Of a DNA stretch of 64,000 nt, positions 1 to 64,000 are shown in pieces. The DNA lies in the NCBI GenBank assembly GCA_964450605.1, contig CAYVEK010000001.1, positions 72,430 through 136,429 of the forward strand, in the 5' to 3' direction. A program made the translations under genes and the position numbers. Numbering within the stretch: position 1 is the stretch's first letter; every line of letters starts with the position of its first letter. The DNA comes from an uncultured Candidatus Saccharibacteria bacterium. GTDB lineage: Bacteria; Patescibacteriota; Minisyncoccia; Phycocordibacterales; CAIZLB01. The notes under the pieces were generated by a model that was not told where the DNA came from, ran no database searches, and worked only from the letters and a program-made list of their open reading frames with translations.

Positions 1-97
1 GGCTCAACATTTACATTTGTGTATGCACAACTACTAGTTTCTCCTCAAAAATTATACAAAGTTAAGGTTCTAGGTCAAAAGTAAAATCTTTGTTGAA

Positions 98-1822
98 ATG
101 AAACTATTTAAAAGTTCCAAAAAGAAATATGTAGAAATTTTGCCGGAAGATGTATTGATAGATGCTGCAAACCTGCCATCATTTGATACAAGTCAGTTGG
201 AGGGTCGTGTAACAGGTCATATTGATTCTCGGTTTTTTACATTTTTAAGTGCACTAGGAATATTGGTTATAACTTTTTTTGGATATTCTGCTTTTGATTT
301 ACAAATAAAAAACGGATCTTTTTATTCACAAAAAGCTGAAAATAATCGCTTTGAGTATATACCGTTATTTGCTGAACGAGGATCTATTTATGATCGAAAT
401 GGAAAAGCGCTCGCTTGGAATGAAAACAGTGCAACTTCAACAAATGATTTTGCTCAAAGAAAATATGTCAAAGATGTTCCGCTTGGTAGTTTGCTTGGAT
501 ATGTTAAATATCCTAAAAAAGATAAAAAGAACGGCATATATATTACAGATGCACTTACACCAACAGGTGGTCTAGAAGAATATTTTAATGACATCTTACA
601 AGGAAAAGAAGGTTCCTTGTATATAGAAACTGATGCGGTTGGAAATGTTGTATCTGAAACAACTGCTGATGCTCCACAAAAAGGGGCAAACCTAAAACTA
701 ACAATAGATCTTGATATGCAAAAAGCATTGTATCAAAGTATTCACAATGCCTCTGTTGAAAGCGGATATGTTGGAGGTGTTGCATTGATAGCTGATGTAC
801 GTGACGGCTCTCTTGTATCAGCAGTGACGTTTCCTGATTTTGATTCAAACGTCATGACTGATGGAACAGATCATGAACTTATTCAAAAATATCTGACTGA
901 TAAAAAAAGTTATTTTTTAAATCGATATACTGATGGTTTGTATGCTCCTGGTTCTATAGTAAAACCAATGTTTGCTCTTGCAGCGCTTCATGAAGGAATA
1001 GTTACATCTGAAGAAAAGATATTGAGTACAGGACAGTTGAGTGTCCCAAATCCATATCAACCAGGCAAATTTACTATCTTTAAAGACTGGAAAGCTCATG
1101 GGTATACAGATGTAAGAGAAGCTATCGCGGTATCTTCTGATGTGTATTTCTACACTGTTGCTGGAGGTGTTCCAGGTAAAAAAGGCTTGGGTATAACAAA
1201 ACTGACTGAATATTCAAATCAGTTTGGATTAGCTGATACATTTTCAGGAACTTTCTTTGAATCAAAGAAATCTGTTATACCAACTCCAGAGTGGAAGAAA
1301 AAAACATTTAATGGTGAAGACTGGAGACTCGGAGATACATACAACTCTTCTATCGGCCAGTATGGTTTTTCTATAACACCGATTCAGGCCCTGAGTATGT
1401 TAATGAAGATGATACGCGCAGATGAGGGATATGATACTGTGCCTATGTTTAAATTAAAACAAGATGATCCTGTCGAGCTTATAAAACTTCCGGAAGTTGT
1501 TACTAAGATTTCTAAAAATAATTATATAGATATCATGGAAGGTATGCGTATGACTGTTACGACAGGTACTGCGCAAGTTCTAAATTTTTCAGAAATGAAA
1601 ATAGCCGGAAAAACAGGTACTGCCCAACTTGGTGCGTATAATCAATATATAAACTCATGGTTTGTTGGTGTGTGGCCGTATACTGAGCCTCGATATGTGA
1701 TAGTCTATTTACTCGAAAAAGGTGATTCAAAAAACTCAAAAAGTGCGTCCTTGTATTTATCTGAAGCGATAAGGACTTGTCTTGCGTACAGTTGCGATTT
1801 TGATAATAAACCACTAGAGTAA
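98..1822 (+). CDS. Penicillin-binding protein 2/FtsI-family peptidoglycan D,D-transpeptidase. It has an N-terminal TM segment, a dimerisation domain and a transpeptidase domain.
   Basis: 574-aa ORF with class B PBP motifs: SxxK (GSIVKP), SxN (SSDVYF) and KTG (KTGTA). Hydrophobic N-terminal anchor. Confidence 0.85.
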   Translation: MKLFKSSKKKYVEILPEDVLIDAANLPSFDTSQLEGRVTGHIDSRFFTFLSALGILVITFFGYSAFDLQIKNGSFYSQKAENNRFEYIPLFAERGSIYDRNGKALAWNENSATSTNDFAQRKYVKDVPLGSLLGYVKYPKKDKKNGIYITDALTPTGGLEEYFNDILQGKEGSLYIETDAVGNVVSETTADAPQKGANLKLTIDLDMQKALYQSIHNASVESGYVGGVALIADVRDGSLVSAVTFPDFDSNVMTDGTDHELIQKYLTDKKSYFLNRYTDGLYAPGSIVKPMFALAALHEGIVTSEEKILSTGQLSVPNPYQPGKFTIFKDWKAHGYTDVREAIAVSSDVYFYTVAGGVPGKKGLGITKLTEYSNQFGLADTFSGTFFESKKSVIPTPEWKKKTFNGEDWRLGDTYNSSIGQYGFSITPIQALSMLMKMIRADEGYDTVPMFKLKQDDPVELIKLPEVVTKISKNNYIDIMEGMRMTVTTGTAQVLNFSEMKIAGKTGTAQLGAYNQYINSWFVGVWPYTEPRYVIVYLLEKGDSKNSKSASLYLSEAIRTCLAYSCDFDNKPLE

Positions 1823-1826
1823 ATAT

Positions 1827-3095
1827 ATGAATATAGAAGATTTTAAAAAAATAGATTTACCTGAAACACCAGGGGTGTATTTTTTTAAACATGGACGAGA
1901 GATCCTGTACATAGGAAAGGCGACATCTCTAAAAGATAGAGTTCGAAGTTATTTTACCCCTGATTTAATCAAGACAAGAGGGTTGCTGTTGGTTGATATG
2001 GTGACCAAGGCTTCAACCATCACGTATGAACAAACAGATTCTGTACTTGAGGCCTTGCTCAAGGAGTCGGCTCTTATAAAAAAACATCAGCCATATTACA
2101 ACACCAAAGAAAAAGATAATAAGAGTTATTATTTCGTTGCGATTACAAACGAAGAATATCCTGCAGTCACCCTGATACGAGGACGTGAATTGGAAAAAAA
2201 GATTGAGTCAGATCCACGTGCGTATATTCAAACTTTCGGTCCATTTGTTTCAGGTTCACAACTTAAAGAGGCTATGGCAATCGTTCGGAAGATATTTCCA
2301 TATCGAGATTTATCATGCAGACCCGCACAAGGTAAACCGTGCTTCAATGCAAGTATTGGTCTATGCCCCGGGGTATGTACAGGTAAGATAACAGCAGCAG
2401 AGTATAAAAAACAACTTAAAACTTTCTACACGTTCATGAACGGTGATGTTAAAAAAGTTCAGAAAGAAATAGAGAAGAAAATGTTTTTAGCGAGCAAGAA
2501 ACAGCATTTTGAAGAAGCTTCGCAGTATAAAAAGAAATTGTATGCATTGGGACATATCCAAGACATAGCACTGTTGAAAAAGGATGATCTCGGATCAAAT
2601 CTTACAAACTCGGTTCGGATCGAGTCATATGATGTCGCACATATGTCTGGAAAAAGTATGGTTGGAGTTATGGTGGTTATGGATGGGGATGGTTTTCGAA
2701 AGGATCAATATAGAATGTTTAATATAAAAAGTGTACAGCAAGCAAATGACCCTGCTGCACTCCGAGAAGTTTTGGAGCGTAGGTTTGAACATGATGAATG
2801 GGGCTTTCCTCGAGTGATAGTGGTTGACGGAAATGAAGTTCAGCAACGAGTCGTGTATGATGTTATTCAAAAACGTTTTGGTCACATGTCTAAGAAAGAT
2901 CTTCCGTACATAGTATCAGTTGTAAAAGATGAAAAGCACAAAGCTCGAGCTGTCCTCACACATTCTCCATCTGACACAGAAGGTTTAGAAAAGTTGAATA
3001 TAAAAAAAGAAGATATCATATCACTTAACGCCGAAACTCATCGATTTGCCATACAGACATTTAGAAAAAAACAAAGAAAGGATGTATACTTATAG
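1827..3095 (+). CDS. uvrC: UvrC-like excinuclease ABC subunit C. It has a GIY-YIG nuclease, a Cys-rich segment, a UvrB-interaction (UVR) region and an RNase H-like endonuclease domain, but apparently lacks the C-terminal HhH2 domain.
   Basis: N-terminal GVYFFK...ILYIGKA...RVRSYF GIY-YIG motif. CxxxC...C cluster and UVR-like coiled segment. 422 aa versus about 600 aa for canonical UvrC. Confidence 0.7.
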   Translation: MNIEDFKKIDLPETPGVYFFKHGREILYIGKATSLKDRVRSYFTPDLIKTRGLLLVDMVTKASTITYEQTDSVLEALLKESALIKKHQPYYNTKEKDNKSYYFVAITNEEYPAVTLIRGRELEKKIESDPRAYIQTFGPFVSGSQLKEAMAIVRKIFPYRDLSCRPAQGKPCFNASIGLCPGVCTGKITAAEYKKQLKTFYTFMNGDVKKVQKEIEKKMFLASKKQHFEEASQYKKKLYALGHIQDIALLKKDDLGSNLTNSVRIESYDVAHMSGKSMVGVMVVMDGDGFRKDQYRMFNIKSVQQANDPAALREVLERRFEHDEWGFPRVIVVDGNEVQQRVVYDVIQKRFGHMSKKDLPYIVSVVKDEKHKARAVLTHSPSDTEGLEKLNIKKEDIISLNAETHRFAIQTFRKKQRKDVYL

Positions 3096-3098
3096 TAC

Positions 3099-4082
3099 AT
3101 GCCAAGAATTTTGAGTATTAAAAAAGCATTTGTTGAAGATGAAGGTATTCGTTTTGCAATACTAGATGATATGGCTCTGCTTGAGCGTTTTTTAACTGAA
3201 GTGTATGCAGGAACTGTTGTTGATTTTGATACCTGTGGTGTTTCGACTGATAAAGAGTGGTTGATAAAAGGTCGTCCTATACACCCAGAAACAACTATTG
3301 GAGATTACGACAGTGTGTTTGTTTTTATACATTCAAATGATTCTGATTTTGACTATGTAAAACATATTTTGAAAACAACTCGTGCAAAAGTTGTATATAT
3401 GTACGATTATGCAGATACGCTATTTCACCATGCTGAGAGACTTGAATCATTGATGCGTACGCACAGATCTTTAGTATATCCGGTCAAGTTTCCTCATCAA
3501 AAACATGTTGACCTTACGTCATACAACGACACATTTAAATCAGTAGAAGATATAGTAAGAGATTATTATAGAAGTTTGTTTTTGCCGATAGAAGTTGTTG
3601 ATACAGATCACAAAAAACATCCACAACAACTTGATATCGCAGTGCTAGAGAATCCTACAGCATTTGCAGAAGAGATACATAAAAAAAGACATATATCCGA
3701 CAAGCTTACGTTTAGAGAACATATATCGCCTGTACATGTCTGGGTTGTTGTTATTCCTAATTTTAGAAATGAAAGACTATATACAACTATCGCTCTTACT
3801 AGAAAAAAAGTCGGTGACCTGTATCTATGGGATGTGTTTCGTACAACAGATGCTGTGCGCAATGATATAAAACAAACAGTCAGCGCTGTATCAACGGTCG
3901 CGTTCGGTCATAAGTCTGTAGTCTATACACTTGCCATACATCACAAAAGAGGGGTGTTTGTAAAATCAACCAATGATTTATTATTTTTTGCAATACATCA
4001 TCCAGACTTTTTCTTTGATTTGGCAAAAGAAAACGGCATTGCGCCACTAGAATTATTTGAAACCCTGCGATACAATCCATAA
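3099..4082 (+). CDS. Hypothetical protein (327 aa), function unknown
   Basis: Long ORF in the same orientation and tightly packed after the uvrC-like gene. No recognisable motif. Confidence 0.5.
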   Translation: MPRILSIKKAFVEDEGIRFAILDDMALLERFLTEVYAGTVVDFDTCGVSTDKEWLIKGRPIHPETTIGDYDSVFVFIHSNDSDFDYVKHILKTTRAKVVYMYDYADTLFHHAERLESLMRTHRSLVYPVKFPHQKHVDLTSYNDTFKSVEDIVRDYYRSLFLPIEVVDTDHKKHPQQLDIAVLENPTAFAEEIHKKRHISDKLTFREHISPVHVWVVVIPNFRNERLYTTIALTRKKVGDLYLWDVFRTTDAVRNDIKQTVSAVSTVAFGHKSVVYTLAIHHKRGVFVKSTNDLLFFAIHHPDFFFDLAKENGIAPLELFETLRYNP

Positions 4083-4083
4083 C

Positions 4084-5313
4084 ATGGAAATACACACACC
4101 AAAACCAAAAAAACCGATTCTACAACGTGTCGGTATTGTAGTTATTATATTTGCACTAGGATTTATTGCTGGAAATTTTCAGACTGTCATAGCCGCAAAA
4201 CTAGATTCTAAGGTAGGTATAACTACTTTTTGGAAAGTGTGGAATATTCTTGATAAGGAATTCGTTGAAACTGTACACAAACCTACTGAAGGACTTGATA
4301 ATACATATCAAGGACTTTCAAAACAAGATAGGCGTATATATGGTGCTATAAAAGGTATGGTTGATTCTGAAAAGGATCCATATACAACTTTCTTTACACC
4401 AAAAGAAGCAGATTCTTTTGAAACAGAGATAAAGGGTAGTTTTAGTGGTGTGGGTATGGAGGTTGGTAAAAAGGATGGTGTTTTAACTGTGATTGCTCCT
4501 ATTGCTGATACACCTGCTTTTCGTGCAGGTATAAAAACTGGTGACAAGATTATCAAGATCAATGAAATAACAACCACAGATATGTCTGTAGATGCTGCTA
4601 TAGCACTTATTCGTGGAGAAAAAGGAACAACTGTTAAAATCACTATGTTCCGAGAAGGGGTTGATAAACCACTAGAATTTTCACTTGTTCGAGATGTTAT
4701 AAAGCTTCCAACACTTGATAAGTCGTATGACACTAAAACAGGTGTGTATACAATAAAGCTGTATTCATTCTCAGAACAGTCAGCCCAGCTCTTTAGAGAA
4801 GCTATTGTTGATTTTGATAAGACAAAAGCTAAAAAGCTGATCATCGACCTTAGAGGAAACCCAGGAGGGTATCTAGATGCTGCACTTGATATGGCAAGTT
4901 GGTTTATACCAGCTGGTAAGGTTGTAGTGGTTCAGGATTACGGATCAAAGAGTCCTCAGGAGCAGATGAGAAGTTATGGACATGGTCCTGTGCCTGCTGA
5001 TGTGAAGATAGCTGTGCTTGTAGACGGAGGATCAGCTTCTGCTTCAGAGATCTTGGCCGGTGCACTCCAGGATTATGGTAGAGCAACATTGATTGGTCAA
5101 AAGACGTTCGGAAAAGGCTCTGTTCAGGAGTATCTCAAGATCACAGATGATACAGGTCTTAAGGTTACTATTGCTCGCTGGCTTACACCTAAGGGCAAAT
5201 CTATCTCTGTTTCAGGTCTGACACCTGATATTGAGGTAAAGCCGACAGAGGACCAGCTAAAGGATAAGAAGGATGTTGTATTGGAGAAGGCAGTTGAAAT
5301 ATTGTCAAAATAA
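4084..5313 (+). CDS. Carboxy-terminal processing peptidase, S41 family (PDZ domain plus tail-specific protease domain)
   Basis: N-terminal TM segment, PDZ-like segment (GIKTGDKIIKINE) and S41 core motifs LIIDLRGNPGGY and FGKGSVQE. The ORF opens at 4057, but the Met at 4084 avoids overlap with the upstream gene. Confidence 0.8.
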   Translation: MEIHTPKPKKPILQRVGIVVIIFALGFIAGNFQTVIAAKLDSKVGITTFWKVWNILDKEFVETVHKPTEGLDNTYQGLSKQDRRIYGAIKGMVDSEKDPYTTFFTPKEADSFETEIKGSFSGVGMEVGKKDGVLTVIAPIADTPAFRAGIKTGDKIIKINEITTTDMSVDAAIALIRGEKGTTVKITMFREGVDKPLEFSLVRDVIKLPTLDKSYDTKTGVYTIKLYSFSEQSAQLFREAIVDFDKTKAKKLIIDLRGNPGGYLDAALDMASWFIPAGKVVVVQDYGSKSPQEQMRSYGHGPVPADVKIAVLVDGGSASASEILAGALQDYGRATLIGQKTFGKGSVQEYLKITDDTGLKVTIARWLTPKGKSISVSGLTPDIEVKPTEDQLKDKKDVVLEKAVEILSK

Positions 5314-5329
5314 TGTAATATAGGAATCT

Positions 5330-5779
5330 ATGAAAATCGTTTTACTTAAAGACCTACATAAAGTAGGCCGAAAATATGATGTAGTAGAGGTAGCTGACGG
5401 CTTTGCCTTGAACAGTCTTATCCCAGCCAAGGCTGCTGAAGTAGCAACACCTTCAAACATCAGTAAATACAGTAAACTTAAAGATGTAGAGACAGCTTCT
5501 CGAAAAGCTATTGAAGAAGAGGTTGTAGCTAAGCTAGACAAGCTTGTTTCTGCAACATTTACTATACAAGCTAAGGCAAATGAACAAGGTCATCTTTTTG
5601 CAGCTGTACACAAAGAAGAGATCATTAATGCTGTTAAAGATCAGGCAGGTGTAAATCTTGATCCTGAGTACATTGCTCTAGAGGGTGCTCTAAAACAAGT
5701 TGGAACTTTTGAGGTTCCTCTAAAAGTTCGAGATCTTGTAAAAGCTCTTACTATTGAGATCGTTGCCCTTGCAGAATAA
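5330..5779 (+). CDS. rplI: 50S ribosomal protein L9
   Basis: MKIVLLKDLHKVGRKYDVVEVADGFALNSLIPAKAA is a canonical L9 N-terminus. 149 aa. Confidence 0.9.
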   Translation: MKIVLLKDLHKVGRKYDVVEVADGFALNSLIPAKAAEVATPSNISKYSKLKDVETASRKAIEEEVVAKLDKLVSATFTIQAKANEQGHLFAAVHKEEIINAVKDQAGVNLDPEYIALEGALKQVGTFEVPLKVRDLVKALTIEIVALAE

Positions 5780-5798
5780 TGCCAGATAGATAGCGCTC

Positions 5799-5834
5799 GA
5801 CAAAAAACCAAACTGTCAAAGTTTGGTTTTTTTG
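5799..5834 (+). terminator. Rho-independent terminator after rplI
   Basis: aaaaaaccaaactgtcaaagtttggttttttt: a 10-bp stem (aaaccaaact/agtttggttt) followed by a T-run. Confidence 0.7.
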
Positions 5835-5856
5835 TATTTCCGTGTAAAATCAGCGT

Positions 5857-6408
5857 ATGAATTACAATTTCAGTGAATTTAATACTAAAGCAAAATCTGT
5901 AGAAACTTGGCTTCAGAATGAATATACAAATATACGAACAGGGCGTTCAAGTGCTGCTTTTCTCGATCAGGTTCGGGTTGAAGCCTATGGTGAGATGGTG
6001 CCTATATCAAACGTCGCATCTATCGGCATAGAAGATGCTAAGACATTGCGAGTCAATCCATGGGACAACTCATTGATCCGAGCTATAGAAAAATCTATAG
6101 TAGTTGCCGACCTAGGCGTTTCTGTTGCTGTAGATGATAAAGGGATACGGGTCATATTTCCAGATCTCACAGGTGAAAGGCGAGAACAGTTGGTAAAACA
6201 AGCAAAAGCAAAACTTGAAGATGCAAAGGTTGCATTAAGACAAGAGCGTGCGCGAGTGATAGATGATATGGGTGAAAAGAAGAAAGCTGGTGATATGAGC
6301 GAAGATGATGTTGCTCGAGGTAAAAAAGATGTTGAGACACATATGAATACCGCAACTACAGCTGTCGAAGCGCTATTTTCAAAAAAAGAAAAAGAGATAC
6401 TTGGTTAA
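5857..6408 (+). CDS. frr: Ribosome recycling factor
   Basis: 183 aa. TNIRTGR...LDQVRVEAYG...PISNVASI...LRVNPWD are conserved RRF blocks. Confidence 0.9.
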   Translation: MNYNFSEFNTKAKSVETWLQNEYTNIRTGRSSAAFLDQVRVEAYGEMVPISNVASIGIEDAKTLRVNPWDNSLIRAIEKSIVVADLGVSVAVDDKGIRVIFPDLTGERREQLVKQAKAKLEDAKVALRQERARVIDDMGEKKKAGDMSEDDVARGKKDVETHMNTATTAVEALFSKKEKEILG

Positions 6409-6435
6409 TTAAAAAAAATAATACATTAAAATTAC

Positions 6436-7491
6436 ATGGTAACAACCATCATCTTTCTTATAGTTCTATCAATACTTGTATTTATACATGAGTTAGGACA
6501 TTTTCTATTTGCAAAACTATTTAAAGTAAGAGTTGATGAGTTTGCTATAGGTTTTCCACCAAAGATATTTTCTTTTAAAAAAGGAGAAACCACGTATGCA
6601 TTAAACATGGTGCCTCTTGGTGGATATGTAAAGATACATGGTGAAAATCCTGATGATGTTGTTGATCCTCAAGATAGTAGAAATTTTCAAAACATATCAT
6701 GGTGGAAGCAGGTTATTGTACTTGTGGCCGGAGTTACTTTTAACGTGATCTTCGCCTGGATACTTCTTAGTATGTCTTTGATGATTGGTACTTCAAAAGC
6801 TGCTGTTGAAGGTGTACCGACACAATACGTTAAAGGTGATACGAAAGTCTTTATACAGCAAGTTATACCTGAAAGTCCTGCAGAAAAAGCGGGTATAAAA
6901 CCAGGTGATGTTATTTTGTCTGTTGATGCGGTGACGGTAACTGCGTCTGTTGAAGTTCAATCTCTTATAAAAGAAGCGGAAAAGACAGCGACTGTGGTTG
7001 TTGAAAGAGGTGGAGCAACATCAAGTCATGTTGTTACATTTGAAAAAGAAAATATGATGGGTGTAAATCTGGCTGAGGTTGGACTTGTGCAGATGCCACT
7101 ATTTCCTGCGTTGAAACATGGATTTCTTGGAACTATATATTTAACAGAAGAGATAGGAAAAGGAGTGACTTCATTTTTTAGTAAAGTGTTTGTAGGAGGT
7201 GCATCTTGGGATCAGGTGTCTGGTCCGGTAGGTATTGCTAAAAGTGTTGGAGAGGCGAGTCGAGATGGTTTTTCTGCACTACTCTTTATTAGTGTGCTGA
7301 TTTCTATATCTCTTGCCATCATGAACATTCTTCCATTTCCAGCACTTGATGGAGGACGTATAGTTATTGCTCTTATAGAAGGTGTGATTCGAAAGAAGAT
7401 AAAACCAAGTATAGTGAACACTATAAACTCTATCGGCTTCATTGTTCTTATTGGTTTGATGTTAGTTGTTACATTCAAAGATATTTTCTAG
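6436..7491 (+). CDS. rseP: RIP metalloprotease RseP (site-2 protease, M50 family) with an internal PDZ domain
   Basis: HELGHF HExxH motif in TM1, PDZ segment (GIKPGDVILSVD), and C-terminal LNILPFPALDGGR motif. Confidence 0.85.
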   Translation: MVTTIIFLIVLSILVFIHELGHFLFAKLFKVRVDEFAIGFPPKIFSFKKGETTYALNMVPLGGYVKIHGENPDDVVDPQDSRNFQNISWWKQVIVLVAGVTFNVIFAWILLSMSLMIGTSKAAVEGVPTQYVKGDTKVFIQQVIPESPAEKAGIKPGDVILSVDAVTVTASVEVQSLIKEAEKTATVVVERGGATSSHVVTFEKENMMGVNLAEVGLVQMPLFPALKHGFLGTIYLTEEIGKGVTSFFSKVFVGGASWDQVSGPVGIAKSVGEASRDGFSALLFISVLISISLAIMNILPFPALDGGRIVIALIEGVIRKKIKPSIVNTINSIGFIVLIGLMLVVTFKDIF

Positions 7492-7504
7492 TATAATTTA
7501 GTCT

Positions 7505-10186
7505 ATGAAAAGACTAATTAATTTTATTTGCATTTTTGTACTTTCTTTTATTTTTACTTCTTCAGTACAAGCTGCTACGTATCACCCAAAAAGCATATCG
7601 TTCACAGCACCATCTACCGCATACAACGGTGGGGCAAGTGAGCCTGCTCAGATATTTTTAAAAACAAAAGAAACAGGAATACCTGCTAATACTTTTATAT
7701 ACGATATCGGTGTTGCAAAGGAGATACACTCAGGAAGTGTAGTTGAGTATCAAATACTAGGATCAGATCGTGTTACGTACGAGGCTCTTGAAAAGGATGC
7801 TTTTAAATATTCAGTAAAGATACCAAACCTTCTAGAAAAGAGTGAAGACACGTTCGTGGTATTTATAAAATCATATCGAGAAAATGATCCAGATTCAGAA
7901 TCGTTTGTTGTCTCAAAGTCTTTTAACATAAATCCAACAAATAAAAAAACAGTAACTCTTGATAGAGGTTTTATAGTCACATCAACAGGTGAGGCGTTTG
8001 GTCTATCTGTTGGTCCTACATTGTACGCTAAGGCTCAAAAATCCACACATGCAACTTCAGCAGAGATAGCGTTGCAGATGACCTCAAATTCTAAAGTTGA
8101 ATTGAAAGGAACAATGACATTTAAAAAGTTACGATCAAATGATTTTTCAGAAACAAAAGATGTTTCTCTAACAGTCTTCGATGGACAGGACATATATCCT
8201 CTAGAACTTCCTACATTTAACTATGAACCAGGTGTATACATGGGAGAGCTCAATCTCGGAGCTGAAGGTGTGCAGACTCCTCAGAAAATAAGCTTTCAGT
8301 ATATAATAGACGGTCCTATGGTATCTGCTGGCCAGATGTATTTTGTATCAGCAACAAGTACTGGTGTGTTGTTTAATATGCCAGTGTTTGGTCGGCCGGT
8401 TGATCTATATACAAATGGTAATGGCACAAGTACAGATGATGTAAAAGAAGTGTATAAAACTACACTGGTATTTATGGATAAAGAAGGTATGATTCTTCGA
8501 GAATATACAACTGAATTGGATTATAAAAAAGGTGTACGACAGATACTTGTACCAGATTTGAATTGGAAAAAAGTAAAAAGTGTAGCTATAAAAGTAGTTG
8601 ATGAAAATGATAAAACTATCTTTACAACAACTCAAAACCTTTCACTTCCTGTACCAGAAAGAGATATAACTCACCTTATCTATGCATTGTCTATTCTGCT
8701 ATTGGGTGCAAGTTGGTTTATGGTATCACGAAAAAAAGGAGTTATTGTTTGGACAACCATTTTCTTTGCATTGTTTGTTTCAGCATATGCTTTTGCGGCA
8801 TGGGCTCCGACTGATGCATCAGGTAATATTCTGAACGTAAACAATGATCCTTCGAAATACAAAACATATTTTACATTCAATGAAGATTTTACAACTGAAC
8901 CTATAAGTTGTGTTGAAGATACTGATGTGTTTCTAAAAATGGTATTTCTTGAGTGTCAAAACCGTGTCCGTGAATCTGCAAACTTCGGAGTATCTCGAGT
9001 TAGTATGCAAGACGCTCGAAACAGATACGCGTCGCTATCATATAATATTGCCTCAAGTACATGTAACGGCGGTGATAAAATCATTAGATGGAAAGGTCGA
9101 GAAATTGTAATTCCTTGCGGAAGTAGTGGACATGACAACTTCTTGTTTACAACTGATTTTATAAAAATAGCTACACTTCGAGGTCCTATACCAGCAAATT
9201 CAAAACTATATATATCTGTGGATGGTACAAAAGGTTTAAATGCAGAATATGCAATGCCTTTGGCACAATCATCATGTGATCGATGTTCAAACGTTGCAGG
9301 AGAGCAGATTGCAAAAGCATTTTCAGCCTACGGACGAGACTATTTCCATTCAACTGCCGACAACAAGCTGTACTTCGCGGCAACATCAGCTCTTGGTGCA
9401 AGTGTGTGTGCAGTAGATATGTGTGCCGACACTGAGGCACAAGAAGAATCTATGCCTGAAGGAAAAGTTTGGAATACAAATGGAACTTCTGGATATGAAA
9501 AATATTCATGTATAGAGCAGACTACTCAAACATGTACTTGTTCAGGGCGAACACAGGTATGTACAGAAAATGGAAATCAAACACAAACACCAAATGCATC
9601 ACAGTGTGCACTACAGGCATCTTGTACATTTGCAAAATCTGGCAACCAAGCAACATTCACATTCACTCCTCTAAGAGCTCTTGGAAACATAACATATTCT
9701 GGAGAAAACCCTGTAACCCGAACAATACCTACAAATGGTTCAGTAACAGAAACTATGAGTATTACGGATTCATTTGATGGCATGACAGCAAGTGCAAGTT
9801 GTACAGCATCGTTTAATGACCAAGATACAACAAATAATAACAATAACGGAAATCCTGACGGCGGTGATTGTGATCCTGCCGTAACAACCTGTACAGACAA
9901 TAACGGAACAGGTGGAAATCCAAGTTTGCCTCCGGTAATAAGTAAGTTCACTGCTACAAAGTTTGTCGAGCAAGGTCAGAGTTGCGTCTTTGCGTGGGAA
10001 GTGCAAAATGCTGCTTCATGTACACTCGGTGGTCAATCTGTAAATCCAAATGCAAGTAAAAGTTTCCCTACAACCGATGGTAAGAATATAACTAAGACTC
10101 TTTCATGTACAAACGGTGGAGACACTCCACAGGTCGTAAATCGTACCGCAACATGTGCTGTTAACCCAACAGTAAAACAAAACTAA
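7505..10186 (+). CDS. Large secreted/membrane-associated Cys-rich protein (893 aa), function unknown
   Basis: N-terminal signal peptide (LSFIFTSSVQAA), two mid-protein TM helices near aa 390-440, and a C-terminal half rich in Cys, Thr, Asn and Gly with poly-N/G linkers. Confidence 0.5.
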   Translation: MKRLINFICIFVLSFIFTSSVQAATYHPKSISFTAPSTAYNGGASEPAQIFLKTKETGIPANTFIYDIGVAKEIHSGSVVEYQILGSDRVTYEALEKDAFKYSVKIPNLLEKSEDTFVVFIKSYRENDPDSESFVVSKSFNINPTNKKTVTLDRGFIVTSTGEAFGLSVGPTLYAKAQKSTHATSAEIALQMTSNSKVELKGTMTFKKLRSNDFSETKDVSLTVFDGQDIYPLELPTFNYEPGVYMGELNLGAEGVQTPQKISFQYIIDGPMVSAGQMYFVSATSTGVLFNMPVFGRPVDLYTNGNGTSTDDVKEVYKTTLVFMDKEGMILREYTTELDYKKGVRQILVPDLNWKKVKSVAIKVVDENDKTIFTTTQNLSLPVPERDITHLIYALSILLLGASWFMVSRKKGVIVWTTIFFALFVSAYAFAAWAPTDASGNILNVNNDPSKYKTYFTFNEDFTTEPISCVEDTDVFLKMVFLECQNRVRESANFGVSRVSMQDARNRYASLSYNIASSTCNGGDKIIRWKGREIVIPCGSSGHDNFLFTTDFIKIATLRGPIPANSKLYISVDGTKGLNAEYAMPLAQSSCDRCSNVAGEQIAKAFSAYGRDYFHSTADNKLYFAATSALGASVCAVDMCADTEAQEESMPEGKVWNTNGTSGYEKYSCIEQTTQTCTCSGRTQVCTENGNQTQTPNASQCALQASCTFAKSGNQATFTFTPLRALGNITYSGENPVTRTIPTNGSVTETMSITDSFDGMTASASCTASFNDQDTTNNNNNGNPDGGDCDPAVTTCTDNNGTGGNPSLPPVISKFTATKFVEQGQSCVFAWEVQNAASCTLGGQSVNPNASKSFPTTDGKNITKTLSCTNGGDTPQVVNRTATCAVNPTVKQN

Positions 10187-10227
10187 GATAGTTGAGGTTT
10201 ATCCGTATATATACTAGTATAGGCTGT

Positions 10228-11661
10228 ATGGCAGAAACTAATAAAATCACCCCACGAAATGTTGATTATTCACAATGGTATCTTGATGTTGTAGATGTAG
10301 CAGGTCTTGCTGAACACTCACCGGTTAAGGGGTGTATGATTATCAAACCGTATGGATACGCACTTTGGGAAAAATTCCAAACAGTGCTCGACGCGTGGTT
10401 TAAAGAAACAGGTGTGCAAAACGCCTATTTTCCCATGCTCATACCAGAGAAGCTTTTGAAAAAAGAAGAAAATCATGTAGAAGGTTTCGCCCCAGAAGTT
10501 GCAGTTGTTACACATGCGGGAGGAAAAAAACTTGAAGAACCTCTGATCGTTCGTCCAACTTCTGAAACTATAATGTATGAAGTATTTTCAAAATGGATAC
10601 AGTCATATCGAGATCTTCCTCTTCTTATAAACCAGTGGACAAACGTTGTTCGATGGGAGATGCGAACACGACTCTTTTTGCGAACAACAGAGTTCTTGTG
10701 GCAAGAAGGGCACACTGTGCACGAAGACGAAGCGGGTGCTGATGATAGAGCACGTATGATGCTTGATATATATAAAAAGTTTGCTGAAGAATATCTCGCT
10801 ATACCAGTTATACCAGGTGTAAAATCAGAATCAGAAAAGTTCGCTGGAGCACTTCGAACATATACTATCGAAGCAATGATGCAGGACGGTAAAGCTCTTC
10901 AGTTTGGAACATCACATAACTTAGGTCAAAACTTTGCCAAAGTATTTGATGTTGGTTTTCTTGATAAAACAGGTGAGCGACAGTTTGCATGGCAGACAAG
11001 TTGGGGAGTGAGTACTCGTATGATCGGAGGACTTATCATGGCACACAGTGATGACAAAGGTCTTGTTCTTCCACCAAAGATTGCAAGTATACAAGCTATC
11101 ATCACAACCATCTTTGCTAACGATACAAATCGTGAAGAGATAAATAACAAAGCAGAAGAAATACGAAGTGCTCTACAAAAAGCTGGGATACTAGCTAAAA
11201 CAGATGTACGAGATCTTCGACCTGGTGAAAAATATTTTGAATGGGAACAAAAAGGTGTACCTGTTCGCATCGAGCTCGGTCCGAAAGACATGGAGGCTGG
11301 ACAAGTAGTGCTGGTTCGACGAGACACAGGTGTCAAGGAGACGGTCAAGATTGACGAGGTTGTTGACAAGGTTAGTTTGCTTTTGAGTCAGATACAAGCT
11401 GGTTTATTTGAAACTGCGCTAGCTCGACAAAAAGAAAAAACAAAAACAGTAGACTCTTGGGATGATTTTGTTACAGCGATAGAGGAGGGTTACTTTGTTC
11501 TGGCACACTGGAGTGGAGATGCGGATGTAGAAGCATCTATCAAAGAGGAGACAGGGGCAACTATACGATGTATACCGTTTTCAAGTGAGGCTGAGGAAGG
11601 GGTTTGTGTGAAGAGTGGTAAGAAGTCAGAGAAGAGGGTGTTGTTTGCGAAGGCGTATTAG
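10228..11661 (+). CDS. proS: Proline--tRNA ligase, archaeal/eukaryotic-type class II ProRS with a C-terminal zinc-binding domain
   Basis: NVDYSQWYLDVV...GCMIIKPYGYALWE...RPTSETIMYE...FLRTTEFLWQEGHT blocks and a conserved C-terminal Tyr. The start is set at the Met 36 nt inside the ORF (MAETNK). Confidence 0.9.
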   Translation: MAETNKITPRNVDYSQWYLDVVDVAGLAEHSPVKGCMIIKPYGYALWEKFQTVLDAWFKETGVQNAYFPMLIPEKLLKKEENHVEGFAPEVAVVTHAGGKKLEEPLIVRPTSETIMYEVFSKWIQSYRDLPLLINQWTNVVRWEMRTRLFLRTTEFLWQEGHTVHEDEAGADDRARMMLDIYKKFAEEYLAIPVIPGVKSESEKFAGALRTYTIEAMMQDGKALQFGTSHNLGQNFAKVFDVGFLDKTGERQFAWQTSWGVSTRMIGGLIMAHSDDKGLVLPPKIASIQAIITTIFANDTNREEINNKAEEIRSALQKAGILAKTDVRDLRPGEKYFEWEQKGVPVRIELGPKDMEAGQVVLVRRDTGVKETVKIDEVVDKVSLLLSQIQAGLFETALARQKEKTKTVDSWDDFVTAIEEGYFVLAHWSGDADVEASIKEETGATIRCIPFSSEAEEGVCVKSGKKSEKRVLFAKAY

Positions 11662-11718
11662 GGTTTTTCTTTATCTTTTCTTTAGATTTTCTTTATCTGA
11701 ATTTGGTATCATATTCTC

Positions 11719-12393
11719 ATGAGAATATTAATTATTGAAGATGATCAAGAATTAGCAAAAGCTCTTGTTGAATGTTTAACAAATGAAGGTATTGTTTCTG
11801 ATGTTTGTAATGATGGTGAAACAGGATCCTACGTTGCTCGTACAAATTCGTACGATGTAATTGTTATTGATAACATACTTCCTAAAAAAGGAGGTATGTC
11901 TGTATGTAGAGATTTGAGGAATTCAAATGTGAGAACTCCTATATTGATAATGTCTGTTCAATCAGAAGTTAATACAAAAGTTGAATTTCTAGAAGCTGGT
12001 GCGGATGATTTTATATCAAAACCTTTTTCTGTGCTTGAATTTATTGCCAGATTAAAAGCCTTAATAAGAAGACCTTACAATATTCAAGATTCAATAATGA
12101 CTATTGATGATTTAACAATAGATATATCAACTCAAACAGTTTATAAAAAAGGTAGGCAGGTATATATGACAAGAAAAGAGTTTATGATACTTGAATACAT
12201 GTCAAAGAAAAAAGGTAATGTAGTTTCTCGTAACGAAATAATGGATCATGTATGGGAAAAAGATTTTGACCCTTTTTCAAATAGTATAGAAACTCATATT
12301 AGAAATATAAGAAAAAAGATAGATTCAGGTAAAAAAAGAAAAATACAAACAGTTCCAGGTAGAGGATACCGTATTATTTCAAAGATAAGTTAA
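11719..12393 (+). CDS. OmpR/PhoB-family response regulator (receiver plus winged-helix DNA-binding domain)
   Basis: MRILIIEDD...DVIVIDNILP...ADDFISKPF receiver motifs and a C-terminal winged helix (TRKEFMILEYM...VPGRGYRI). Confidence 0.85.
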   Translation: MRILIIEDDQELAKALVECLTNEGIVSDVCNDGETGSYVARTNSYDVIVIDNILPKKGGMSVCRDLRNSNVRTPILIMSVQSEVNTKVEFLEAGADDFISKPFSVLEFIARLKALIRRPYNIQDSIMTIDDLTIDISTQTVYKKGRQVYMTRKEFMILEYMSKKKGNVVSRNEIMDHVWEKDFDPFSNSIETHIRNIRKKIDSGKKRKIQTVPGRGYRIISKIS

Positions 12394-12443
12394 CAATCCC
12401 ACCTCATTTGCCATCCACCCATAAACCTGTATAGTATACCTAT

Positions 12444-13457
12444 ATGGCATTTATCGACGAATTAAAACTAAAAATCAAAGCTGGAAAGGGAGGAAATGGT
12501 GTAGTCCGATGGCTACATGAGTACGCCAAAGAATTCGGTGGACCTTGCGGAGGTGATGGAGGACGTGGAGGTAGTGTTTTTGTTCGTGGTATTGCTGATA
12601 CATTTTATTTACGAAAATACGCAAACGTAAAAGAGCTTACAGCTGAAGACGGACACTATGGTGAAGGTTTTAGTCGACAGGGTGCAAGTGGTGAAGAGCT
12701 TATTATCGATGTGCCAGTTGGAACTATCATCACTCGAGTTGAAGATATAAACATACATGATACTGAAACGATGATGAACCCAGTGATAGAGATCACAGAA
12801 GCTGGACAGATGGTTCGTATTTTGAAAGGTGGAAGTGGTGGATATGGAAATGAACACTTCAAGGGTCCATCAAATCAACGACCTGAAGAATGGACTCCAG
12901 GAAAACCAGGAGAAGAAGCTATCTTTACGATAGAGGTTCAGATGATTGCTGATGTTGGTCTTATTGGTCTTCCAAACGCAGGCAAGTCTTCTCTTCTAAA
13001 TGCTTTAACAAAAGCTGATGTAAAAGTTGGAAACTATCAGTTTACAACACTCGAGCCAAACTTGGGTTCCATGTTTGATATTATCTTGGCTGATATCCCA
13101 GGACTTATCGAAGGTGCTTCAGAAGGAAAGGGTTTGGGTCATAAGTTTTTAAGACACATACAGAGAACAAAAGTTCTTGCACATTGTGTGTCTCTCGAAC
13201 AACCTTTGGATGAGATGGTTGCGGTGTATAAAACAGTACGCAATGAGCTCGGAGAATATGATAAGTCACTCGCTGATAAAAAAGAAGTTATCATCTTAAC
13301 TAAGAGTGATGTTATTGATCCAAAAGAAGTTGCAGGAATACAGAAAAAGTTTTTAACAAAGATTAAGAAAAAAGCAGACGAGGTGTTTGTGGTATCTGTG
13401 TATGATATGGATGCGTTGAAAGGTTTGCGAGAGTGGTTGACAAACTTAGTTAAATAA
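12444..13457 (+). CDS. obg: GTPase Obg/CgtA
   Basis: N-terminal Obg fold glycine-rich repeats (KAGKGGNGVV...GGDGGRGGSV) followed by GTPase motifs GLPNAGKSS and DIPGLIEGAS. Confidence 0.9.
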   Translation: MAFIDELKLKIKAGKGGNGVVRWLHEYAKEFGGPCGGDGGRGGSVFVRGIADTFYLRKYANVKELTAEDGHYGEGFSRQGASGEELIIDVPVGTIITRVEDINIHDTETMMNPVIEITEAGQMVRILKGGSGGYGNEHFKGPSNQRPEEWTPGKPGEEAIFTIEVQMIADVGLIGLPNAGKSSLLNALTKADVKVGNYQFTTLEPNLGSMFDIILADIPGLIEGASEGKGLGHKFLRHIQRTKVLAHCVSLEQPLDEMVAVYKTVRNELGEYDKSLADKKEVIILTKSDVIDPKEVAGIQKKFLTKIKKKADEVFVVSVYDMDALKGLREWLTNLVK

Positions 13458-13534
13458 GTTGTTTTGAGGTGTGTTTTGTGGTATATAAAGGTCCTACTCG
13501 TCATGAAGGCGGGTGTTTAGAACTTTTGACTTAA

Positions 13535-14218
13535 ATGAAAATCGTTACGCTAAGTGGTTGGTTGGGTGGTTTTGGTGAGAATCCTCAGGATCCCACCTGG
13601 TCTTTGGAAGAGAGGGGTGTCCCTGTGTCGCACAAATTTGAAATTAGGCGTAGTAGGTATTTTGTTGAGGGTACCAAACTGCTGATAAATGACAGTGTTC
13701 GGATGGAGGGTGATTTCATTCCAGATGGTTATGTTTACAAACATACTGATCGTTGGAATGGTTTTGAGTTTCGTCCAGATACTGTTTCGCGCAGGGATCC
13801 AGGTTTTATTTACGTGTACATCAGGACACAGGATTTTGTTCCAGGTGTAGTCGCAGAAGCTTTCTACAAAAGACCTGTGTATGAAGATACACCTTACAAA
13901 CTGGGTATAAGACAAATCTGGCAGTTGAATTCTGGTGAAAGTTTGATCATCAGATGGTGCGGTTATTACTGGAAAGTATCAAACTTCAGTCGAAACATTT
14001 TGATTGAGGAATTCTTCCGCGATGGCAAGAGGAGGGTCCTTGTTGGTAATCTGGAGCGTGCTCCGATTGAGATTCAAGAGATCTATGCCATGCAAGAACT
14101 TCGTTTTCTCGAGACTCGTTATGCGGCCGTTTGTAGGCGGCTTGGCAGAAGAGGTGCTCCCACATCTCGTTACTGCAGGATCGGTTGTGGACAGTACGGT
14201 GACCCACTCCCACCCTGA
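13535..14218 (+). CDS. Hypothetical protein (227 aa) in a GC-rich islet. It is ORFan-like and rich in Arg, Tyr and Trp.
   Basis: Long ORF in a segment of about 50% GC against about 36% around it. Amino-acid composition is unlike the Lys-rich neighbours. Followed by its own terminator. Confidence 0.45.
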   Translation: MKIVTLSGWLGGFGENPQDPTWSLEERGVPVSHKFEIRRSRYFVEGTKLLINDSVRMEGDFIPDGYVYKHTDRWNGFEFRPDTVSRRDPGFIYVYIRTQDFVPGVVAEAFYKRPVYEDTPYKLGIRQIWQLNSGESLIIRWCGYYWKVSNFSRNILIEEFFRDGKRRVLVGNLERAPIEIQEIYAMQELRFLETRYAAVCRRLGRRGAPTSRYCRIGCGQYGDPLPP

Positions 14219-14232
14219 ACACTCAACGCGTG

Positions 14233-14279
14233 CCCGACCGTGGACCTCGTCCGCGGTTGGGCGCTTTTTTTATTTTACA
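14233..14279 (+). terminator. Rho-independent terminator
   Basis: gcccgacc ... ggttgggc forms an 8-bp stem (one G-U pair) followed by gcttttttt. Confidence 0.6.
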
Positions 14280-14329
14280 TACTATGCTAACGTTTCTTAT
14301 GGCGCCGAACGAACGACGCGCGAACTTTT

Positions 14330-15154
14330 ATGATAACAACGAACATAATCACGGCACTCCTGCACGGCTGTGGTACTGTTCGCCATAAGCCGGGCCTTGT
14401 GCTCGATTTTAAAAAACAGTCCATGATTGGATTGTCACGTTGTCGAGTAGACCCACCTATGGGTGAACTGGCAATAATGAACAGCGAAGGCGTCCTCTCT
14501 AGTCGCAGAAACTGTGACCGGGCAGGATATGTACTGTTCACGGGTAATCCAAAGCCTGTGATTACGGTGCAGATGTTTACAGGCCGAGGAGACCTGTTGC
14601 GAGCACAGCCTTTGAGGCGTAAATCTTGGCGATGCTGTCACGAATTTCTGGAACTCTGGAGAGTTCCGGACGGACATAGACTTTTTCTTGTCGTCCGTAA
14701 AAACGGAAAGGATGATGAGTGGAATGTTCGTGTTCAAGATGGGACTATCACCATGGTCTCCAGAGAGCAACAGATCATCGAAGGTCATGCAGGCAACGAG
14801 AAGGGTGCGAAAGCTGAGCAGATGTTTATCAAGGCTTGGCAACATGAGCGTGACTATCATGCTCACAGAGCGACGCCTTACGAAGATCTGCATGAGGAAA
14901 CCGATGCCTGGATCTGTTCACTCAGAGAACCGTGGAGAAAGTATCGGGTACAGATTAAGTCTGGAAAAGGCCATGATCCTTACCCCTTCTATCGACGAGG
15001 CCTTGTGCTGGTTGAGATAGATGTCCACAAAGACACTCCTGCCACTATTCGCTTCAAAACACATTATGCGATAAGGGAGTTCGACCGAGTGAATCCAAAA
15101 TTTTTTGGCGGAAGGCTTCGGCGGATATTTCGACCTCACCGCAACCGCCACTAA
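14330..15154 (+). CDS. Hypothetical protein (up to 274 aa) in the same GC-rich islet. Start is uncertain; Mets at 14330, about 14423 and about 14465 are possible.
   Basis: Long ORF, about 50% GC, His/Arg/Trp-rich. It is in the same reading frame as the upstream ORF but separated by a stop and a terminator. Ends immediately before a perfect terminator. Confidence 0.4.
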   Translation: MITTNIITALLHGCGTVRHKPGLVLDFKKQSMIGLSRCRVDPPMGELAIMNSEGVLSSRRNCDRAGYVLFTGNPKPVITVQMFTGRGDLLRAQPLRRKSWRCCHEFLELWRVPDGHRLFLVVRKNGKDDEWNVRVQDGTITMVSREQQIIEGHAGNEKGAKAEQMFIKAWQHERDYHAHRATPYEDLHEETDAWICSLREPWRKYRVQIKSGKGHDPYPFYRRGLVLVEIDVHKDTPATIRFKTHYAIREFDRVNPKFFGGRLRRIFRPHRNRH

Positions 15155-15157
15155 CAG

Positions 15158-15189
15158 GCGCAGCTGTCTCCAGACAGCTGCGCTTTTTC
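15158..15189 (+). terminator. Rho-independent terminator
   Basis: gcgcagctgtc-tcca-gacagctgcgc is a perfect 11-bp stem followed by tttttc. Confidence 0.8.
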
Positions 15190-15218
15190 TTATTCCTAAA
15201 ATATGCTACACATATACT

Positions 15219-16676
15219 ATGAGTTACACACCTGTCATCGGTCTTGAGATACATGCCGAATTGCATACAAAAACAAAGATGTTTTGTGGATGTAAAAACG
15301 ATCCTTTTGATCGTCGACCAAATGTAAACGTATGTCCTATTTGTCTTGCACATCCAGGAACTCTGCCTGTATTAAATAAGTCTGCTATTTCTCATGTTCT
15401 TAAAGTTGGACTTGCACTTGATGCAGAGATGGCGGATTTTACAGAGTGGGATAGAAAAAACTATTTTTATCCAGACATTCCAAAAGGGTATCAGATTAGT
15501 CAGTACGCGTATCCGCTTGTACAAAAAGGAAAACTATTTGTAAAAAATGCAAAAGGTGAAGATGTGCCTGTTGGTATAACACGTATTCATCTTGAAGAAG
15601 ATACGGCGAGTTCTATACACGATCAAGGTGAGTACAGTCTTGTAAATTATAACCGAGCAGGTGTTCCGTTGATGGAGCTTGTAACAGAACCTGATATACG
15701 AGACGGAAAGACAGCCGGAAACTTCGGTCGTGAATTACAATTACTACTACAAACACTTGGAGTATCTGAAGCAAACATGGAAATGGGTCAGATGCGTGTT
15801 GAAGTAAACATTTCTATACACAAAGAAGGAGAACCTTGGGGAACAAAAGTTGAAATCAAAAACCTCAACTCATTTCGTTCAGCTGAACGGGCTATCGAGT
15901 ATGAGATAACACGACAAGCGGCACTTCTAGATGCTGGAGAAAAAGTAATACAAGAAACTCGTGGTTTTGATGAAAGTAGTGGAAAAACATTTTCACAACG
16001 TGTTAAAGAAAATGCAAATGATTATCGATATTTTCCAGATCCCGATCTTCCAAAACTATATATATCCAAAGAGTTCAACCTGGAAGAATTAAGAAAAACA
16101 TTGCCAGAACTTCCGTGGCAGAAACGAGCACGATATATGTCTCTTGGAGTTAAAGCTGAAGATGCTGAGATGTTTACCAATGATTCATTTTTCGGAGTAT
16201 ATGTCGATGAGATTTTGTCTCGAGACAATCTTTCAACAAAAGCAAAAACTTTGGCGATAAACTATATATCGAGTGATATTGCCGGTATTTTGAAAAAAGA
16301 GACAGAGAGACTTTCAACTCTTGACAGTTATATTGACAAGCGACATTTGGCGGAGATTGTATCCATGATAGAAAAAGATGAGCTCTCTTCACGAGGTGCA
16401 AAAGATCTTATTGCATTTCTTTGGAAAAATGAAGAAGTTGTGGCGCGAACTGTTCGCGAGATTGCTGATGAAAAAGGCTTGATACAAAAAAATGATCCAG
16501 AGGCCGTTAAAGCAATCGTACAAAAAGTTATCGATGCAAATCCAGAACAGGTTGCTGGATTCAAGGCCGGTAAGGAAGCTCTACTTCAATATCTTGTAGG
16601 TCAGGTCATGAAAGAAGGAAAAGGTGCAGTAAACCCTGCACTTGCACAGCAGATGTTGCGGGAGATGATAGGTTGA
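15219..16676 (+). CDS. gatB: Asp-tRNA(Asn)/Glu-tRNA(Gln) amidotransferase subunit B
   Basis: MSYTPVIGLEIHAEL...MFCGC...PNVNVCPICLAHPGTLP is a canonical GatB N-terminus with a C-terminal YqeY-like domain. Start set at the Met 114 nt inside the ORF. The stop codon is TGA. Confidence 0.9.
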   Translation: MSYTPVIGLEIHAELHTKTKMFCGCKNDPFDRRPNVNVCPICLAHPGTLPVLNKSAISHVLKVGLALDAEMADFTEWDRKNYFYPDIPKGYQISQYAYPLVQKGKLFVKNAKGEDVPVGITRIHLEEDTASSIHDQGEYSLVNYNRAGVPLMELVTEPDIRDGKTAGNFGRELQLLLQTLGVSEANMEMGQMRVEVNISIHKEGEPWGTKVEIKNLNSFRSAERAIEYEITRQAALLDAGEKVIQETRGFDESSGKTFSQRVKENANDYRYFPDPDLPKLYISKEFNLEELRKTLPELPWQKRARYMSLGVKAEDAEMFTNDSFFGVYVDEILSRDNLSTKAKTLAINYISSDIAGILKKETERLSTLDSYIDKRHLAEIVSMIEKDELSSRGAKDLIAFLWKNEEVVARTVREIADEKGLIQKNDPEAVKAIVQKVIDANPEQVAGFKAGKEALLQYLVGQVMKEGKGAVNPALAQQMLREMIG

Positions 16677-16775
16677 CAGAAACTTTTGTTGAGAATATAC
16701 TGTGACTGTGCTTGGGAGATGGTAGTGATACCAGTCTCATATCGGCATTCAGCTGAAAACCAGGCATTATAAAAA

Positions 16776-16805
16776 ACGCATCTCTACGAAGGGATGTGTT
16801 TTTTA
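16776..16805 (+). terminator. Rho-independent terminator after gatB
   Basis: acgcatctc tacgaagg gatgtgt hairpin followed by ttttt. Confidence 0.55.
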
Positions 16806-16807
16806 CT

Positions 16808-17200
16808 TTATGTTACATTGTCTCGTTTTCCAGTTTTCCACGCAGGGATTATTGATATAAATTTGTATGTATTATTAATATCTTTACCAACAATTACTTT
16901 ATATTTTTTATTTTCAATAATCGCAATAAAACCAAAATATTCCAGATCCCTTTTCTCGTATTCTTGGAGCGTTCCTGACTTTGAAAGGATTGAGTTTATG
17001 TGTGTTAGTGATCTAAATCTTTCTATTGTGTCATAATGCTTTCGTTTACCTGTATTCTTTTTCCATATTAAATGTTTAAAGCCACTCATTGTAAATTTTA
17101 CCGTAGTATTTAAATATGGACAGAATATTTCAGATAGAGACATGTACAAGGATCTGTATCTTTTTATAATATCTTTAAAATTAGTGACTTGTTCTGACAT
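16808..17200 (-). CDS. Hypothetical 130-aa protein, possibly a RelE/BECR-fold toxin-like nuclease (speculative)
   Basis: Solitary minus-strand ORF in an otherwise plus-strand stretch. Basic, with a C-terminal beta-rich segment (YFGFIAIIENKKYKVIVGKD) reminiscent of small RNase toxins. No partner gene is evident. Confidence 0.4.
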   Translation of the reverse strand: MSEQVTNFKDIIKRYRSLYMSLSEIFCPYLNTTVKFTMSGFKHLIWKKNTGKRKHYDTIERFRSLTHINSILSKSGTLQEYEKRDLEYFGFIAIIENKKYKVIVGKDINNTYKFISIIPAWKTGKRDNVT

Positions 17201-17293
17201 TGATACAAATCTATCAAATTGAGGTTAGTTAAATTTTAAAGAAAAAATAAAGTTTACCCGAAGAAAGTTGTATTTCATGCTATACTGTTAAAC

Positions 17294-18205
17294 ATGGAAA
17301 AACCGATGTCTTACAAACATACTCTGGTTAGTTTGGCTATATTTGCCTGTATAACTGCCGGTGCTGTTGCATATATGCAGTATCGTCTGGGTGCTGTGCA
17401 AAGCAAATTGGATAAAACAACACTTGACCTAGAAAAGGCCAACAGTACGCTTCTTACACTTACAGCAAGCTCATCAGAGACAGATATATCTCTACAAACT
17501 TTATATAACACGCTAGGAAATATAATCTCAGAAGAAGAAAAGAAAAACATCGCCCTACAAGAGCAGTTGGGAAATGTATCAAAAACAGTTGGTACATTGG
17601 ATAAATTAGCAAAGAGTGATCCTCAGCTTTTAAAAAAATACTCCAAAGTGTATTTTTTAAATGAACACTATGCGCCAACACATCTTGTTGATGTATCTTC
17701 TTCGTATTCTGTGAAAGACGGACAGGTATATCAGATACATGCACAAGTTAGTCCTTTTCTAGAAAGACTTCTTGCTTCTGCTAAAGATGAAGGTATGGAT
17801 TTGCTTGTAACCTCAGCATATAGATCATTTACAGATCAGATGCGTATCAAGAGTTCAAACGCTGTTCGATATGGAACAACAAAAGCAAATACATTTTCTG
17901 CTGATCAAGGATATTCTGAACACCAACTTGGAACAACAGTTGATTTTGCCACATCTAAAACTGGTGCAAACTTTGCCAAGTTTGGCGATTTGAAAGAGTT
18001 TGAATGGTTAAAAAACAATGCTTATAAATACGGCTTCATACTTTCATATCCAAAAGGGAATGCCTACTATATTTACGAACCATGGCACTGGCGTTTTGTG
18101 GGAGTAGATCTTGCCACACGTTTACACAATGAAGGGCGAAATTTTTATGACATGGATCAAAAGACTATAGATGGGTATTTGGTTGACATGTTTGAGGTTA
18201 AATAA
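17294..18205 (+). CDS. M15-family D-alanyl-D-alanine carboxypeptidase (VanY-like) with an N-terminal TM segment and coiled coil
   Basis: SAYRSF..Q...Y...SEHQLGTTVDF...EPWHWRFVG matches the zinc-binding motifs (H..D...H) of VanY/M15B peptidases. Confidence 0.8.
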   Translation: MEKPMSYKHTLVSLAIFACITAGAVAYMQYRLGAVQSKLDKTTLDLEKANSTLLTLTASSSETDISLQTLYNTLGNIISEEEKKNIALQEQLGNVSKTVGTLDKLAKSDPQLLKKYSKVYFLNEHYAPTHLVDVSSSYSVKDGQVYQIHAQVSPFLERLLASAKDEGMDLLVTSAYRSFTDQMRIKSSNAVRYGTTKANTFSADQGYSEHQLGTTVDFATSKTGANFAKFGDLKEFEWLKNNAYKYGFILSYPKGNAYYIYEPWHWRFVGVDLATRLHNEGRNFYDMDQKTIDGYLVDMFEVK

Positions 18206-18260
18206 CTTAGTATTGAACAGAGTTAAAGGTTGACAGTTTTATGCTAAAATTAAACCCATT

Positions 18261-19292
18261 ATGACAAACATCGCAATCAACGGAGCCGGACGAATTGGCC
18301 GAGCATTCCTTAAACTAGCAGTTGAAAACCCTTCATTAAATGTCGTTGCTATAAACGACCTTGCGGATATTGAAAACATCGCATATCTCATGAAATATGA
18401 TTCTGCATATGGACGAAGCAATCTCGACATACAAGTTGATAAAACAAATTCAACTTTTACTATAAATGGAAAAACAGTTAAATACATATCAGAAAAAGAT
18501 CCTGCACTTCTACCATGGGGAGCTCACAATGTAGACATCGTACTTGAGTCAACAGGATTATTTACAAGTTATGAAAAAGCGTCAGCTCATATAAAGGCTG
18601 GAGCAAAACGAGTTGTTATATCAGCTCCTGCAAAAGATGAACCAACACCAGAGTTTCCAGGTGCGACAGTTCTTATGGGTATTAACGAACAAGCTCTACA
18701 AGATGCATCGATCAAGATAACTTCAAACGCATCATGTACAACAAACGCAGCGAGCCCTTTGATACAGATCTTGCATGATACTGTAGGTATAGAGAAGGCT
18801 TTGCTTAACACTACACATGCATATACTGCAAGTCAGGCACTCGTTGATGCACCAAACAAAAAAGATTGGCGAGAAGGCCGAGCGGCCGCTCAAAACATGG
18901 CCCCATCTTCAACAGGTGCAGCTATCGCTGTAACAAAAGTTATACCAGAGCTTAGTGGAAAGTTTGATGGTATCGCTGTTCGAGTTCCTGTTATCACGGG
19001 TTCTATTGTGGACATAACATTTATTAGTAAACGAGCCACAACAAAAGAAGAAGTAAACTCTATTCTCGAAGAAGCTTCAAAAGACCCTCGATGGAGTAAA
19101 GTGTTTGCTGTTTCAAAAGAAGAACTTGTTTCTCGAGATATAGTTGGAGATCCTCATGCATCCATCGCTGACCTCAAGATGACACGAGTAGTTGATGGCA
19201 ATCTAGTTAAAGTGATGGCTTGGTATGATAATGAGGGTGGATATACACATGCGTTGATACAGCATGTAGAGATGGTGGCAAAACATATGTAA
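18261..19292 (+). CDS. gap: Glyceraldehyde-3-phosphate dehydrogenase
   Basis: INGAGRIGR Rossmann motif, SNASCTTNA active-site Cys motif and WYDNE block. Confidence 0.9.
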   Translation: MTNIAINGAGRIGRAFLKLAVENPSLNVVAINDLADIENIAYLMKYDSAYGRSNLDIQVDKTNSTFTINGKTVKYISEKDPALLPWGAHNVDIVLESTGLFTSYEKASAHIKAGAKRVVISAPAKDEPTPEFPGATVLMGINEQALQDASIKITSNASCTTNAASPLIQILHDTVGIEKALLNTTHAYTASQALVDAPNKKDWREGRAAAQNMAPSSTGAAIAVTKVIPELSGKFDGIAVRVPVITGSIVDITFISKRATTKEEVNSILEEASKDPRWSKVFAVSKEELVSRDIVGDPHASIADLKMTRVVDGNLVKVMAWYDNEGGYTHALIQHVEMVAKHM

Positions 19293-19310
19293 AGGAGGTT
19301 TTGTGTTATA

Positions 19311-20519
19311 ATGGTCCACATGATGACACCTCTACTTATCGCAAATCTCGTTATACTTATAGTTTTTGGCTTAGTACTATATACAAAGCTGTCAAAACCA
19401 AAGACTGAAGACAAGGAAACTACCGAACTCAAAAGAGAAGTAGAGCGTCTCGAATCTGTGATAAAAGATGAGATGTCTCGCAATCGTATGGAGACAAGTA
19501 CGGGTCAAAAAGATCTGCGTACTGAGCTTGGTGGAACATTGACACAAACATTGACACAGTTGACGCAGGCGGTAGAACAAAAACTACAAACACTACAACA
19601 AGATAACTCACAAAAACTAGAACAGATGCGTGAGACTGTTGATGAAAAATTGCATGCAACACTAGAAAAAAGATTTGGTGAATCATTTAAACTGGTATCA
19701 GATAGACTTGATCAGGTTCATAAAGGACTAGGTGAGATGCAGAGTATTGCTGTTGGTGTAGGTGATCTAAAAAAAGTTTTATCAAATGTTAAGACGCGAG
19801 GAACATGGGGTGAAGCCCAGCTTGGAAATCTGATAGAAGAAGTGTTGACACCAGAGCAGTATGAAAAAAATGTTATGACTAAAAAGGGAAGTCGTGATGC
19901 TGTTGAGTATGCTATCAAACTCCCAGGGAGTGATGATGTGTCTCATGTGTGGTTACCGATAGATGCAAAGTTTCCACTCGAAGATTATCAGAAGATAATA
20001 CAGGCCGAAGAAGCTGGTGATGTGCAGGCATTACTGGAACTTAGAAAAGCATTGGAAACTCGTATAAAAGCTGAAGCAAAAGACATTCATACAAAGTACA
20101 TAGATGTTCCGTATACAACAGATTTTGGTGTTTTGTTTGTCCCTATCGAAAGTTTATACGCTGAAGTATTGCGCATACCTGGATTATTTGAAACTATACG
20201 ACGCGAATACAAAGTCATAATAACCGGTCCTACAACTATACAGGCCATACTTAACAGTTTACATATAGGTTTCAGAACACTTGCTATACAAAAACGCTCA
20301 AGTGAGGTTTGGGAGGTTTTGGGCGTTGTTAAAAAAGAGTTTGGTAAGTTTGGTGATTTACTTGAAAAAACTCAAGAGAAACTTGAGCAGGCGGGTAAGA
20401 CTATAGAGGATGCGGTAAAGAAAACTCGAACTATAGAAAAGAAGCTAGGTAAGGTAGGCGATAATCCAGTTCTCGAGGCGGGGGTTTCTCCACAGGAGCT
20501 AGTTGACGGGGTTGAGTAG
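19311..20519 (+). CDS. rmuC: DNA recombination protein RmuC
   Basis: N-terminal TM segment, long coiled coil and a C-terminal RmuC nuclease-like domain (GTWGEAQLGNLIEE...LPIDAKFPLEDY). Confidence 0.8.
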   Translation: MVHMMTPLLIANLVILIVFGLVLYTKLSKPKTEDKETTELKREVERLESVIKDEMSRNRMETSTGQKDLRTELGGTLTQTLTQLTQAVEQKLQTLQQDNSQKLEQMRETVDEKLHATLEKRFGESFKLVSDRLDQVHKGLGEMQSIAVGVGDLKKVLSNVKTRGTWGEAQLGNLIEEVLTPEQYEKNVMTKKGSRDAVEYAIKLPGSDDVSHVWLPIDAKFPLEDYQKIIQAEEAGDVQALLELRKALETRIKAEAKDIHTKYIDVPYTTDFGVLFVPIESLYAEVLRIPGLFETIRREYKVIITGPTTIQAILNSLHIGFRTLAIQKRSSEVWEVLGVVKKEFGKFGDLLEKTQEKLEQAGKTIEDAVKKTRTIEKKLGKVGDNPVLEAGVSPQELVDGVE

Positions 20520-20545
20520 TGGGTGTAAAGTAAAAGTACACCGTT

Positions 20546-20689
20546 ATGAAGGCACTTTGTTTGCAAAAAGGACGGCCACTCATTATTGAAGGAGTTACAC
20601 CTCGATGGCTTGAGGTGTTGATTCTTGTGGTCGGTTTTATCGGAGCGGTGCTATATGCGATAGTGAAGATTCCCTTCACGACACGCTAA
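20546..20689 (+). CDS. Small hydrophobic peptide (47 aa, single TM). It was not in the ORF track.
   Basis: ATG at 20546 gives MKALCLQKGRPLIIEGVTPRWLEVLILVVGFIGAVLYAIVKIPFTTR. GC content is above the surroundings and a terminator follows immediately. Confidence 0.3.
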   Translation: MKALCLQKGRPLIIEGVTPRWLEVLILVVGFIGAVLYAIVKIPFTTR

Positions 20690-20709
20690 GGCATTGCAAA
20701 GCCATTCGG

Positions 20710-20750
20710 CGGCCCCTCTCCCTCATTTGGGATCTGTGGGCCGTTTTTCT
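20710..20750 (+). terminator. Rho-independent terminator
   Basis: cggccc ... gggccg stem followed by tttttc. Confidence 0.55.
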
Positions 20751-21588
20751 ATTCTCGTATTTTTACTGAAAACATAGCATCGTCTGCATATTTCAAAGCT
20801 TTTTCATTTATCAAAAACTTCTCTCGAGCTTTTTCAAATGAAAGGTCGGTATCTATAAGTCCTAGATCATAAGCAAACTGATCAGAGTTTGCGGGGAAGA
20901 GTATGGATAGGTTAAGAGGAACTCTGCTCGAAGTTATTTCATTTACATGAGAAACTATATTTGTAGTACAAGTATTTGTAAGAGTGTTATAGAACTCAGG
21001 ATACATTGCCAACTTATTTGTTCTCTCTATCATAGATAAGAAAAGTTTTTTTGATTTTTCTAGATCAGCTTTTACAGGATACACATAAACATTATCTTTT
21101 CTATAGTTCGATCGTAGTTTTACAACATCACGCTCATCCGCGATAACATACATAAGTTCATATTGTCGTAGTAGTCCTTTCAATGCAGAGAAAGATTCTC
21201 CTTTTTCTTTTCGTATTTCTACAGATATAGATACAAAAACATTGTCTTCAAATTCAAAACTCAAAAATGTATGAGCGGCACCTACATATCCTGAAAATGG
21301 TTCAACTACAAAATAAACTTTTTTCAATTTATGTAAATCATATGTTTTGTCATAATAGTTTGGGGTGTATGATGTTGTGGATGCGTAGGTAAAGTTTCTT
21401 ACATTTTTTACATGAATCAGATTTTTATCTATAACAGCAGAAGGTAGTATAGCCTGATCTGTAGACCAGTCTCTATGAACGGACGGTTGTATAAGTATCA
21501 CTAAGGCTGAGTAGAAGATAATAAGCAGGAGTGCAAGTATAAGTACAGTTTTTCCTAAGAGTTTTAGTATTTTTTTAAACATACACAT
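20749..21588 (-). CDS. Membrane-anchored protein, DUF4105-like (Lnb N-terminal periplasmic domain family)
   Basis: N-terminal TM helix and a YNTLTNTCTT motif characteristic of DUF4105. Confidence 0.5.
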   Translation of the reverse strand: MCMFKKILKLLGKTVLILALLLIIFYSALVILIQPSVHRDWSTDQAILPSAVIDKNLIHVKNVRNFTYASTTSYTPNYYDKTYDLHKLKKVYFVVEPFSGYVGAAHTFLSFEFEDNVFVSISVEIRKEKGESFSALKGLLRQYELMYVIADERDVVKLRSNYRKDNVYVYPVKADLEKSKKLFLSMIERTNKLAMYPEFYNTLTNTCTTNIVSHVNEITSSRVPLNLSILFPANSDQFAYDLGLIDTDLSFEKAREKFLINEKALKYADDAMFSVKIRE

Positions 21589-21627
21589 AAGTATATCACT
21601 GACCTAAATATATGTTATACTCACCGT

Positions 21628-21930
21628 ATGCAAGATGCTTCCATACAACATGCAAACACATTCTTTATGTTTACAACCGTCGCGGTTGTTATAGGGATTA
21701 TCATTCTTCTTATACTGTTATATATCGCTTTTAAAACTCTTAGATTTTTCAATAAGGTGAGTGACAAGGCATATACCATTTTGGACAAGACGACTCAGGT
21801 GGTGGATGAGGGGTTAAAAGACGGCAGTTCGGTTAAAAAAGGACTATCTTATATACTGCCTATAGCTGCTTTTTTTGCCAAAAAGCGTAAAACCACTCGT
21901 CGAGCAACAGAAAAGACAGGGGGTAGATAA
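21628..21930 (+). CDS. Small membrane protein (100 aa), unknown function
   Basis: One TM helix followed by a basic tail. Confidence 0.4.
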   Translation: MQDASIQHANTFFMFTTVAVVIGIIILLILLYIAFKTLRFFNKVSDKAYTILDKTTQVVDEGLKDGSSVKKGLSYILPIAAFFAKKRKTTRRATEKTGGR

Positions 21931-21948
21931 GTGTGATATACTTACTAC

Positions 21949-22347
21949 ATGAAAACAAATACTAATACACAAACATCTGCTATGCAGAAAGTTGCTATTG
22001 CTACAGGTATAACAGGCCTATTGGTTGCAGCAACTCTCGGAACACATTTTTTGTTTAATACTAAAAAAGGAAAACAAAGTTTGAAGCACATAAAAAGTTG
22101 GGCATTTAAAATGAAAGCAGAGCTTCTTGAAAAACTTGAAAAAGCAAAAGAGATCAATGAAGCAGTATATGCACAGGTTGTTGATGAGCTTACAGAAAAA
22201 TATAAAAAGGTAAAAGGTATGACAGTGGAAGAAGTTCACGAGATGGCACAAGAACTAAAATCACAGTGGAAAAAAGTTCACGCAGAAGTTAAGAAAACTT
22301 TGAAAGAAGGAAATGCAAAACCAAAAAAGAAAACCGCTAAAAAATAA
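21949..22347 (+). CDS. Hypothetical membrane-anchored Lys-rich coiled-coil protein (132 aa)
   Basis: N-terminal TM segment (GITGLLVAATLG) followed by a long charged helix. Confidence 0.45.
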   Translation: MKTNTNTQTSAMQKVAIATGITGLLVAATLGTHFLFNTKKGKQSLKHIKSWAFKMKAELLEKLEKAKEINEAVYAQVVDELTEKYKKVKGMTVEEVHEMAQELKSQWKKVHAEVKKTLKEGNAKPKKKTAKK

Positions 22348-23134
22348 TACAACACCACAGACTTCTTGGGGAAAAGTTGCAGAATGGTATGACGAGTACT
22401 TACAAGACGAAGATACGTATCAGGCAAAAGTGATCGCACCAAACCTGATGCGTATTTTACGCATTGAAGAACAGGGTATAGGAACAAAGATACTTGAACT
22501 CGGATGTGGTCAGGGATATTTTGTAGGTAAGATTTACGAGTCTGCAAAACAAGAACTTGAAGTAGAAGGAGTTGACGTGGGAAAAGAACTGCTTGATATT
22601 GCTAAAGATAAAAATCCGAAAGCAGTATTTACACATACGTCAGCTTCACATTTGTCACACATACAAGATCATTCTGTTGATCTCGTATATTCAGTTCTGG
22701 CCCTTCAGAATATGAGTGACTTTGAAACGGTCATACAAGAAGTTAAAAGAGTGTTAAAACCACATGGGCGTTTTGTGGCTGTACTAAATCACCCTGCGTT
22801 TCGTATTCCAAAACAAAGTGACTGGTATTTTTCAAATGAAAGAAAGGCACAAGGTCGAGTTGTCTATACATATATGTCCGCGCAAAAGTTTTCTATAGAT
22901 ATGCATCCAGGTAAGACTGCGGCAGGTGCAAAAAAGCAGGAAACATTTTCATTTCACCAACCTCTTCAGTTTTACGCTAAAGCATTTGCCAAATACAACA
23001 TGGGAATAGCTCGTCTTGAGGAGTGGATTTCTCATAAAACAAGTGAACCGGGTCCAAAAAAGCGAGCTGAGGATGAGGCTCGTAAAGAAATACCGATGTT
23101 TATGTGCCTTGAGATTCGGTCATTTATAGCATAA
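22313..23134 (+). CDS. Class I SAM-dependent methyltransferase
   Basis: ILELGCGQGYF motif I and acidic motif II (VDLVYS). Confidence 0.7.
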   Translation: MQNQKRKPLKNNTTPQTSWGKVAEWYDEYLQDEDTYQAKVIAPNLMRILRIEEQGIGTKILELGCGQGYFVGKIYESAKQELEVEGVDVGKELLDIAKDKNPKAVFTHTSASHLSHIQDHSVDLVYSVLALQNMSDFETVIQEVKRVLKPHGRFVAVLNHPAFRIPKQSDWYFSNERKAQGRVVYTYMSAQKFSIDMHPGKTAAGAKKQETFSFHQPLQFYAKAFAKYNMGIARLEEWISHKTSEPGPKKRAEDEARKEIPMFMCLEIRSFIA

Positions 23135-23147
23135 TATAGTCATATAC

Positions 23148-24077
23148 ATGTTTAACCTGTTGCGATACATAGTCATATTTCTCCTTATCATGGCAGGTTT
23201 ATACTGGCTTGATAGTCGGGGTGTGGATGTTGGAGGTATGGTGCGAAATGCTGGTAACAATGTTAAGACCTTTTTCCAAAGCATAAAAGACTCTCCGTCA
23301 CTTGATAAGGATACAATCTTTAAAGATTTAAATAAACAAGACTTTATCGGCGGACTTGGTAGTACAACAGCGACTACAACTAAAAAAAAACTAAATGAAG
23401 TAAAGTCAGATAGTGCTGTAAATTTGAGTGTTGCTGGTATTATTAAATATACAAATATAGAACGTGTAAAATACGGTCTAAAACCTCTAACTGTACAACC
23501 AAAACTTACTCGTTCGGCAGGATTAAAAGCTGATGATATGTTTGATCGACAATATTTCGATCATGTGTCTCCACAAGGTCTTAGTGCTTCTGATTTGGTA
23601 AAAGATGCGGGATATGATTTTGTGTTAGTTGGTGAAAATCTAGCACTGGGTGATTTTGGAACAGATCAAAAACTTGTCCAAGCGTGGATGGATAGTCCAA
23701 AACATAGAGCAAATATTTTAAACCCTAAGTTTACCGAGATAGGCATTGCTGCTGCCAATGGTATGTATAAAGGGGATAAAGAGTGGATTTTTGTACAGCA
23801 TTTTGGAAAACCTCAACCAAATTGTCCGAAGGCAAGTATTACTCTTAAAGATCAGATAGATACTGAGCGTGCTACTCTACAACGAGAGGAAGATCTTCTT
23901 AAAAAAATCGCTTCAGATATTGAAACGAACCCATCAAGTGTAAACCAAACATTTTTGGACACATACAACGCTCGTGTTGCTGTGTATAACAATAAATTAA
24001 CTGCTCTTAAAGAATTGGCTGCTATGTATAACGAGCAGGTTGTTCAGTACAATGCTTGTTTAAATGAAAATAAATAA
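23148..24077 (+). CDS. CAP/SCP/PR-1-like (YkwD-type) domain protein with an N-terminal TM segment and a C-terminal coiled coil
   Basis: NIERVKYGLKPL...YFDHVSPQG...GENLALG...AWMDSPKHRANIL blocks. Confidence 0.7.
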   Translation: MFNLLRYIVIFLLIMAGLYWLDSRGVDVGGMVRNAGNNVKTFFQSIKDSPSLDKDTIFKDLNKQDFIGGLGSTTATTTKKKLNEVKSDSAVNLSVAGIIKYTNIERVKYGLKPLTVQPKLTRSAGLKADDMFDRQYFDHVSPQGLSASDLVKDAGYDFVLVGENLALGDFGTDQKLVQAWMDSPKHRANILNPKFTEIGIAAANGMYKGDKEWIFVQHFGKPQPNCPKASITLKDQIDTERATLQREEDLLKKIASDIETNPSSVNQTFLDTYNARVAVYNNKLTALKELAAMYNEQVVQYNACLNENK

Positions 24078-25187
24078 TATACCAAGTGCGTAAGGAACAA
24101 GTCTTCCTGCTCGGAATGCTAGAAGGGCAAATTCGTCTCTTTCTGTAACATGTTTATAGAACATGCTTTCACTTGAGATCTCTATCATACTGCAACCAAC
24201 TCGACTGATAAAAAGAAGAGTTGTAAGTAGAAGGAAACTTGCCTCGATCTCAAGACCTTGTGGTACAAGTGCGGCCGCGATAGTAAAGCAGATCGCGATG
24301 AATATACCCCAGATAAATATTTGCTTATCATTGTGAGTTCTGTCTTCAAGTTTTCCAAAAGGGATTTGCACTAATACAAATGGAGTTGTTATAACTGCGA
24401 GAAGTATTCCGATGTGATTCCATTCAAAGTTATAATACTGATGTAAATATATCGGCAATAAAATACCTGTTGTTCCGTAATATAGATGAAGTGTTGATTG
24501 GGTAATGAAAGAATTTCTATCTAGTTTATCAGCCCAAAAGTTTTTTATTTTCAATCTAAGTGGTACTGGATTTACAGCTACAGGCTCATTTTCATCAACA
24601 GGGTTTTGTATATATGAATATAGAAATAGAAGGAAGGGGAGAAGTAAACTAAAGGCAACTGCGTATGTTATCGACAATGTATCTGTAGTAAGTCCGCTCA
24701 ACAACAGTGGTACAACAACGAACGGTGTATTCCATACTGTCGAATATATACCTCTACCTTTCCCCCTGTCTTGTATATGTGTGTAGTCTTCAAATAGTTT
24801 GTCTAGGTTAAACAGTATGTACGGAGTAAGTATGTGATGTAGTATAAAAATACCAATGTATGTAGGTATTGCGATGTGTGCAGGCAATATCTGCGTTGCT
24901 GTTGCTATATACATTCCTGCTAAACACAACATCTCAATATATGTTGCGATGTATATACGTCCTTTGGTGTGAGTTCGAGTACGTGATGCTCGAGAAAGCA
25001 TGAGATACATACTGATACCAAAGATAGATGATGCTCCGTACACTGTGAGTATTTGTGGAGTACTCAAGTGAAGCATCTCTTTCATGATTGAAGAGTTGGT
25101 GAAAAATACAAAGACATGATGAAGTCCTAAAAAGAACACGCATAGATACAGTGCTGTTTGTATACGAAGTGAAAGGTAACGTTGCAT
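24060..25187 (-). CDS. Polytopic membrane protein, likely MFS-type transporter
   Basis: About 10-12 predicted TM helices across 375 aa with short loops. Confidence 0.6.
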   Translation of the reverse strand: MQRYLSLRIQTALYLCVFFLGLHHVFVFFTNSSIMKEMLHLSTPQILTVYGASSIFGISMYLMLSRASRTRTHTKGRIYIATYIEMLCLAGMYIATATQILPAHIAIPTYIGIFILHHILTPYILFNLDKLFEDYTHIQDRGKGRGIYSTVWNTPFVVVPLLLSGLTTDTLSITYAVAFSLLLPFLLFLYSYIQNPVDENEPVAVNPVPLRLKIKNFWADKLDRNSFITQSTLHLYYGTTGILLPIYLHQYYNFEWNHIGILLAVITTPFVLVQIPFGKLEDRTHNDKQIFIWGIFIAICFTIAAALVPQGLEIEASFLLLTTLLFISRVGCSMIEISSESMFYKHVTERDEFALLAFRAGRLVPYALGILFIFI

Positions 25188-25215
25188 GTGAGAAATTATA
25201 ACACGATGTTGGTTT

Positions 25216-25276
25216 TAAAAAAGAAAAAAGAAAAAGCGGTGCGCCGCGGACCTGTGAGGTTCGAGTGCGCACCGCT
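25216..25276 (-). terminator. Rho-independent terminator for the gene at 25293..26024
   Basis: agcggtgcgc ... gcgcaccgct is a perfect 10-bp stem, followed on the minus strand by a long T-run (plus-strand A-run at 25216-25234). Confidence 0.75.
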
Positions 25277-25292
25277 CGTGGGATGAAGGAGA

Positions 25293-26000
25293 TTACTTCT
25301 TTTTTTCTACCGGCGTACGGGTCGGTAAGAAGGAGCCGAATGAGGCATTGATCCCAATGACTTCAAATGTCTTGGCGAGACTGAACAAGGCTTCATACCG
25401 TGCCCGCAGTCTTCTGCGGGCAGGTTCATCTTGTTCGGTTTCGGCGGTTCCGAGGTCAGTTCCGGCTACCCGGAGGGTATTTTGAATAGTGTCTTTAAAA
25501 CACTGTACCCAACCTCCGTTGGCAGGTACAAGGTTTAAAAACTTGTGATCTCCATACTTGAGTGTCGTCTCGAGACTGTGGAGAAAATCAGAAGCGATGA
25601 TCAATTTTTTGGTTTTTGACCACTGCTCCGCAACCTCCATTATCGTCTTGCCGGGACGGATTCTTTGAGCCTCGCGGAATCCGACCACAATTCGGACGAT
25701 AAAAAATATCGCTCCGATTAATGCGGCCCCTGCAATCCAGGGCGTGCGAGTCCCCCAGAAGATGTACGTCAAGTACATCATTCCGCAGTAGATTAGGAAA
25801 TTCCAGAGAATTCCGCGGATCTTTTTCTGGTATTTCTGGGTTTTCTGCAGGCACTCCTCCGCAGGGGTGCCGAAGCGGCGGAGCTCCACTTTTTCCTGGT
25901 TTTTACTCCAGGATACAGTGAAGATAATGCTGAGGAACTCCCAGATCATCTGGGAGGCAACTTCGTTGTTATAGTGAGGTTGTTTTTCGGGCGTAGCCAT
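25293..26000 (-). CDS. Hypothetical membrane protein (about 235 aa from the ATG) in a GC-rich islet
   Basis: About 50% GC, two TM helices, no recognisable domain. The ORF-track start at 26024 is a TTG, so the ATG at 26000 (MATPEKQ) is preferred. Confidence 0.5.
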   Translation of the reverse strand: MATPEKQPHYNNEVASQMIWEFLSIIFTVSWSKNQEKVELRRFGTPAEECLQKTQKYQKKIRGILWNFLIYCGMMYLTYIFWGTRTPWIAGAALIGAIFFIVRIVVGFREAQRIRPGKTIMEVAEQWSKTKKLIIASDFLHSLETTLKYGDHKFLNLVPANGGWVQCFKDTIQNTLRVAGTDLGTAETEQDEPARRRLRARYEALFSLAKTFEVIGINASFGSFLPTRTPVEKKK

Positions 26001-26149
26001 GGTGGCAGTTGGTTGTGTTGTCAAGGTGTGCTTATCAGTTACGAAAAGGGGACATTTCCCACTCAGCTATGCTTCAATCGCATAGATCTAAGCTTTCATT
26101 TCGCGGAGTACAGAAGCACGCTGTATGCCATATATATTATATCATATAT

Positions 26150-26200
26150 TATACCACAAAGTCAAGTCCACCCACCCCAACCAACCACCACCCCAAACCC
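26150..26200. repeat. C-rich (plus) / G-rich (minus) tract with G-quadruplex potential, in the divergent intergenic region
   Basis: ccacccaccccaaccaaccaccaccccaaacccc. The minus strand carries four or more G3-4 runs. Confidence 0.5.
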
Positions 26201-26211
26201 CTCAAAATCCC

Positions 26212-26246
26212 TTGCAAAATCTACAAAATATAGTATACTCAGCGTA
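26212..26246 (+). promoter_or_regulatory. Putative sigma-70 promoter for rpmF
   Basis: TTGCAA, a 16-nt spacer, then TATACT, located about 10 nt upstream of the ORF. Confidence 0.45.
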
Positions 26247-26248
26247 TT

Positions 26249-26479
26249 ATGGTAAATCACATGAGACATACACGAGGTCATACTCGTAACCGCCGAAGTC
26301 ACCATGCTCTAAAGGCCAGTTCTTTAGTATTGTGCTCAAATTGCGGACAGCCAAACGCAAAACATATTCTATGTAAAAATTGCGGATATTTTAAAGGACG
26401 AATGGTTGTTGATAAAACTGCCAAGATTGATAAAAAAGCTGTTAAAGCACAAAAAGCTGAGACTGTAAGTAAGGCGTAG
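26249..26479 (+). CDS. rpmF: 50S ribosomal protein L32
   Basis: RHTRGHTRNRRSHHAL...C..C....H..C..CGY is the L32 zinc-ribbon signature. Confidence 0.85.
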   Translation: MVNHMRHTRGHTRNRRSHHALKASSLVLCSNCGQPNAKHILCKNCGYFKGRMVVDKTAKIDKKAVKAQKAETVSKA

Positions 26480-26535
26480 TAAAACTATTGTTTTGCAAAG
26501 CCTGATCATTTACAATCACATATAGAAAACAACAT

Positions 26536-27459
26536 ATGGCAAGCCGACATCAATCACGAATACTTGTACTCCAATCTCTTTACGAGATTGACTTTCGTGC
26601 TCTTGACCCAAACAACTTCGATGAAGTGTTGTCACGAAATATAGTTGAATTTTCTCATGATGAACCAGATCTTGAGTATACAAAAAGTCTTCTTGATGGA
26701 ATTCTAAAAAAGAAAGATGAGATAGACGCTATTATCATAAAAGCGGCACCAGACTGGCCTCTTGATAAAATCGCATCTGTTGATAGAAATGTTCTTCGTA
26801 TGGGTTTGTATGAACTTATATATGCAGATAAAAAAGAAGTTCCTTCAAAAGTTGCTATTAACGAAGCGATAGAAGTTGCGAAATTTTTCAGTGGTGAAAC
26901 TTCAGGTAAATTTATAAACGGAGTACTTGGTGCTGTATATAGAGATATATATGGAACTGAAGAAACTAAAAAAGAAGAAGCACCTGCAAAAAAAGTTCGC
27001 AAAGAATTAACACCAGAAGAAAAAGCTGCTCTGCCTGTACAAAATCTCGTTGGAGCTATTGTGTACGCTGTACATGCAGGACAAGTATATCTTGCTCTTG
27101 TTCATGATGTGTTTGGTTTTTGGACTATTGCAAAAGGCAAGTTCTTAGAAGATGTGACTGAAACAGTTGCTGAAGCTTCAAAAAGAAAAGTTCAAGAAGA
27201 GCTTGGTATTGATTCAACATATGTAAAAGATATAGATGCAAGTGAATACGTTGCATCACATCCAGAATTTAAAAAGATACGAAAGCATGTACAGTATGTG
27301 CTTGCAAAAGCAGAGTATGAGCCAGTACTTGCAAAAAAAGAAGGAGGACTTAAAGACGCGGCTTGGTTTAAAGCCGAAGATGTTGCAGGCTTAAATCTCT
27401 ACGATGATATGAAACCTATATTAGAAAAATCTATAGCAGAAATTAAAAAAGATATATGA
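26536..27459 (+). CDS. nusB: Transcription antitermination factor NusB (aa 1-140) fused to a C-terminal Nudix-like domain (about aa 165-307)
   Basis: NusB N-terminus (HQSRILVLQSLYEIDF ... FINGVLGAVYRD). The C-terminus has a Nudix-box-like stretch WTIAKGKFLEDVTETVAEASKRKVQEELGI, compared with MutT WEFPGGKIEMGETPEQAVVRELQEEVGI. Confidence 0.7.
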   Translation: MASRHQSRILVLQSLYEIDFRALDPNNFDEVLSRNIVEFSHDEPDLEYTKSLLDGILKKKDEIDAIIIKAAPDWPLDKIASVDRNVLRMGLYELIYADKKEVPSKVAINEAIEVAKFFSGETSGKFINGVLGAVYRDIYGTEETKKEEAPAKKVRKELTPEEKAALPVQNLVGAIVYAVHAGQVYLALVHDVFGFWTIAKGKFLEDVTETVAEASKRKVQEELGIDSTYVKDIDASEYVASHPEFKKIRKHVQYVLAKAEYEPVLAKKEGGLKDAAWFKAEDVAGLNLYDDMKPILEKSIAEIKKDI

Positions 27460-28157
27460 TAAAAACAGAGCAGTTCGCACAAGTGGCAAAAAAGTTGGAA
27501 ATTCAGTTTACTGATTTACACCTTTTAGCGCGCGCGTTCACTCACCGTTCATTTTTAAATGAACACAGAAACTCAGGGTTGGAACATAACGAACGATTAG
27601 AATTTTTAGGAGACGCGGTTCTTGAACTTGTGGTGACAGATTTTTTGTATAAAAATTATCCTAAAAAACCAGAAGGAGAGATGACTGCTCTACGATCAGC
27701 TCTTGTAAATGCTCAAACTCTATCAGAAGTTGCATTACAACTCGGACTAAATGAACATCTTCTTCTCTCAAAAGGTGAAGCTAAAGACACAGGGCGAGCA
27801 CGACAGTATATACTTGCTAACACAATCGAAGCTTTGATTGGAGCTATATATCTTGATCAAGGGTATTCTGCTGCACAGCAGTTTATAGACAAGCATGTAC
27901 ACTCTCTAATACAGGATGTGATCGAACAAAAAAAGTTTATCGATGCTAAAAGTAAGTTCCAAGAGATGGCACAGGAACATGTCGGTGCAACTCCTCGTTA
28001 TGAACTTATAAAAGAAGCGGGTCCTGATCATGACAAGATCTTTACGGTTGGTGTGTATCTGGGAGATACACAGATCGCACACGGTGAAGGCAAGTCAAAA
28101 CAAGAGGCGGAGACTCAAGCAGCTCTCAAAGCTCTGCATACTAAGAAGTGGGCATAG
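27456..28157 (+). CDS. rnc: Ribonuclease III
   Basis: ERLEFLGDAVLELVV RNase III signature and a C-terminal dsRBD. Start overlaps the nusB stop (ATGA). Confidence 0.9.
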   Translation: MIKTEQFAQVAKKLEIQFTDLHLLARAFTHRSFLNEHRNSGLEHNERLEFLGDAVLELVVTDFLYKNYPKKPEGEMTALRSALVNAQTLSEVALQLGLNEHLLLSKGEAKDTGRARQYILANTIEALIGAIYLDQGYSAAQQFIDKHVHSLIQDVIEQKKFIDAKSKFQEMAQEHVGATPRYELIKEAGPDHDKIFTVGVYLGDTQIAHGEGKSKQEAETQAALKALHTKKWA

Positions 28158-28227
28158 ATATCTTGACCAAGATTGTTCGATATGGTGTGCTTGCGTCTCG
28201 TAAGATTTTATGATATAATCAACTGCA

Positions 28228-29727
28228 ATGTACTCAAAAAATAGAAATGCTCGAGGTGGAAATGGTGCTCCAATTCGATCTTTTAAAAACAAAAAATTTG
28301 ACGGAAGAGAGGCACCTCGAACAAGTTCTGCGAGTAGTTATACTAAAAAATTTGATAGAATAGGTTCGGCATATTCAAAACCATCATTTGGCGAAGGACA
28401 GCGTCCTGCTCGGCCAGGTTTTTCTTCACGAGGTAGTTTTGGTGGTAGTAGGGGTGGAGATAGAGGTGGTGACAGGGGTGGTTTTGGCGCACGAAAATCT
28501 TTCGGCGGAGGATTCGCTGGTAGAGGTCGGGGCGGTTTTGGTGGAGGTTTTGGCGGCGGACGAGGTCGAGGTGGTTTTGGAGGTGGACGAAGAGGTCGAC
28601 CTTCTGAACATATCGACCACTCAAAATTTATATATAAACCTGATAAAAAATCTCTTGAAGCAGAAGCGAAAGCTAAAAACGCAAAGGTAAAAGTGGAACA
28701 TACTTTTACAGATTTTAAATTCAATCCAGTTGTAAATGAAAATCTAAAAGAAAAAGGATATGTTGATCCTACTCCTATTCAGGACCAGACTATTATGCAT
28801 GCGCTTGCAGGCAAAGATGTTCTAGGTCTTGCAAACACAGGAAGTGGAAAGACGGCAGCATTCTTGCTACCTCTTATAGATAAGGTGGTCAAAGATCCAA
28901 CTCAAAAAGTTATCATCCTTGCTCCAACTCGAGAACTTGCAATGCAGATCAATAAAGAGTTTCAAGAGTTTGCGCGAGGTCTAAAAATATTTTCAACAGT
29001 ATGTGTTGGAGGTATGCCTATTTTCCGACAGATACAAAATCTACGAATGGTGAATCATTTTATTATCGGAACACCAGGACGTATCAAAGACTTGGCACAT
29101 AGAAAATGTATCGTCTTCAATCAGTTCACAAACGTAGTTCTTGATGAGGTTGATCACATGCTTGATATGGGATTTGTTGATGATATAACAGAGATTCTTG
29201 AAGGTTTGGCAAAACCTCGACAGTCATTGTTCTTCTCAGCAACAATGCCTCCTCGAATACGAACACTTATATCAAAATTCCTTGTTGATCCTGTGACTAT
29301 AGATATCGCAGTTCCTGGAAGTACAAAAACAGTTGAGCAAGATATCATCAAAGTTCCTCGACATGAAAAATTTGATGTACTGTGTAATCTTTTGAAAAAA
29401 GAAGGAGCAACGCGAACTATTATCTTTGTTGAAACAAAACGAGAGGTAGAAGAAGTTGCTAACGGTCTTGTTAAGGCCGGATTTAAAACAGGATACCTTC
29501 ATGGAGATAAACGACAGCGAGAGCGAGCTCGAACACTTGCACAGTTCAAAGATAGTACTATCGATGTTCTTGTGGCTACAGATGTTGCAGCACGAGGTAT
29601 AGACGTTAAGGATGTATCTCATGTTATCAACTATACTGTTCCTCAAACACACGAAGACTATGTACACCGTATCGGACGAGCTGGACGAGCGGGTAAGACA
29701 GGAAAAGCGTTTACATTTGTATCATAA
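28228..29727 (+). CDS. DEAD-box ATP-dependent RNA helicase with an N-terminal RGG/GR-rich low-complexity domain
   Basis: Q-motif (FTDFKF..PTPIQ), Walker A (TGSGKTAAF), DEVD, SAT and HRIGRAGRAG motifs. Residues about 60-125 are GGFGGGRGRGG repeats. Confidence 0.9.
   Translation: MYSKNRNARGGNGAPIRSFKNKKFDGREAPRTSSASSYTKKFDRIGSAYSKPSFGEGQRPARPGFSSRGSFGGSRGGDRGGDRGGFGARKSFGGGFAGRGRGGFGGGFGGGRGRGGFGGGRRGRPSEHIDHSKFIYKPDKKSLEAEAKAKNAKVKVEHTFTDFKFNPVVNENLKEKGYVDPTPIQDQTIMHALAGKDVLGLANTGSGKTAAFLLPLIDKVVKDPTQKVIILAPTRELAMQINKEFQEFARGLKIFSTVCVGGMPIFRQIQNLRMVNHFIIGTPGRIKDLAHRKCIVFNQFTNVVLDEVDHMLDMGFVDDITEILEGLAKPRQSLFFSATMPPRIRTLISKFLVDPVTIDIAVPGSTKTVEQDIIKVPRHEKFDVLCNLLKKEGATRTIIFVETKREVEEVANGLVKAGFKTGYLHGDKRQRERARTLAQFKDSTIDVLVATDVAARGIDVKDVSHVINYTVPQTHEDYVHRIGRAGRAGKTGKAFTFVS
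28408..28603 (+). repeat. Imperfect short tandem repeats (ggtggttttgg / cgaggtgg units) encoding the RGG-rich region of the helicase
   Basis: Repetitive GGN-rich DNA visible directly in the sequence. The antisense frame gives a spurious Pro-rich ORF. Confidence 0.7.
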
Positions 29728-29728
29728 A

Positions 29729-30355
29729 CTAGTGTGCGATAGAAAAGACCTGAATCTGAAATATGATCTCAGGTTTTTTCTTTTTCCAAGACTCAAGGTA
29801 TGTACATAAAACATCTCTACAATCTCTAAGTGTTGCACCTGTAGTCGCTACATCATCAATAATACATATGCAAACCTTATGCTGTTTTTGAATAGTAAAA
29901 ATAAACCAAAAATACAATCGTGTCAAAATGGGTATGTAGTATTTTTGTTTTTGATTCGTTCGAGTTTTTCGAGCTCCATCTATGTGTTGAGCTTTGTGTT
30001 GTCTTAAATATGCTCTGTGTACACCAAATATCTTATGCCAACAAAAAATATCTCTAAACAAATCCTGAGTAGTATTAAGTATTTTTTCTCTTCTGTGATA
30101 CATAGTGGAAGGGGGTGAGGTGTATAGGATGAAATATCCTAAGTTTTTTGGGTCAAACTTTATATCAGTGCACATGTCATATAGTATGTGTCTTAGCCGG
30201 GTTCTGGCCATGTGCCAGTTTTTAGAAAAATCTATATCAAATTTGTATCGAGCTAATTGCTCTTTAAAAGTGCCGTCCTGATAATTTTCAACAAAAGTTA
30301 CATATACAACTGTATCAGGAGATGTGGTCTTTTTATAAGATCTGTTTATGTTCAT
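29729..30355 (-). CDS. ComF/GntX-family phosphoribosyltransferase-domain protein
   Basis: C-terminal IIDDVATTGATLRD type-I PRTase PRPP-binding motif in a roughly 200-aa protein, typical of ComFC-like proteins. No N-terminal zinc finger was seen. Confidence 0.55.
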   Translation of the reverse strand: MNINRSYKKTTSPDTVVYVTFVENYQDGTFKEQLARYKFDIDFSKNWHMARTRLRHILYDMCTDIKFDPKNLGYFILYTSPPSTMYHRREKILNTTQDLFRDIFCWHKIFGVHRAYLRQHKAQHIDGARKTRTNQKQKYYIPILTRLYFWFIFTIQKQHKVCICIIDDVATTGATLRDCRDVLCTYLESWKKKKPEIIFQIQVFSIAH

Positions 30356-30431
30356 TGTATATATGTAACATGTAAAGGATACAGAAAAACCGAATAAAAA
30401 ATAAAGAAAAGCATGGTATACTTATAGCTAT

Positions 30432-31226
30432 ATGACTGAGCTCGAAAGTGTAACTTCTGTGCCAACATACACCATCAAAACTGAACAGTTTGAAGGTCCT
30501 TTGGATGTTCTTTTAAACTTGATAGAGAAGAGGAAACTTCTTATAAATCAGATATCACTTGCTGAAGTAACAGAAGAATTTATACGTTTTGCTGAACGTT
30601 TGACGAATAGCTCGGGACTACGTCAGAAATCAAGTTTTGTAGCCATTGCTTCTATATTACTCCTTATAAAAGCTAAGTCACTTCTGCCGGTACTTGAAGT
30701 TACGGAAGAGGAGCAAGAAGACATTGCTGATTTGGAAAAGCGCTTGAGACTTTTAGAGCTTATGAGGGCTGTTGGAAAAGTTGTGGGTGTTCAGTATGGT
30801 GTAAGAAGAATATTTCAACAGGGAAATTTTCGAAACGATATACGTGTATTTGCACCATCAAAAGATGTATCCGTGGAGTCATTGTTTGCAGGTATAAAAC
30901 AAGCACTTACTTCTGTTCCTAAAAAAGAAGTTGAGTTACCAAAAGTAAAAGTGCGTCAAGTTAAGAGTTTGGAAGAAATGATGCATGACCTGGAATCTCG
31001 TATACAATCCGCGTTTAAGATGACATTTACAACTTTTGCCAAAGCACAGCAAGAGGTTGATACGTCTAAACTCTCACCAGAAGAAGTGGTTGAGGTAAAA
31101 CGAGTGGCTAAGCAACATGTGGTGGTTAGTTTTTTGGCACTACTCGAACTTGTAAAACAAAATACACTTATTGCAGAACAAACTGAGAACTTTGCCGAGA
31201 TTGATATTACTAATATTAAGATGTGA
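30432..31226 (+). CDS. scpA: Segregation and condensation protein A
   Basis: FEGPLDVLLNLIEKRKLLINQISLAEVTEEF is the ScpA N-terminal signature. Confidence 0.85.
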   Translation: MTELESVTSVPTYTIKTEQFEGPLDVLLNLIEKRKLLINQISLAEVTEEFIRFAERLTNSSGLRQKSSFVAIASILLLIKAKSLLPVLEVTEEEQEDIADLEKRLRLLELMRAVGKVVGVQYGVRRIFQQGNFRNDIRVFAPSKDVSVESLFAGIKQALTSVPKKEVELPKVKVRQVKSLEEMMHDLESRIQSAFKMTFTTFAKAQQEVDTSKLSPEEVVEVKRVAKQHVVVSFLALLELVKQNTLIAEQTENFAEIDITNIKM

Positions 31227-31239
31227 TAATACATAGCAT

Positions 31240-31794
31240 ATGGAAATAAACGGAGAGATCAAAAAAAATGCCCAACTTGTAGAAGCTTTTCTTTTTTGGA
31301 AAGGTGAGCCTGTAACTGTCCGCGAATTATCAAAGTCTCTCAAACTAGACATACAACACATTGACATAGTACTTGACTATCTGGGTAGTCAAGATGTCTG
31401 TCAAGATAAAGGGATAGTAGTCGTACGCTTTGAAGATAAAGTAACACTAGGTACACATCCAAATGTTGGAAAAACTATAGAGGAACTTACAAAAGAAGAA
31501 TTAAGTCGAGATCTTGGCAAGTCTGCTCTCGAAACACTTGCTATCATACTGTATCAGGGCCCAGTAAAAAGAAGTCAGATTGATTATATTCGAGGAGTGA
31601 ATTCACAGTTTATATTGCGAAACTTGCTTGTACGGGGTCTTATAGACAGATCAACCGATCCATCAGATGAGAGAAGTTTTGTATATAGTCCGTCTCTCGA
31701 ACTTCTTTCCCATCTAGGAGTTGGTCACGTGAAAGATTTACCAGAATACGAACAGGTTTTAGAATCACTCAAAGCGCTTGAAAGAGAAGAATAA
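31240..31794 (+). CDS. scpB: Segregation and condensation protein B
   Basis: VEAFLFWKGEPVTVRELSK and tandem winged-helix pattern, adjacent to scpA. Confidence 0.85.
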   Translation: MEINGEIKKNAQLVEAFLFWKGEPVTVRELSKSLKLDIQHIDIVLDYLGSQDVCQDKGIVVVRFEDKVTLGTHPNVGKTIEELTKEELSRDLGKSALETLAIILYQGPVKRSQIDYIRGVNSQFILRNLLVRGLIDRSTDPSDERSFVYSPSLELLSHLGVGHVKDLPEYEQVLESLKALEREE

Positions 31795-32609
31795 TGCTAA
31801 TCCAATCTAAATACAGATTGTATATACTTTGCGCATGTCTCGGTATTATTGGGGCGGGTATTTTTGTGCCAGTGTATGATGGTAAAAGTTTGATACAGTA
31901 TTCATTTATCGCACGTAAAACAACTGATACATATACATTGCAGTCTGTGGTTGATAAGACAAGAGCAAAATCAGCTGTGGTCTATGATATTTCAAATAAA
32001 AAGATTATTGCTTCTAAAAAACCAGAGTATGTGATGTCACTCGCATCAATCACAAAAGTGTTTACGAGTGCTGTTGCGTATGAACATATACTTAAGATAT
32101 ATCCCGCCCAATCAGAGAAAACACTGTCATTACTAAAAGAGATTCAAAACATGATGATGCGATCTTCAAATGAAGATGCTGAATATATATCAACTTATTT
32201 CGGTGATTCTGAAAAAGAGCGCTTAGACATGCTACAAGCCTATGTGTCACCCTATCAGATTTATTTTAGAAATGTTACAGGGCTCGATATTCCAGGTGTT
32301 GGGGTAGGGGCTTATGGAAAAACGGTTGATGTGGCTCTGGCTGTCGCAAGTGTGTATAAAAAATACCCAGAAATATTTGATAAAACTATACTACCTTTGT
32401 CTGAAAATACAAATCATGTTGCCGATAAGTTAAACTTTTTTGTAGCAGGTAAAACCGGCTTCACCAATCTCTCTGGAGGCAACTTGGTTGTTATAGTTCA
32501 GAAAGGGATTACTCATAAATACATGATCTTGGTTCTCGGCTCAACAGAAAACGGGCGTTTTGTCGATGTTGAGAATATAGCCAATGCTTTGGTACAATTG
32601 AATCCATGA
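31794..32609 (+). CDS. Serine-type D-Ala-D-Ala carboxypeptidase / low-MW PBP (S11-like)
   Basis: SxxK (SITK), SxN (SSN) and KTG (KTGFT) motifs at appropriate spacing, with an N-terminal TM segment. Confidence 0.7.
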   Translation: MLIQSKYRLYILCACLGIIGAGIFVPVYDGKSLIQYSFIARKTTDTYTLQSVVDKTRAKSAVVYDISNKKIIASKKPEYVMSLASITKVFTSAVAYEHILKIYPAQSEKTLSLLKEIQNMMMRSSNEDAEYISTYFGDSEKERLDMLQAYVSPYQIYFRNVTGLDIPGVGVGAYGKTVDVALAVASVYKKYPEIFDKTILPLSENTNHVADKLNFFVAGKTGFTNLSGGNLVVIVQKGITHKYMILVLGSTENGRFVDVENIANALVQLNP

Positions 32610-33691
32610 TAATCAGTGCTCTTAAGGTTCTTATACCTACATTAAGTTCTTTCGTTTTTGGAATATTGATAACTCCATACCTGACCAAAATCATGTATGA
32701 AAAACAGATGTGGAAGAGAAAATCTCGAAGTACCGAAAATACAGAGGCTATCTCTGAAGATTTTAAAAAGATTCATAACGAAAAATCAGAAATGCACACA
32801 CCTCGAGTTGGAGGTGTTGTGATATGGCTTTCTGTATGTTTAACGCTTATATTTGCAGTTGTTGCACAGTATGTATCCCTGAACTTTGTATCAATGGATC
32901 ATGCAGTAACACACACACTACTCGATCGTTTAAACTTTTTTTCTAGAAATCAGACAATGCTTCTTATCTTAGCGTTGCTTGCAGGTTCTATATTCGGACT
33001 TGTTGATGATCTTCTTCAGATATATGGAAAAGAATTAAAACTAGGAGATGGAGTTCCTCGAAAAATGAGAATTCTTTTTGTAGTACTTGTGGCTGTTGTT
33101 GGTGCTTGGTGGTTCTATAGTAAGCTTGGTATGAATAGTATGCATGTGCCATTTTACGGCGAAGTATATCTAGGTTTAGGTTTTGTGTTTTTGTTTGTGC
33201 TCGCGGTACTGGGAACTTTTTCTGGCGGAGTAATAGACGGTATAGATGGGTTGGCTGCAGGAGTAATGATATCTGCTTTTGCGTCGTATACACTTATTGC
33301 GTTTTCACAATCTCAATATGACTTGGCCGCACTCGGAGGTGCTATTATCGGAGGATTGCTTGCTTTCTTATGGTTCAATGTTCCTCCTGCTCGCTTTTAT
33401 ATGGGTGAGACAGGTATGCTTGGTATTAGTATAGTTTTAGCGATGTTTGCCTTTTTGACCAAAGAAGTTTTGGTTTTACTTGTTGTAGCATTTCCTTTGG
33501 TTGCTACATCATTATCATCTTCTATTCAAATGTTCTCAAAAAAACATTTTGGAAAAAAAGTATTTCGAATCGCGCCACTACACCATCACTTTCAGGCAAT
33601 AGGTTGGTCTTCACCTAAGGTGACAATGAGGTATTGGATTGTGTCAGCAATCTGTGCGGTTACTGGAGTTATTATAGCCTTACTTGGATAG
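32606..33691 (+). CDS. mraY: Phospho-N-acetylmuramoyl-pentapeptide transferase
   Basis: DDLLQ, IDGIDGLAAG, NVPPARFYMGETG and PLHHHFQ motifs. Confidence 0.85.
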   Translation: MIISALKVLIPTLSSFVFGILITPYLTKIMYEKQMWKRKSRSTENTEAISEDFKKIHNEKSEMHTPRVGGVVIWLSVCLTLIFAVVAQYVSLNFVSMDHAVTHTLLDRLNFFSRNQTMLLILALLAGSIFGLVDDLLQIYGKELKLGDGVPRKMRILFVVLVAVVGAWWFYSKLGMNSMHVPFYGEVYLGLGFVFLFVLAVLGTFSGGVIDGIDGLAAGVMISAFASYTLIAFSQSQYDLAALGGAIIGGLLAFLWFNVPPARFYMGETGMLGISIVLAMFAFLTKEVLVLLVVAFPLVATSLSSSIQMFSKKHFGKKVFRIAPLHHHFQAIGWSSPKVTMRYWIVSAICAVTGVIIALLG

Positions 33692-33709
33692 TGTAGTAAT
33701 ATCAACCTT

Positions 33710-34870
33710 ATGTTCTTTAGTAAACGAAAAACACACAAAACTCAATCAAAAACACTATCAAAAATGGAAAGTGGTGTTGATCGTTTTTTTCTGATTATTG
33801 TAGGACTGCTTATTGTTGCAGGTGTTGTTGTTTTCTCATCAGCATCACTCATGCTTGTTGGTACTGTAAAATATGACGCTATACGATTTAATCAGTACGG
33901 ACTAGGATTTGTTGGAGGTCTTATTCTACTATACTGTGCTTACAAAATACCCTTACTATTTTTCAGGAAAATGTCTTTCTATGCGTACATCTTCGCCGTA
34001 CTTTTGATGTTAGCTGTTTTTATACCCGGTATAGGTGTATTTCATGGTGGAGCTCATCGATGGGTAAGTATTGCAGGTTTTCAATTTCAACCAGCTGAAG
34101 TGTACAAAGTGTGCGCAGTGTTGTACATGGCTTTATGGTTTTGTCGAGATTATGGAAAAAAATTAGAAAATCGAGACAATTTCTACAACAGAACTTTACC
34201 GTTGTTGGTAATGATATGTATAAGTGCAGTACTGTTTTTATTGCAAAAAGATACAGATACATTGCTTGTAGCAATATCGGCCATGACAGGTATGTATATT
34301 TTGTCTGGAGGAAACTGGAAGGATGTGTTTATATTAGCAGGAGTCGGAGTTGTTGCTCTTGTTGTGCTTATATTTTCTCGTCCATACGTGATGCAACGTG
34401 TTCAGACTTTTTTAAATCCAAGCGCTGATCCTTCAGGAAGTGGTTACCAGATCCAACAATCACTCATAGCTATAGGTACAGGAGGATTGTTTGGAAGAGG
34501 GTATGGGCAGAGCATTCAAAAATTTAAATACTTGCCTGAACCTATCGGAGACTCAGTGTTTGCTGTGGCGGCTGAAGAATTTGGATTTCTAGGAACGGTA
34601 TTATTGATAGTTTTGTACCTGGTGTTCATACTGCGAGGTCTTCGTATGGCAAAATACTCATCTTCATACGGGTCACTTATAATAGGAGGATTGCTACTAC
34701 TCATAGTTACTCAGTCTTTTTTAAATATAATGGCCATGCTCGGACTTATGCCTTTGTCAGGTATGCCTCTTATTTTTATCAGTCACGGAGGAACAGCTTT
34801 GTGCATAGCGCTATTTTCTGTAGGAATTATGCTTTCGGCCTCTCGAGAACGTAAGGTGGGTGTGAGGTAA
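33710..34870 (+). CDS. ftsW: SEDS-family peptidoglycan glycosyltransferase FtsW/RodA
   Basis: GSGYQIQQSLIAIGTGGLFGRGYG and PEPIGDSVFAVAAEEFGF blocks across 10 TM helices. Confidence 0.85.
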   Translation: MFFSKRKTHKTQSKTLSKMESGVDRFFLIIVGLLIVAGVVVFSSASLMLVGTVKYDAIRFNQYGLGFVGGLILLYCAYKIPLLFFRKMSFYAYIFAVLLMLAVFIPGIGVFHGGAHRWVSIAGFQFQPAEVYKVCAVLYMALWFCRDYGKKLENRDNFYNRTLPLLVMICISAVLFLLQKDTDTLLVAISAMTGMYILSGGNWKDVFILAGVGVVALVVLIFSRPYVMQRVQTFLNPSADPSGSGYQIQQSLIAIGTGGLFGRGYGQSIQKFKYLPEPIGDSVFAVAAEEFGFLGTVLLIVLYLVFILRGLRMAKYSSSYGSLIIGGLLLLIVTQSFLNIMAMLGLMPLSGMPLIFISHGGTALCIALFSVGIMLSASRERKVGVR

Positions 34871-34893
34871 TTGGCTGTGCTATACTATACGAT

Positions 34894-36033
34894 ATGAAAA
34901 TAGTTATTACCGGTGGAGGTACGGGAGGTCATTTCTATCCTCTCATGGCAGTTGCCGAATCTATACAAAAGCAAGCGCGTGAACAAAAACTACTTGAGCC
35001 ACGTATATATTATATCGGTCCAAATGAATATAATCCTAAAGAACTTTTTGATCGAGGTATAGAATTTATTCGTGTTCCTGCAGGAAAAAGAAGAATAAAC
35101 GCAAAAGGTTTTAATAAAATTAAAAATATTTTTGATATCTTTCGGATGGGTATTGGCTGTGTTGTTGGTTTTATAAGAATGTTTTTCTTATTTCCAGATG
35201 TTGTATTTGCAAAAGGTGGATATACCTCATTTCCTGCACTATTTGCAGCTCGAATACTCGGTATACCTGTAATTATTCACGAATCAGATAGTGTGCCAGG
35301 AAGAGTAAATCTATGGGCAAGTAAATTTGCTAAAAGAGTTGCTGTCTCCTTTAAGGAGTCGGCAGAGTATTTTGATAAAGCAAAAGTTGCATATACAGGA
35401 AATCCTGTTCGTGCAGAGCTTCATAATCCACTAAAGATTGGGGCTCATGAATATCTACAACTTGATCCGACTATGCCCGTCATAGGAATACTTGGAGGTT
35501 CTACAGGTGCAAGAAAAATAAATGATGTATTGATGGAATGCGTTCGTGAACTGATATTGGACTATCAAATAGTTCATCAAACAGGTAAGTCAAACTTTGA
35601 AATAGTTAAAGGTACTTCAAATCTGGTATTGGACGGATCAAGTCATCCTGAACGATACAAACCTGTAGACTATCTAAGTACCATGAGCATGAGAATGCTT
35701 GGTGGAGTTGCTGATGTTATTGTATCTCGAGCGGGATCTGGTTTGTTTGAGATAGCGCTTTGGGGTGTCCCAAGTGTACTTATACCTATAGCTGATTCTC
35801 ATGGAGATCATCAGAGAAAAAATGCATTTAACTATGCCAGAGCAGGAGCTTGTGTTGTTATAGAAGAGTCGAATCTAACAGCTCAGATCCTTATCAACGA
35901 AGTTAAAAAGATCATAAATAACAGAGAGGTGCATGATAAAATGGCACAATCTGCAAAAGCATTTTCAAGATCTGATGCAGCCGATGTTATTGCTCATGAA
36001 GTTTTGAATATTGCACTTAGTCACGAGGTTTAA
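34894..36033 (+). CDS. murG: UDP-N-acetylglucosamine--N-acetylmuramyl-(pentapeptide) pyrophosphoryl-undecaprenol N-acetylglucosamine transferase
   Basis: ITGGGTGGHFYP N-terminal motif and GT-B fold blocks. Follows mraY-ftsW. Confidence 0.85.
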   Translation: MKIVITGGGTGGHFYPLMAVAESIQKQAREQKLLEPRIYYIGPNEYNPKELFDRGIEFIRVPAGKRRINAKGFNKIKNIFDIFRMGIGCVVGFIRMFFLFPDVVFAKGGYTSFPALFAARILGIPVIIHESDSVPGRVNLWASKFAKRVAVSFKESAEYFDKAKVAYTGNPVRAELHNPLKIGAHEYLQLDPTMPVIGILGGSTGARKINDVLMECVRELILDYQIVHQTGKSNFEIVKGTSNLVLDGSSHPERYKPVDYLSTMSMRMLGGVADVIVSRAGSGLFEIALWGVPSVLIPIADSHGDHQRKNAFNYARAGACVVIEESNLTAQILINEVKKIINNREVHDKMAQSAKAFSRSDAADVIAHEVLNIALSHEV

Positions 36034-36094
36034 TATAATTAAGTTGGGGTTATTGTTAATTAACAAAAATAATTTTATATAAAATAAAAATCAT

Positions 36095-36310
36095 ATGAGT
36101 AATCTAAACGGTCTGGGAAAACTTGCATGGGTATTAGTGGTAGTAGGAGCTCTTAACTGGGGGCTTGTAGGAGGATTTGATTTCAACCTTGTTGAAAAAC
36201 TTGTTGGAAAATGGCCAGTAGTTGTAAAAGTTGTATATGTTCTTGTTGGACTTTCAGCACTTGTTTCTCTTTTCGGTCTTGGAAAAAAGAGTGCTCAATC
36301 AACAATGTAA
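36095..36310 (+). CDS. DUF378-family small membrane protein (71 aa)
   Basis: Two TM helices with an ALNWGLVG motif. Confidence 0.55.
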   Translation: MSNLNGLGKLAWVLVVVGALNWGLVGGFDFNLVEKLVGKWPVVVKVVYVLVGLSALVSLFGLGKKSAQSTM

Positions 36311-36331
36311 TTTTGTAAAAATTATACACAG

Positions 36332-36361
36332 AAAAAACTCGCTTAAATGCGAGTTTTTTTC
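36332..36361 (+). terminator. Rho-independent terminator
   Basis: aaaaaactcgc-ttaaat-gcgagttttttt. Confidence 0.8.
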
Positions 36362-36400
36362 TTGTTATATATGATTATATTTAATATAATAAAAGAGTAC

Positions 36401-39400
36401 ATGCGCGTTTTGAAAAAGATCTACATAGGTGTATTCTTTTTGGGCACTTTATTAGTGTCACGTGCTATTCCTGTTGATGTGTATGGAAGTGTTTTAAATC
36501 ACCACATTGCTCAGGTTTTTGGTTTTTATAGTCAAAGTTTCGAAAGCGTAAAAACTGATATTAAGCAAGACATGAAAAAAGTTTCGGTTAAAGCTGAAAA
36601 ACAAACAGCTCAAGTATTAGCTGCTGTTGATTCGACTCAAAAAAGTTTATGGTCAAAAATGATTGATGTTTTGTCTGAACCTCTTGTACCATTGTTTACA
36701 CCCCAAGTTATAATCCCGATCACTGAAAAGAAAACTGAGGCTACTGTTCCTGTTAAAAAAGAAGAAAAGATTGTTCTTGATCCTAAACCAAAAGAGCAGG
36801 TTGTGATAAAGCCTGTTGCAAAGATTCCAAACACTAACGTTACTCAAAATTACTATTACACCATTTCACAGTCTCAAATTGAGAAAGCTGTTCAGTCACA
36901 AGTCGCAATCAACAAGCAGGAGTTGAATAAAATTCAAAATGATTTACGAGAATATGTAAATATGGTAGCTGGACGGCAATCAGATAGTTTTTCAAATAGT
37001 TTAAATAGAGCAAATGTTGTAACTGTTGTGACACAGTCTTCGGGTGGTAGTGGCGCAACTGCAAATTTTTCTGAAACAGCGACTGGGCTTGATTATGCGG
37101 GAGGAGTGTTATCAATCACTTCTGGATATGAGATACCTACAACTTCTTCATCTACCGCTTGGACATCATTCTACGATACACCTTCATCTCGAATCACTGC
37201 TGGAACAGGATTGTCATGGAGTGGAAATACTTTGAATGCGGTAGGTGGAGGATCTGGAACAGTTGGTTCTGGCACAGCTGGGCAGGTTGCGTTTTATGGA
37301 GCAAATGGAACCTCTGTAAGTGGTACATCCACAGTATTCTTTGCAAATGGAAATGTTGGTATCGGAACATCGTCTCCGTCATCTATACTACACCTACAGA
37401 GTGATCAAAATTCATCAACGGTATTAACAATACGAAATGATAATGCCGGTGCCAATGCTGATGCAGGAATCATGATCAGAGATGATGAAGGGGCCATTCT
37501 GTCTCTAGGTCTAGATGTCGATCAAACAGGAACAAAATCCTATCTGTGGAGTGTTGGAAATGATTTTAGAATAGGTGCGGGAAATAATATGGTTGCATCT
37601 TTTACTACGGATCAAAAATTTAAAGTATTGAGTCCGTATAACAATTACATGTCGATATATGGTGGAAGTGCAACAAGTATGAATCTTGTAAGTGATGCAG
37701 ATATGCTTATCAGAGCAGGTGGAGATCTCGGATCTAATACATATAGAACAATATACTATGATGGTGATACTCATATTTTTAGACAGGCAGGATCTCCGTG
37801 GACAGAGTACATGAGAATTGTTTCTGGAGGAAATCTTGGTATCGGTACGTCATCACCTTCGGCAAAACTTGATGTTTGGGGAAGTTTAAAGGTCGGAACA
37901 ACATCGACTCCGACACTATTTGTTAATACAACAGCTGGTCAAAACACAGGTTTATCCATCACAAATGATGTCTCACCAACAATCGCTTCTGCGGGTTCGT
38001 CTGCAAATGTTAATTTAAAGTTAACAACTAAAGGCACTGGGGGGTTGTTTCTTGATACAGGAGGAACTGGATCAATAAACTTTAGACCAAACGGTACGCA
38101 AACGATGACTATTTTGAGTACAGGAAATGTTGGTATTGGTACAACTACTCCTGCCTCACAGCTATATATAGCAGGAACTGATATTGGCCCCTCAAACTAT
38201 CTCGCAACTATAGAAAACAATAACACCGCAGGTTCATTTCCGACTCGAAACGGTTTGTTGATAAATGTTACTGGTACAAATGGCGGAGGCCAATCTGCTT
38301 CTCGTCTATTGAATATACAACAGTACGGTACAAGTCTGTTTTATGTAAACGGAGTAGGAGACGGTGTATTTAACGGGGGTATAACATCTGGAAGCATTAC
38401 ATCTTCAGGGGTGGTTTCTTCAGTTCGCTTAAGCGTTGTAAACAACAACACAACCGCCACAACAAGTGTGTTTAAGATAGTTTCAGGTCAAACAGCCCCT
38501 GTAACAGAGTGGCAAACTAGTACAGGTGCTCCGCTTGCAAGTTTGAGTGCTGGAGGAAACCTAGGACTAGGTATTGTTCCGTCAACATTCAAACTCGATG
38601 TTTCCGGCAGTTCAAGATTAGGTTATGTAAACATAAACAACTCAGCTGATATTATAATGTCGACACAAAATGCTGATCGACAATTTACTATACAAGGAAG
38701 TACAGCAACAACAGGTTCTGTTGCGGGAACGTATATAACCCTTGGTACCGCAAGTTCTGGTGAACAAAAAATAGTTTTTGGTACAAACGGTGGTGAGAAA
38801 ATGAGAATGGATCCATCAGGAAACCTTGGTATCGGAACAACGTCTCCAGCTGCAAAGCTTGATGTATGGGGCAACTTGAAAGTTGGAACAAATGCCGCAG
38901 GTACGCTTTTTGTTGATGCGGCAACAGCTCGAGTCGGTGTTGGAACAACAACACCGGGTGCAAAATTGACAGTTATAGGAGATATGCGTATAGGTTTTAA
39001 TGATGCTAACCAAGAGATATTGGGACATATTACAGGTGGTTTATTATTTGCGAATCAAGCTGCTCAAATAACTTCAGGTTCAGGTGTTTCAGTGAGATCA
39101 AATGGAACTTACGGATGGTCATCGGACACTGGTAGTCCAGGTTACAATGGTAAAGATACTTTCTTGAGTAGACCTTTTTCTTCAACTGTCGGAGTGTATC
39201 AATCTAATGGGACAACACTCGGTGGATTTCTGACAGGTGTTTTGTCTGTCGGAACAACCTCAACATCTTCAACTCTTTATGTTCAAGGTAACGGTTCAAA
39301 TAATCCATTTACTATCGCATCCTCAACAGGAACGTCAATGTTGAGTGTGTTAAGGAATGGAAATGTGGGTATTGGTACTAGCACACCTGAGGTAAAATTG

Positions 39401-41257
39401 GAGGTTGTTAATTCATCCGCAGCTCAGCTCCGACTTGGTTACGATAGTCAAAATGCAATAAATTTCGATGTGAATAATAGTGGTACGTTGCGTATTACAC
39501 CACTAAACAATTCTATTAGAAATTTGCTCGAGGTAAGAAATGGTGATGACGCGGCAATCCTTGTCGTGAATTCAATAAAACAGACAGCAATCAGCGGAAC
39601 AGTGTATATTACCTCTGACTCAGGCACAGAATACGGCACAAGAATCGGAAATGTAAACGATGGGGGTATAAGTTTTGGAGTTAACCCTACAAACTTTGCA
39701 GGAGAAATAAAGGCTGATTATGACGGGTCTCTCAGTCCGCTAGCTTTGAATCCTACAGGTGGAAATGTTGGTATCGGCACAACTTCTCCGTCAGCAACAC
39801 TTGATGTGTGGGGAAATTTGAATATTGGAACGGCATCAGTCCCCACACTGTTGGTTGATTCAAGTACAGGCTCTGTAGTTGTTTCAACTACCACACAAAC
39901 TGGAACAGTTTCCATTGGAGGAGATAAACAATATGCATTGTATACAGACACAGCATATTCAAACGGCGCATCAAGCTTTAGTTCTTATGGAGGATATTTC
40001 AAAAATTATCTAAACAGTGGTACTGCCGGATACTCATATGGAATCTACGCAGAAGGTTCTGCTGGAGGTGTAGATCCTGATGGCGCGTATGGAGTGTATG
40101 GTAAAGCAACAGGTTCTTATGCTCGCGCGGGAGTGTACGGTCTTTCAGAAGGGTCTGGTTCAGGTTTGTATGGATTTTCAAACTCTTCAACAGGTAGAGG
40201 ATTAACAGCAGAACAGTCAAACGCTAGTGGTTATGCTTTGTATACACTTGGAGGTAAAAACTATATCCAAAACAACTTAGGAATAGGAACTACAACTCCA
40301 GGTCAAAAACTTGTTGTTGTGGGTAATGCACAGTTTACAGGGGTTACGTCTGGCACGTATGCAAATGACTTAAACCTTTCAGCGGGAGGTGTTTTGACTA
40401 CAGCCGCTTCTGATATTCGTCTTAAGGAGAATCTCGTTGAACTATCTCCGGATGTATTATCAAAACTTTCAAATATAAAAGGATATACATTTAACTGGAA
40501 AGCTGATCCTGAGCGTAGAACAGATATCGGTGTGATTGCTCAAGAAGTAGAGAGTATATTTCCTGAAATTGTTTTCACAAACGCTACAGATGGATTTAAA
40601 GGTGTAAATTATTCTCGTTTATCTGTGTTACTGCTTAAAGGTTTACAAGAACAGCAGATGCTTCTAGGTTCATATACCTCTGACATATCAACACAGGCTA
40701 TACAAACAATAATTGACGAGGCAAAAAATGAAATAGAAAGAAATCCTATAACTGTTATAGGTGATAGGGCAACTCAAGGTGTCCGAACGGTCACTGATTT
40801 TGTAGCGGTTCGAGTAACTGCTGTTAAGGGTTATTTCGGAGAAATATTCACCAAAGAAATAACGACTGAAAAGATTTGTGTCACAAAGTCAAATGGATCA
40901 AAAGTTTGTGTAGATGGAGATCAACTGGAAAACATTATAAATAATTCAAACACACAGCCATCTGCAAGTCCTACACCTAGTCCTGCACAAACCGTAGGAA
41001 CTGTTCCAACAGAACCAGCTTCTGGTTCAGAGACTCAAGGAGAAACACCTGCTACAGAAAACTCAGGTGCAAGTGACACAATAATCGACACGGGAACAGG
41101 TTCATCCGCAGATAGTTCCTCCGCTTCATCTGATGCAGGATCTTCAAGTGGAGGCAGTTCGACGACAGGCGGCGACTCATCTTCTTCAGCCTCATCTGGT
41201 GATAGTAGCTCTTCCGGAGGTGGAGACTCTGGAGGAGGTTCTGTTAGTGCAGAATAA
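36401..41257 (+). CDS. Giant (about 1,618 aa) secreted tail-fibre-like surface protein with repeated GNVGIGT(S/T)SP..KLDVWG beta-repeat units, a C-terminal peptidase-S74 intramolecular chaperone domain, and an acidic Ser/Gly-rich tail
   Basis: Signal/TM at the N-terminus. Eight or more GNVGIGTxxPxxKL repeats. ASDIRLKENL...YTFNWK...IGVIAQEVESIFPEIV matches the endosialidase/tail-fibre chaperone autoprocessing domain. Start set at 36401 because 36347 lies inside the upstream terminator. Confidence 0.75.
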   Translation: MRVLKKIYIGVFFLGTLLVSRAIPVDVYGSVLNHHIAQVFGFYSQSFESVKTDIKQDMKKVSVKAEKQTAQVLAAVDSTQKSLWSKMIDVLSEPLVPLFTPQVIIPITEKKTEATVPVKKEEKIVLDPKPKEQVVIKPVAKIPNTNVTQNYYYTISQSQIEKAVQSQVAINKQELNKIQNDLREYVNMVAGRQSDSFSNSLNRANVVTVVTQSSGGSGATANFSETATGLDYAGGVLSITSGYEIPTTSSSTAWTSFYDTPSSRITAGTGLSWSGNTLNAVGGGSGTVGSGTAGQVAFYGANGTSVSGTSTVFFANGNVGIGTSSPSSILHLQSDQNSSTVLTIRNDNAGANADAGIMIRDDEGAILSLGLDVDQTGTKSYLWSVGNDFRIGAGNNMVASFTTDQKFKVLSPYNNYMSIYGGSATSMNLVSDADMLIRAGGDLGSNTYRTIYYDGDTHIFRQAGSPWTEYMRIVSGGNLGIGTSSPSAKLDVWGSLKVGTTSTPTLFVNTTAGQNTGLSITNDVSPTIASAGSSANVNLKLTTKGTGGLFLDTGGTGSINFRPNGTQTMTILSTGNVGIGTTTPASQLYIAGTDIGPSNYLATIENNNTAGSFPTRNGLLINVTGTNGGGQSASRLLNIQQYGTSLFYVNGVGDGVFNGGITSGSITSSGVVSSVRLSVVNNNTTATTSVFKIVSGQTAPVTEWQTSTGAPLASLSAGGNLGLGIVPSTFKLDVSGSSRLGYVNINNSADIIMSTQNADRQFTIQGSTATTGSVAGTYITLGTASSGEQKIVFGTNGGEKMRMDPSGNLGIGTTSPAAKLDVWGNLKVGTNAAGTLFVDAATARVGVGTTTPGAKLTVIGDMRIGFNDANQEILGHITGGLLFANQAAQITSGSGVSVRSNGTYGWSSDTGSPGYNGKDTFLSRPFSSTVGVYQSNGTTLGGFLTGVLSVGTTSTSSTLYVQGNGSNNPFTIASSTGTSMLSVLRNGNVGIGTSTPEVKLEVVNSSAAQLRLGYDSQNAINFDVNNSGTLRITPLNNSIRNLLEVRNGDDAAILVVNSIKQTAISGTVYITSDSGTEYGTRIGNVNDGGISFGVNPTNFAGEIKADYDGSLSPLALNPTGGNVGIGTTSPSATLDVWGNLNIGTASVPTLLVDSSTGSVVVSTTTQTGTVSIGGDKQYALYTDTAYSNGASSFSSYGGYFKNYLNSGTAGYSYGIYAEGSAGGVDPDGAYGVYGKATGSYARAGVYGLSEGSGSGLYGFSNSSTGRGLTAEQSNASGYALYTLGGKNYIQNNLGIGTTTPGQKLVVVGNAQFTGVTSGTYANDLNLSAGGVLTTAASDIRLKENLVELSPDVLSKLSNIKGYTFNWKADPERRTDIGVIAQEVESIFPEIVFTNATDGFKGVNYSRLSVLLLKGLQEQQMLLGSYTSDISTQAIQTIIDEAKNEIERNPITVIGDRATQGVRTVTDFVAVRVTAVKGYFGEIFTKEITTEKICVTKSNGSKVCVDGDQLENIINNSNTQPSASPTPSPAQTVGTVPTEPASGSETQGETPATENSGASDTIIDTGTGSSADSSSASSDAGSSSGGSSTTGGDSSSSASSGDSSSSGGGDSGGGSVSAE

Positions 41258-41300
41258 AAACGGTTTGAGTTTATTATAAAAACATGAGAATATAATATAT

Positions 41301-41819
41301 ATGCCATCTATAAAAGATATACAAAATACCACCAGTGAAGAGATAGTTGTTAAAGCTCCTCGAAAAAGAAAGGGGGGTAAATTTTCATTTCTATTATTTA
41401 TAGCTGTAGTGGTGTTAGGGGTCTTGTATTACCAACAGCATCAAGAGTTGTCTCGTTTAAAGGATCCAGCGTTACAGACAGAGTATGCTGAAAAACAGGT
41501 TAAAAAGGTTATAGATGATATGAAAAAGTATGTTGTTATTCCAGATGATGAGGAGCTAAAGTTGTTGGGTATTATAAGCAATGCAGAAGCTTTAAAAAAG
41601 GATCAGGCTTTTTATACAAATGTTGAAAATGGGGATTATGTATTCTTGCTTTCAAAAACTGCTAGAGCTTTGATTTGGAGACCTGAAGATAAAAAAGTTG
41701 TAAACTTTGGAGCTGCAAATCTTCAACCTGCACAACAACAGCAAGTAACACAACCTGCCCCTGTAAAAGAAGAGTCTGTAAAGGAAGTTAAGAAAGAAGA
41801 TAAAAAAACAGATAACTAA
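41301..41819 (+). CDS. Hypothetical membrane-anchored protein (172 aa)
   Basis: One N-terminal TM helix. The C-terminus is Gln/Pro-rich. Confidence 0.45.
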   Translation: MPSIKDIQNTTSEEIVVKAPRKRKGGKFSFLLFIAVVVLGVLYYQQHQELSRLKDPALQTEYAEKQVKKVIDDMKKYVVIPDDEELKLLGIISNAEALKKDQAFYTNVENGDYVFLLSKTARALIWRPEDKKVVNFGAANLQPAQQQQVTQPAPVKEESVKEVKKEDKKTDN

Positions 41820-41839
41820 AGCTGTCTAGTTGTCGACTG

Positions 41840-42946
41840 GTGTATAATATAGACATGGAACCAGTAACAACAATGCAAGTACAGTTACCAAAAGTTAAAA
41901 CTGGCATAAAGGATTTCTTCCTTTATGTCGGTTTTTTCGCTGTACTTTATACATTAATAGGTAATTTTATTAACTTCACTTTTTCAGTTATTAATTCTGT
42001 CTATCCGGATTATCAGTATGGCTTTAGAGATCCGTATGCAAGTAGTATACGTATGTCTGTTGCCATCATGATAGTTCTTACTCCTATTCTTATAGGTCTT
42101 GCTCGGAAAATGCATAAAGACATTCGAGAAAATGCAGACAGAGCAAATATCTGGGTTAGAAGATGGGGGTTTTACATTACGCTTGCTGTAACTATTATTA
42201 CACTTGCCAGTGATTTAGTTGCGCTTATTTATAACTTTTTAGGAGGAGAGATGTCTCCAAGATTTATTTGGAAAGTTGTAGTACTGGGAATTATCTCAGG
42301 GATCATGTGGTTATATACTCACAGTGAGATAAAAGGAACTTTTTCTGCAAGCCCTAAAAAGGGTCTTATAACTTCTATAGCTCTCGGTGTAAGTGTGATA
42401 GCTGTAGCGGTGATAGGTATATCACTTACAGGATCTCCGTCATTTTTAAGACAAGTAAAAGACGACAATACCCGAGAATCAAACCTTTCAACAATACAGT
42501 ACCGTGTTATAGATTACTATAGAAATAAAGGTGAGTTACCTATATCGTTGAGTAAGATAACAGAAGGTGATCCTAATGCGACAGTTCTTCCAGTTGATCC
42601 AAAGACAGGTGTAGAGTATGGATACAGCGTGCTCCCTCCAAAGATTCAAGATGGTGCTACATTTGTAAGTTTCAACTTGTGTGCTGATTTTGAACAAGAT
42701 GGAACTGCTGATGATAAAGTACAAAAGAGTGGGCGTGCAGGAGGGGTTGCTTCTCCGCAGGCGTTACCTATACCAACTGTCCCTATGTATGACTATGATT
42801 ATTATGGAGGTAAAACAAAAGCTGTCGACTATGATAATCATCCAAAAGGACAAAAATGTTTCGTAGTTGAGATTGATACTTCATCTAATCAATACAAACC
42901 ATACGATCAGCAGTCTAATCAGAAGCCGTACTATCCTACATACTAA
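41840..42946 (+). CDS. Polytopic membrane protein (DUF5671-like N-terminus) with a C-terminal extracytoplasmic domain bearing a pseudopilin-like segment
   Basis: Four or five TM helices. IQYRVIDYYRNKGELPISLSKI resembles the GspG/pilin globular-domain motif. Confidence 0.45.
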   Translation: MYNIDMEPVTTMQVQLPKVKTGIKDFFLYVGFFAVLYTLIGNFINFTFSVINSVYPDYQYGFRDPYASSIRMSVAIMIVLTPILIGLARKMHKDIRENADRANIWVRRWGFYITLAVTIITLASDLVALIYNFLGGEMSPRFIWKVVVLGIISGIMWLYTHSEIKGTFSASPKKGLITSIALGVSVIAVAVIGISLTGSPSFLRQVKDDNTRESNLSTIQYRVIDYYRNKGELPISLSKITEGDPNATVLPVDPKTGVEYGYSVLPPKIQDGATFVSFNLCADFEQDGTADDKVQKSGRAGGVASPQALPIPTVPMYDYDYYGGKTKAVDYDNHPKGQKCFVVEIDTSSNQYKPYDQQSNQKPYYPTY

Positions 42947-43002
42947 ACTAGATACTACTGATTGGTGTTTATTAACCATTAACTTAAAACATAATAAAAC
43001 GT

Positions 43003-43374
43003 ATGATCATCAAAAAAATCAAAACCACAAATATGGAATTGACGGATGCAATATCACAGTATGTTAACAAAAAGGTTGATGCGTTACATAAGTTTATAGA
43101 TCCCGATGAGGAGGCTTTGGCTGAGATAGAGATAGGTAGAACTACAAACCATCATCATAAAGGTGATGTATACAAAGCTGAAGTAAATCTATTCTACGGA
43201 AAGGATAATTTCCGCACAGTCATTATCAATGATGATTTGTATGCAGCTATCGATAAGATGAAAGAGGGTATATTAAATGAAGTTCGTCGTTCAAAACGAA
43301 AACGATTTCATTTACTCAAGAAAGGTCATCAAAAGATAAAAGACATACTTCGAGGTTGGAAAAGATCAAAGTAA
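43003..43374 (+). CDS. hpf: Ribosome hibernation promoting factor / RaiA family
   Basis: MELTDAI..YV..K...L.KF and the beta-alpha-beta-beta-beta-alpha pattern of YfiA/HPF. Confidence 0.75.
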   Translation: MIIKKIKTTNMELTDAISQYVNKKVDALHKFIDPDEEALAEIEIGRTTNHHHKGDVYKAEVNLFYGKDNFRTVIINDDLYAAIDKMKEGILNEVRRSKRKRFHLLKKGHQKIKDILRGWKRSK

Positions 43375-43422
43375 AAAGTCTTAAAATATAACCTTTAATA
43401 ATCTAGATTAAAAAAGAAAACT

Positions 43423-43809
43423 CTATTGTGTAAAAGCAGTAGAGATTTCTTTTACAATCTCTTCTGGATCAGTAACTGCTTTAATAATAAACTTTGCTCC
43501 AAGTTCTGTAGCAACGTCTCTATCTTTTTTCTCATCAGTATTACTTACTACAAAAACTTTTAGATTTTTTGTTTTTTCGTCTGCTCGTAGATCTTTTAGT
43601 ATTTCTAGTCCGTTTTTTCCGGGTAAGAATATGTCTAAGACAAGTACGTCAGGCGTACAAGCTTTAAGACCCTCCATAAGAGCCTCCCCTGAGGCAAAGG
43701 CTTGTACATCTAGGTGATGCTCGGCCATTTTAGAGGTCATTATTGATGATAAAAAGACATCGTCTTCAACAAGGAAGACTTTTTTTGAGGAATTTTGTGT
43801 TTCTGTCAT
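43423..43809 (-). CDS. Single-domain CheY-like response regulator receiver protein
   Basis: KVFLVEDD...DVLVLDIFLPGKNG...KVFVVS receiver motifs. 128 aa. Confidence 0.8.
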   Translation of the reverse strand: MTETQNSSKKVFLVEDDVFLSSIMTSKMAEHHLDVQAFASGEALMEGLKACTPDVLVLDIFLPGKNGLEILKDLRADEKTKNLKVFVVSNTDEKKDRDVATELGAKFIIKAVTDPEEIVKEISTAFTQ

Positions 43810-43887
43810 ATATACCTATTATATATCAATATTTATATGTTACAATAAAGACATAATTATAAGTTAATTTTTTAATATATAAAACAT

Positions 43888-44649
43888 ATGAATAATATGA
43901 ATGGCATGGAACATGATATGGGAATGGGAAATATGGGTGGTATGGAAGGCCATATGGACGGTATGATGATGGATATGGGTCCAGTGGTTTTCGGAAACAT
44001 ACATCTCGTTAACCTTCTTCTTATGGTTTCAGGAGTATTTTACCTAATTTGTGCGTTGTCTATTTTTAAGACATGGCGACGTGAGAAAAATGAGCTTGTA
44101 GGAGCCTTGTTTGCCTTTTTGAGTTATCAGGCTGTAAGTATGTTCTTTATGGGACTTGAGATGCATACTATGAACATGATGTATAGTAATATAGCTGCAC
44201 TTGCTATATTTGTTGGTTCTGCATATATGATGAAGTTTCCTCTAAGTAAATTATCAGAAGGTGCTCGGCGATCTTCTTTCTTGCTTATTATGGTAGCGCT
44301 ACTAGGTTTGTTTACATGGTTTATGGGTACACCAGAAAGACAGATGGATCTTATGCATTTTGTACTATGGTATGATCTTGTTGTAAACGGTTTGTTGATA
44401 GGTGGTTCTATTATAGTCTTTGGATTAAAAGCAACAGAATCTATCTCAAAAAAGAAGGCTCTTGGAGGAGGAACAGGTGTTGTGAGTTGCTGTGTTGTTG
44501 CTACAGGGGCTATGATTGGAGGAGCTATGCTTGCAGGAACTATATTCTCATTCTTGGCACCTATTATCATTCTAAGCACATTGCGAAGTGGAAAAGCTGT
44601 AGTAAATCCTACACCTTCAGCACCTACTACACCAAACGCAACAGTCTAA
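43888..44649 (+). CDS. Polytopic membrane protein with an N-terminal Met/His-rich metal-binding-like motif
   Basis: MNNMNGMEHDMGMGNMGGMEGHMDGMMMDMG followed by about six TM helices. Resembles Cu(I)-binding Mets motifs. Confidence 0.5.
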   Translation: MNNMNGMEHDMGMGNMGGMEGHMDGMMMDMGPVVFGNIHLVNLLLMVSGVFYLICALSIFKTWRREKNELVGALFAFLSYQAVSMFFMGLEMHTMNMMYSNIAALAIFVGSAYMMKFPLSKLSEGARRSSFLLIMVALLGLFTWFMGTPERQMDLMHFVLWYDLVVNGLLIGGSIIVFGLKATESISKKKALGGGTGVVSCCVVATGAMIGGAMLAGTIFSFLAPIIILSTLRSGKAVVNPTPSAPTTPNATV

Positions 44650-44678
44650 ATATATCCTTTAGTTAATAAATACCCGAT

Positions 44679-45617
44679 ATGAGTAAATTAGAACGAATCA
44701 TATCATATGTATTGGGAGCAATTGCCGGCGCTGGGGCCGGTTCTTTGCTTGTTGCATATGCTATGCCGGTAGTAGATCCGATGTGTGAGGAGATTATTCA
44801 GCAACTTATGCCGTTGATTGGTTTATTGATTGCCATGGCTGTAGTTGAATATAAGCACGTGCGCCTGATGAAGCATGAAAATGCCTTAAGAGACGAAACG
44901 GTTGCTCTCATAACTCATGAAATGAGAACAAGTCTTACATCCACAGGCTGGGCAATCGGTATGATGCTTAAAAAATATCAGACAGCCATAGAAGAAAATG
45001 ACGCTAAGTTGTTACAAGGTGTTGTTGATTCTATACATACAACGGTGATGCATTCTGTAAATCTTCTAGATGTAAGTCTTCTTGATATAGGAAAACTTGC
45101 CATATCTCTACAGTGGACAGACCTTGGAAAAGTAGATGAGATGTTTAATGAGATGATTAATAAGTATTCATTGGGAATGAAAAGTAAGGGCATTGAGTTT
45201 AGATCTGGTGTAAAACTCTCAACAGGGAAGATGGTTGAGGTTGATATGATGCGTTTGCGAATCATAGTTGAAAACTTACTCGAAAATGCGATACAGTATA
45301 CGCTTGGATCTGAGAAAAATATATCACTTTCCGTTTCAAATGATGATAAAGAAATGCATATACAAGTTTCTGATACAGGTATGGGTATACCAGAGACTGA
45401 AAAAGAGAAGATCTTTCAAGAGTTTTATCGAGCAAGTAATGCTCGTAAAGCTCTAAGTACTGGAAGTGGTATAGGACTCTTCACGTGTGCTAAGTATGTA
45501 AAGGCACACAAGGGAACTATTCGATTTGAGTCACAAGAAGGAAAAGGAACTACATTCTTCATAGATATTCCACTTAAAACAGAGGCGGATGTCAAGGGAT
45601 TTATACAGAAGATATAG
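44679..45617 (+). CDS. Sensor histidine kinase (two N-terminal TM helices, HisKA plus HATPase_c)
   Basis: H-box ITHEMRTSL, N-box ENAIQYT, and G-boxes DTGMGIP and GSGIGLF. Confidence 0.8.
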   Translation: MSKLERIISYVLGAIAGAGAGSLLVAYAMPVVDPMCEEIIQQLMPLIGLLIAMAVVEYKHVRLMKHENALRDETVALITHEMRTSLTSTGWAIGMMLKKYQTAIEENDAKLLQGVVDSIHTTVMHSVNLLDVSLLDIGKLAISLQWTDLGKVDEMFNEMINKYSLGMKSKGIEFRSGVKLSTGKMVEVDMMRLRIIVENLLENAIQYTLGSEKNISLSVSNDDKEMHIQVSDTGMGIPETEKEKIFQEFYRASNARKALSTGSGIGLFTCAKYVKAHKGTIRFESQEGKGTTFFIDIPLKTEADVKGFIQKI

Positions 45618-45634
45618 CGTGATATACTCGCTCT

Positions 45635-47467
45635 ATGACACAACCTAAAACAGATTCATCTTTAAAAGATGAGCTTTTAGCAGGATTGCCTACTGATGTG
45701 AAAACGGAGTGGGTTTTTTCTGACTATAAAGATGAAAAAGACCCTAAAATAAAAAAAGAAGTCAAGGATATTGTCAAGGCATACAAAACCTTTGCCAAAA
45801 AACACAAAAACAAAGCGTTTCTAAAAAATAGTAAAACACTTGCAAGCGCCTTGGTTGACTACGAAAAACTTGTAGAAAAAGCGACATGGAAAAGTATGTA
45901 TTATTTGAGTTTGAGAAAAACTCTGGAGACGGGAAATCTGAAACTTGAAGCAGAGATAAACAGACTCAATGATATGGCATATGGAGCTATAAAGGAAGTT
46001 TTGTTTTTTGGCATAGCAATATCAAAGATCGAGACAAAAAAACAAAAACAATATCTTAAAGATGAAAAACTAAAAAAGTACAAGTATCTTTTAAAGACTT
46101 GGTTTGATGATGGAAAATACACACTATCAGAATCAGAAGAAAAAATACTTACTGATAAAAGTATTGTGGCACATGATGCATGGGTTAGTGCTCAAGAGCG
46201 ATATGAGAACGCTCAAACAGTAGCACATGGTGATAAGGTTATATCTCTTTCAGAGGCTATGAGTATAAAAGCTGATCTACCTCGATCGGAGCGACGTGCT
46301 TTACATAAAGCTGTAAGGGAAAAATACAAAGAGATTAGTTTTGTCGCAGAAGCAGAACTCAATGCGGTTATACGAAATAAAAAGATAGACGATGAACTTC
46401 GGGGATACAAAAAACCATATGAATCAACGGTTCGTTCATATCAAAACGATATAAAGTCTATCGAAAACCTAGTCGAAGTCGTCACTGCCTCAAACAAAAT
46501 ATCTCATAGATTTTTTAAATTAAAAGCAAAGGTTGTGAATCAGATTGACGGAGTTGTTGATGGAAAAATAACTATTGCAGAACTCGGTACCGGCATGTCT
46601 AGAGCAAAAGATGCTGATAAAAAAATACCCCTTGCAAAAGCGATAGAGATGGTTTCAAAAACATTTACTGAGGCAGATCCGGTGTTTGGAGATATGTTTG
46701 ATATGTATATTAAAAATGGTCGTATAGATTTTTTCCCAAAACAAGGAAAACAGACAGGCGCGTTTTGTATGGGAAATAATGGTATAGAAACTCGTATTCT
46801 CATGAACTATGCCGGAAAACTAGATGATATATCTACACTGGCGCATGAGATGGGACATGCTATACATACTGACATGTCAAAAACTCAACCTGCTATATAT
46901 GAAGGTTACACTATATCGGTTGCCGAGGTTGCAAGTACATTTTTTGAAAATGTATTACTAGAAGCTTTGTTTGAGGTTGCTAGTCCTGAAGAACGTCAGG
47001 ATATATTGCTCGCCCGTATGCAAGATCGGGTTTCGACTATATTTGCCCAAGTTGCGTATTTTGAATTTGAGAAGAAGCTTCATAAAGAAGTTCGAGAAAA
47101 AGGTTTTGTTTCAAAAGAAGATATAGCTCGTATGTTTGCTGATTGTCGAAGATCTTATGTAGGCGAAGCTGTTGATGTGGTAGAAGATGATGGTTATGCT
47201 TTTGTATATATAAGTCACTTCAGATCATTTTTCTATGTGTATGCCTATGCGTACGGTCAACTGATTGCCGACGCGCTTTATGCCGAATATAAAAAAGATA
47301 AAAAGTTTATAGAAAAAGTAAAAGTCTTTTTAAAAGCAGGAGGGAGTATGTCGCCAGCCGACATCTTTAAAAAGATTGGTATAGATACCACAAAGCCCGA
47401 TTTCTTTAAAAAGGGACTTAAAAAGATAGACGAAGATCTAAAATCCCTAGAAAAGCTTATTAAATAA
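45635..47467 (+). CDS. pepF: Oligoendopeptidase F (M3B family)
   Basis: HEMGHAIH HExxH zinc motif at the expected position in a 610-aa protein with M3 fold blocks. Confidence 0.8.
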   Translation: MTQPKTDSSLKDELLAGLPTDVKTEWVFSDYKDEKDPKIKKEVKDIVKAYKTFAKKHKNKAFLKNSKTLASALVDYEKLVEKATWKSMYYLSLRKTLETGNLKLEAEINRLNDMAYGAIKEVLFFGIAISKIETKKQKQYLKDEKLKKYKYLLKTWFDDGKYTLSESEEKILTDKSIVAHDAWVSAQERYENAQTVAHGDKVISLSEAMSIKADLPRSERRALHKAVREKYKEISFVAEAELNAVIRNKKIDDELRGYKKPYESTVRSYQNDIKSIENLVEVVTASNKISHRFFKLKAKVVNQIDGVVDGKITIAELGTGMSRAKDADKKIPLAKAIEMVSKTFTEADPVFGDMFDMYIKNGRIDFFPKQGKQTGAFCMGNNGIETRILMNYAGKLDDISTLAHEMGHAIHTDMSKTQPAIYEGYTISVAEVASTFFENVLLEALFEVASPEERQDILLARMQDRVSTIFAQVAYFEFEKKLHKEVREKGFVSKEDIARMFADCRRSYVGEAVDVVEDDGYAFVYISHFRSFFYVYAYAYGQLIADALYAEYKKDKKFIEKVKVFLKAGGSMSPADIFKKIGIDTTKPDFFKKGLKKIDEDLKSLEKLIK

Positions 47468-47526
47468 GCATTTTTAAGAAGTCACAAAAAGGATAGTGGT
47501 TCGTATTATATAGGTAGAAACAGTAT

Positions 47527-48060
47527 ATGGTTGATACAAGCACACAGCTACAAATCCGTTTTGAGAGTATGTATGAGGAGTTGTCTCAGACAGTATTTAG
47601 ATATGTATATCTCAGAACGAGAGACAGAGAGGTGTCTGTTGACTTGATGCAAACTGTTTTTGTAAAAGTATTCCAAAGTATTCATAAAATACGAGAAGGT
47701 GAAGAGGCTCCTTATGTTATAACTGTTGCTAAAAATACACTTATTGATTTTTTTAGAACAAAGAAAAATAATGTCGAATACGATGATGATGTTCATTGTA
47801 CTCCTGATATCTTAAATACAGATCAAAACCCTGTATTTGAGGAGTTTGTTTTAAAAGAAAACATTGTTTTCATAGAAAAAGCTTTAAGTATGTTATCTGA
47901 GACCGATGCTGAGATTGTCCGCATGAGAGCTTTATTGGATTGGTCATATCAGGAGATATCTGTGTATTTAAAAAAAGAAGAGAGTGCTGTAAGAAAGAGA
48001 TATAGTCGAGCCATGGAAAAGTTAAAAGAAATTATAGAAAAAATGTATGCGTCAAAATAA
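47527..48060 (+). CDS. ECF (sigma-70 group 4) RNA polymerase sigma factor
   Basis: Region 2 (VFRYVYLRTRDREVSVDLMQTVFVKVF) and region 4 HTH (SYQEISVYL). Confidence 0.8.
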   Translation: MVDTSTQLQIRFESMYEELSQTVFRYVYLRTRDREVSVDLMQTVFVKVFQSIHKIREGEEAPYVITVAKNTLIDFFRTKKNNVEYDDDVHCTPDILNTDQNPVFEEFVLKENIVFIEKALSMLSETDAEIVRMRALLDWSYQEISVYLKKEESAVRKRYSRAMEKLKEIIEKMYASK

Positions 48061-48475
48061 TACAAAAAATATTAATATCGAACAAATAGAGATTTATTTT
48101 AGAAATATTTCTAGTTCTATACCAACCTGTCCTGTCACAAAAGAAGACATGCTTCGTATATATAGACAGAAGGCACAGGTTCAGTCTTCTGTACAAAAAG
48201 AAAGTTTCTTTACATCATTTAGATTTAAACTACTAGTTCTGCCCGTAACAGTGTGTATTGTGGTCATTGGACTATATTCCTATGTGCCAGGCTCAAAAAA
48301 CTTGGTACAAGAAGAGGTTGTGAATCAAATGATGAATGAAGTGTTTGCTGATTTATCTTCTGATACAGAAAATAGTCTGGCAATGTTGGATCAGTACGGA
48401 GAAGGTTATTCAGATTCAGATATTCTATTAGATCAAACTCTGTCTGAAATTGATCTTCAGTTGCAATATAATTAA
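48047..48475 (+). CDS. Putative membrane-anchored anti-sigma factor
   Basis: Overlaps the sigma gene stop and has a single TM helix (LLVLPVTVCIVVIGL). Position is typical for a cognate anti-sigma. Confidence 0.4.
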   Translation: MRQNNTKNINIEQIEIYFRNISSSIPTCPVTKEDMLRIYRQKAQVQSSVQKESFFTSFRFKLLVLPVTVCIVVIGLYSYVPGSKNLVQEEVVNQMMNEVFADLSSDTENSLAMLDQYGEGYSDSDILLDQTLSEIDLQLQYN

Positions 48476-48503
48476 ATAATTAATTTATCTCTATAAAAAT
48501 CTT

Positions 48504-49247
48504 ATGAAAATAAAAGTTACCCGAATAATATCAACAACTCTTATATTTGCCGTGTGTTTGGCCGCGACTCAGCCATATGTTGCTTTTGCGGATGAGCACG
48601 GTAAGGGTGGAGAAAAAGGTAAGGGGGTTAAGATGAGTAGTGTTAATTTTTGTACTCAGATAACAACAATGCAAACCCAGACTATCTCTTTGTTTGATAA
48701 AAATATTTCAAAAATAAAACCGCTAAAAGAAGGAAATCTACTGCATGCAAAAAATGCAACAAAGAAGGATTTTGCTGAATATGTTTCTCGTTTAAAACAG
48801 AAATATACACAACCTGCCCAAATTTCAGCCATTGATGCGTTTAAAGCAGAGGTTGATAAGGCTATAGTCGACAGAAAAGTTGCAGTCGATAGTTTGATGT
48901 CAACTGTAAAAACAGAACTTGATAAACTAGTTCAAAATAAAAATACAGATAATTCTACAGCCATAGCAAATGCAAAAGCAACACTTCAAAAAGCATTTGA
49001 GACGGCTAAAACTTCTTGTGCAAACGGAGCTGACCCGAAAACAGTAAAGAAGACTTTAAAAGAAGCTATTCAGACTGTACACATAGCGGCTAAAAAAGGT
49101 CAGAAAAATATAAACCTTCAGGCAAATCCTCAAGTAAAGGATTTGATAACAAAGAAAAAGACCGAATTGCAAACTATTGAAAAAAGCTTCAGAACTCGTA
49201 TTGATACTGCAAAAACAAATCTAAATAATGCTCTAGGTATTAAATAA
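48504..49247 (+). CDS. Secreted Lys-rich alpha-helical protein (247 aa), unknown function
   Basis: Signal peptide (IFAVCLAATQPYVAFA). Confidence 0.5.
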   Translation: MKIKVTRIISTTLIFAVCLAATQPYVAFADEHGKGGEKGKGVKMSSVNFCTQITTMQTQTISLFDKNISKIKPLKEGNLLHAKNATKKDFAEYVSRLKQKYTQPAQISAIDAFKAEVDKAIVDRKVAVDSLMSTVKTELDKLVQNKNTDNSTAIANAKATLQKAFETAKTSCANGADPKTVKKTLKEAIQTVHIAAKKGQKNINLQANPQVKDLITKKKTELQTIEKSFRTRIDTAKTNLNNALGIK

Positions 49248-49261
49248 GTGCAATACAACAA

Positions 49262-49290
49262 AAAAAGCCTATAAACAAGGCTTTTTTGTT
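49262..49290 (+). terminator. Rho-independent terminator
   Basis: aagcct-ataaac-aaggcttttttg. Confidence 0.7.
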
Positions 49291-49327
49291 GCACCCTTTC
49301 TTTTAAAAAATAGTTTTTTAAGATAAA

Positions 49328-51841
49328 ATGATATCCATGAAAAGGTTCCTGAAAAACGCTACAGTCCTTGTTTTTTTCTGTGTTCCTTTTTTTAATACTC
49401 AGGCCTATGGAGAGTTTATGATGACTATAAACACAGATCCAAACGGCTCAAATGATTCAACTATAACTATACCTACTAATCCTAACTATGCGCCCAACTA
49501 TACAGTAGATTGGGGCGATGGAAATACTGATTCAGGTTTAATAGGTGATGCAAGCCATACGTACGCGACTGCTGGTACGTATCAAATTCTCATATCTGGA
49601 AATATTGGCGGATTGTATATTAACAACACTACAGGCATTAAAGAAAAAATTGTTTCTGTTGATCAGTGGGGAACTATACAATGGTTGAGTATGGAAAGAG
49701 CTTTTGCCGGTGTTCCGAGTCTAACTATTAATGCTGTAGATACACCCAACCTAAGTCAGGTGACGGATATGTCATATATATTTGCGAATATACCAACTTT
49801 TTTAGATGCAGGCGGACAGATAAATAATTGGAATACAAGCACTATTCAAACTTTAGAAGGCGCTTTTGTAAATGGTGGGTTTAATGCTGACATATCAGGC
49901 TGGAATGTTTCGAATGTGACTAATATGATAGCGACATTCTCTGGGGCAATATCTTTTAATCAGAATATATCAAACTGGACCACATCAGCTGTGACAAATA
50001 TGCAACAAATGTTTCAAGGAGCAACCTCTTTTAACCAGCCTATTGGTGGTTGGAATACTGGAAATGTAACTTCAATGCAGGGTATGTTTGCAAGTGCATC
50101 AAGTTTTAATCAAACATTGAGCTGGAATACAACTAATGTAACTGACATGTCTTCCATGTTTGAGGCGGCAAGTTCTTTTAATAGTAGTCTTTTTTTTGAT
50201 ACTTCAAATGTAACCAACATGTCATACATGTTCCACGAAGCGATAAATTTTAGTCAATCCTTGTATTTTTATACAAACAAAGTTCAAAACATGTCGTATA
50301 TGTTTGCAGATACTTTATATAACGACAACAGTATAACAGGGTGGAACACTGCAACTACAACAGATATGTCGTATATGTTTGCTAGAAACAGTGCATTTAA
50401 CCAGAACATATCAAACTGGAACACTGGAAAAGTAACAAATATGCAAGGCATGTTTCAAGACGCTATCTCTTTCAATCAAAACATCTCATCTTGGAATACT
50501 GCAAATGTAACTGACATGTCAACTATGTTCAGTGGTGCAACAAGTTTTAGCGCAAATATAGGTTCTTGGAATGTGTCCAAAGTTACAAATTTTTCATACA
50601 TGTTTTCAGCAGCCACAGCCTTTAATATTGATCTGAGTTCTTGGAATACAGCATCGTCAACAGCAATAAATGGGATGTTTGCAAATACAAACTTCAATCA
50701 ACCTCTTAACTCTTGGAATGTTTCTTCTGTAGAACAAATGTCAGATGTTTTTTATCAAGCTTCTTCTTTTAATCAACCTCTGAGTAATTGGAACACTTCA
50801 CATGTTACAAATATGACCAATATGTTCTACGGAGCGTCTTCATTTAACCAAGATCTAAGTTCTTGGAACTTTGAAGCTGTGAATTCTATTGATGATTTTT
50901 TGCGAGATGCCAATATGTCATATATTAATTATGATAAATTGCTAGAGGCTTGGGATACTCAAAATACCCAAAATGGTTTGAGTACGTATGTGTCTAACGG
51001 TTTGTATTGTAATAGTACTTCGTACAGATCACATCTGATTCTTACTAAAGGTTGGAGTATTATAGATGTGGGTACACCTGTAGGATGTCCAGCGCCATAT
51101 GTTGTAAATGTTACATCACCAAATGCGGATAGAAATTATGTGACAGGTGAGACAATTACGATTCAAGTTGTTTTTAGTGAGCCTGTAAATGTTGGAAGTG
51201 GTGGGGCTCCAATATTGCAACTAAGGACAGGAACATCTTCTGCGATTACTGCAAATCTGGTCGGAGGAGGTAATGGTACACATACACTTACGTTTTCTTT
51301 TGTGGTTTCTGCGTCACACAACAGTACTGACCTACAATACTTATCAACCTCTGCCCTGGTTGCCACCATAGAAGATGTTGCAACCAGCTCGCTTCCTGCA
51401 AACACAACCCTTCCAGCACTCAACTCTGTAAATAGTCTTGGAGGCAATAAAAATATCACAATCAATCAAACCGCTCCAGTTGTTTCTACAAGTAGTCCAG
51501 CACAGGCTCAAACAAACTCATGGTTCGGTGCAACTTCTTTCGGGGGAACTATAGAAAACATAAAACCTGCCGGAACGTGCAATGATTTTGTATTCAAAAA
51601 ATCACTTAAACTTGGACAAAAAGATAAAGAGGTTGTGGTGATAAAAAAGTTTTTAAACAAAAATCTTGGAACAAAACTAAATTCAAATACTGTGTTTGAC
51701 AAAGCAACTCAAAAAGCGGTTATTCGTTTTCAAGAAAAATATAGAAAAGATATACTAGAACCGACTCGGCTAAAGAAGGGAACGGGTATGTGGTATAGTG
51801 CAACTATTAAAAAAGCAAATCAGTTGGAGTGTGGTAAATAA
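49328..51841 (+). CDS. Surface protein with about 20 BspA-type/DUF285 leucine-rich repeats and a C-terminal peptidoglycan-binding-like domain
   Basis: Signal peptide. Repeating units of about 25 aa of the form NxxxMxxMFxxAxxFNQxIxxWNTSxVTNM. The C-terminus LKLGQKDKEVVVIKKFLN...FDKATQKAVIRFQEKY resembles PG_binding_1. Confidence 0.75.
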   Translation: MISMKRFLKNATVLVFFCVPFFNTQAYGEFMMTINTDPNGSNDSTITIPTNPNYAPNYTVDWGDGNTDSGLIGDASHTYATAGTYQILISGNIGGLYINNTTGIKEKIVSVDQWGTIQWLSMERAFAGVPSLTINAVDTPNLSQVTDMSYIFANIPTFLDAGGQINNWNTSTIQTLEGAFVNGGFNADISGWNVSNVTNMIATFSGAISFNQNISNWTTSAVTNMQQMFQGATSFNQPIGGWNTGNVTSMQGMFASASSFNQTLSWNTTNVTDMSSMFEAASSFNSSLFFDTSNVTNMSYMFHEAINFSQSLYFYTNKVQNMSYMFADTLYNDNSITGWNTATTTDMSYMFARNSAFNQNISNWNTGKVTNMQGMFQDAISFNQNISSWNTANVTDMSTMFSGATSFSANIGSWNVSKVTNFSYMFSAATAFNIDLSSWNTASSTAINGMFANTNFNQPLNSWNVSSVEQMSDVFYQASSFNQPLSNWNTSHVTNMTNMFYGASSFNQDLSSWNFEAVNSIDDFLRDANMSYINYDKLLEAWDTQNTQNGLSTYVSNGLYCNSTSYRSHLILTKGWSIIDVGTPVGCPAPYVVNVTSPNADRNYVTGETITIQVVFSEPVNVGSGGAPILQLRTGTSSAITANLVGGGNGTHTLTFSFVVSASHNSTDLQYLSTSALVATIEDVATSSLPANTTLPALNSVNSLGGNKNITINQTAPVVSTSSPAQAQTNSWFGATSFGGTIENIKPAGTCNDFVFKKSLKLGQKDKEVVVIKKFLNKNLGTKLNSNTVFDKATQKAVIRFQEKYRKDILEPTRLKKGTGMWYSATIKKANQLECGK

Positions 51842-51875
51842 AAGTAAAATCCCTCAGCTCGGAAGCTTTGGGATA

Positions 51876-52421
51876 TCACGCGGAGAAAAGAAAATCTTGA
51901 GGATTTAAATTTTCTAAGCGCTCGTCGAACACTAAGTGTGTCAGGTCGAACCAGTTCTTGTCCGGAAAGATTCTGGTTTTGTTGATAAGGTTCCAGGCTA
52001 ACCACAATGCTTCATTGATAGTATTTGGGTTTACAGAATCAATGCCGGCATCCAGATTTCTTTGTATAACTTTTGGAAACTCTCTAGCTTTGTATCTTTC
52101 AAAGCAGGTAGTTTCGGGAACACGGAACTGCCAGCATACAACTTTGAAACCTAGGTTTTGCAGCTTTTTTACAAACCGTGCATTTATAACCCAGCTATCG
52201 AGAATAATGCTTTGATCTGGACATGTGATCTCCTGGGTAAGATATAGAGCTGCCTGAAGGGCCAAATTCCCTAATTTACCGACATACTCATCTTCTTCTG
52301 CTATTGACGCAATCCTGTCTAGGGATACGTAGTGCATTTGTGGAAAGTTTTTCTGCATCCACTGGCAGAATGTTGTTTTACCGGCCCCTTGAAAGCCGAT
52401 AGGAATGTATACGACTTTCAT
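51876..52421 (-). CDS. P-loop NTPase / predicted kinase (AAA_33/zeta-toxin-like fold)
   Basis: Walker A GFQGAGKTT near the N-terminus. 181 aa. Confidence 0.55.
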   Translation of the reverse strand: MKVVYIPIGFQGAGKTTFCQWMQKNFPQMHYVSLDRIASIAEEDEYVGKLGNLALQAALYLTQEITCPDQSIILDSWVINARFVKKLQNLGFKVVCWQFRVPETTCFERYKAREFPKVIQRNLDAGIDSVNPNTINEALWLAWNLINKTRIFPDKNWFDLTHLVFDERLENLNPQDFLFSA

Positions 52422-52527
52422 GTTTTGTGGGTGGTTTACTGAAAAGTGTCATACTGATCAGCTTTTACACCATATAATATATATACAAAAAAGTAAACCC
52501 TCAGCCAAACCTTGCGGTTGGTGAGGG

Positions 52528-52809
52528 TTACTCGATTTTGTATTCTGTCTTGAACTGGTACCCGAGGTACCCGTACTGAGTTTTGAGTCGGTCTACTCTG
52601 AGAAAAATGTCTTCAAGCTCTTGCGAGCTCGAAACAGTTCCCATATAGATTTGACCTTTTCTTTTCAGTACAGTATCTGTCCACTTGATGGTGATATCAA
52701 GGTGAACAGGCTTTTCCTCAACTACCGGTTTTAGATACAGAAGCGGGCCGTATACCATATCCGCCAAAATAGGCAGACACAGCAAGGCGACAAAGAACAT
52801 GTGTTTCAT
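52528..52809 (-). CDS. Small secreted protein (93 aa)
   Basis: Signal peptide MKHMFFVALLCLPILA. A hairpin with a T-run lies downstream on the minus strand (52495-52535). Confidence 0.45.
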   Translation of the reverse strand: MKHMFFVALLCLPILADMVYGPLLYLKPVVEEKPVHLDITIKWTDTVLKRKGQIYMGTVSSSQELEDIFLRVDRLKTQYGYLGYQFKTEYKIE

Positions 52810-52855
52810 GAGGGTGCTGTGGTTTCGACTCAGTATAGCATGATATAATGGCTAT

Positions 52856-53458
52856 ATGAAAATCATCAAAATTCTCATATATGTAGTACTTGCACTCCTT
52901 GTTGTCTATGGAGTTCTCTCTTTTACCAACTCTTTGTCTAAGCCGGGAACCAAGTTTTCATTAACTCAAAGCGCCGTAGTAACTCGTATGCAGGCACTTT
53001 CTCGTCTTGAGACTGCTTCATTTACTATCGAAAAGATTATAGAAGGAGGTATTCAAGGTAATGTATTTCAAAATATTTTATACGGCGACAAGATACTCCT
53101 CATAGCACATGCAGACGTTGTTGCAGGCTTCGATCTTTCAAAGATCACAACACAAGATGTGACCGTGTCAGGTAAAGAGCTTGTGGTGTATCTACCAGCA
53201 CCGGAGATATTGTACAGTCGACTTGATAATGCTCAGACAAAAGTTTATGACAGAAAACTCGGCCTTCTTACAAAAGGTGATAGTGACCTAGAATCACAAG
53301 CTCGAGCAAAAGCAGAAGAGACTATACGAAAAGCGGCATGTGATGCGGGTATCTTAAAGATGGCAACTGATAATGCTCAGAAACAATTTCAAGGAATGTT
53401 TGGCACAGCTGGTTTTGAAAAAGTTGTTGTGACAGCAAAAGCGGGAGAGTGTAAATAA
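52856..53458 (+). CDS. Membrane-anchored hypothetical protein (200 aa; DUF4230-like)
   Basis: One N-terminal TM helix. The C-terminus ends in Cys. Confidence 0.45.
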   Translation: MKIIKILIYVVLALLVVYGVLSFTNSLSKPGTKFSLTQSAVVTRMQALSRLETASFTIEKIIEGGIQGNVFQNILYGDKILLIAHADVVAGFDLSKITTQDVTVSGKELVVYLPAPEILYSRLDNAQTKVYDRKLGLLTKGDSDLESQARAKAEETIRKAACDAGILKMATDNAQKQFQGMFGTAGFEKVVVTAKAGECK

Positions 53459-54082
53459 TCAAGTTCGTTTATCACGTTTCTTCCACTCGATAAGAGAACC
53501 AAGCTCTCTTTCAAATGCATCAGCAGGGCGCAGATATTTTTCTTGAGACTTTGGAAATAAAAGTTTGGTTGGTGTGTTATACATTTTTTCAGCAATAGGA
53601 TACAGGTCTTCTGTTGTGGTTATCCATTCTGTTCCAAATTTACTCATATCAAATGGTCCAGCAAAACCGCGTAATACTTTTTTTCCATTTGTATCTTTCC
53701 AACACTCGTGCATATACGACAACGCAAGTTCCCGCAGCGTTTTGTATACTGGATCTCTAAACCTTAGTGCGAGATGATTAGTTTTACTGATAGCACCCCA
53801 ATACCCGTTTATCTTATACAGAGTTACCATATGATTTATATCACCTGGAACTTTGAGTTCGAGTACAAGTGGCTTGTGTCCATGTATCCACAGAGCTGTG
53901 GCAGCAAAAAGAGCCCCTTCAAAACAATGAGCCTTTTTGTGTTTGAGCACTTCCCGAGGTGACATGTTTGTATCACCTTCTTTTTCCCAGTTTATAGCCA
54001 AAGTATCTAAAAAATCTTGTATCTTGATTGGAGTGTTTAGTTTTTTGAATATCTGTAGTTCTTCTCGGGTCAGGTTGAACAT
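53459..54082 (-). CDS. Hypothetical protein with a Cys/His motif suggestive of a transglutaminase-like/papain-fold enzyme (speculative)
   Basis: KAHCFEGALFAATAL (candidate catalytic Cys) and downstream INHMVTLY (candidate His). Confidence 0.4.
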   Translation of the reverse strand: MFNLTREELQIFKKLNTPIKIQDFLDTLAINWEKEGDTNMSPREVLKHKKAHCFEGALFAATALWIHGHKPLVLELKVPGDINHMVTLYKINGYWGAISKTNHLALRFRDPVYKTLRELALSYMHECWKDTNGKKVLRGFAGPFDMSKFGTEWITTTEDLYPIAEKMYNTPTKLLFPKSQEKYLRPADAFERELGSLIEWKKRDKRT

Positions 54083-54131
54083 GATATAAGTGTATCAATT
54101 TATCAATAAATGAGATACTATATACATATCT

Positions 54132-54548
54132 ATGAGAAGAAAGTATAATCCCGGACTCGTGAAAGTAGTTGTAAAGAGATCAAGCGCAGGACTCGGACTA
54201 TTTGCAGGAGAGGACATCAAAAAAGGAACATGTATCATTGAGTACATCGGTCGACAGATAAAAGGGCAAGAAGAATATACCAGCAACAGTAAATATCTTT
54301 TTGAAGTAAATGCTCGTATGACTATAGATGGTCGAGACAGATCTAATACTGCTCGATATATCAATCATTCATGCAGACCTAATTGTGAGACTGAAACATA
54401 CAAAAGAAGAGTGTATATATTTGCGTATAAGAACATAAAAGCAGGGGAGGAACTTACATATGATTATGGAAAAGAATATTGGGGTGAGCATATTAAACCG
54501 ATAGGGTGTCGGTGTGTGAAGTGTCAGGAGAAAAAGGAAAACAAATAA
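54132..54548 (+). CDS. SET-domain protein-lysine methyltransferase with a post-SET Cys motif
   Basis: GLGLFA...NHSCRPNC...ELTYDY...GCRCVKC are canonical SET and post-SET motifs. 138 aa. Confidence 0.8.
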   Translation: MRRKYNPGLVKVVVKRSSAGLGLFAGEDIKKGTCIIEYIGRQIKGQEEYTSNSKYLFEVNARMTIDGRDRSNTARYINHSCRPNCETETYKRRVYIFAYKNIKAGEELTYDYGKEYWGEHIKPIGCRCVKCQEKKENK

Positions 54549-55059
54549 CAGGGTGTCCAAGCATGTCGTATGCTATGCAGGAAGGTTTGTATTTGCTAAA
54601 GAAAATCTCTCCCTCAGTACTCCAAATCGTTGCGTAAAAATTTTGAATCGCAAAACCTTGAGACAAGGCGTATTTTAAATTTTCATTAAATAGTTTTCTT
54701 CCTAGTCCGTGCTTTTGATATTCTGGCAGTATCGCTATAGAGCAAATATATACATTAATATTTTTATTAGTACTTTTATCTATAATTGATTCCATGTGTC
54801 CTTCACGCACAACTCCCTTTTTTAATTGTTCTATACCAAAAGCTGATATTTTTTGCGCATCAATATATCCCACGATAACATCTTTTTCATTTAAAGCGAC
54901 ATGGCAAAAAGAAGATGTATCTATGTTGTACCAATAATCAACATCTCCGGTATCATCTCGAGATAATTCGCCAAAGATTTTAGAGTCCAGGTCTATAAGT
55001 TTCTGTATAAGCTCTTTTTGATTTTTAAATTCAGATGAGTTTTTTATAACCATTGTCAT
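54493..55059 (-). CDS. GNAT-family N-acetyltransferase
   Basis: YQKHGLGRKLF acetyl-CoA-binding motif. The ORF-track start at 55122 runs through the terminator hairpin, so the Met at 55059 is preferred. Confidence 0.6.
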   Translation of the reverse strand: MTMVIKNSSEFKNQKELIQKLIDLDSKIFGELSRDDTGDVDYWYNIDTSSFCHVALNEKDVIVGYIDAQKISAFGIEQLKKGVVREGHMESIIDKSTNKNINVYICSIAILPEYQKHGLGRKLFNENLKYALSQGFAIQNFYATIWSTEGEIFFSKYKPSCIAYDMLGHPVICFPFSPDTSHTDTLSV

Positions 55060-55075
55060 GTTGTGTATTGTAACA

Positions 55076-55114
55076 AAAATTTCCCCACCCACGGCATGGT
55101 GCCGGGGTGGGGTG
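55076..55114 (-). terminator. Hairpin-repeat terminator, copy 1: ccccaccc-acggcatggtgccg-gggtgggg, with a T-run on the minus strand
   Basis: Perfect 8-bp outer stem plus 5-bp inner stem. A near-identical copy lies at 55487-55525. Confidence 0.7.
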
Positions 55115-55118
55115 AGGA

Positions 55119-55433
55119 TCATGACTCACTGCTCTTATCCCAAGGTTTTGGGAAGCAGAAGTTGAATGTAAGTTCCTCGGGCCCAGTTCTGAAGCCGAGT
55201 TGGAAGAAGTCGAACGATCCGTCGCGACCTCTTCGCATAAACTTCAATGCATCTGTTGCGTCGACCAGGAACAGGCCCGGATGGTCATTTTCGGCCGGTA
55301 ACAAGATGCCTGAGGCTCCTTGCAACTTGAATGGTGTTGTTGTGATCCAGGATGTCACCTGGGTTATGATGGAGGTGTTTGGAGGAACGGTGATGGTCCT
55401 CCATTCGACTGCGGGTGATGATGGCGTGCTCAT
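55119..55433 (-). CDS. Small GC-rich ORFan (105 aa from the ATG) with its own consensus promoter and terminator
   Basis: Minus-strand TTGACA (55470-55475), a 17-nt spacer, TATAAA (55447-55452), then ATG at 55433 with a leader of about 6 nt. Copy-1 hairpin terminator lies just downstream. About 50% GC. Confidence 0.35.
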   Translation of the reverse strand: MSTPSSPAVEWRTITVPPNTSIITQVTSWITTTPFKLQGASGILLPAENDHPGLFLVDATDALKFMRRGRDGSFDFFQLGFRTGPEELTFNFCFPKPWDKSSES

Positions 55434-55439
55434 AAAGTG

Positions 55440-55476
55440 CAAAGTATTTATACTATTTAAGATTCTTAGTGTCAAT
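55440..55476 (-). promoter_or_regulatory. Consensus sigma-70-type promoter (TTGACA-17-TATAAA) for the 105-aa ORF
   Basis: Read directly from the minus strand: ttgacactaagaatcttaaatagtataaa. Confidence 0.55.
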
Positions 55477-55486
55477 TATCATAAAA

Positions 55487-55525
55487 AAAATTTCCCCACC
55501 CACGGCGTGGTGCCGGGGTGGGGTG
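55487..55525 (-). terminator. Hairpin-repeat terminator, copy 2 (ccccaccc-acggcgtggtgccg-gggtgggg)
   Basis: Differs from copy 1 by a single nucleotide (A to G) in the loop. The 8-nt A-run 55483-55490 gives the T-run on the minus strand. Confidence 0.7.
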
Positions 55526-55539
55526 TGAGAGAGAGAGGA

Positions 55540-55941
55540 TCAGGGTGTTCGGAAGAGTAAGTGGCCGGGGCGGGTCACCTTAAATCCAAACAAATAATCC
55601 TGAATCGCTCGAGGACTATCGATGACGCTGAAACGCCATTTCTTGCCCGTGGTGTCCCTTGCGGATATAACGTACTGATGATGTACGTTTTCCAGGGTTT
55701 TCGGGGTCTGGTCGAGGATTTCTCCTTCGACCGTGTACTCCCCAATAGGGAGCTCATGAACCCCAACGATGAACGAGGGTTCGATTTCTTCCCTGACAGC
55801 TACCTTTGCAGGTGCTGTAGGGGCGTTGTGGAATGACGGCTCTTCAGGGTGTTCTGTTATTCCCCAAATAAGCCAAATCATAAATCCTGTTGCCGCGACA
55901 AGTAGGGTGAGTATCACGGCCGGTTTTTTGATAAAGTGCAT
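55540..55941 (-). CDS. Membrane-anchored GC-rich ORFan (about 133 aa from an ATG positioned for leaderless translation)
   Basis: Minus-strand TTGACA (55972-55977), 17-nt spacer, TATGGT (55949-55954), with ATG at 55941 seven nt after the -10. One TM helix. Terminated by copy-2 hairpin. Confidence 0.4.
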   Translation of the reverse strand: MHFIKKPAVILTLLVAATGFMIWLIWGITEHPEEPSFHNAPTAPAKVAVREEIEPSFIVGVHELPIGEYTVEGEILDQTPKTLENVHHQYVISARDTTGKKWRFSVIDSPRAIQDYLFGFKVTRPGHLLFRTP

Positions 55942-55980
55942 AAAAACAACCATACACTTATATTTTGGATATGTCAAGCT

Positions 55981-56688
55981 CTATCTAAACCCATGCACCA
56001 AAAACTCTTTATTTCCATCACCGCCACGTATCGGAGAATCTATAACCTCAAGATTTTTCCATCCTGCATTTTCTAAATCTTTTAAAATATCTGCTATGCA
56101 TTTTTGTGTTGCTTCTTCTGACACCACAACTCCTTGTTTATTTAAATAATCTTGTCCAACTTCAAACTGGGGTTTGATAAGTAAAACTATATGTCCTATG
56201 TGTATAAAACGATCGATGTGAGGAATTATTTTTCGCAGTGATATAAAAGAGACATCGCATACGATTATGTCAACATGTGTGTCAAGAGAAAAATTTCGTA
56301 TATCAGTTTTTTCATGTAACTCTATGTGACCATCTTGACGAAGTTCTGTATCAAACTGATCCGTACCAACATCGACTGCGATTACTTTCTGTGCGCCGTG
56401 TTGTAAAGCGCAATCAGTAAAACCGCCTGTAGAAGATCCGATGTCGAGTATTGTTTTTCCTTGGACATCGATAGACCAATGTTGTATGGCTTTTTCTAGT
56501 TTTTCTCCGGCACGACTTACAAAACGCGGAAGTTCAGTTACTTGTATTTGATCATGTTCATGTACGGTTGTATTTGTTTTTGTTACTGCTGATCCGTTGA
56601 CCAACACTAAACCATCCTCGATGAGACGTTTTGCTACACTTCGACTTTTTACTATTTGTCGTTCAACTAAGGCTATATCTAAACGCAT
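55981..56688 (-). CDS. tlyA: TlyA-family rRNA (cytidine-2'-O)-methyltransferase (S4 RNA-binding plus FtsJ-like MTase)
   Basis: N-terminal S4 domain (RLDIALVERQIV.SRSVAKRLIEDGLVLVNG) and the MTase motif ILDIGSSTGGFT. Confidence 0.85.
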   Translation of the reverse strand: MRLDIALVERQIVKSRSVAKRLIEDGLVLVNGSAVTKTNTTVHEHDQIQVTELPRFVSRAGEKLEKAIQHWSIDVQGKTILDIGSSTGGFTDCALQHGAQKVIAVDVGTDQFDTELRQDGHIELHEKTDIRNFSLDTHVDIIVCDVSFISLRKIIPHIDRFIHIGHIVLLIKPQFEVGQDYLNKQGVVVSEEATQKCIADILKDLENAGWKNLEVIDSPIRGGDGNKEFLVHGFR

Positions 56689-56692
56689 ACGA

Positions 56693-58003
56693 TTATCCTA
56701 CACGTTTTTCGAGTACAATCAAACATTCGACGTGAGGTGTCATGGGAAAATAGTTGTACAGTTTTGCATACACGGGTTTGTATGTGTCTATGATTTCGGC
56801 TAAGTCTCGGGCCTGAGACTCGATGTTACATGACAGATATATCACCTTTGGAGGCAAGGTGTTTCGTATCTTTTGAAGTAGGCGAGGGTGAAGTCCTCCT
56901 CGAGGTGGGTCTACTATGAGTATATCGTTACTGTTTATCTGTTGTAACATCTCGTGAGCTTGGCAGGCGTAGGCTTCGGCTTGTATGTTATTGTCTTGTA
57001 TATTTTGCTTTGCAAATATAACAGCTTCTTTATTTTCCTCAACTAAAGTTACATGTTTTGTGTGTGTAAGAGAAAGGCCGATAGATCCAACTCCAGAATA
57101 AAAATCCAGTATAGAACTAGAAGTAGGTATATGTTCCTGTATGTCGAGCAGTGTCTGTTCAAACACATCGGGATTGATTTGGAAAAAACTAGTAACACCG
57201 AAAGTATATGTGGTATCTCGAAGTTTCTCTGTCAGTGTATGTTTTGGTGCAAGATGCAATATGTCTGTAACTACCGATGCAGGACTTTTTGGTTCAGAAT
57301 AAAAAATAGATAGAAAATCAAAAGGAAGAGTGGTAGTAAGTTTCTCTATATCTCGTGTTTTGGTATACAATCCAGCAATAACTTCTCCGGCACGATTTGA
57401 TCGAAGTATCACTGTTTTTAAATCACTACGTGGAAACTGTACAGTATCGAGCCAGTTGATGATGTCAACCATAACTTTGTTTATAGCAGGTGTTGCAAGT
57501 ACGCAAGGTCTGATCGGTATTTTCTTTTTTTCCATACGTCCAAATATGCCGATATGAAATCTATTGTCATCGTCGGTAAATATATGGTATTCCATCTTGT
57601 GGCGATAAGCAGTTCTCTGATTGTTTGAGTACACTTCGCTTTTCTTGAGAAGATTTGTAACTTCTGTATATGATGCAAAAGTTTTAAGAGCATGTTCTTT
57701 TTTTAAAGTATGCTCATGTTCCAGTGTCATGATTTGCCAAGGACTACACGATACAAAATGATCTTCGAGAGGTTTTACCCGATGAGGTGAAGATGTGACT
57801 ATCTGGTCAGCTTGGAGCTCTTTTCTCTTTTTCTGATATTTGTCTATAGGACAACAAACCGTTTCTCCTGGTATAGCATTCCATACGCTAAAATCCTTGC
57901 CATAGAGCTCGGCATGACATGAACCATCTGGTTGTATGTGATCTGGGGTAAAAGGAGGGGTGTTCATTGATCCGAGTATAGCATTTTGCATACAAATAGA
58001 CAT
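56693..58003 (-). CDS. 23S rRNA (uracil-5)-methyltransferase, RlmD/RumA family
   Basis: FFQINPDVFE, LDFYSGVGSIGLSL (motif I) and DPPRGG (motif IV) blocks, plus N-terminal Cys residues. Start trimmed to avoid overlap with the divergent gene. Confidence 0.75.
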   Translation of the reverse strand: MSICMQNAILGSMNTPPFTPDHIQPDGSCHAELYGKDFSVWNAIPGETVCCPIDKYQKKRKELQADQIVTSSPHRVKPLEDHFVSCSPWQIMTLEHEHTLKKEHALKTFASYTEVTNLLKKSEVYSNNQRTAYRHKMEYHIFTDDDNRFHIGIFGRMEKKKIPIRPCVLATPAINKVMVDIINWLDTVQFPRSDLKTVILRSNRAGEVIAGLYTKTRDIEKLTTTLPFDFLSIFYSEPKSPASVVTDILHLAPKHTLTEKLRDTTYTFGVTSFFQINPDVFEQTLLDIQEHIPTSSSILDFYSGVGSIGLSLTHTKHVTLVEENKEAVIFAKQNIQDNNIQAEAYACQAHEMLQQINSNDILIVDPPRGGLHPRLLQKIRNTLPPKVIYLSCNIESQARDLAEIIDTYKPVYAKLYNYFPMTPHVECLIVLEKRVG

Positions 58004-58011
58004 GGTATAAT

Positions 58012-58596
58012 ATGAGCATGGAAAAACAGCCACTTTTTGAGAAATATTTTATGCCAAATACATCATATCACGCAAAGTTGATAGATGTAGAATTTGATTT
58101 TAACTTTCAAAATACATGGGTAGTAGATATTCCTTTTTCTGGAAAATTATACATTCAAGATCGTGTGTTTGATCTTCCACAAATATCAAAAAAAATACTC
58201 CCACTCAGTATAGGCTGTGTTGTATCTGAAGCGTATATACCAATGAACCCAAATGGTGTGCTGGTGGGCGCTGTTGGTATTCATATAGAGTCAACTGGTT
58301 TAAGTCGTTTTGAAAAGATAGGTTCTGTTCGAGTTGATTCTGGTATGCTCCAGGTATCGAACATTGATGTTTCATCTATTGATAGAAGCATGTTCAAAGA
58401 AACATACAGTGATGAGTATTCGCATGTACATGAAATAGATGGAAAAGTTGTGGTTGATATATCTGCAGGTTTTGGTGATGGTGAATATCCGGTGTATGTC
58501 GCATATGGTTCTGATAACACGGTGTGTGCGATATATGTTGATTTTCTGTTGTTTGATAGACCGGATGTGGTGGAGAAACTTATTAGTAGAAGTTAA
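58012..58596 (+). CDS. Hypothetical protein (194 aa), possibly DUF4241-like
   Basis: SAGFGDGEYPVYV motif. No other recognisable domain. Confidence 0.4.
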   Translation: MSMEKQPLFEKYFMPNTSYHAKLIDVEFDFNFQNTWVVDIPFSGKLYIQDRVFDLPQISKKILPLSIGCVVSEAYIPMNPNGVLVGAVGIHIESTGLSRFEKIGSVRVDSGMLQVSNIDVSSIDRSMFKETYSDEYSHVHEIDGKVVVDISAGFGDGEYPVYVAYGSDNTVCAIYVDFLLFDRPDVVEKLISRS

Positions 58597-58607
58597 TATA
58601 ATTATAT

Positions 58608-58808
58608 ATGAAATACATAGAAATATTTGATTTTTTAAGACATGTTCTGGAGTTTTTCTTTTTTATGGTCACCGGGCCCTTGGTAACAGCTGTCGCTGTT
58701 AAAAAAATAAGACAAAGAAAAGATCTAAAGCAACAGGTTTTAGAGTTGCAGGAGAGGGTTGTTCAACTTGAAGAAGAAAAAAAGCGGTTAGGAGGAAAGG
58801 TTGAATAG
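58608..58808 (+). CDS. Small TM/coiled-coil protein (66 aa)
   Basis: One TM helix followed by a charged helix. Confidence 0.35.
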   Translation: MKYIEIFDFLRHVLEFFFFMVTGPLVTAVAVKKIRQRKDLKQQVLELQERVVQLEEEKKRLGGKVE

Positions 58809-60092
58809 TTAAACTATTATTTTCATTTGAGTACCTTCGCCTAGTTTACTTTTACATGTGAGAGTTCCAAGAAGATATTTTTCAGTGCAAAATTTTGCAG
58901 AAGATAACCCGATGCCACAATTTGAAGATGTTATATTTTTTGTTGAATAAAATGGATCAAATATTTTTTCCATATCTTCAGGTTTTATGCCAACTCCACT
59001 ATCTCTAACTTCCACTGAAAAAGAATTTACATTTTTAATGTTAACTGTGATATCAATATTTTTTATATTTGTTTCGTACACAGCTTCACAGGCGTTGGTT
59101 ATAAGATTATACAAGATATGATTAAGGATGGTTCTATTTGTGTGAATAGTAGCAGGTGTTGGTGTATGTATTTGTATCGAGATAGCATGTGCTACTGTTA
59201 TGTGACGTATCATATCGCAGATTGTTCGGATATCTTCCACTATTGAAAACGTCTCTTTGGTATCCGTTAAACGTATCTGCTGCCTTGCACCAAGCATGAG
59301 TTGTTCAAGACGATTGTAACTTTGTTTAACAGTGTCTATTCCGGGCACTTGCTCAAGTTTTAGTTTGAGGGACTGTAAGGGAGACATTAAGTCGTGAAAA
59401 AGACCGGCAGATATTTTTCCAAATTCAACAAATCGGTACATATTAGTTATATGTTCCATTTGCATTTGTTTTATTTCTCGAGTTCTTGCTTCCACTGTGT
59501 CGGAAAGAGTATCTCGTTCTAGTTTTAAAGCATGCTCACTACGCAAACTTCTGTTTAGAAGTTTTTGTTGTTCTCTATTTGAAAAGATAATCAAAGTTCC
59601 TGCGTATACAAAGAGTATTGCATACTCGATCATATCATCTATGCGAAAAGGTGTTTGTTTCCAGGTATTTTGAATGTGTAGATATTCTCGTACATAACCT
59701 CCGATCAACATAAAAGCCAAGATTAATCCCAAAAATATATATGTATGTTTTGTGTCAGAAACTAAACTTACAAATATAAGCATTATTATATTTGTCAGAA
59801 GAACTGAAGGCATATCAAAGCCCCAAGATATTCCAGCATAAAAAGACAAAGAAATAGTTGTTATGGGTATATATAAAAAGGCAAGTAGGTTGTGTTTAGT
59901 CTTGCTTAGTACAACAGATGCGAGCGCTCCTATGGTAAATAGACCCATAATAGCTATAGGGGTTCCGGTATAGATTTCTCTTGTTAAGTAACCGTATATA
60001 GCTAAGCACAGGTATATGCACGCCAAAACAGAAAAATATATATTCGTAAAACTGATTAGAAACTGTGTGCGAGGGTTTTTATTTAGTGCCAT
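58809..60092 (-). CDS. Sensor histidine kinase with an N-terminal 6-TM sensor domain
   Basis: H-box FHDLMSPL, N-box ITNACEAV, and G-boxes DSGVGI and GIGLS. Confidence 0.8.
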   Translation of the reverse strand: MALNKNPRTQFLISFTNIYFSVLACIYLCLAIYGYLTREIYTGTPIAIMGLFTIGALASVVLSKTKHNLLAFLYIPITTISLSFYAGISWGFDMPSVLLTNIIMLIFVSLVSDTKHTYIFLGLILAFMLIGGYVREYLHIQNTWKQTPFRIDDMIEYAILFVYAGTLIIFSNREQQKLLNRSLRSEHALKLERDTLSDTVEARTREIKQMQMEHITNMYRFVEFGKISAGLFHDLMSPLQSLKLKLEQVPGIDTVKQSYNRLEQLMLGARQQIRLTDTKETFSIVEDIRTICDMIRHITVAHAISIQIHTPTPATIHTNRTILNHILYNLITNACEAVYETNIKNIDITVNIKNVNSFSVEVRDSGVGIKPEDMEKIFDPFYSTKNITSSNCGIGLSSAKFCTEKYLLGTLTCKSKLGEGTQMKIIV

Positions 60093-60495
60093 TTAAAACT
60101 TCCCGTCGAGCACGCGCTGCCTGAACTATAGACATGAACGCGCCAAGTGTACCTGCTTTTATTTCTAAACAACGGCCTAGTTTATCATCAAAATTTCCTT
60201 GCTGTATTAAGGTCGCTACTCGATTTATTAAAGCTGTCTGAACGTGTATATTTCGACTACCTGTAATTCTTGTTCCTGGCAAAGGTCTTGTTAAAAGCTC
60301 TTCTATTTGATCATCGGCAGATCCTGCTTCTATAGCTCTCACAGTTTTTTCGTTATTTTCTTGTAAACGCGCAGCCCCTCCAGTGGTAGGTCGTTCTGTT
60401 ACGGCTAGTAGTTGATTAAATGCATCATGGTCTAAAAAGCCAGATGTTTCCTGTACAGGCTCAGTGGGTGGGTTTGAAAAAGATTCGAATGACAT
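60079..60495 (-). CDS. Hypothetical cytoplasmic protein (138 aa), co-operonic with the histidine kinase
   Basis: ORF overlaps the kinase start by 14 nt. No recognisable motif. Confidence 0.4.
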   Translation of the reverse strand: MSFESFSNPPTEPVQETSGFLDHDAFNQLLAVTERPTTGGAARLQENNEKTVRAIEAGSADDQIEELLTRPLPGTRITGSRNIHVQTALINRVATLIQQGNFDDKLGRCLEIKAGTLGAFMSIVQAARARREVLNGTK

Positions 60496-60502
60496 AATAT
60501 CT

Positions 60503-60892
60503 CTATTTTACTAGGTTCATATATATTTGTCTATTGATCCATAAATAGTACACGTTTATCAAAAACAACACATTTGCCATAACCGCTCCACCTGTCAAAA
60601 GTCCTCCGTCTAGAAATGCATGAAAGCCAATTATGTTAAGTGTTATAGGCAAGAGAAGAAGTGCTACTACTGCAGTTTTGTTTTTCCATAGAAGTATAAG
60701 AGCGAGTACAAATACCACAGTCATCATCCACATCACATATCCGCTATGCATAAGTATCATGATAAAGTTATACGCCTCGTCTGTTTGATACATGTCTCGA
60801 GTAGGTTCAGGGAAGATGCCAAGTGTTCCGAGTATAGGTGTTGCAAGAAGAAGGGTGAGTAGTATTTTACAAATGATGTTGAAGATTTTCAT
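60503..60892 (-). CDS. Small integral membrane protein (4 TM, 129 aa)
   Basis: Four hydrophobic helices. Confidence 0.5.
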   Translation of the reverse strand: MKIFNIICKILLTLLLATPILGTLGIFPEPTRDMYQTDEAYNFIMILMHSGYVMWMMTVVFVLALILLWKNKTAVVALLLLPITLNIIGFHAFLDGGLLTGGAVMANVLFLINVYYLWINRQIYMNLVK

Positions 60893-60967
60893 ATGGGGTT
60901 AGTATAGCATAAAACAAAAACCCACCACCTCGCGATGGTTGGGTTTCGCGTGGGAGTGGGGTGGGGA

Positions 60968-61198
60968 TTATTCTCTGGAGGCTCGTTCACACGAGGTTGA
61001 ACAATATCCGAAGCCTTGATGCGGTGGTACAACACGGTTGCACCCTTGGAGCGCACACATTCTGATGTGTTCATGACCAGAGGATAGCCACCCTCTATTG
61101 TTACAGGTATGACAACCTTGTCCGTTGCAGTGACTACATTGTCCTGCATCATCGGGGTAGTTCCGATCCTTTGGAATTTGAGTATGTTGAGGGTTCAT
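60968..61198 (-). CDS. Cys-rich zinc-ribbon-like small protein (76 aa) in a GC-rich islet
   Basis: CSHCNGQGCHTC ... CALQGC ... CSTSC give four Cys pairs. About 52% GC. A hairpin and T-run lie downstream on the minus strand (60915-60965). Confidence 0.4.
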   Translation of the reverse strand: MNPQHTQIPKDRNYPDDAGQCSHCNGQGCHTCNNRGWLSSGHEHIRMCALQGCNRVVPPHQGFGYCSTSCERASRE

Positions 61199-61251
61199 GC
61201 ACTACTACTTTATATACCCACAGTGTATTTGTCAATTTATAGATATATACT

Positions 61252-61830
61252 ATGGGTATGAAAGAAACTCTCGCCATCATTGCTACTGTACTTGCCATCA
61301 TTGGAAATGTCTCATATCTGAAAAATGTTATTAAAGGCAAAATAATCGCTCATCCATATACATGGTTTGTCTGGTCTATTGTCTCAGCGGTTACTTTTTT
61401 CGGAGGATTGCAAAAGGGTGCGGGCATAGGAGCGTTGCCTACAGGTGTTGCTGAAGGTTTTACAATTTTGATTTTTATTTTTTCTTTAAAATATGTATTT
61501 GGTAAACATAAAACAGAGCACATAAAAAGAGTAGATACATATTTTTTAATAACGGCATTGCTTGGAATTATTCCTTGGATCATTACTCGCGATCCGACTG
61601 TATCTATTATTGTGGTCGTATGTATTGATCTAGTAGCTTTTGTACCAACACTGCGTAAAACATGGTTTAACCCAGAAACAGAGAAACCAACTCTGTATGA
61701 AATGAATATTGCCCGTCATACACTTACGCTTTTAGCACTTCAGACATATAACATTGCAACCACATTACACTCTGTTGTCATGATTTGTATAAATGCAGTT
61801 ATGGTTGGTTTTGTGAGGAGGGGGAAGTGA
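61252..61830 (+). CDS. Integral membrane protein (192 aa, 5-6 TM), unknown function
   Basis: Hydrophobic helices throughout. Confidence 0.5.
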   Translation: MGMKETLAIIATVLAIIGNVSYLKNVIKGKIIAHPYTWFVWSIVSAVTFFGGLQKGAGIGALPTGVAEGFTILIFIFSLKYVFGKHKTEHIKRVDTYFLITALLGIIPWIITRDPTVSIIVVVCIDLVAFVPTLRKTWFNPETEKPTLYEMNIARHTLTLLALQTYNIATTLHSVVMICINAVMVGFVRRGK

Positions 61831-61835
61831 GTTGT

Positions 61836-61864
61836 TTGACATATCTACTATTTTATGATATAAA
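61836..61864 (+). promoter_or_regulatory. Consensus sigma-70 promoter TTGACA-17-TATAAA
   Basis: ttgacatatctactattttatgatataaa, about 55 nt upstream of the lipoprotein ORF. Confidence 0.6.
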
Positions 61865-61917
61865 CACTATGCCGCTGTTTTTAACAACAACCAAATACAC
61901 TATGGCGGCACCTTGAT

Positions 61918-62244
61918 ATGAAAACTACGCTCCTTCTCCTGGCTGCAACGTGCAGCATCCTCTCTTCCTGCTCTCACCTCAGTGACCGGGGGAAACCCCT
62001 CACCCAGGTCGAAAGCTCCCGGCTTTTCGCCGGAGACCTCAGCCCGGCTGAGCGGCGTATCTTCTTCTGTGAGCGTGAGCTCACGGGGGCCGAGCGTGAA
62101 AAGCTCAATCAAGGTCCGCCCATCTACCAGCATACCGACCACGGGTCTATCATGGTCGGGGGGAGTCGGATCAACCTCCACAGCATGGAAGAGGTCAAGG
62201 CCGGCTGGGCCCGCGCCACGGCACCCAGCGAGCTCCGACCTTAG
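61918..62244 (+). CDS. Small lipoprotein (108 aa) encoded in a 58%-GC islet
   Basis: MKTTLLLLAATCSILSSC is a lipobox (L-S-S-C). Consensus promoter upstream and perfect terminator downstream. GC content far above the genome background. Confidence 0.5.
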   Translation: MKTTLLLLAATCSILSSCSHLSDRGKPLTQVESSRLFAGDLSPAERRIFFCERELTGAEREKLNQGPPIYQHTDHGSIMVGGSRINLHSMEEVKAGWARATAPSELRP

Positions 62245-62268
62245 GGTCCAGAGCCTTCCAAAACTCAT

Positions 62269-62309
62269 CGCCACATTTCCTTCGGGAGATGTGGCGGTTT
62301 TTCTTTTTC
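62269..62309 (+). terminator. Rho-independent terminator
   Basis: cgccacat-ttccttcgggag-atgtggcg followed by gtttttcttttt. Confidence 0.8.
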
Positions 62310-62334
62310 ATTTTTAAACGTACAATATATACAT

Positions 62335-62571
62335 ATGAAAAATGGCACGGTTCATAAAATCCCAAAAGACATGCGAGATGTACTTTCATCAAAACAAAAG
62401 ATGCTAGATATGTGGGAAGACATAACTCCACTTGCTCGCAATGAGTGGATTTGTTGGATAGAGGATGCTAAGAAAAAAGAGACAAGGAAAAAGAGAATAG
62501 AAGTTATGTTGGATAAATTTTTACAAGGTAAAAGGAGACCTTGCTGTTGGGCAGGGTGTCCGCATAGATAA
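62335..62571 (+). CDS. YdeI/OmdA-family small protein (78 aa)
   Basis: W...NEWICWIEDAKKKETRKKRIEVMLDKFLQGKRR resembles the OmdA/YdeI C-terminal motif. Confidence 0.45.
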   Translation: MKNGTVHKIPKDMRDVLSSKQKMLDMWEDITPLARNEWICWIEDAKKKETRKKRIEVMLDKFLQGKRRPCCWAGCPHR

Positions 62572-62583
62572 TGAATAAAATAT

Positions 62584-62952
62584 ATGACTAACACTGAGGA
62601 TGATTTTAAAAATAAATTAACACCAGAACAGTATAAAGTACTACGTGAAAAGGGAACGGAAGCGCCTTTTTCTGGAAAACTTATACATCCAGATAAAGAT
62701 GGTTTATATCGGTGTGCTGCATGTGGTAATGCTTTGTTTAAAGCTGATGCAAAATTTGAATCAGGTACAGGCTGGCCTAGTTTTGATGAAGCTTTGCCAG
62801 GTGCTGTAAAATACGTAGATGACGTTTCTCATGGAATGAAAAGAACAGAGGTGGTATGTTCTTCGTGCGGATCTCATCTCGGTCATGTATTTGATGATGG
62901 TCCAACAAAAACTGGTAAAAGATATTGCATGAATTCAGTTTGTTTTGAATAA
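62584..62952 (+). CDS. msrB: Peptide-methionine (R)-S-oxide reductase
   Basis: CxxC...CxxC zinc site, GWPSF and RYCMNS catalytic-Cys motif. Confidence 0.9.
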
Positions 62953-63457
62953 CACCATGTCACAAACACCATACAAAAAAATAATACTCGCCGGCGGATG
63001 TTTTTGGGGTCTCGAAGACTTAATCAGAAAACAACTTGGGGTAGTAAACACGGAAGTTGGATACACTGGTGGAGAAAATGAAAATCCTACGTATGAATAT
63101 CATCCAGGTCACGCCGAGGCTGTAGAGATAGAATATGATCCTGAAAAAACATCATACAAAAAGCTTCTTGATTTTTTCTTTCAAATTCACAATCCAACAA
63201 CATTGAATCAACAAGGTAACGACAAAGGTACGTCGTATCGTTCAGCTATTTTCTATGGAGATGAAGAGGAGAAAAAGCAAGCTGAAGATTTTATAAAAAT
63301 AGTAAATGACTCTGGTCGTTGGGGAAAACCAGTTGTCACAACGCTTGAACCATGTAAAGCTTTCTACAAAGCGGAAGAATATCATCAAGATTATTTACAA
63401 AAAAATCCTGGGGGGTATACCTGCCACGCGATTTGGTTTGATAGTTACCTAAAGTAA
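62945..63457 (+). CDS. msrA: Peptide-methionine (S)-S-oxide reductase
   Basis: LAGGCFWG active-site motif and the GYTGG and HDPT-like blocks. Confidence 0.9.
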
Positions 63458-63500
63458 GAAAGGGATGTCTTTTTAAGATACTGCTGTTATAATAGTAAGT

Positions 63501-64000
63501 ATGAAAAAATTTATTTTTATATTAACACTATGTGTTTTTTGTAATACAGCTATAGCATCTACTGAAAGTGATACCGCTGAGATAAAGAACTCTATAGAAC
63601 AGATTAATACTGCATTTAAGAATAAAGATGTTGCTTTACTAAAACAGTATTCATCTAAGGCAACAAATGAAGTCCTGCTTTTTGATGCTAATAAAGAAAA
63701 AATTAATTGGAATCATTCGTATACATTTGTATCGGCTACACCAAAAGAAACATACTACGAAGTGGCTTTAGTTGAGATAGATACTTTAAAAAATAGCCAA
63801 GATCCTCAGGTGCTTTTATTTGTTAAAGAAGATGGTATTTGGAAAATTGGAATAATTGATACAATACAATATTATTCTGATCAAATGGATCAGGCTAACA
63901 AGAGACCAAATCCTCAAAATTTAAAATCTGATCTAATAGTTAACTCATTTAAAACATCTAGTTCTCCAAACATACTAGATCCTGAAACAAAATTTTATAT
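63501..64000 (+). CDS. Secreted hypothetical protein, 3'-truncated at the window edge
   Basis: ATG at 63501 gives MKKFIFILTLCVFCNTAIAS, a signal peptide, and the frame stays open to the end of the window. Confidence 0.45.
   Translation, partial: MKKFIFILTLCVFCNTAIASTESDTAEIKNSIEQINTAFKNKDVALLKQYSSKATNEVLLFDANKEKINWNHSYTFVSATPKETYYEVALVEIDTLKNSQDPQVLLFVKEDGIWKIGIIDTIQYYSDQMDQANKRPNPQNLKSDLIVNSFKTSSSPNILDPETKFY

What the first reader, a model, noticed from the sequence alone, without database searches (positions are those of the whole stretch)
13480..15190. GC-rich two-gene ORFan islet inserted between obg and gatB
The 1.7 kb between two universally conserved housekeeping genes is about 50% GC, against about 36% on either side. 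It encodes two ORFs of 227 aa and up to 274 aa whose composition is rich in Arg, His, Trp and Tyr, unlike the Lys/Ile/Asn-rich neighbouring proteome. Each ORF is followed by its own strong rho-independent terminator (14233-14279 and 15158-15189). Neither protein shows any motif I can recognise. The two ORFs share a reading frame but are separated by TGA plus a terminator, so they are two units, not one gene with read-through. This looks like a laterally acquired cargo cassette, for example a toxin/immunity pair, a phage moron or a symbiosis factor.
Basis: partly seen in the sequence, partly recalled or inferred. Interest (0 to 1): 0.7.

Follow-up and report, generated by a model that had tools for sequence, protein, structure and literature searches.

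The report
Hypervariable orphan gene pair, obg–gatB locus
Two real but uncharacterised genes sit at a fixed spot between two housekeeping genes in a lineage of tiny candidate-phyla bacteria. They differ almost completely between otherwise near-identical strains, and one probably encodes a DNA-cutting enzyme, so this looks like an old molecular arms-race locus and not a freshly imported cassette.

Summary
Window 13480-15190 is the most GC-rich 1.7 kb of the window (47.7% against 38.2±2.7%). It holds two real protein genes, ORF1 (13535-14218) and ORF2 (14330-15154), each with its own strong terminator. Neither has a significant match in Pfam, NCBIfam, PHROGs, PADLOC, Rfam, PDB, phages or plasmids.

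The interpretation needs changing. The host is a Paceibacteria (CPR) bacterium, a class in which obg and gatB normally abut. The pair was gained long ago: every close relative recovered carries the same gene families at this spot.

What is strain-specific is the allele. Where Obg and GatB are 90-99% identical, ORF1 is 23-54% and ORF2 34-89% identical. Identity breaks are sharp, a ~105-nt terminator-promoter joint is almost invariant, ORF2 is mosaic, and ORF1 and ORF2 alleles assort independently.

ORF1, the N-terminal half of ORF2 and a third gene seen in relatives are distant paralogs. ORF2's C-terminal ~110 aa defines a small family with invariant E...ED...TD...QxK. This is probably a restriction-endonuclease-like nuclease, but only sub-threshold matches support that.

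Best reading: an old, recombination-shuffled conflict locus, not a recent cargo cassette, toxin-immunity operon or phage moron.

The parts
12444..13457 (+). obg (337 aa), the conserved left anchor of the locus.
   Evidence: Pfam GTP1_OBG 1e-40 and MMR_HSR1 7e-25. Its 3' end is 85-100% identical in nucleotides to related contigs right up to the islet.
13458..13534 (+). Conserved ORF1 upstream region. It holds a -10-like TGTGGTATATAA at 13477-13488 and a leader.
   Evidence: 83-98% nucleotide identity to L002, L005, L088 and L090, while ORF1 just downstream drops to 32-45%. The promoter reading is by eye; the sigma-70 scan did not list it.
13535..14218 (+). ORF1, 227 aa, basic (pI 9.1), with no TM segment or signal peptide. 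It has a beta-rich body, a long helix (about aa 178-205) and a conserved tail SRYxR..G.G..GDPLPP. It is the hypervariable cassette.
   Evidence: Excess of position-3 substitutions. At least six allele classes, 20-54% identical, between near-identical flanks. dN window-L002 is 0.80 against dS 0.115 in the adjacent obg. The AF2 model has pLDDT 52.7, reaching 70-80 only for aa 125-215. pI and hydropathy.
14230..14274 (+). Intrinsic terminator of ORF1 (16-bp stem followed by a T-run).
   Evidence: The stem is kept through different sequences in L090 and L101 (by eye). It is invariant in L001-L006 and L088.
14257..14329 (+). ORF2 promoter-like site and leader: TTGGGC (14257-14262), 17 nt, TACTAT (14280-14285). 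The leader carries a small hairpin (about 14302-14321, loop CGAACGAACGA).
   Evidence: Together with the terminator this ~105-nt joint is 93-98% identical to L002, L005, L006 and L088 and 77% to L090, even where both flanking ORFs are only about 40% identical. The hairpin has 6 pairs, 2 of them compensatory in L091 only. The promoter reading is by eye.
14330..14764 (+). ORF2 N-terminal domain (aa 1-145), beta-rich and a distant paralog of ORF1. It includes a mosaic patch at codons 61-105 (14510-14644).
   Evidence: hhalign of the ORF1 profile against the ORF2 N-domain scores 24.9, P 0.0045, over 140 colinear columns. Column-shuffled controls give 12.4±2.3, with 0 of 150 reaching the observed score. 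dN/dS is 0.27-0.38. Window-L002 dS is 0 in codons 1-45 but 1.0-1.6 in codons 61-105.
14765..15103 (+). ORF2 C-terminal domain (aa 146-258), a putative PD-(D/E)xK-type nuclease core. Invariant residues are G159, E163 (14816-14818), A169, W170, E185, D186, T191, D192 (14903-14905), Q208 (14951-14953), K210 (14957-14959) and T244.
   Evidence: The exhaustive HMMER search found 15 stand-alone proteins of about 120-190 aa that match only this domain. Invariant columns come from the 23-sequence alignment. Sub-threshold Pfam hits are NERD E=0.033 and HSDR_N_2 E=0.069. hhalign places E/D/(Q/E)xK in register with EcoKI HsdR D298/E312/K314 (4 of 100 shuffles score as high) and with Mrr D203/Q217/K219 (not significant).
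15104..15154 (+). ORF2 basic C-terminal tail (FFGGRLRRIFRPHRNRH) and stop codon.
   Evidence: The tail is conserved among the alpha alleles.
15156..15190 (+). Intrinsic terminator of ORF2 (13-bp stem followed by a T-run).
   Evidence: The hairpin is kept with different stem sequences in L006, L088 and L090.
15191..16676 (+). gatB promoter-like region (TATGCT at about 15203-15208) and gatB (15219-16676, 485 aa). This is the conserved right anchor.
   Evidence: Pfam GatB_N 3e-110. 97-98% nucleotide identity to L005, L006, L088 and L090 from 15199 onward.

Best explanation
SHOWN. The stretch is an old accessory locus, fixed in the chromosome, of one lineage of Paceibacteria (Patescibacteria/CPR). 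It was gained between obg and gatB, which abut in most of the class. It encodes two independently transcribed, basic, cytoplasmic proteins. The alleles are deeply diverged lineages exchanged among close relatives by homologous recombination. The recombination is anchored in three conserved stretches: the obg 3' end with the ORF1 promoter, the ~105-nt terminator-promoter joint between the ORFs, and the ORF2 terminator with the gatB 5' end. As a result, ORF1 and ORF2 alleles assort independently and ORF2 itself is mosaic.

SUPPORTED. ORF1, the N-terminal ~145 aa of ORF2, and a third gene present in some relatives are distant paralogs that share a beta-rich domain.

INFERRED. ORF2's C-terminal ~110 aa is a PD-(D/E)xK (restriction-endonuclease-like) nuclease core with an E...D...QxK active site of the Mrr type.

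INFERRED, least secure. The locus is a conflict module of the defence or self/non-self type. The beta-rich domain would be the target-recognition part, kept diverse by diversifying or negative frequency-dependent selection. ORF2 would cut nucleic acid. ORF1 would be a non-catalytic paralogous partner or regulator.

SPECULATION. The persistently raised GC3 may be a by-product of frequent recombination (GC-biased conversion) and not a mark of a foreign donor.
For: Coding and constraint. Substitutions are in excess at codon position 3. dN/dS is 0.2-0.4 among close ORF2 alleles, against 0.03-0.10 for the flanking genes.

Synteny. L001-L007, L088, L090, L091, L092 and L101 all carry the families at the same place. 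obg-gatB adjacency with a short gap is the norm in 80 Paceibacteria loci.

Hypervariability beyond neutral divergence.
- Window vs L002: obg is 96.6% identical in nucleotides (dS 0.115) but ORF1 is 29-31% identical in protein (dN 0.80).
- L005 vs L088: the Obg C-terminus is 99% identical, ORF1 23% and ORF2 36%.
- Window vs L088: GatB is 96% and VanY 94% identical, but ORF2 is 37%.

Recombination. Identity breaks are sharp at about 13519, 14179-14239 and 15199. An island of 93-98% identity lies at 14239-14298. Within ORF2, dS ranges from 0 to 1.6. Window and L002 share an ORF2 allele (89%) but not an ORF1 allele (29%). L006 and L088 share an ORF1 allele (83%) but not an ORF2 allele (34%).

Paralogy. 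hhalign gives P 0.0045 (ORF1 vs ORF2 N-domain) and 0.0004 (ORF1 vs ORF3). In both cases 0 of 150 column-shuffled controls reach the observed score.

Nuclease.
- E163, D192, Q208 and K210 are invariant across 23 sequences that are 24-40% identical outside the alpha group. Hydrophobic strand-like stretches (read by eye from the alignment) fit an alpha-beta-beta-beta-alpha-beta layout.
- The two sub-threshold Pfam hits with a nuclease connection, NERD and HSDR_N_2, both belong to the PD-(D/E)XK superfamily (PMC3424549).
- The catalytic motifs align in register with EcoKI HsdR and with Mrr. The E. coli Mrr sequence itself shows D...QxK.

Other. pI is 9.1 and 9.9, with no TM segment or signal peptide.

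Against: No PADLOC hit, no methyltransferase, and no neighbouring defence gene were found.

The allele survey rests on about a dozen short metagenomic contigs.

The conflict function is inferred only from the evolutionary pattern. An interaction between ORF1 and ORF2 is untested. L008 carries an ORF3-like gene with no ORF2 and L101 carries ORF2 with no full ORF1, so the parts are not obligately paired.
Confidence: 0.45

Rival explanations
1. Toxin-antitoxin or toxin-immunity pair. ORF2 would be a nuclease toxin, and ORF1 (with ORF3 in relatives) the cognate or orphan immunity protein.
For: A putative nuclease lies next to a small, highly variable partner. A third paralog in L088 resembles an orphan-immunity array. 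Both genes evolve fast.
Against: The genes are separate transcription units with a conserved strong terminator and a promoter-like site between them. ORF1 and ORF2 alleles assort independently instead of co-varying. L101 keeps ORF2 with only a 53-aa mini-ORF upstream. L008 has an ORF3-like gene with no ORF2. There are no TA, immunity or PADLOC matches and no secretion or delivery domain.
Confidence: 0.15
2. Host-interaction (episymbiosis) factors. The two proteins would be effectors or specificity determinants used by this CPR bacterium on its host cell, diversifying with host range.
For: The genes are lineage-restricted, show extreme allelic diversity, and occur in a phylum known for epibiotic lifestyles (lifestyle from general knowledge).
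Against: There is no signal peptide, TM segment or lipobox. Both proteins are basic and hydrophilic. The conserved C-terminal domain also occurs as a stand-alone small cytoplasmic-looking protein among housekeeping genes of other contigs. An invariant E/D/QxK pattern points to catalysis on nucleic acid.
Confidence: 0.12
3. Dispensable orphan genes under weak constraint. The divergence would reflect relaxed selection plus recombination at a permissive intergenic hot spot, with no conflict function.
For: Many other Paceibacteria carry unrelated inserts in the same obg-gatB gap, so the site tolerates insertions. ORF1 is lost in L101. dN/dS is higher than in the neighbouring genes.
Against: The frames stay open and motifs stay invariant across alleles only 23-40% identical. 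dN/dS of 0.1-0.4 still indicates purifying selection. Promoter and terminator elements are tightly conserved. ORF1 dN is about seven times the neighbouring dS, which in-situ neutral drift cannot produce.
Confidence: 0.13
4. Recently acquired foreign cargo (mobile-element cassette or phage moron).
For: GC and GC3 are raised and amino-acid usage is atypical. The genes are orphans.
Against: The families sit at the same locus in every close relative recovered and in relatives with 80% identical Obg/GatB. No integrase, tRNA or flanking repeats were found. There is no match in phages, plasmids or IMG/VR. Raised GC3 is shared by all alleles.
Confidence: 0.04
5. Not protein-coding: a GC-rich structured RNA whose open frames are accidental.
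For: GC-rich islands in AT-rich genomes are often RNA genes (general knowledge).
Against: No Rfam family matches at gathering score, and only chance-level hits appear at E<=10. Substitutions follow codon periodicity, and the ORFs are preserved across saturated divergence.
Confidence: 0.01

Closest known systems
Mrr-type (Type IV-like) restriction endonucleases, Pfam Mrr_cat PF04471
   Same: Both have a separate N-terminal recognition domain followed by a C-terminal core with alpha-helix E, strand D and strand QxK. E. coli Mrr reads GIDGVI...VYVQAKR; ORF2 reads TDAWI...YRVQIKS, with similar D-to-Q spacing (14 against 16 residues). Both are stand-alone, with no methyltransferase.
   Different: There is no significant sequence or profile match. 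The N-terminal domain is beta-rich and unrelated to anything recognisable. ORF2 is accompanied by non-catalytic paralogs of its N-domain. It shows extreme allelic diversity at a fixed locus.
NERD (PF08378) and HSDR_N_2 (PF13588), both PD-(D/E)XK families
   Same: These are the only nuclease-related families to appear in Pfam scans. The match of P0019 to NERD is colinear over nearly the full domain (aa 14-109 against profile positions 2-93 of 111). The domain consensus matches HSDR_N_2 positions 9-67. Both are listed as PD-(D/E)XK families in PMC3424549.
   Different: E-values are 0.033 and 0.069 and bit scores 15.1 and 13.7, below the curated cut-offs of 22.1 and 25. The motif is QxK, not ExK.
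Hypervariable allelic loci between conserved core genes (for example restriction-specificity or 'immigration control' type regions, and defence hot spots)
   Same: Flanks are conserved, identity breaks are sharp, deep allele lineages are swapped by homologous recombination, and genes are mosaic.
   Different: All alleles belong to the same two or three orphan families, instead of different systems occupying one hot spot. The locus is tiny (1.7 kb). A conserved internal terminator-promoter joint lets the two genes be swapped separately. The comparison with these systems rests on general knowledge and was not tested.
Polymorphic nuclease toxin / immunity cassettes with orphan immunity genes
   Same: A nuclease-like gene lies next to small, fast-evolving paralogous genes whose number varies (one to three genes in the locus).
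   Different: There is no secretion or delivery domain. The small gene lies upstream and is separately terminated. Alleles assort independently.

Membership tests
PD-(D/E)XK nuclease superfamily (Mrr_cat / NERD / HSDR_N-like) | Conserved catalytic signature: an acidic residue in helix 1, D at the start of strand 2, and (D/E/Q)xK in strand 3. | tested here: met
   E163, D192, Q208 and K210 are invariant in 23 sequences. They align in register with HsdR D298/E312/K314 and Mrr D203/Q217/K219.
PD-(D/E)XK nuclease superfamily (Mrr_cat / NERD / HSDR_N-like) | Statistically significant sequence or profile match to a member family. | tested here: not met
   The best hits are NERD E=0.033 and HSDR_N_2 E=0.069, both below the curated cut-offs. 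The PDB profile search found nothing at E<=10. hhalign against HsdR gives an empirical P of about 0.04; against Mrr it is not significant.
PD-(D/E)XK nuclease superfamily (Mrr_cat / NERD / HSDR_N-like) | An alpha-beta-beta-beta-alpha-beta core fold. | tested here: inconclusive
PD-(D/E)XK nuclease superfamily (Mrr_cat / NERD / HSDR_N-like) | Metal-dependent phosphodiesterase activity. | not testable with these tools
   This needs biochemistry.
Toxin-antitoxin / toxin-immunity module | Two genes co-transcribed as one operon. | tested here: not met
   A strong terminator (14230-14274) and a conserved promoter-like site lie between the ORFs. Both are conserved in all relatives.
Toxin-antitoxin / toxin-immunity module | Cognate partners co-vary. 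| tested here: not met
   Window and L002: ORF2 89%, ORF1 29%. L006 and L088: ORF1 83%, ORF2 34%.
Toxin-antitoxin / toxin-immunity module | Match to a known toxin, antitoxin or immunity family. | tested here: not met
   No Pfam or PADLOC hit for either ORF. Among the 23 aligned family members there is only one chance-level Imm59 hit, at E=0.18.
Mobile-element cargo / phage moron / genomic island | Mobility genes, tRNA or att-type flanking repeats. | tested here: not met
   There is no tRNA in the 64 kb. The neighbours are ProRS, a response regulator, Obg, GatB, VanY, GAPDH and RmuC. No repeat of the islet or its edges occurs in the window.
Mobile-element cargo / phage moron / genomic island | Patchy presence among close relatives. 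| tested here: not met
   The locus is occupied in every close relative recovered; only the allele differs. It is absent only in distant relatives such as L009.
Mobile-element cargo / phage moron / genomic island | Similarity to phage or plasmid sequences. | tested here: not met
   tblastn against phages (both ORFs) and plasmids (ORF2) found no match. The IMG/VR scan with the ORF2 family found none; the scan with the ORF1 alignment could not be run.
Mobile-element cargo / phage moron / genomic island | Atypical composition. | tested here: met
   This is the highest-GC 1.7 kb of the window. GC3 is 42-48% against 25-28% in the flanking genes. The same feature is shared by all alleles in relatives.
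Known anti-phage defence systems (PADLOC-DB) | A profile match to a component of a described system. | tested here: not met
   No family matches at E<=1.
Diversity-generating retroelement target | A template repeat matching the variable region, with a reverse transcriptase nearby. | tested here: not met
   No repeat of any part of 13400-15300 longer than 23 nt occurs elsewhere in the window. Divergence spans whole genes, not an A-biased patch of about 100 nt. The window was not searched specifically for a reverse transcriptase.
Structured non-coding RNA | A covariance-model match, or substitutions without codon periodicity. | tested here: not met
   Rfam gives nothing at gathering score and only chance-level hits at E<=10. 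Codon periodicity is clear.

The most novel reading that the evidence does not exclude
A previously undescribed, CPR-specific nucleic-acid conflict system. It would consist of a new beta-rich 'variable recognition' domain family, present both free (ORF1, ORF3) and fused (ORF2) to a new small branch of the PD-(D/E)xK nucleases. It is kept at one chromosomal address and maintained as deep allelic lineages, which are reshuffled gene by gene through a dedicated conserved terminator-promoter joint. Functionally this would be an innate-immunity or self/non-self locus under balancing selection in bacteria that mostly lack CRISPR.
Probability: 0.3. Interest if true: 0.7.

Novelty: new variant of a known kind. 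Interest (0 to 1): 0.5.

Why it matters
Patescibacteria are a large share of bacterial diversity, and most of their lineage-specific genes are unannotated. This locus gives a compact, clearly bounded example of extreme allelic diversity: protein identity of 23-40% between genomes whose flanking housekeeping proteins are 90-99% identical. It also has a visible recombination architecture.

It defines three orphan families, one of which is a testable candidate nuclease with four invariant putative catalytic residues. If the conflict reading is right, it adds a new small defence or recognition module to a phylum thought to rely mainly on restriction systems. It would also provide a natural marker for strain tracking and for measuring recombination in uncultured CPR populations.

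It is also a caution. Atypical GC in a core-gene gap does not have to mean recent horizontal acquisition.

Tried and rejected
Family and RNA libraries.
- Pfam, PHROGs, NCBIfam and PADLOC on both ORFs gave nothing usable.
- Rfam, at gathering score over the whole window and at E<=10 over the islet, gave nothing credible.
- Pfam, PHROG and NCBIfam scans of all 23 family members gave only scattered hits at E of 0.02 or weaker.

Structure.
- AlphaFold2 with shallow alignments gave pLDDT 52.7 (ORF1) and 42.7 (ORF2).
- The afdb50 library was unavailable.
- PDB sequence and profile searches gave nothing for the domain. ORF1's helix gave only a coiled-coil-type hit to ClpC (E=0.05), and ORF2 gave one chance-level hit.

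Collection scans.
- The genome contigs and metagenome-contig scans with the ORF2 alignment found nothing.
- No phage or plasmid tblastn match was found.

Comparisons that failed or stayed weak.
- The first hhalign of ORF1 against ORF2 with small alignments was not significant. It became significant only with more alleles and was then checked against shuffles.
- hhalign of the domain against E. coli Mrr was not significant (17 of 100 shuffles score as high).
- Local HMM searches found no further family member in the window or in 80 other Paceibacteria loci.

Literature. Searches found nothing on such a locus in Patescibacteria.

Rejected ideas. A conserved uORF in the ORF2 leader was rejected because an indel breaks its frame in relatives. 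A conserved zinc site in the ORF2 N-domain was rejected because the Cys and His residues are not kept in distant alleles.
Full report
OBSERVATION. Window 13480-15190 is 47.7% GC. The 1.7 kb to its left is 36.0% and the 1.7 kb to its right is 38.1%. It is the most GC-rich of all 1711-nt windows in the 64 kb (mean 38.2%, sd 2.7). The 50% level is reached only from about 13950 to 15150. ORF1 (13535-14218, 227 aa) is 45.5% GC with GC3 41.7%. ORF2 (14330-15154, 274 aa) is 49.1% GC with GC3 47.6%. By comparison obg has GC3 28.1% and gatB 25.3%. Both proteins are rich in R/H/W/Y/C (z = 3.1 and 3.3 against 63 other ORFs) and use Arg rather than Lys. Each ORF is followed by a strong terminator-like hairpin, at 14230-14264 and 15156-15185, each followed by a T-run. 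The ORFs share a frame and are separated by TGA. No Pfam, NCBIfam or PADLOC family matches either protein at E<=1, and PHROGs gives only one family of unknown function at E=0.33. No Rfam family or tRNA lies there.

ARE THEY GENES? Yes. Related contigs exist, and substitutions between them concentrate at codon position 3. ORF2 window-L005 gives 46/25/83 differences at positions 1/2/3, and ORF1 window-L001 gives 65/65/116. Nei-Gojobori dN/dS is 0.2-0.4 among close ORF2 alleles. The frames stay open in alleles that are only 23-40% identical. Both proteins are basic (pI 9.1 and 9.9) and hydrophilic, and neither has a TM segment or signal peptide.

HOST AND LOCUS HISTORY. GatB relatives name the host as a Patescibacteria (CPR) bacterium of the Paceibacteria/Parcubacteria group. 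The best GTDB representatives are 75%, 71% and 68% identical. In the 80 loci fetched, obg lies directly upstream of gatB in most, usually with a gap under 100 nt; the gap is 69 nt in L009, whose Obg is 71% identical. So the ancestral state is adjacency and the islet is an insertion, but an old one.

Every close relative recovered has the locus occupied by the same families:
- L001-L006 are short contigs that carry parts of obg 3' end - ORF1 - ORF2 - gatB 5' end.
- L007 is the same genome as the window.
- L088 has Obg 94%, GatB 96% and VanY 94% identical to the window.
- L090 has Obg 93% and L101 has Obg 94%.
- L091 and L092 are more distant (L091: Obg 81%, GatB 80%).

Wherever the flanks are on the contig, the order is RR-obg-ORF1-ORF2-gatB-vanY. 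L088 has a third gene (184 aa) after ORF2. L101 has only a 53-aa mini-ORF in place of ORF1; it ends ...KSRYNRWS, which recalls the ORF1 tail. The next relatives out carry one positional gene each: L008 (Obg 72%) has a 191-aa ORF like the L088 third gene, and L010 (Obg 67%) has a 234-aa ORF of unclear relation. Raised GC3 relative to the flanks is seen in all of these alleles, by varying amounts. Many more distant Paceibacteria carry unrelated inserts in the same gap.

HYPERVARIABILITY AND RECOMBINATION. The striking feature is divergence out of all proportion to the flanks.
- Window vs L002: the obg 3' end is 96.6% identical in nucleotides (dS 0.115), but ORF1 is 29-31% identical in protein (dN 0.80).
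- L005 vs L088: the Obg C-terminus is 99% identical, ORF1 23% and ORF2 36%.
- Window vs L088: flank dS is 0.57-0.74 with dN 0.02-0.04, but ORF2 dN is 0.69 with saturated dS.

An ORF1 dN seven times the neighbouring dS cannot arise by divergence in place. The alleles must be old lineages brought in by recombination. A 60-nt identity profile shows the mosaic directly. Against L002, identity is at least 95% up to about 13519, then 32-45% across ORF1, then 98-100% again from 14239. Against L088 and L090 the whole islet is 32-57% identical, except for an island at 14239-14298 (95% and 77%), and identity returns to 97-98% at 15199. Inside ORF2, window vs L002 has dS = 0 in codons 1-45 and 226-270 but dS of 1.0-1.6 in codons 61-105.

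ORF1 and ORF2 alleles assort independently. Window and L002 share ORF2 (89%) but not ORF1 (29%). L006 and L088 share ORF1 (83%) but not ORF2 (34%). At least six ORF1 classes and five ORF2 classes were seen in about a dozen contigs.

THE CONSERVED JOINT. The ~105 nt between the ORFs (14230-14329) is almost invariant in L001-L006 and L088, and largely so in L090 and L101. It contains four elements:
- the ORF1 terminator;
- a promoter-like TTGGGC-17-TACTAT, whose -35 lies in the 3' arm of the terminator (read by eye; the sigma-70 scan did not list it);
- a leader with a small hairpin, which has two compensatory pairs in the one divergent sequence, L091;
- the ORF2 start.

The region upstream of ORF1 (TGTGGTATATAA plus leader) and the ORF2 terminator with the gatB promoter region are conserved in the same way. 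These three stretches are the likely anchors for homologous exchange. They also show that the two genes are expressed as insulated units.

WHAT THE PROTEINS ARE. Word-indexed searches found only allelic relatives. The exhaustive HMMER search with the ORF2 alignment found 20 proteins at E<=1e-3. Five are full-length: P0005, an alpha allele already found, and P0009-P0012, of which P0010, P0011, P0012 and P0009 were traced to L090, L088, L091/L092 and L101. The other 15 are proteins of about 120-190 aa that match only ORF2 residues ~145-255. The three short proteins whose contexts were examined (P0013, P0015, P0016) are stand-alone genes among housekeeping genes on unrelated contigs, next to RmuC, GyrA, MreBC and PBP2. 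None is named by any source.

The 23-sequence alignment has these invariant residues: G159, E163, A169, W170, E185, D186, T191, D192, Q208, K210 and T244. They fall in the pattern G..AE..F..AW - (V)R.AT - ED....TDA(V/W)I - R(I/V)Q(I/V)K - G(I/V)VL - IR.(K/N)T..AI. That is the layout of a PD-(D/E)xK core: an acidic residue in helix 1, D at strand 2 and (D/E/Q)xK at strand 3.

Support for this reading is consistent but weak.
- The only nuclease-related Pfam hits are NERD (P0019, E=0.033, nearly the whole domain) and HSDR_N_2 (domain consensus, E=0.069).
- Both families, and Mrr_cat, are PD-(D/E)XK members according to PMC3424549.
- hhalign puts the three motifs in register with EcoKI HsdR (FADYV...VVEAK). 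The reported P is 0.07, and 4 of 100 shuffles score as high.
- hhalign also puts them in register with E. coli Mrr (GIDGVI...VYVQAKR), but not significantly.
- PDB profile searches are empty. The AF2 model is unreliable in that region.

I put the nuclease fold at about 60%.

PARALOGY. All three gene types share an N-terminal strand (MKIVT.. / M.TTNIIT.. / MYFYTLT..) and a core motif. In ORF1 it reads QIWQLNSGESLIIRWCGYYWKVSNFSRNILIE; in ORF2 it reads ELWRVPDGHRLFLVVRK..DEWNVRVQDGTITMV. With seven ORF1 alleles and eight ORF2 sequences, hhalign gives P = 0.0045 for ORF1 vs the ORF2 N-domain over 140 colinear columns. It gives P = 0.0004 for ORF1 vs the third gene over 160 columns. Column-shuffled controls never reach the observed scores: 24.9 against 12.4±2.3, and 32.0 against 12.6±2.1, with 0 of 150 in each case. 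ORF2 is therefore an ORF1-like beta-rich domain fused to the putative nuclease domain. ORF1 has the same domain followed by a long helix and a conserved SRYxR tail. Divergence ranks ORF1 above the ORF2 N-domain (dN/dS 0.27-0.38), which in turn ranks above the ORF2 C-domain (0.11-0.24 in most pairs).

MECHANISM. Shown: a fixed, old locus whose genes are real, under purifying selection within allele classes, and replaced gene by gene through homologous recombination at conserved anchors. Inferred: ORF2 is a nuclease whose N-terminal domain confers target recognition, and ORF1 (with ORF3) are non-catalytic paralogs that act with it or on it. Deep allele lineages, mosaicism and faster change in the recognition part are the signature of diversifying or negative frequency-dependent selection, as at defence or self/non-self loci. 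I therefore commit to a conflict-type nuclease module as the most likely function. My confidence is about 0.45 for the whole statement; it is high for the descriptive part and low for the biological role. The persistently raised GC3 cannot be an un-ameliorated recent import, because the locus is old. GC-biased conversion at a recombination hot spot, or exchange with GC-richer relatives, are untested explanations.

RIVALS.
- A toxin-immunity or TA pair is disfavoured by the insulated transcription units, the independent assortment, and loci with only one partner.
- A host-interaction effector role is disfavoured by the lack of any export signal and by the catalytic-looking invariant residues.
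- Weakly constrained dispensable orphans are disfavoured by preserved frames and motifs and by dN far above the neutral divergence of the neighbours.
- Recent foreign cargo or a phage moron is largely refuted by synteny and by the absence of mobility features and of phage or plasmid similarity.
- A non-coding RNA is refuted by codon periodicity.

NOVELTY AND SCORE. The families are absent from Pfam, NCBIfam, PHROGs and PADLOC. Literature searches found no description of such a locus in Patescibacteria. The kind of thing is familiar: a hypervariable, recombination-shuffled locus between core genes, with a restriction-endonuclease-like protein. The components are new, and so is the compact architecture with a conserved internal joint and free plus fused copies of one variable domain. 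I rate it a new variant of a known kind, with interest 0.5.

Noticed in passing
window 16818-17253 (ORF 16811-17200, - strand): A clean AT-rich (about 28% GC) insertion of about 436 nt lies right after the gatB terminator. It is absent from the close relative L088, and L091 has only a 27-nt gatB-vanY gap. It carries a 130-aa ORF on the minus strand with a weak Pfam LPD3 hit (E=0.0013). This is a second variable spot next to the islet.
   Followed up: partly
window 61918-62245 (+), hairpin about 62270-62298: A 108-aa ORF with about 62% GC in a 38% GC genome. It has a lipoprotein-like N-terminus (MKTTLLLLAATCSILSSC) and is followed by a hairpin plus T-run. There is no Pfam or Rfam match. It looks like another GC-rich orphan and possibly a real foreign acquisition.
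   Followed up: partly
window 25296-26024 (-) and 55063-55977: Two further GC-rich patches. One is a 243-aa ORF with GC3 58% and only a weak DsbD_2 hit. The other is a stretch of about 50% GC with overlapping 165-aa and 145-aa ORFs on opposite strands, with no Pfam or Rfam match.
   Followed up: no
whole window 1-64000: ARAGORN finds no tRNA or tmRNA, and no Rfam family reaches gathering score, anywhere in the 64 kb.
   Followed up: no
L088 7787-8341; L008 4336-4911: A third family (184 and 191 aa), distantly paralogous to ORF1. It sits after ORF2 in L088 and is the only gene in the obg-gatB gap of L008, where composition is close to the host's.
   Followed up: partly
L101 3808-3969: In one close relative (Obg 94%), ORF1 is replaced by a 53-aa basic mini-ORF ending ...KSRYNRWS. 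The ORF1 promoter, the terminator-promoter joint and an ORF2 homolog are all retained. This is either a deletion remnant or a minimal form that keeps the SRYxR tail.
   Followed up: partly
P0013-P0027 (short domain-only homologs; loci L093-L099): Many of the ~150-aa stand-alone homologs share an N-terminal peptide, (R/K)(R/K)KYNLPLKGPTGL(S/T)xEE. Several end in basic tails with a (W/F)Y..(K/R)GK(K/R) motif. The function is unknown.
   Followed up: no
L013-L081, obg-gatB gaps: In many more distant Paceibacteria the same obg-gatB gap holds unrelated inserts of 0.3-2.3 kb, on either strand: membrane proteins, a 470-aa coiled-coil-like protein and a DHH-like protein. The junction therefore seems to be a general insertion-tolerant site in the class.
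   Followed up: no
window 11719-12393: The OmpR-type response regulator upstream of obg is the most AT-rich gene nearby (29% GC, GC3 15%). It is conserved in synteny with no adjacent histidine kinase. It diverges faster than obg (80-88% against 93-94% protein identity to L088, L090 and L101).
   Followed up: no

What the first reader, a model, noticed from the sequence alone, without database searches (positions are those of the whole stretch)
36401..41257. Roughly 1,620-aa phage-tail-fibre-like surface protein with an S74 intramolecular-chaperone autoproteolytic domain in a chromosomal cell-envelope context
After a signal peptide, the protein contains at least eight repeats of the unit GN(V/L)GIGT(S/T)(S/T)P..KLDVWG, which is typical of tail-fibre beta-helix/collagen-like stems. 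It then has a clear endosialidase/tail-fibre C-terminal chaperone domain (ASDIRLKENL...YTFNWK...IGVIAQEVESIFPEIV, at about nt 40400-40720). In phages this domain self-cleaves at the Ser of the S-D-x-R-L-K motif. Unusually, about 200 further residues follow the S74 domain, forming an acidic Ser/Gly/Asp-rich tail. The gene sits directly after the dcw/murG block and a DUF378 gene, not within a prophage. For a small-genome, possibly episymbiotic bacterium, this is a strong candidate host-attachment fibre.
Basis: partly seen in the sequence, partly recalled or inferred. Interest (0 to 1): 0.6.

Follow-up and report, generated by a model that had tools for sequence, protein, structure and literature searches.

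The report
Phage-like surface fibre in ultrasmall bacterium
A chromosomal gene of a small-genome (Patescibacteria/CPR-type) bacterium encodes a 1,618-residue secreted fibre whose stem matches the prey-recognition fibres of Bdellovibrio and whose self-cleaving chaperone matches those of phage tail fibres, followed by a widespread C-terminal add-on module that does not seem to have been described.

Summary
Window 36401-41257(+) encodes a 1,618-aa protein with an N-terminal Sec-type signal. It has nine GN(V/L)GIGT..P...L motifs (7 strict, against 0.18 expected by chance) and a Peptidase_S74 chaperone (Pfam E=1.2e-16; Ser1337/Lys1342; fold match to MyRF, K1F and GA-1 chaperones).

The motifs are not collagen-like. 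They lie 88-180 aa apart, and a profile of them matches only the five Bdellovibrio MAT fibre crystal structures (8ond, E=4e-16), so they are beta-helix capping loops.

The gene is not in a prophage. All 64 kb is housekeeping, and the gene occupies a conserved slot (MurG-DUF378-[fibre]-unk172-HPF) in related Patescibacteria assemblies. In that slot the fibre varies from 1,078 to 1,618 aa and is absent in one close relative.

The C-terminal extension is real: 282 aa follow the Ser, against 82-143 aa in most phages. It is typical of Patescibacteria (15/16 against 5/31 in other phyla). It comprises a ~90-aa helix/two-Cys hairpin module plus an acidic disordered tail. That module occurs in at least 2,211 protein clusters, often without S74, and matches no Pfam model or PDB sequence.

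The N-terminal base is unrelated to the MAT N-domain. Host attachment is plausible but untested. Verdict: a new variant of a known kind.

The parts
36331..36360 (+). Intrinsic-terminator-like hairpin ending the DUF378 transcript. It overlaps the upstream in-frame ATG at 36347.
   Evidence: 12-bp stem followed by a T-run.
36362..36390 (+). Promoter-like site (TTGTTA-17-TATAAT) directly upstream of the fibre start codon.
   Evidence: 10 of 12 matches. This is a consensus match only; the number of such sites in the region is not above the shuffled expectation.
36401..41257 (+). Fibre gene, 1,618 aa plus stop codon.
   Evidence: An identical protein (P0001) is on record at NCBI and Logan, on a 295-kb contig.
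36401..36481 (+). Sec-type signal peptide or signal anchor (aa 1-27). The likely cleavage site is after SRA (aa 21-23).
   Evidence: hydrophobic segment at aa 7-27, with n-region MRVLKK. Inferred only; no SignalP-type tool was available.
36491..37012 (+). Lineage-specific base (aa 31-204). It has two predicted long helices (aa 31-91 and aa 157-204) separated by a Lys/Pro/Glu/Val-rich disordered linker, and contains the conserved motif SLWSKMIDVLSEPLVPLF.
   Evidence: AF2 model with overall pLDDT 59, but 71-92 for helix 157-204; homologues are found only in the closest syntenic relatives; hhalign against the MAT N-domain gives 0.2% probability.
37046..37270 (+). Conserved unit of about 75-95 aa (aa 216-290), '...GLDYAGGVLSITSGYEIPTTSSSTAWTSFYDTPSSRITAGTGLSWSGNTLNA'. 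It recurs, often in tandem, in other secreted proteins.
   Evidence: 16 proteins match, at 43-66% identity over this unit.
37298..40408 (+). Stem and tip (aa 300-1336). It contains nine modules, each opened by a capping-loop motif GN(V/L)GIGT(S/T)xPxxxL (strict motifs start at aa 317, 477, 575, 719, 807, 987, 1121; degenerate copies have their G[IV]G core at aa 846 and 1294). It includes a Gly/Tyr-rich stretch at aa ~1180-1290.
   Evidence: motif count against shuffles; the module profile hits only Bdellovibrio MAT fibre structures (8ond 4.2e-16, 8ojn 3.5e-9, 8ol4, 8oml, 8on4); phrog_18345 and phrog_9942, both tail fibre.
40409..40681 (+). Peptidase_S74 intramolecular chaperone (aa 1337-1427). 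Catalytic Ser1337 (nt 40409-40411) and Lys1342. The predicted scissile bond is Ala1336|Ser1337.
   Evidence: PF13884, E=1.2e-16; pLDDT 89-97. Foldseek hits 7dc3 (E=5.8e-6), 3gw6 and 3gud.
40682..40945 (+). Post-chaperone C-terminal module (aa 1428-1515). It comprises helices, a beta-hairpin at aa 1491-1495/1501-1505 carrying the protein's only two cysteines (C1493, C1503), and the helix DQLENIINN.
   Evidence: both Cys are invariant in the module alignment; hairpin plus helix at pLDDT 82-93; 2,211 cluster representatives at E<=1e-3; no Pfam or PDB match.
40946..41254 (+). Low-complexity acidic tail (aa 1516-1618): 33 Ser, 18 Gly, 13 Thr, 7 Asp, 5 Glu, no Lys or Arg.
   Evidence: Equivalent but non-homologous S/T/P/G/D/E-rich tails follow the module in almost all carriers.
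41301..41819 (+). Neighbouring 172-aa single-pass membrane protein (TM at aa 24-46), probably co-transcribed. It belongs to the conserved backbone of the slot and is not shown to be a fibre partner.
   Evidence: no convincing terminator between the genes; the only terminator-like match nearby (41209-41237) lies inside the fibre CDS in its GC-rich tail-coding part. TM segment; adjacent to fibres in L001, L003, L004, L029, L161 and L164; retained in L163, where the fibre is absent.

Best explanation
This is a chromosomally encoded, Sec-exported fibre protein of a Patescibacteria-type bacterium.

Proposed mechanism:
1. Three chains assemble outside the cytoplasmic membrane into a long intertwined beta-helical fibre. 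The stem is built from about nine MAT-type modules, each with a capping loop.
2. The C-terminal S74 intramolecular chaperone (aa 1337-~1427) nucleates and checks trimerisation.
3. The chaperone then cuts the chain between Ala1336 and Ser1337, using the Ser1337/Lys1342 dyad.
4. This releases a 282-aa pro-fragment and exposes the distal tip (aa ~1120-1336) as the binding end.
5. The N-terminal, largely helical, lineage-specific base (aa ~30-215) holds the mature fibre at the cell surface.

The released fragment contains three parts: the chaperone, a conserved ~90-aa helix/two-Cys-hairpin module, and an acidic disordered tail. I infer that the module and tail are an assembly aid. They may register or stabilise the three C-termini and keep them soluble during folding outside the cell, where no cytoplasmic chaperones are available.

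The most likely role of the mature fibre is recognition of and adhesion to another cell (host or prey) or a surface glycan, as shown for the Bdellovibrio MAT fibres.

Shown here: domain identities, motif statistics, fold of the chaperone, homology of the stem to MAT structures, chromosomal synteny, and slot variability.

Inferred: export, trimerisation, cleavage, surface retention, role of the module, and binding function.
For: - S74 domain: Pfam E=1.2e-16 with the SDxxxK motif. The AF2 core has pLDDT 89-97. Foldseek's top hits are S74-type chaperones: MyRF 7dc3, K1F 3gw6 and GA-1 3gud.
- Stem: the protein matches Bd2133 (8ond) and 8ojn. A profile of its nine modules hits only the five Bdellovibrio MAT fibre structures, the best at E=4.2e-16. 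The motif corresponds to the published capping-loop consensus, and self-cleavage was demonstrated for Bd3182 (PMC10769870).
- Signal-like N-terminus.
- Chromosomal context: no phage genes in 64 kb. The slot MurG-DUF378-fibre-unk172-HPF is conserved in L001, L003 and L161/L162, with neighbours 50-89% identical.
- Fast, mosaic evolution typical of interaction proteins. The N- and C-termini are 36-49% identical to orthologues, while the stem is ~28% identical or not alignable. Length varies from 1,078 to 1,618 aa. The gene is absent in L163. A second paralogue is present in one assembly.
- Module: both Cys are invariant in the module alignment and are the only Cys in the protein. It is confidently predicted as a hairpin plus helix. 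It always lies near the C-terminus and is always followed by a low-complexity tail.
Against: - No experiment or proteomic evidence supports export, trimerisation or cleavage.
- Only single-chain models could be made. The stem and tip were low-confidence as a monomer (residues 1-60), and the N-terminal model is weak (pLDDT 59).
- The conserved N-terminal domain that defines Bdellovibrio MAT fibres is absent, so surface retention is unexplained.
- The fibre is dispensable in a close relative.
- No receptor or partner organism is known.
- The Cys module also occurs after non-S74 domains, so its role may be unrelated to S74 function.
- Resemblance of the module to a foldon is not significant.
Confidence: 0.55

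Rival explanations
1. S74 acts as a release switch, as in MyRF. The C-terminal module and acidic tail would tether the unassembled chains to the cell envelope. Trimerisation-dependent cleavage at Ser1337 would then free the fibre. After signal-peptide removal, the fibre would be a soluble secreted trimer (for example a diffusible lectin, bacteriocin-like binder or depolymerase) and not a cell-attached adhesin.
For: - The best structural match of the chaperone is the MyRF ICA domain. In MyRF the domain is internal and cleavage separates two functional halves (my own knowledge of MyRF; the paper notes the shared S74 features).
- The extension is conserved and specific to Patescibacteria.
- The N-terminus looks like a cleavable signal.
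- No recognisable anchor domain was found.
Against: - The extension has no transmembrane segment, no LPXTG-type motif and no known wall-binding domain.
- The tail sequence is not conserved.
- The N-terminal ~330 aa are conserved among orthologues, which suggests a functional base.
Confidence: 0.12
2. General envelope or matrix fibre. The protein would be a structural surface fibre or a non-specific adhesin, for example for biofilm or particle attachment, a protective coat, or a decoy for phages. It would not be a determinant of host or prey recognition.
For: - The gene sits beside cell-wall synthesis genes.
- It is absent from a close relative, which presumably still has the same lifestyle.
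- Homologous fibres occur in free-living Bacteroidota and Acidobacteriota.
- The literature on Saccharibacteria attributes host binding mainly to type IV pili.
Against: - Mosaic, hypervariable evolution in a fixed slot, with paralogue gain and loss, is typical of specific recognition proteins.
- The experimentally studied relatives are prey-recognition fibres and phage receptor-binding proteins.
Confidence: 0.15
3. Remnant or morphogenetic component of a phage, tailocin or contractile injection system. The fibre would be mounted on a particle encoded elsewhere.
For: - PHROG tail-fibre hits.
- 548 phage records share the S74 region.
- S74 fibres are known on extracellular contractile injection systems (paper list).
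Against: - The Sec-type signal does not fit cytoplasmic virion assembly.
- There are no structural, baseplate, sheath, integrase or lysis genes in 64 kb.
- The chromosomal slot is conserved across relatives.
- Phage matches are at most 40% identical and stop before the module.
- IMG/VR relatives are at most 48% identical and lack the module.
Confidence: 0.05

Closest known systems
Bdellovibrio bacteriovorus MAT (mosaic adhesive trimer) fibres, S74 subgroup, e.g. Bd3182; structures Bd2133 8ond, 8ojn, 8ol4, 8oml, 8on4 (Caulton et al. 2024, PMC10769870)
   Same: - Both are bacterial chromosomal genes with a signal peptide.
- Both have a long stem of beta-helix modules with the same capping-loop motif; the module profile hits only these structures.
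- Both carry a C-terminal S74 chaperone with SDxxxK.
- Both are large, mosaic and variable in length.
   Different: - The invariant ~130-aa beta-rich N-terminal domain of MATs is absent (hhalign 0.2%). It is replaced by a helical, lineage-specific base.
- Bdellovibrionota fibres end 123-136 aa after the Ser. This one has 282 aa, including an extra module and tail.
- The host organism is a Patescibacterium, which from general knowledge has no outer membrane. This phylum is not in the published MAT list.
Phage tail fibres and tailspikes with a C-terminal intramolecular chaperone (K1F endosialidase 3gw6, GA-1 neck appendage 3gud, T5 L-shaped fibre pb1)
   Same: - S74 fold and catalytic motif.
- A capping-loop/tip segment lies just before the Ser (query residues 1-129 match at 32-40% identity).
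- PHROG tail-fibre families match.
   Different: - This gene is not in a phage.
- It has a Sec signal.
- Phage and viral-contig S74 proteins end 82-143 aa after the Ser in 62 of 69 cases, and none has the Cys module.
MyRF (myelin regulatory factor) ICA domain, 7dc3
   Same: - It is the best structural match of the chaperone (E=5.8e-6).
- Its S74-type domain is internal and followed by further sequence, so cleavage separates two parts.
   Different: - MyRF is a eukaryotic membrane-bound transcription factor.
- Its C-terminal part has a transmembrane helix; here there is none.
- No homology exists outside the chaperone.
T4 fibritin foldon (C-terminal beta-hairpin trimerisation unit)
   Same: Both have a short C-terminal beta-hairpin following a long helix at the end of a trimeric fibre. 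Foldon-fused RSV F constructs appear among the weak Foldseek hits.
   Different: The hits are not significant (E 1.5-2.8, probability <=0.08). There is no sequence match to any PDB chain. Here the hairpin lies in the part predicted to be cleaved off. This is a resemblance only.

Membership tests
Peptidase_S74 / C-terminal intramolecular chaperone domain | Sequence match to PF13884 above the curated cutoff | tested here: met
   E=1.2e-16, 61.2 bits against a cutoff of 22, aa 1337-1391.
Peptidase_S74 / C-terminal intramolecular chaperone domain | Catalytic Ser-Lys dyad in the S-D-x-x-x-K motif | tested here: met
   S1337-D-I-R-L-K1342. Ser, Asp and Lys are invariant in the 26-sequence alignment.
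Peptidase_S74 / C-terminal intramolecular chaperone domain | Chaperone fold | tested here: met
   pLDDT 89-97; 7dc3 E=5.8e-6, plus 3gw6 and 3gud with probability up to 1.00. The model is a single chain, so trimer geometry was not assessed.
Peptidase_S74 / C-terminal intramolecular chaperone domain | Domain is the C-terminal end of the protein (about 80-145 aa after the Ser) | tested here: not met
   282 aa follow the Ser. Viral controls have 82-143 aa in 62 of 69 cases, and Bdellovibrionota have 123-136 aa.
Peptidase_S74 / C-terminal intramolecular chaperone domain | Trimerisation-dependent autoproteolysis | not testable with these tools
   This needs expression of wild type against S1337A, or proteomics.
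Bdellovibrio-type MAT fibre family | N-terminal signal peptide | tested here: met
   hydrophobic segment at aa 7-27 after MRVLKK, with an SRA|IP site. This was judged by inspection and hydropathy only.
Bdellovibrio-type MAT fibre family | Conserved ~130-aa beta-rich N-terminal domain directly after the signal peptide (present in all 21 MATs; PMC10769870) | tested here: not met
   BLAST finds no match to Bdellovibrionota fibre N-termini. hhalign of A4 against A3 gives probability 0.2%. The model predicts long helices instead.
Bdellovibrio-type MAT fibre family | Stem of trimeric beta-helix modules with capping loops (V-G-G/N-pi-x-x-P-x-x-x-L) | tested here: met
   Nine motif copies. The module profile hits only MAT structures, with 8ond at E=4.2e-16. 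The trimeric state itself was not tested.
Bdellovibrio-type MAT fibre family | Surface display and a role in recognising prey or host cells | not testable with these tools
   No cultured organism or experimental data are available.
Phage, prophage or injection-system tail fibre (virion component) | Encoded within a structural gene module (baseplate, tail, sheath, capsid, integrase) | tested here: not met
   only housekeeping genes in 64 kb; conserved chromosomal slot.
Collagen-like triple-helix stem | Long runs of G-X-Y triplets | tested here: not met
   the longest G-X-Y run is 3 triplets; no collagen Pfam hit.

The most novel reading that the evidence does not exclude
The ~90-aa helix/two-Cys-hairpin module with its disordered acidic tail is an undescribed, autonomous C-terminal domain family with at least 2,211 protein clusters. 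Patescibacteria and a few others append it to at least two different phage-derived auto-processing chaperone domains: S74, and a 'GRVPVKV...PGVAMKA' domain that may be Peptidase_G2-like. Under this reading it is the device that adapts phage-style, C-terminus-nucleated fibre trimerisation to Sec-dependent folding outside a cell with no outer membrane. It would work by disulfide-stabilised registration of the three C-termini before the pro-region is cut off. That would mark a whole repertoire of phage-derived fibres as host-interaction organelles of episymbiotic ultrasmall bacteria.
Probability: 0.25. Interest if true: 0.7.

Novelty: new variant of a known kind. Interest (0 to 1): 0.5.

Why it matters
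How ultrasmall episymbiotic bacteria (Patescibacteria/CPR) find and hold their host cells is largely unknown. Published work centres on type IV pili and unnamed adhesins.

This locus shows that these bacteria carry the same kind of phage-derived, self-cleaving, modular fibre that Bdellovibrio uses to recognise prey. Here it sits in a hypervariable chromosomal slot, with gain, loss and length variation among close relatives. That makes it a concrete candidate specificity determinant, testable by expression, binding assays and metaproteomics.

The work also defines a widespread C-terminal module absent from Pfam and the PDB. That module could be used to mine for such fibres, and it raises a testable question about how trimeric fibres are assembled outside the cell.

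If the fibre turns out to be a generic surface protein, the finding is an ordinary member of the large group that NCBI already annotates as 'tail fiber domain-containing protein'.

Tried and rejected
- Exact look-ups of the fibre, of P0001 and of MurG in the contig index found nothing, so the source record could not be named.
- The genome scan with the whole protein found no relative. Alignment A1 was too divergent to seed a scan. The tighter A2 alignment worked.
- NCBIfam has no model for the fibre. Rfam finds nothing in the window.
- Collagen-like stem: rejected.
- Membership of the Bdellovibrio MAT family in the strict sense: rejected, because the N-terminal domain is absent.
- unk172 as a dedicated fibre partner: weakened. 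It is adjacent to fibres in six loci. However, it remains in the slot of L163, which has no fibre, and it was detected in only 5 of 79 fibre loci.
- Foldon-like identity of the Cys hairpin: not supported statistically.
- Peptidase_G2 identity of the domain preceding the module in non-S74 carriers: inconclusive. There was one hit below the cutoff, and 8 of 10 carriers had no Pfam hit.
- The N-terminal structure prediction was low-confidence apart from one helix, so no fold search was run on it.
- My first regex undercounted S74 among module carriers (29 of 140). An HMM raised this to 64 of 140, and Pfam found one more that the HMM had missed (P0171). The non-S74 fraction is therefore an upper bound, and many short carriers are gene fragments.
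- Literature searches found no paper linking S74/MAT fibres to Patescibacteria. The library is incomplete, so this is absence of evidence only.
Full report
1. THE OBSERVATION

An ORF runs from 36347 to 41257 on the + strand. A terminator-like hairpin at 36331-36360 overlaps the first in-frame ATG. A promoter-like site (TTGTTA-17-TATAAT) lies at 36362-36390. An identical protein (P0001) is on record at NCBI and Logan, on a 295-kb contig.

The N-terminus (MRVLKK, hydrophobic aa 7-27, SRA|IP) looks like a Sec signal. This rests on inspection only.

The motif G[NRSD]xG[ILV]G occurs 7 times, plus two degenerate copies. In 2,000 shuffles the mean was 0.18 and the maximum 3. Spacing is 88-180 aa, and only three copies carry (K/T)LDVWG. 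The motif therefore marks the start of larger modules and is not a short tandem repeat. There is no collagen-like G-X-Y run longer than three triplets.

Pfam gives a single hit, Peptidase_S74, at E=1.2e-16 over aa 1337-1391, with the catalytic S1337-D-I-R-L-K1342. PHROGs gives tail-fibre families up to E=1.3e-31.

2. WHAT THE STEM IS

A sequence search of the PDB returned Bdellovibrio fibre proteins: Bd2133 (8ond) and 8ojn. These belong to the MAT (mosaic adhesive trimer) family described by Caulton et al. 2024 (PMC10769870). That paper describes surface-displayed trimeric beta-helix fibres used in prey handling. Thirteen of the 21 end in an S74 chaperone. Self-cleavage was shown for Bd3182 (S782A blocks it). 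Recurrent capping loops have the consensus V-G-G/N-pi-x-x-P-x-x-x-L.

A profile built from the nine modules of the window protein (A7) hits only the five MAT crystal structures in the whole PDB: 8ond 4.2e-16, 8ojn 3.5e-9, 8ol4 5.4e-8, 8oml 7.5e-6 and 8on4 4.9e-3. The repeats are therefore MAT-type capping-loop modules. A trimeric, intertwined beta-helix stem is the best-supported inference. Trimerisation itself could not be modelled, because only single-chain prediction was available.

3. THE CHAPERONE AND WHAT FOLLOWS IT

An AF2 model of aa 1277-1515 (26-sequence alignment A5) is confident for aa 1337-1421 (pLDDT 89-97). Its best PDB matches are S74-type chaperones: the MyRF ICA domain 7dc3 (E=5.8e-6), K1F endosialidase 3gw6 and GA-1 3gud.

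After the chaperone the model predicts:
- a long helix (to aa ~1447);
- a second, low-confidence helix (aa 1457-1481);
- a confident beta-hairpin (aa 1491-1495 and 1501-1505) followed by a short helix (DQLENIINN), at pLDDT 82-93.

The hairpin strands carry C1493 and C1503. These are the only two cysteines in the protein, and both are invariant in the alignment of this module.

Aa 1516-1618 form an acidic low-complexity tail with 33 Ser, 18 Gly, net charge -12 and no Lys or Arg. So the 'about 200 further residues' are not one tail. They are the rest of the chaperone, a structured ~90-aa module, and then ~100 aa of disorder.

4. IS THE EXTENSION UNUSUAL?

Lengths after the catalytic Ser, by source:

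| Source | Result |
|---|---|
| 62 homologues with a recognisable SDxx(hydrophobic)K | Bimodal: 28 at ~83-150 aa, 34 at 189-418 aa |
| Taxon-labelled genome loci, Patescibacteria | 15 of 16 have >=180 aa |
| Taxon-labelled genome loci, other phyla | 5 of 31 have >=180 aa (Fisher p=2.8e-7) |
| All Bdellovibrionota fibres in that set | 123-136 aa |
| IMG/VR viral contigs | 62 of 69 at 82-143 aa; none has the Cys motif |
| Cultured phages | 548 records match, at <=40% identity; none covers the query past about residue 166 |

The extension is therefore unusual relative to phages and Bdellovibrio, but typical of Patescibacteria.

Caveats: the loci were recruited by similarity to the tip/S74 region of this protein. 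Taxon labels are those of the deposited assemblies. Ser positions were found by regular expression.

5. THE MODULE IS AN AUTONOMOUS FAMILY

A 49-position profile of the Cys module (A6) was searched against 1.84 billion cluster representatives. It found 2,211 proteins at E<=1e-3 and 169 at E<=1e-10. The match nearly always lies 50-180 aa from the C-terminus. It is followed by an S/T/P/G/D/E-rich tail that is not itself conserved.

Only 64 of the 140 newly retrieved proteins among the 150 best hits carry S74 by HMM, and Pfam found one more that the HMM missed. Many of the others share a different upstream domain: 'ADLAE.Y...G(I/V)VST.PG...LSGRVPVKV...GDYLT.SS.PGVAMKA...VIGQAL...FVKN'. That domain is followed by the same long-form module, including the helical part that is also present in the window protein.

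One such protein has a sub-threshold Peptidase_G2 hit (E=2.7e-4). Eight of ten have no Pfam hit at all. The module has no Pfam model and no sequence relative in the PDB even at E<=10.

Other homologues replace it after S74 with alternative units: a second two-Cys motif, or a beta-sandwich-like segment.

A foldon-like role (a C-terminal hairpin registering three chains) is suggested only by topology and by non-significant Foldseek hits to foldon-fused constructs. It remains a hypothesis.

6. THE CELL-PROXIMAL END

All MATs share a ~130-aa beta-rich N-terminal domain. I recovered this domain from Bdellovibrionota, Acidobacteriota, Gammaproteobacteria and unclassified loci ('LxYQGRL...G.P...F...LW.E...G.F...LG').

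The window protein has nothing like it:
- BLAST finds only Patescibacterial relatives for aa 1-330.
- Profile-profile comparison gives 0.2% probability.
- A database search with aa 1-330 found only 16 proteins, all matching just the unit at aa ~216-330.

The AF2 model of aa 30-335 is weak (mean pLDDT 59). It predicts two long helices, aa 31-91 and aa 157-204 (the latter at pLDDT 71-92), separated by a disordered Lys/Pro-rich linker.

The protein therefore works like a MAT fibre in its stem and its maturation domain. By the published definition it is not a member of that family. How it is held at the surface is unknown.

7. CONTEXT AND EVOLUTION

I scanned about 40 of the window's larger ORFs against Pfam. 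Those with hits are housekeeping or ordinary cellular genes: PBP2, UvrC, S41 and M50 proteases, ProRS, Obg, GatB, RmuC, NusB, a DEAD-box helicase, ScpA/B, an S11 carboxypeptidase, MraY, FtsW, MurG, DUF378, DUF5671, HPF, two-component genes, PepF and a sigma factor. A few gave no hit. None is a phage, tailocin or injection-system gene. No other ORF in the window has capping motifs.

The order ScpA-ScpB-S11-MraY-FtsW-MurG-DUF378-fibre-unk172-(DUF5671)-HPF-RR-HK-PepF recurs in related assemblies (L001, L003, L161/L162). Neighbours are 50-89% identical.

The fibre itself is far more divergent:
- Only the N-terminal ~330 aa and the C-terminal ~330 aa align, at 36-49% identity.
- The stem aligns at ~28% identity or not at all.
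- Lengths are 1,078, 1,421, 1,432 and 1,618 aa.
- One assembly has a second paralogue upstream of HPF.
- L163 is as close to the window as the others (MraY 89%, MurG 82%) but has an empty slot: DUF378, then 85 bp, then the unk172 homologue, then HPF.

The fibre is thus an accessory, rapidly diversifying occupant of a fixed chromosomal slot. This pattern is expected for an interaction or specificity protein and not for a prophage.

The downstream 172-aa single-pass membrane protein is probably co-transcribed and is often adjacent to fibres. Because it persists without the fibre, I treat it as backbone and not as a demonstrated partner.

8. TAXONOMY AND PRIOR KNOWLEDGE

The nearest loci are in assemblies labelled Candidatus Saccharibacteria, Parcubacteria or Doudnabacteria. 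More distant relatives of the tip/S74 unit occur in Bacteroidota, Bdellovibrionota, Acidobacteriota and others. Named homologues include 'tail fiber domain-containing protein' from Paceibacterota, so annotation pipelines already recognise the general type.

The published selection of MAT-like fibres covers predators in Oligoflexia, the PVC group, Alpha- and Deltaproteobacteria, the FCB group and OP3. It includes no Patescibacteria. Key papers on Patescibacterial host interaction do not mention such fibres.

9. MECHANISM AND VERDICT

The best-supported account is a Sec-exported, trimeric, MAT-like fibre. It matures by S74 autoproteolysis at A1336|S1337. This releases a 282-aa pro-fragment made of the chaperone, the module and the tail, and it exposes a distal binding tip. 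The probable role is cell or glycan recognition. Confidence in the architecture and maturation account as a whole is about 0.55; the specific host- or prey-recognition role is less certain.

Rivals are:
- a MyRF-like release switch that yields a soluble secreted trimer (0.12);
- a generic envelope or matrix fibre (0.15);
- a phage or injection-system component (0.05).

The finding is a new variant of a known kind. The genuinely new elements are the Patescibacterial setting with a different base, the hypervariable slot, and the widespread undescribed post-chaperone module. Interest: 0.5.

Noticed in passing
window 49328-51841 (+): An 837-aa surface protein made of DUF285/PARCEL repeats (Pfam E=4e-168), with weak, sub-cutoff matches to PKD and peptidoglycan-binding domains. 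It is a second large envelope protein, 8 kb downstream of the fibre.
   Followed up: partly
window 7505-10186 (+): An 893-aa ORF with no Pfam or NCBIfam hit, set among housekeeping genes.
   Followed up: partly
L163:7692-9173 (compare window 36095-43374): A close relative (MraY 89%, MurG 82% identical) has an empty slot: DUF378 is followed after 85 bp by the unk172 homologue and then HPF. Both the fibre and the DUF5671 gene are missing. This is a presence/absence polymorphism of the fibre.
   Followed up: yes
L002:17-4024, same assembly as L001: A second fibre paralogue (>1,335 aa, with S74 plus the Cys module) lies directly upstream of HPF in a related assembly, so fibre copy number varies in this slot.
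   Followed up: partly
Homologues P0007, P0016, P0076, P0104, P0113, P0115; and P0017, P0027, P0036, P0052, P0055, P0073: Alternative units follow S74 in place of the Cys-hairpin module. One is a different two-Cys motif ('YC..i..G.W.k..G.C'), which looks foldon-like by eye. The other is a beta-sandwich-like segment. Both are followed by low-complexity tails.
   Followed up: no
Proteins P0123, P0129, P0139, P0144, P0212, P0233 and others: Many carriers of the Cys module lack S74. They have instead a conserved 'LSGRVPVKV...GDYLT.SS.PGVAMKA...VIGQAL...FVKN' domain. One gives a sub-threshold Peptidase_G2 hit. This may be a second class of auto-processing chaperone paired with the same module.
   Followed up: partly
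L067 (Nanoarchaeia assembly) and L072 (Methanosarcinales assembly): Giant ORFs (>3,500 and >4,669 aa in the held stretch) in archaeal assemblies carry 34-37 capping-loop motifs of the same type. No S74 motif was seen in the held stretch.
   Followed up: no
L059 (Methylocystis suflitae NLS-7 isolate assembly, 49.6-kb contig, GC 0.59): A 1,147-aa S74 fibre with a 293-aa post-Ser region and the Cys module lies in an alphaproteobacterial isolate assembly. It is either a non-Patescibacterial carrier or a horizontal transfer.
   Followed up: partly
window 54132-54548 (+); L160, L161 and L163 equivalents: A small SET-domain protein (PF00856 in the related loci) is conserved in this neighbourhood across relatives. 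The window ORF itself was not scanned.
   Followed up: no
window 37046-37270 (aa 216-290 of the fibre): The unit '...SGYEIP.T.S.T.W..FY.TPS.RITAGTGLSWSGNTLNA' recurs, often as tandem ~95-aa repeats, in unrelated 450-575-aa secreted proteins that lack S74 (P0264-P0279).
   Followed up: partly

Follow-up and report, generated by a model that had tools for sequence, protein, structure and literature searches.

Morons are autonomous promoter–gene–terminator units located between conserved phage genes (PMC3594210). A locus downstream of tlyA in the 64,000-nt stretch of DNA analysed here (the window) resembles them in that its units have their own predicted promoter and factor-independent terminator and carry a single small gene as cargo, in that their GC content deviates from that of the flanks, and in their presence or absence amid an otherwise conserved gene order. 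Unlike morons, the units sit in a bacterial chromosome between housekeeping genes (rumA–tlyA, SET) and not in a phage or prophage, and the same two cargo families have stayed at this site across deep divergence, so that they do not resemble recent additions. PHROGs gave no hits, and phage and viral collections no matches.

Integrons offer a second comparison. Their attC sites are imperfect palindromes of 57–141 nt with R and L boxes and the cores RYYYAAC/GTTRRRY, and the promoterless cassettes use a common Pc, with intI and attI nearby. Like such cassettes and CALINs, the present units are tandem, short and single-ORF, end in a hairpin repeat and vary in content between strains. In contrast to cassettes, each has its own predicted promoter, and the repeat is a 30-nt GC stem with a T-run, of the terminator type and not attC; there are just two units and two cargo families, with no integrase among the window genes scanned or the Pfam hits of a related metagenome contig, L006. 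A near-identical palindrome repeated right after stop codons also recalls REP/BIME elements, and a sequence-only reading of this DNA had implied a genome-wide family of identical hairpin cassettes and had named a common REP-like element as the contrary case. Neither was found in the window and related contigs: unlike REP/BIME palindromes the hairpin is not dispersed, having two copies in 64 kb, both at this locus, and occupying only the orthologous place in relatives.

Leaderless organisation, with a –10 box directly upstream of the start codon, has been described for Actinobacteria and Deinococcus-Thermus. The same arrangement is seen here—TANNNT, often after TGn, 6–8 nt before ATG and without a Shine-Dalgarno sequence—but as a trait general to the genome's genes and not specific to the units, one of which (ORF-A) has a predicted short leader. 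Finally, replacement-type flexible islets such as surface-antigen loci share with the locus conserved flanks, deeply divergent alleles and variable content at one address, with divergence inside far above that of the flanks; the locus differs in being tiny (0.4–1.4 kb) and made of single-gene insulated units from uncharacterised families, whose surface exposure is at most putative. Overall, the locus is a genuine hot spot of accessory genes, though of a rather ordinary sort. With a probability of roughly 60%, we read it as a hypervariable accessory locus between conserved tlyA and SET, in which units of two families, A and B, diversify and are exchanged.

Anatomy of the two units

Table 1 Features of the locus in transcriptional order of the small ORFs, with flanking genes (positions in the window)
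Feature	Position	Strand	Remarks
tlyA (S4 + FtsJ rRNA methyltransferase; P0002)	55981..56688	-	conserved upstream anchor of the variable slot
P_B –35 hexamer TTGACA	55972..55977	-	starts 3 nt past the tlyA stop; kept in L002–L004 and L009
P_B –10 hexamer TATGGT	55949..55954	-	17-nt spacer; ATG 7 nt further on
ORF-B (B family; P0001), 133 aa + TGA	55540..55941	-	coding by omega; homologues in L002–L004, L006, L009/P0124
Hairpin copy 2 + AAA + T8	55483..55523 (stem-loop 55494–55523)	-	predicted intrinsic terminator of ORF-B
P_A –35 hexamer TTGACA	55470..55475	-	
P_A –10 hexamer TATAAA	55447..55452	-	17-nt spacer; ATG 13 nt further on
ORF-A (A family), 104 aa + TGA	55119..55433	-	coding by omega; homologues in L008, L005/L007, L009
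Hairpin copy 1 + AAA + T5	55075..55112 (stem-loop 55083–55112)	-	predicted intrinsic terminator of ORF-A
Extended –10 promoter TGtTACAAT + 7 nt, next gene GNAT acetyltransferase (ATG 55059)	55060..55075	-	

Two small minus-strand ORFs lie between tlyA and a GNAT acetyltransferase gene (Table 1), in a neighbourhood of rRNA methyltransferases (rumA–tlyA), SET, DUF4230 and similar genes. The sequence-only reading had described both ORFs, the exact 17-nt spacing of both promoters, the shared hairpin and a GC content of about 50%, all of which we recovered (GC 0.52 for ORF-A and 0.50 for ORF-B). Other parts of it stood only for one unit: the –10 box is of the TATAAA type in P_A and reads TATGGT in P_B, and an ATG 6–7 nt after the –10 box applies to ORF-B (7 nt), not to ORF-A (13 nt, ATG at 55433). 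Nor is the second promoter embedded in tlyA, whose stop codon (TAG, 55983–55981) lies 3 nt upstream of the start of P_B. We found no terminator belonging to tlyA itself. At the other end of the locus, the extended –10 promoter of the GNAT gene overlaps the T-tail of hairpin 1; the equivalent site after hairpin 2 reads TATGAT.

Promoter-like hexamer pairs were not enriched in the region (13 observed versus 13.6 expected), and P_A and P_B are credible as promoters not by such counts but because they are conserved across the window and its relatives: TTGACA, exactly 17 nt and TAT recurred at nine of nine promoter occurrences (the window and six related loci), with spacers that vary. From the position of its –10 box, the ORF-B mRNA is predicted to be leaderless, and ORF-A would have a leader of about 5–7 nt that lacks a Shine-Dalgarno sequence. 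In relatives, P_A-type promoters are followed by a 27–33-nt leader with GCACCTTAACAAC, and a leader motif, GCACCTT(A/G)(A/C)CAA, is common to L005, L009 and L006 regardless of the downstream ORF. The 10-mer TGCACTTTAT is present at both ORF starts, at chance level by our own estimate (~0.7 expected in 1.2 kb). Near-leaderless starts, previously taken for a property of the module, appear instead to be a general style of this genome: a TANNNT –10 box stands 4–12 nt (mostly 6–8) before the ATG in 37 of 58 window genes versus 13 of 58 in a control window, and a Shine-Dalgarno core was found in 3/58 window genes.

Each ORF is followed by a copy of the same 30-nt hairpin, starting 6 and 16 nt past the stop codons (two copies observed versus 0.00 expected in shuffles). 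Copy 2, CCCCACCCCGGC-ACCAC-GCCG-T-GGGTGGGG, differs from copy 1 at one loop base; 12 base pairs, interrupted by a single bulged T, form the stem of a nearly perfect 30-nt palindrome. Folding energies were –25 to –27 kcal/mol (z = –3.9 and –4.9), with –27.2 kcal/mol for copy 1 and –26.3 kcal/mol (z = –4.9) for copy 2, and AAA and T5–T8 follow. A GC-rich stem-loop with a U-tract at the 3′ end of a gene is the sequence signature of an intrinsic terminator, and termination itself is predicted on this ground. The repeat around the hairpin measures 49 nt at 92% identity and reaches back to the stop codon because both ORFs end in TGATCCTC.

Copy 1 is identical to the hairpin behind ORF-A in L008, and across relatives 9 of the 12 stem pairs are invariant, with changes confined to the loop and the end pairs. 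Beyond the two copies in the window, we counted one in 20.7 kb of L006 and none in 9.3 kb of L007. Searched as the pattern CCACCCCGGCANNNNGCCGTGGGTGG, the hairpin had no match in viral or JGI metagenome DNA collections and a single one in 185,579 reference genomes, on an unrelated GC-rich Thermomicrobiales contig, in a different context and without the T-run. Another terminator of the window is conserved relative to L006 to a broadly similar degree.

Collectively, these features support a division of the region into two insulated monocistronic units, each with a predicted promoter, an ORF and a predicted intrinsic terminator. They also support the view that the unit boundaries (promoter and hairpin) are probably paralogous copies enclosing unrelated cargo. 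What had been called a duplicated, self-contained module would thus keep its self-containment and its duplicated edges but not a duplicated gene: ORF-A and ORF-B share no protein similarity (E = 7.4), and paralogy between them was rejected.

Two lineage-restricted protein families

Judged by their substitution patterns, ORF-A and ORF-B are true coding genes. Omega (NG86) was 0.25 for ORF-B against L002 and 0.19–0.23 for ORF-A against L008 and L005, the sense frame being the lowest of six in either case. On the plus strand, a 165-aa ORF runs antisense to ORF-A; with an omega of 0.43 versus 0.19 for the sense frame, we rejected it as a coding sequence. TGA reassignment, considered for a TGA that aligns with a Trp codon in L002–L004, was likewise discarded, as TGA terminates 9 of 64 long window ORFs.

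GC-rich islands within AT-rich genomes are a classic signature of RNA, and the units—GC-rich, with a private predicted promoter and terminator and no protein homologues in general databases—could on that basis be taken for structured non-coding RNAs. This has a very low probability: each ORF takes up its whole predicted transcript between the first ATG and the terminator, all five alternative frames have a higher omega than the sense frame, amino-acid motifs are kept at 30–38% identity among family members, and Rfam yielded no hit, either for the window at gathering score or for the locus with the limit relaxed to E ≤ 1.

In ORF-B, a helix at residues 8–28 is joined by a linker rich in Pro, Ala and Glu to a C-terminal beta domain, which is about 75 aa long and contains the motif LPIGxY. 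The AF2 model (pLDDT 68) placed the helix at the same residues and the beta domain at 58–130, and the Kyte-Doolittle maximum (2.29) falls at residue 8. From these predictions we infer an N-terminal signal-anchor, by which ORF-B would be membrane-anchored with a small extracytoplasmic beta domain. ORF-A lacks hydrophobic segments, and the structure predicted for it is largely beta, at an AF2 pLDDT of only 54; we propose that family A is a small soluble protein.

A and B are two small protein families without an earlier record, and they are restricted to this lineage. Homologues occurred only in a few related metagenome contigs, always downstream of tlyA. A word-indexed protein search returned no match for ORF-A and, for ORF-B, only ORF-B itself, to which an exhaustive HMMER search (ORF-B only) added one relative, P0124. 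Neither A nor B nor six further GC-rich ORFans of the window had a match in Pfam, PHROGs, PADLOC or NCBIfam, and PDB sequence-profile and Foldseek searches gave no match for A or B. The absence of ORF-A from a 15-billion-sequence protein collection argues that gene finders appear to skip it. For annotation, this would mean that standard gene callers cope badly with leaderless starts and with small GC-rich ORFs in this lineage.

Slot content and divergence among relatives

Across the related contigs, the slot downstream of tlyA held B alone, A alone, B and A, or a remnant of B together with a second B and A. In the window, the order is tlyA, P_B, B, hairpin, P_A, A, hairpin and then the GNAT gene, which is missing from L006 and L008. 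L002–L004 show tlyA, P_B, B and hairpin, with an in-frame TGA at codon 26 of their B genes. L006 has a P_A-type promoter in front of B, and the hairpin there is immediately followed by the SET stop codon, A being absent; conversely, L008 runs tlyA, P_A, A, hairpin, SET and lacks B. L005 and L007 carry P_A and a divergent A allele after tlyA, without B before A in the available contig parts. The most complex arrangement is that of L009: tlyA, P_B, a 32-aa B remnant, hairpin, P_A-type promoter, a second B (P0124) and, 19 nt on, an A-like ORF. A more distant tlyA relative, L010 (53% identity), showed no synteny and no A or B genes.

Toxin/antitoxin-type pairs are usually small and quick to evolve, and many are degraded. 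A membrane-anchored B and a soluble A could form such a pair, or one of toxin and immunity protein, given that the two genes are adjacent in the window and 19 nt apart in L009, that both are small and diverge rapidly, and that B is pseudogenised in L002–L004 and L009. We nevertheless consider this decidedly improbable. L008 (like the available parts of L005 and L007) has A but no B, and L006 has B but no A; in the window the genes have separate predicted promoters with a terminator between them; and no known toxin, antitoxin or defence family was matched in PADLOC, Pfam, NCBIfam, PHROGs, PDB or Foldseek.

Promoter geometry and hairpin stem were conserved while the ORFs mostly diverged far faster than tlyA. 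Between the window and L002, dS and dN were 0.73 and 0.185 for ORF-B versus 0.16 and 0.03 for tlyA, and ORF-A against L005 gave a dS of 1.6 versus 0.40 for tlyA of the same pair; against L008, ORF-A (dS 0.30) was near tlyA (0.39). L006 and L009 represent the extreme, with tlyA 92% identical in nucleotides and B genes just 38% identical in amino acids.

That B genes so different sit behind the same promoter type, next to a nearly unchanged tlyA, would also be expected if promoter–ORF–hairpin units were mobile mini-cassettes swapped by recombination at the hairpin, be it through a dedicated recombinase (as for integron attC) or with hairpin and promoter serving as portable homology arms. Different combinations of units in one slot among related genomes speak for this account, as do unit edges that fall at the TTGACA hexamer and at the tail of the hairpin, and a stem whose very sequence, bulged T included, and not merely its pairing is invariant across deep divergence. 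Yet it is unlikely: Pfam revealed no integrase or transposase in 51.9–56.7 kb and some other window genes, nor among the precomputed hits for L006; there is no attC core, as the GTTACAA behind hairpin 1 departs from GTTRRRY and hairpin 2 has no comparable sequence behind it; in the window and related contigs the hairpin is restricted to the locus, where only two cargo families ever appear; and another window terminator is about as well conserved against L006.

Base composition sets the units apart as well. Compared with a GC of 0.38 for the window and 0.36–0.37 for tlyA and the GNAT gene, both ORFs are GC-rich, and GC3 is 0.54–0.59 in the A/B units versus 0.23–0.30 in tlyA and the GNAT gene and an overall median GC3 of 0.28. 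Recent horizontal acquisition from a GC-richer donor, with the units as ordinary islets in donor composition, would account for this contrast with the genome, for a promoter and terminator in each unit and for presence or absence among relatives. The age of the arrangement makes such an acquisition improbable: the same families occupy the same place at similar GC (0.47–0.51 in relatives, except for the AT-richer A allele of L005) where tlyA is only 66% identical in amino acids, and residence at one site across such deep tlyA divergence marks A and B as old residents. The promoters are, in addition, in the host's own style, and searches returned no donor or homologue among 5.8 billion proteins (both ORFs) or 1.84 billion cluster representatives (ORF-B only), in phage, plasmid and viral collections (both ORFs), or in a metagenome collection (B family and hairpin).

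A variable accessory slot and its possible history

The reading we prefer, a hypervariable accessory locus, may be pictured as follows. In an AT-rich, small-genome bacterium, probably one of the Patescibacteria/CPR, the slot would hold members of families A and B. A sigma-70-type promoter (TTGACA, 17 nt, TATNNN) would fire at or a few bases ahead of the AUG, the mRNA would be translated without a Shine-Dalgarno sequence, like most genes of the genome, and a strong hairpin with its U-tract would end transcription of each unit. Twin promoters and hairpins would be paralogous unit boundaries already in place in the ancestor that the related lineages share, with a candidate ancestral layout of tlyA | P_B-B1-hairpin | P_A-(B2)-A-hairpin | SET, as reconstructed from five short metagenome contigs and one long one. 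If B2 is missing in the source genome, P_A would there drive A directly; other lineages may have lost B1, B2 or A, or keep broken copies of B1. An alternative of about equal parsimony is that B was duplicated late, in the L006/L009 lineage.

Between their conserved boundaries, the ORFs would diverge or be replaced much faster than the flanking core genes, and this turnover points to diversifying selection and allele exchange acting on envelope or host-interaction proteins, a role for which Pfam, PHROGs, PADLOC, NCBIfam, PDB and Foldseek yielded no supporting fold or family match. The TGA at codon 26 in L002–L004 and the 32-aa stub in L009 suggest that B1 may be decaying and not under diversifying selection. 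High dS could, moreover, stem from a higher mutation rate at the locus or from changing GC content instead of allele exchange. A further scenario gives promoter and hairpin an active part as recombination arms or sites, at which Patescibacteria would swap alleles of small envelope proteins in fixed slots while GC-biased gene conversion kept the cargo GC-rich. We think it quite unlikely; if true, it would amount to a promoter-bearing, integrase-independent analogue of integron cassettes.

As an accessory locus, the slot illustrates that a genome of ~0.6 Mb or more still keeps insulated, fast-turnover accessory genes compositionally unlike its core. Should the B family be surface-exposed, the tlyA–SET slot would make a useful strain marker and might help to determine interactions with hosts or phages in organisms not yet culturable alone. 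That GC3 has stayed high across deep divergence offers a clean way to test whether bacteria undergo GC-biased gene conversion; this persistence in the units is a feature that the accessory-locus account leaves unexplained.

The two units are not the only ones of their kind in the window. At least six other GC-rich ORFans have the same architecture with terminators of their own, each terminator different, and a private terminator accompanies 8 of 9 genes with a GC3 of at least 0.40 versus 1 of 59 others (Fisher p = 1e-8).

Two insulated units between tlyA and SET

The stretch between the conserved genes tlyA and SET is a variable chromosomal slot that carries insulated accessory transcription units. 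Direct reading of the minus strand bore out in general the anatomy claimed for the two units of the window, in which the small genes ORF-B and ORF-A each lie between a promoter (P_B and P_A, respectively) and a predicted terminator hairpin. The sequence-only reading had placed both ATGs 6–7 nt after the –10 element, had given both promoters a TATAAA-type –10 box and had embedded the second promoter in the 3′ end of tlyA; however, the distance is 13 nt for ORF-A, ORF-B has TATGGT, and the promoter sits downstream of tlyA. Two copies of the hairpin lie in the window, where 0.00 would be expected; the repeat extends to 49 nt at 92% identity, and back to a common TGATCCTC that takes in both stop codons. 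The folding energy of each copy, –25 to –27 kcal/mol, is much lower than that of shuffled sequence, and a (TC)n run (minus-strand reading) separates the ORF-B stop from its hairpin. A dispersed REP-like element was rejected, as the hairpin is not dispersed within the sequence searched. The GC content of the ORFs is 0.50–0.52, versus 0.38 for the window.

Features of the tlyA–SET slot and of other regions (positions in the window)
Feature	Position	Strand	Remark
tlyA stop TAG	55983-55981	-	direct reading
-35 of P_B, TTGACA	55977-55972	-	3 nt past tlyA TAG
-10 of P_B, TATGGT	55954-55949	-	spacer 17 nt; 7 nt to ORF-B ATG
ORF-B	ATG 55941; TGA 55542-55540	-	133 aa
Hairpin after ORF-B, CCCCACCCCGGC-ACCAC-GCCG-T-GGGTGGGG	55523-55494	-	then AAA, T8, TATGATAA
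-35 of P_A, TTGACA	55475-55470	-	17-nt spacer
-10 of P_A, TATAAA	55452-55447	-	13 nt to ORF-A ATG
ORF-A	ATG 55433; TGA 55121-55119	-	104 aa
Hairpin after ORF-A, loop ACCAT	55112-55083	-	then AAA, T5
Extended -10 of GNAT acetyltransferase, G-TTACAAT	after T5 of ORF-A hairpin	-	7 nt to ATG
GNAT acetyltransferase gene	ATG 55059; 54493-55059	-	Pfam
SET	54132-54548	+	convergent with GNAT; 3′ ends overlap 56 nt
837-aa gene	49328-51841	+	no counterpart at L006 syntenic position
194-aa gene	58012-58596	+	no counterpart at L006 syntenic position
GC-rich unit	13535-14271	+	own hairpin
GC-rich unit	14330-15188	+	own hairpin
GC-rich unit	25231-26170	-	own hairpin
GC-rich unit	52487-52809	-	own hairpin
GC-rich unit	60916-61240	-	76-aa Cys-rich protein
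GC-rich unit	61836-62302	+	108-aa lipoprotein-like ORF, GC 0.62
-10 box ending 6-8 nt before ATG (examples)	7490-7504, 12429-12443, 28212-28227, 52840-52855		
Candidate small RNA	16673-16806	+	TTGACA-17-TATACT promoter overlapping gatB end
C-rich tract CCACCCACCCCAACCAACCACCACCCCAAACCCCTC	26167-26215	+	divergent intergenic region upstream of L32 gene

Two new small protein families

Neither ORF matched Pfam, NCBIfam, PHROGs or PADLOC; among 5.8 billion proteins, ORF-B matched only itself and ORF-A had 0 matches. Under every start variant tried, ORF-A was also absent from a protein collection. Homologues were reached through contigs bearing close tlyA relatives, among them L002, L005 and L008: ORF-B shares 69% amino-acid identity with its L002 counterpart (omega 0.25), and ORF-A 86% and 56% with those of L008 and L005 (omega 0.19–0.23). 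Across six frames, omega was lowest in the annotated sense frame of either gene, and because this holds for ORF-A, the long plus-strand ORF antisense to it is ruled out as a coding frame. An exhaustive HMMER search added P0124, the second B protein of L009, to the B family (34% identity to ORF-B, E = 3.6e-6).

The slot units carry two new small protein families, A and B, defined by alignments A3 and A4, with the motifs W.I.P..T.I..Q.TS in A and LPIGxY, D.TP and F.V..G..R in B. No relationship links the two, so that the earlier notion of a duplicated module stands for the boundaries and falls for the cargo. B runs from a KK motif through a hydrophobic helix (residues 8–28) and a low-complexity linker to a beta domain of ~75 aa, a layout that suggests an N-in, C-out membrane anchor; ORF-A has no hydrophobic segment. 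Fold and PDB searches returned nothing significant.

Conserved boundaries around divergent cargo

The flanking order—HATPase, rumA, tlyA, variable slot, SET, 207-aa gene, DUF4230 and onwards—was kept in the relatives. Within the slot, the window has P_B-B-hairpin and P_A-A-hairpin, then GNAT, while L002–L004 (tlyA 94% nt identical) have P_B-B-hairpin, in which codon 26 of B is an in-frame TGA instead of the TGG (Trp) of the window. L008 (tlyA 89% nt identical) shows a 45-nt spacer and P_A-A-hairpin leading directly into the SET end; L005 and L007 share this spacer and P_A ahead of a deeply divergent, AT-richer A allele. L006, on a 618-kb contig (tlyA 66–67% aa identical), carries a P_A-type promoter, B, hairpin and SET stop codon. 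L009 (tlyA 92% nt identical to L006) has P_B, a 32-aa B remnant and hairpin, followed by a P_A-type promoter, the full second B (P0124) and an A-like ORF 19 nt further on. The L009 remnant (positions 1073–1171 of that contig) is a hydrophobic stub whose promoter and terminator are still perfect; these B copies of L002–L004 and L009 may be in decay, or else they may encode a functional mini-peptide. Each of A and B is found without the other, which rules out an obligate two-gene toxin system.

GNAT lies between the ORF-A hairpin and SET in the window; L006 and L008 leave no space for it, the hairpin tail abutting the SET stop codon. The 837-aa and 194-aa genes are further indels in a region otherwise collinear with L006.

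TTGACA, exactly 17 nt and TAT recurred in all nine promoter occurrences, with varying spacer sequences, and the P_A-type leader motif GCACCTT(A/G)(A/C)CAA was present whether B or A comes next. In the hairpin stem, 9 of 12 pairs are invariant and changes are confined to the loop and end pairs, without covariation; the stem sequence itself is kept, beyond pairing alone. One other window terminator, compared with L006, was also fairly conserved. Cargo divergence far exceeded that of tlyA for ORF-B versus L002 (dS 0.73 and dN 0.185 versus 0.16 and 0.03) and for ORF-A versus L005 (dS 1.6 versus 0.40); for ORF-A versus L008 it was in step (dS 0.30 versus 0.39). Between L006 and L009, whose tlyA genes are so close, the B genes are just 38% identical in amino acids. 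This is the signature of slot alleles that are older than their flanks or were replaced independently of them.

The hairpin after the first B copy (B1) and that at the SET end were both found in both deep lineages, so promoter type and terminator would have been duplicated before these lineages split. All observed states would be linked most simply by the layout tlyA | P_B-B1-hairpin | P_A-(B2)-A-hairpin | SET, with B2 a second B copy; its loss from the window genome would leave P_A driving A through a shortened leader, and a leader of 29 nt is still present in L005. About equally parsimonious, given the short contigs available, is a late B duplication in the L006/L009 lineage.

In the way they work, the slot units resemble phage morons, although they do not reside in a phage. 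Integron cassettes are ruled out, as the units have their own promoters and lack attC cores; no integrase was found among the genes scanned. In its behaviour the whole tlyA–SET locus resembles a flexible islet of the replacement type on a miniature scale, and evidence for cassette exchange and gene conversion at the slot is circumstantial. The units are GC-rich at one address even between lineages so far apart that tlyA is saturated at synonymous sites, arguing against recent import; this could stem from a recombination hot spot with GC-biased gene conversion, from alleles imported repeatedly, or from selection on the mRNA.

GC-rich units and predicted leaderless starts elsewhere in the window

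A private strong terminator follows eight of nine ORFs with GC at third codon positions (GC3) >= 0.40 versus 1 of 59 others (p = 1e-8), and several GC3-rich ORFs also have a full TTGACA-17 promoter. High-GC3 ORFs with private terminators are a second gene compartment in the window, and the same bimodality appears in L006. In the six further GC-rich units the hairpin differs from unit to unit, and none had a family match.

At 13535–15190 (+) and 25231–26170 (–) lie three GC-rich ORFans of larger size (227, 274 and 236 aa), each with a very strong terminator of its own (–21 to –31 kcal/mol). The 227- and 274-aa ORFans had no family match; the 236-aa ORFan, with a ~100-nt leader behind TTGACT-18-TATAAT, had one sub-threshold Pfam match (DsbD_2, E = 0.008). 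The lipoprotein-like unit combines TTGACA-17-TATAAA, a 53-nt leader, the signal LSSC, GC3 0.74 and its own terminator; together with an adjacent 192-aa gene (61263–62327), it has no counterpart in L007. The Cys-rich unit has TTGACA-17-TAAAGT, an ATG 8 nt on and its own terminator; its protein, with CxxCxGxG-like repeats recalling DnaJ zinc fingers, is kept in L007 with indels (71 aa). CCCCACCCC strings resembling the C-rich tract recur in the tlyA–SET hairpins and in the terminator at 60916–60960.

TANNNT, often with TGn, ends 4–12 nt (mode 6–8) before the ATG in 37 of 58 genes versus 13 of 58 in a control window, and a Shine-Dalgarno core precedes three of the 58. Judging from sequence, leaderless mRNAs appear to be the main kind in this genome; a near-leaderless start is no peculiarity of the ORF-A and ORF-B units.

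The 64 kb yielded no tRNA, no rRNA and no Rfam family at gathering score. At 16673–16806, ~100 nt without an ORF >17 aa follow the promoter and end in a hairpin and T6; this candidate small RNA (99 nt; –43.3 kcal/mol, z = –7.8) had no Rfam match. The organism probably belongs to the Patescibacteria/CPR: named tlyA relatives at ~50% identity come from Paceibacterota and Saccharibacteria, the contig of one relative measures 618 kb, and CPR-typical DUFs are present.
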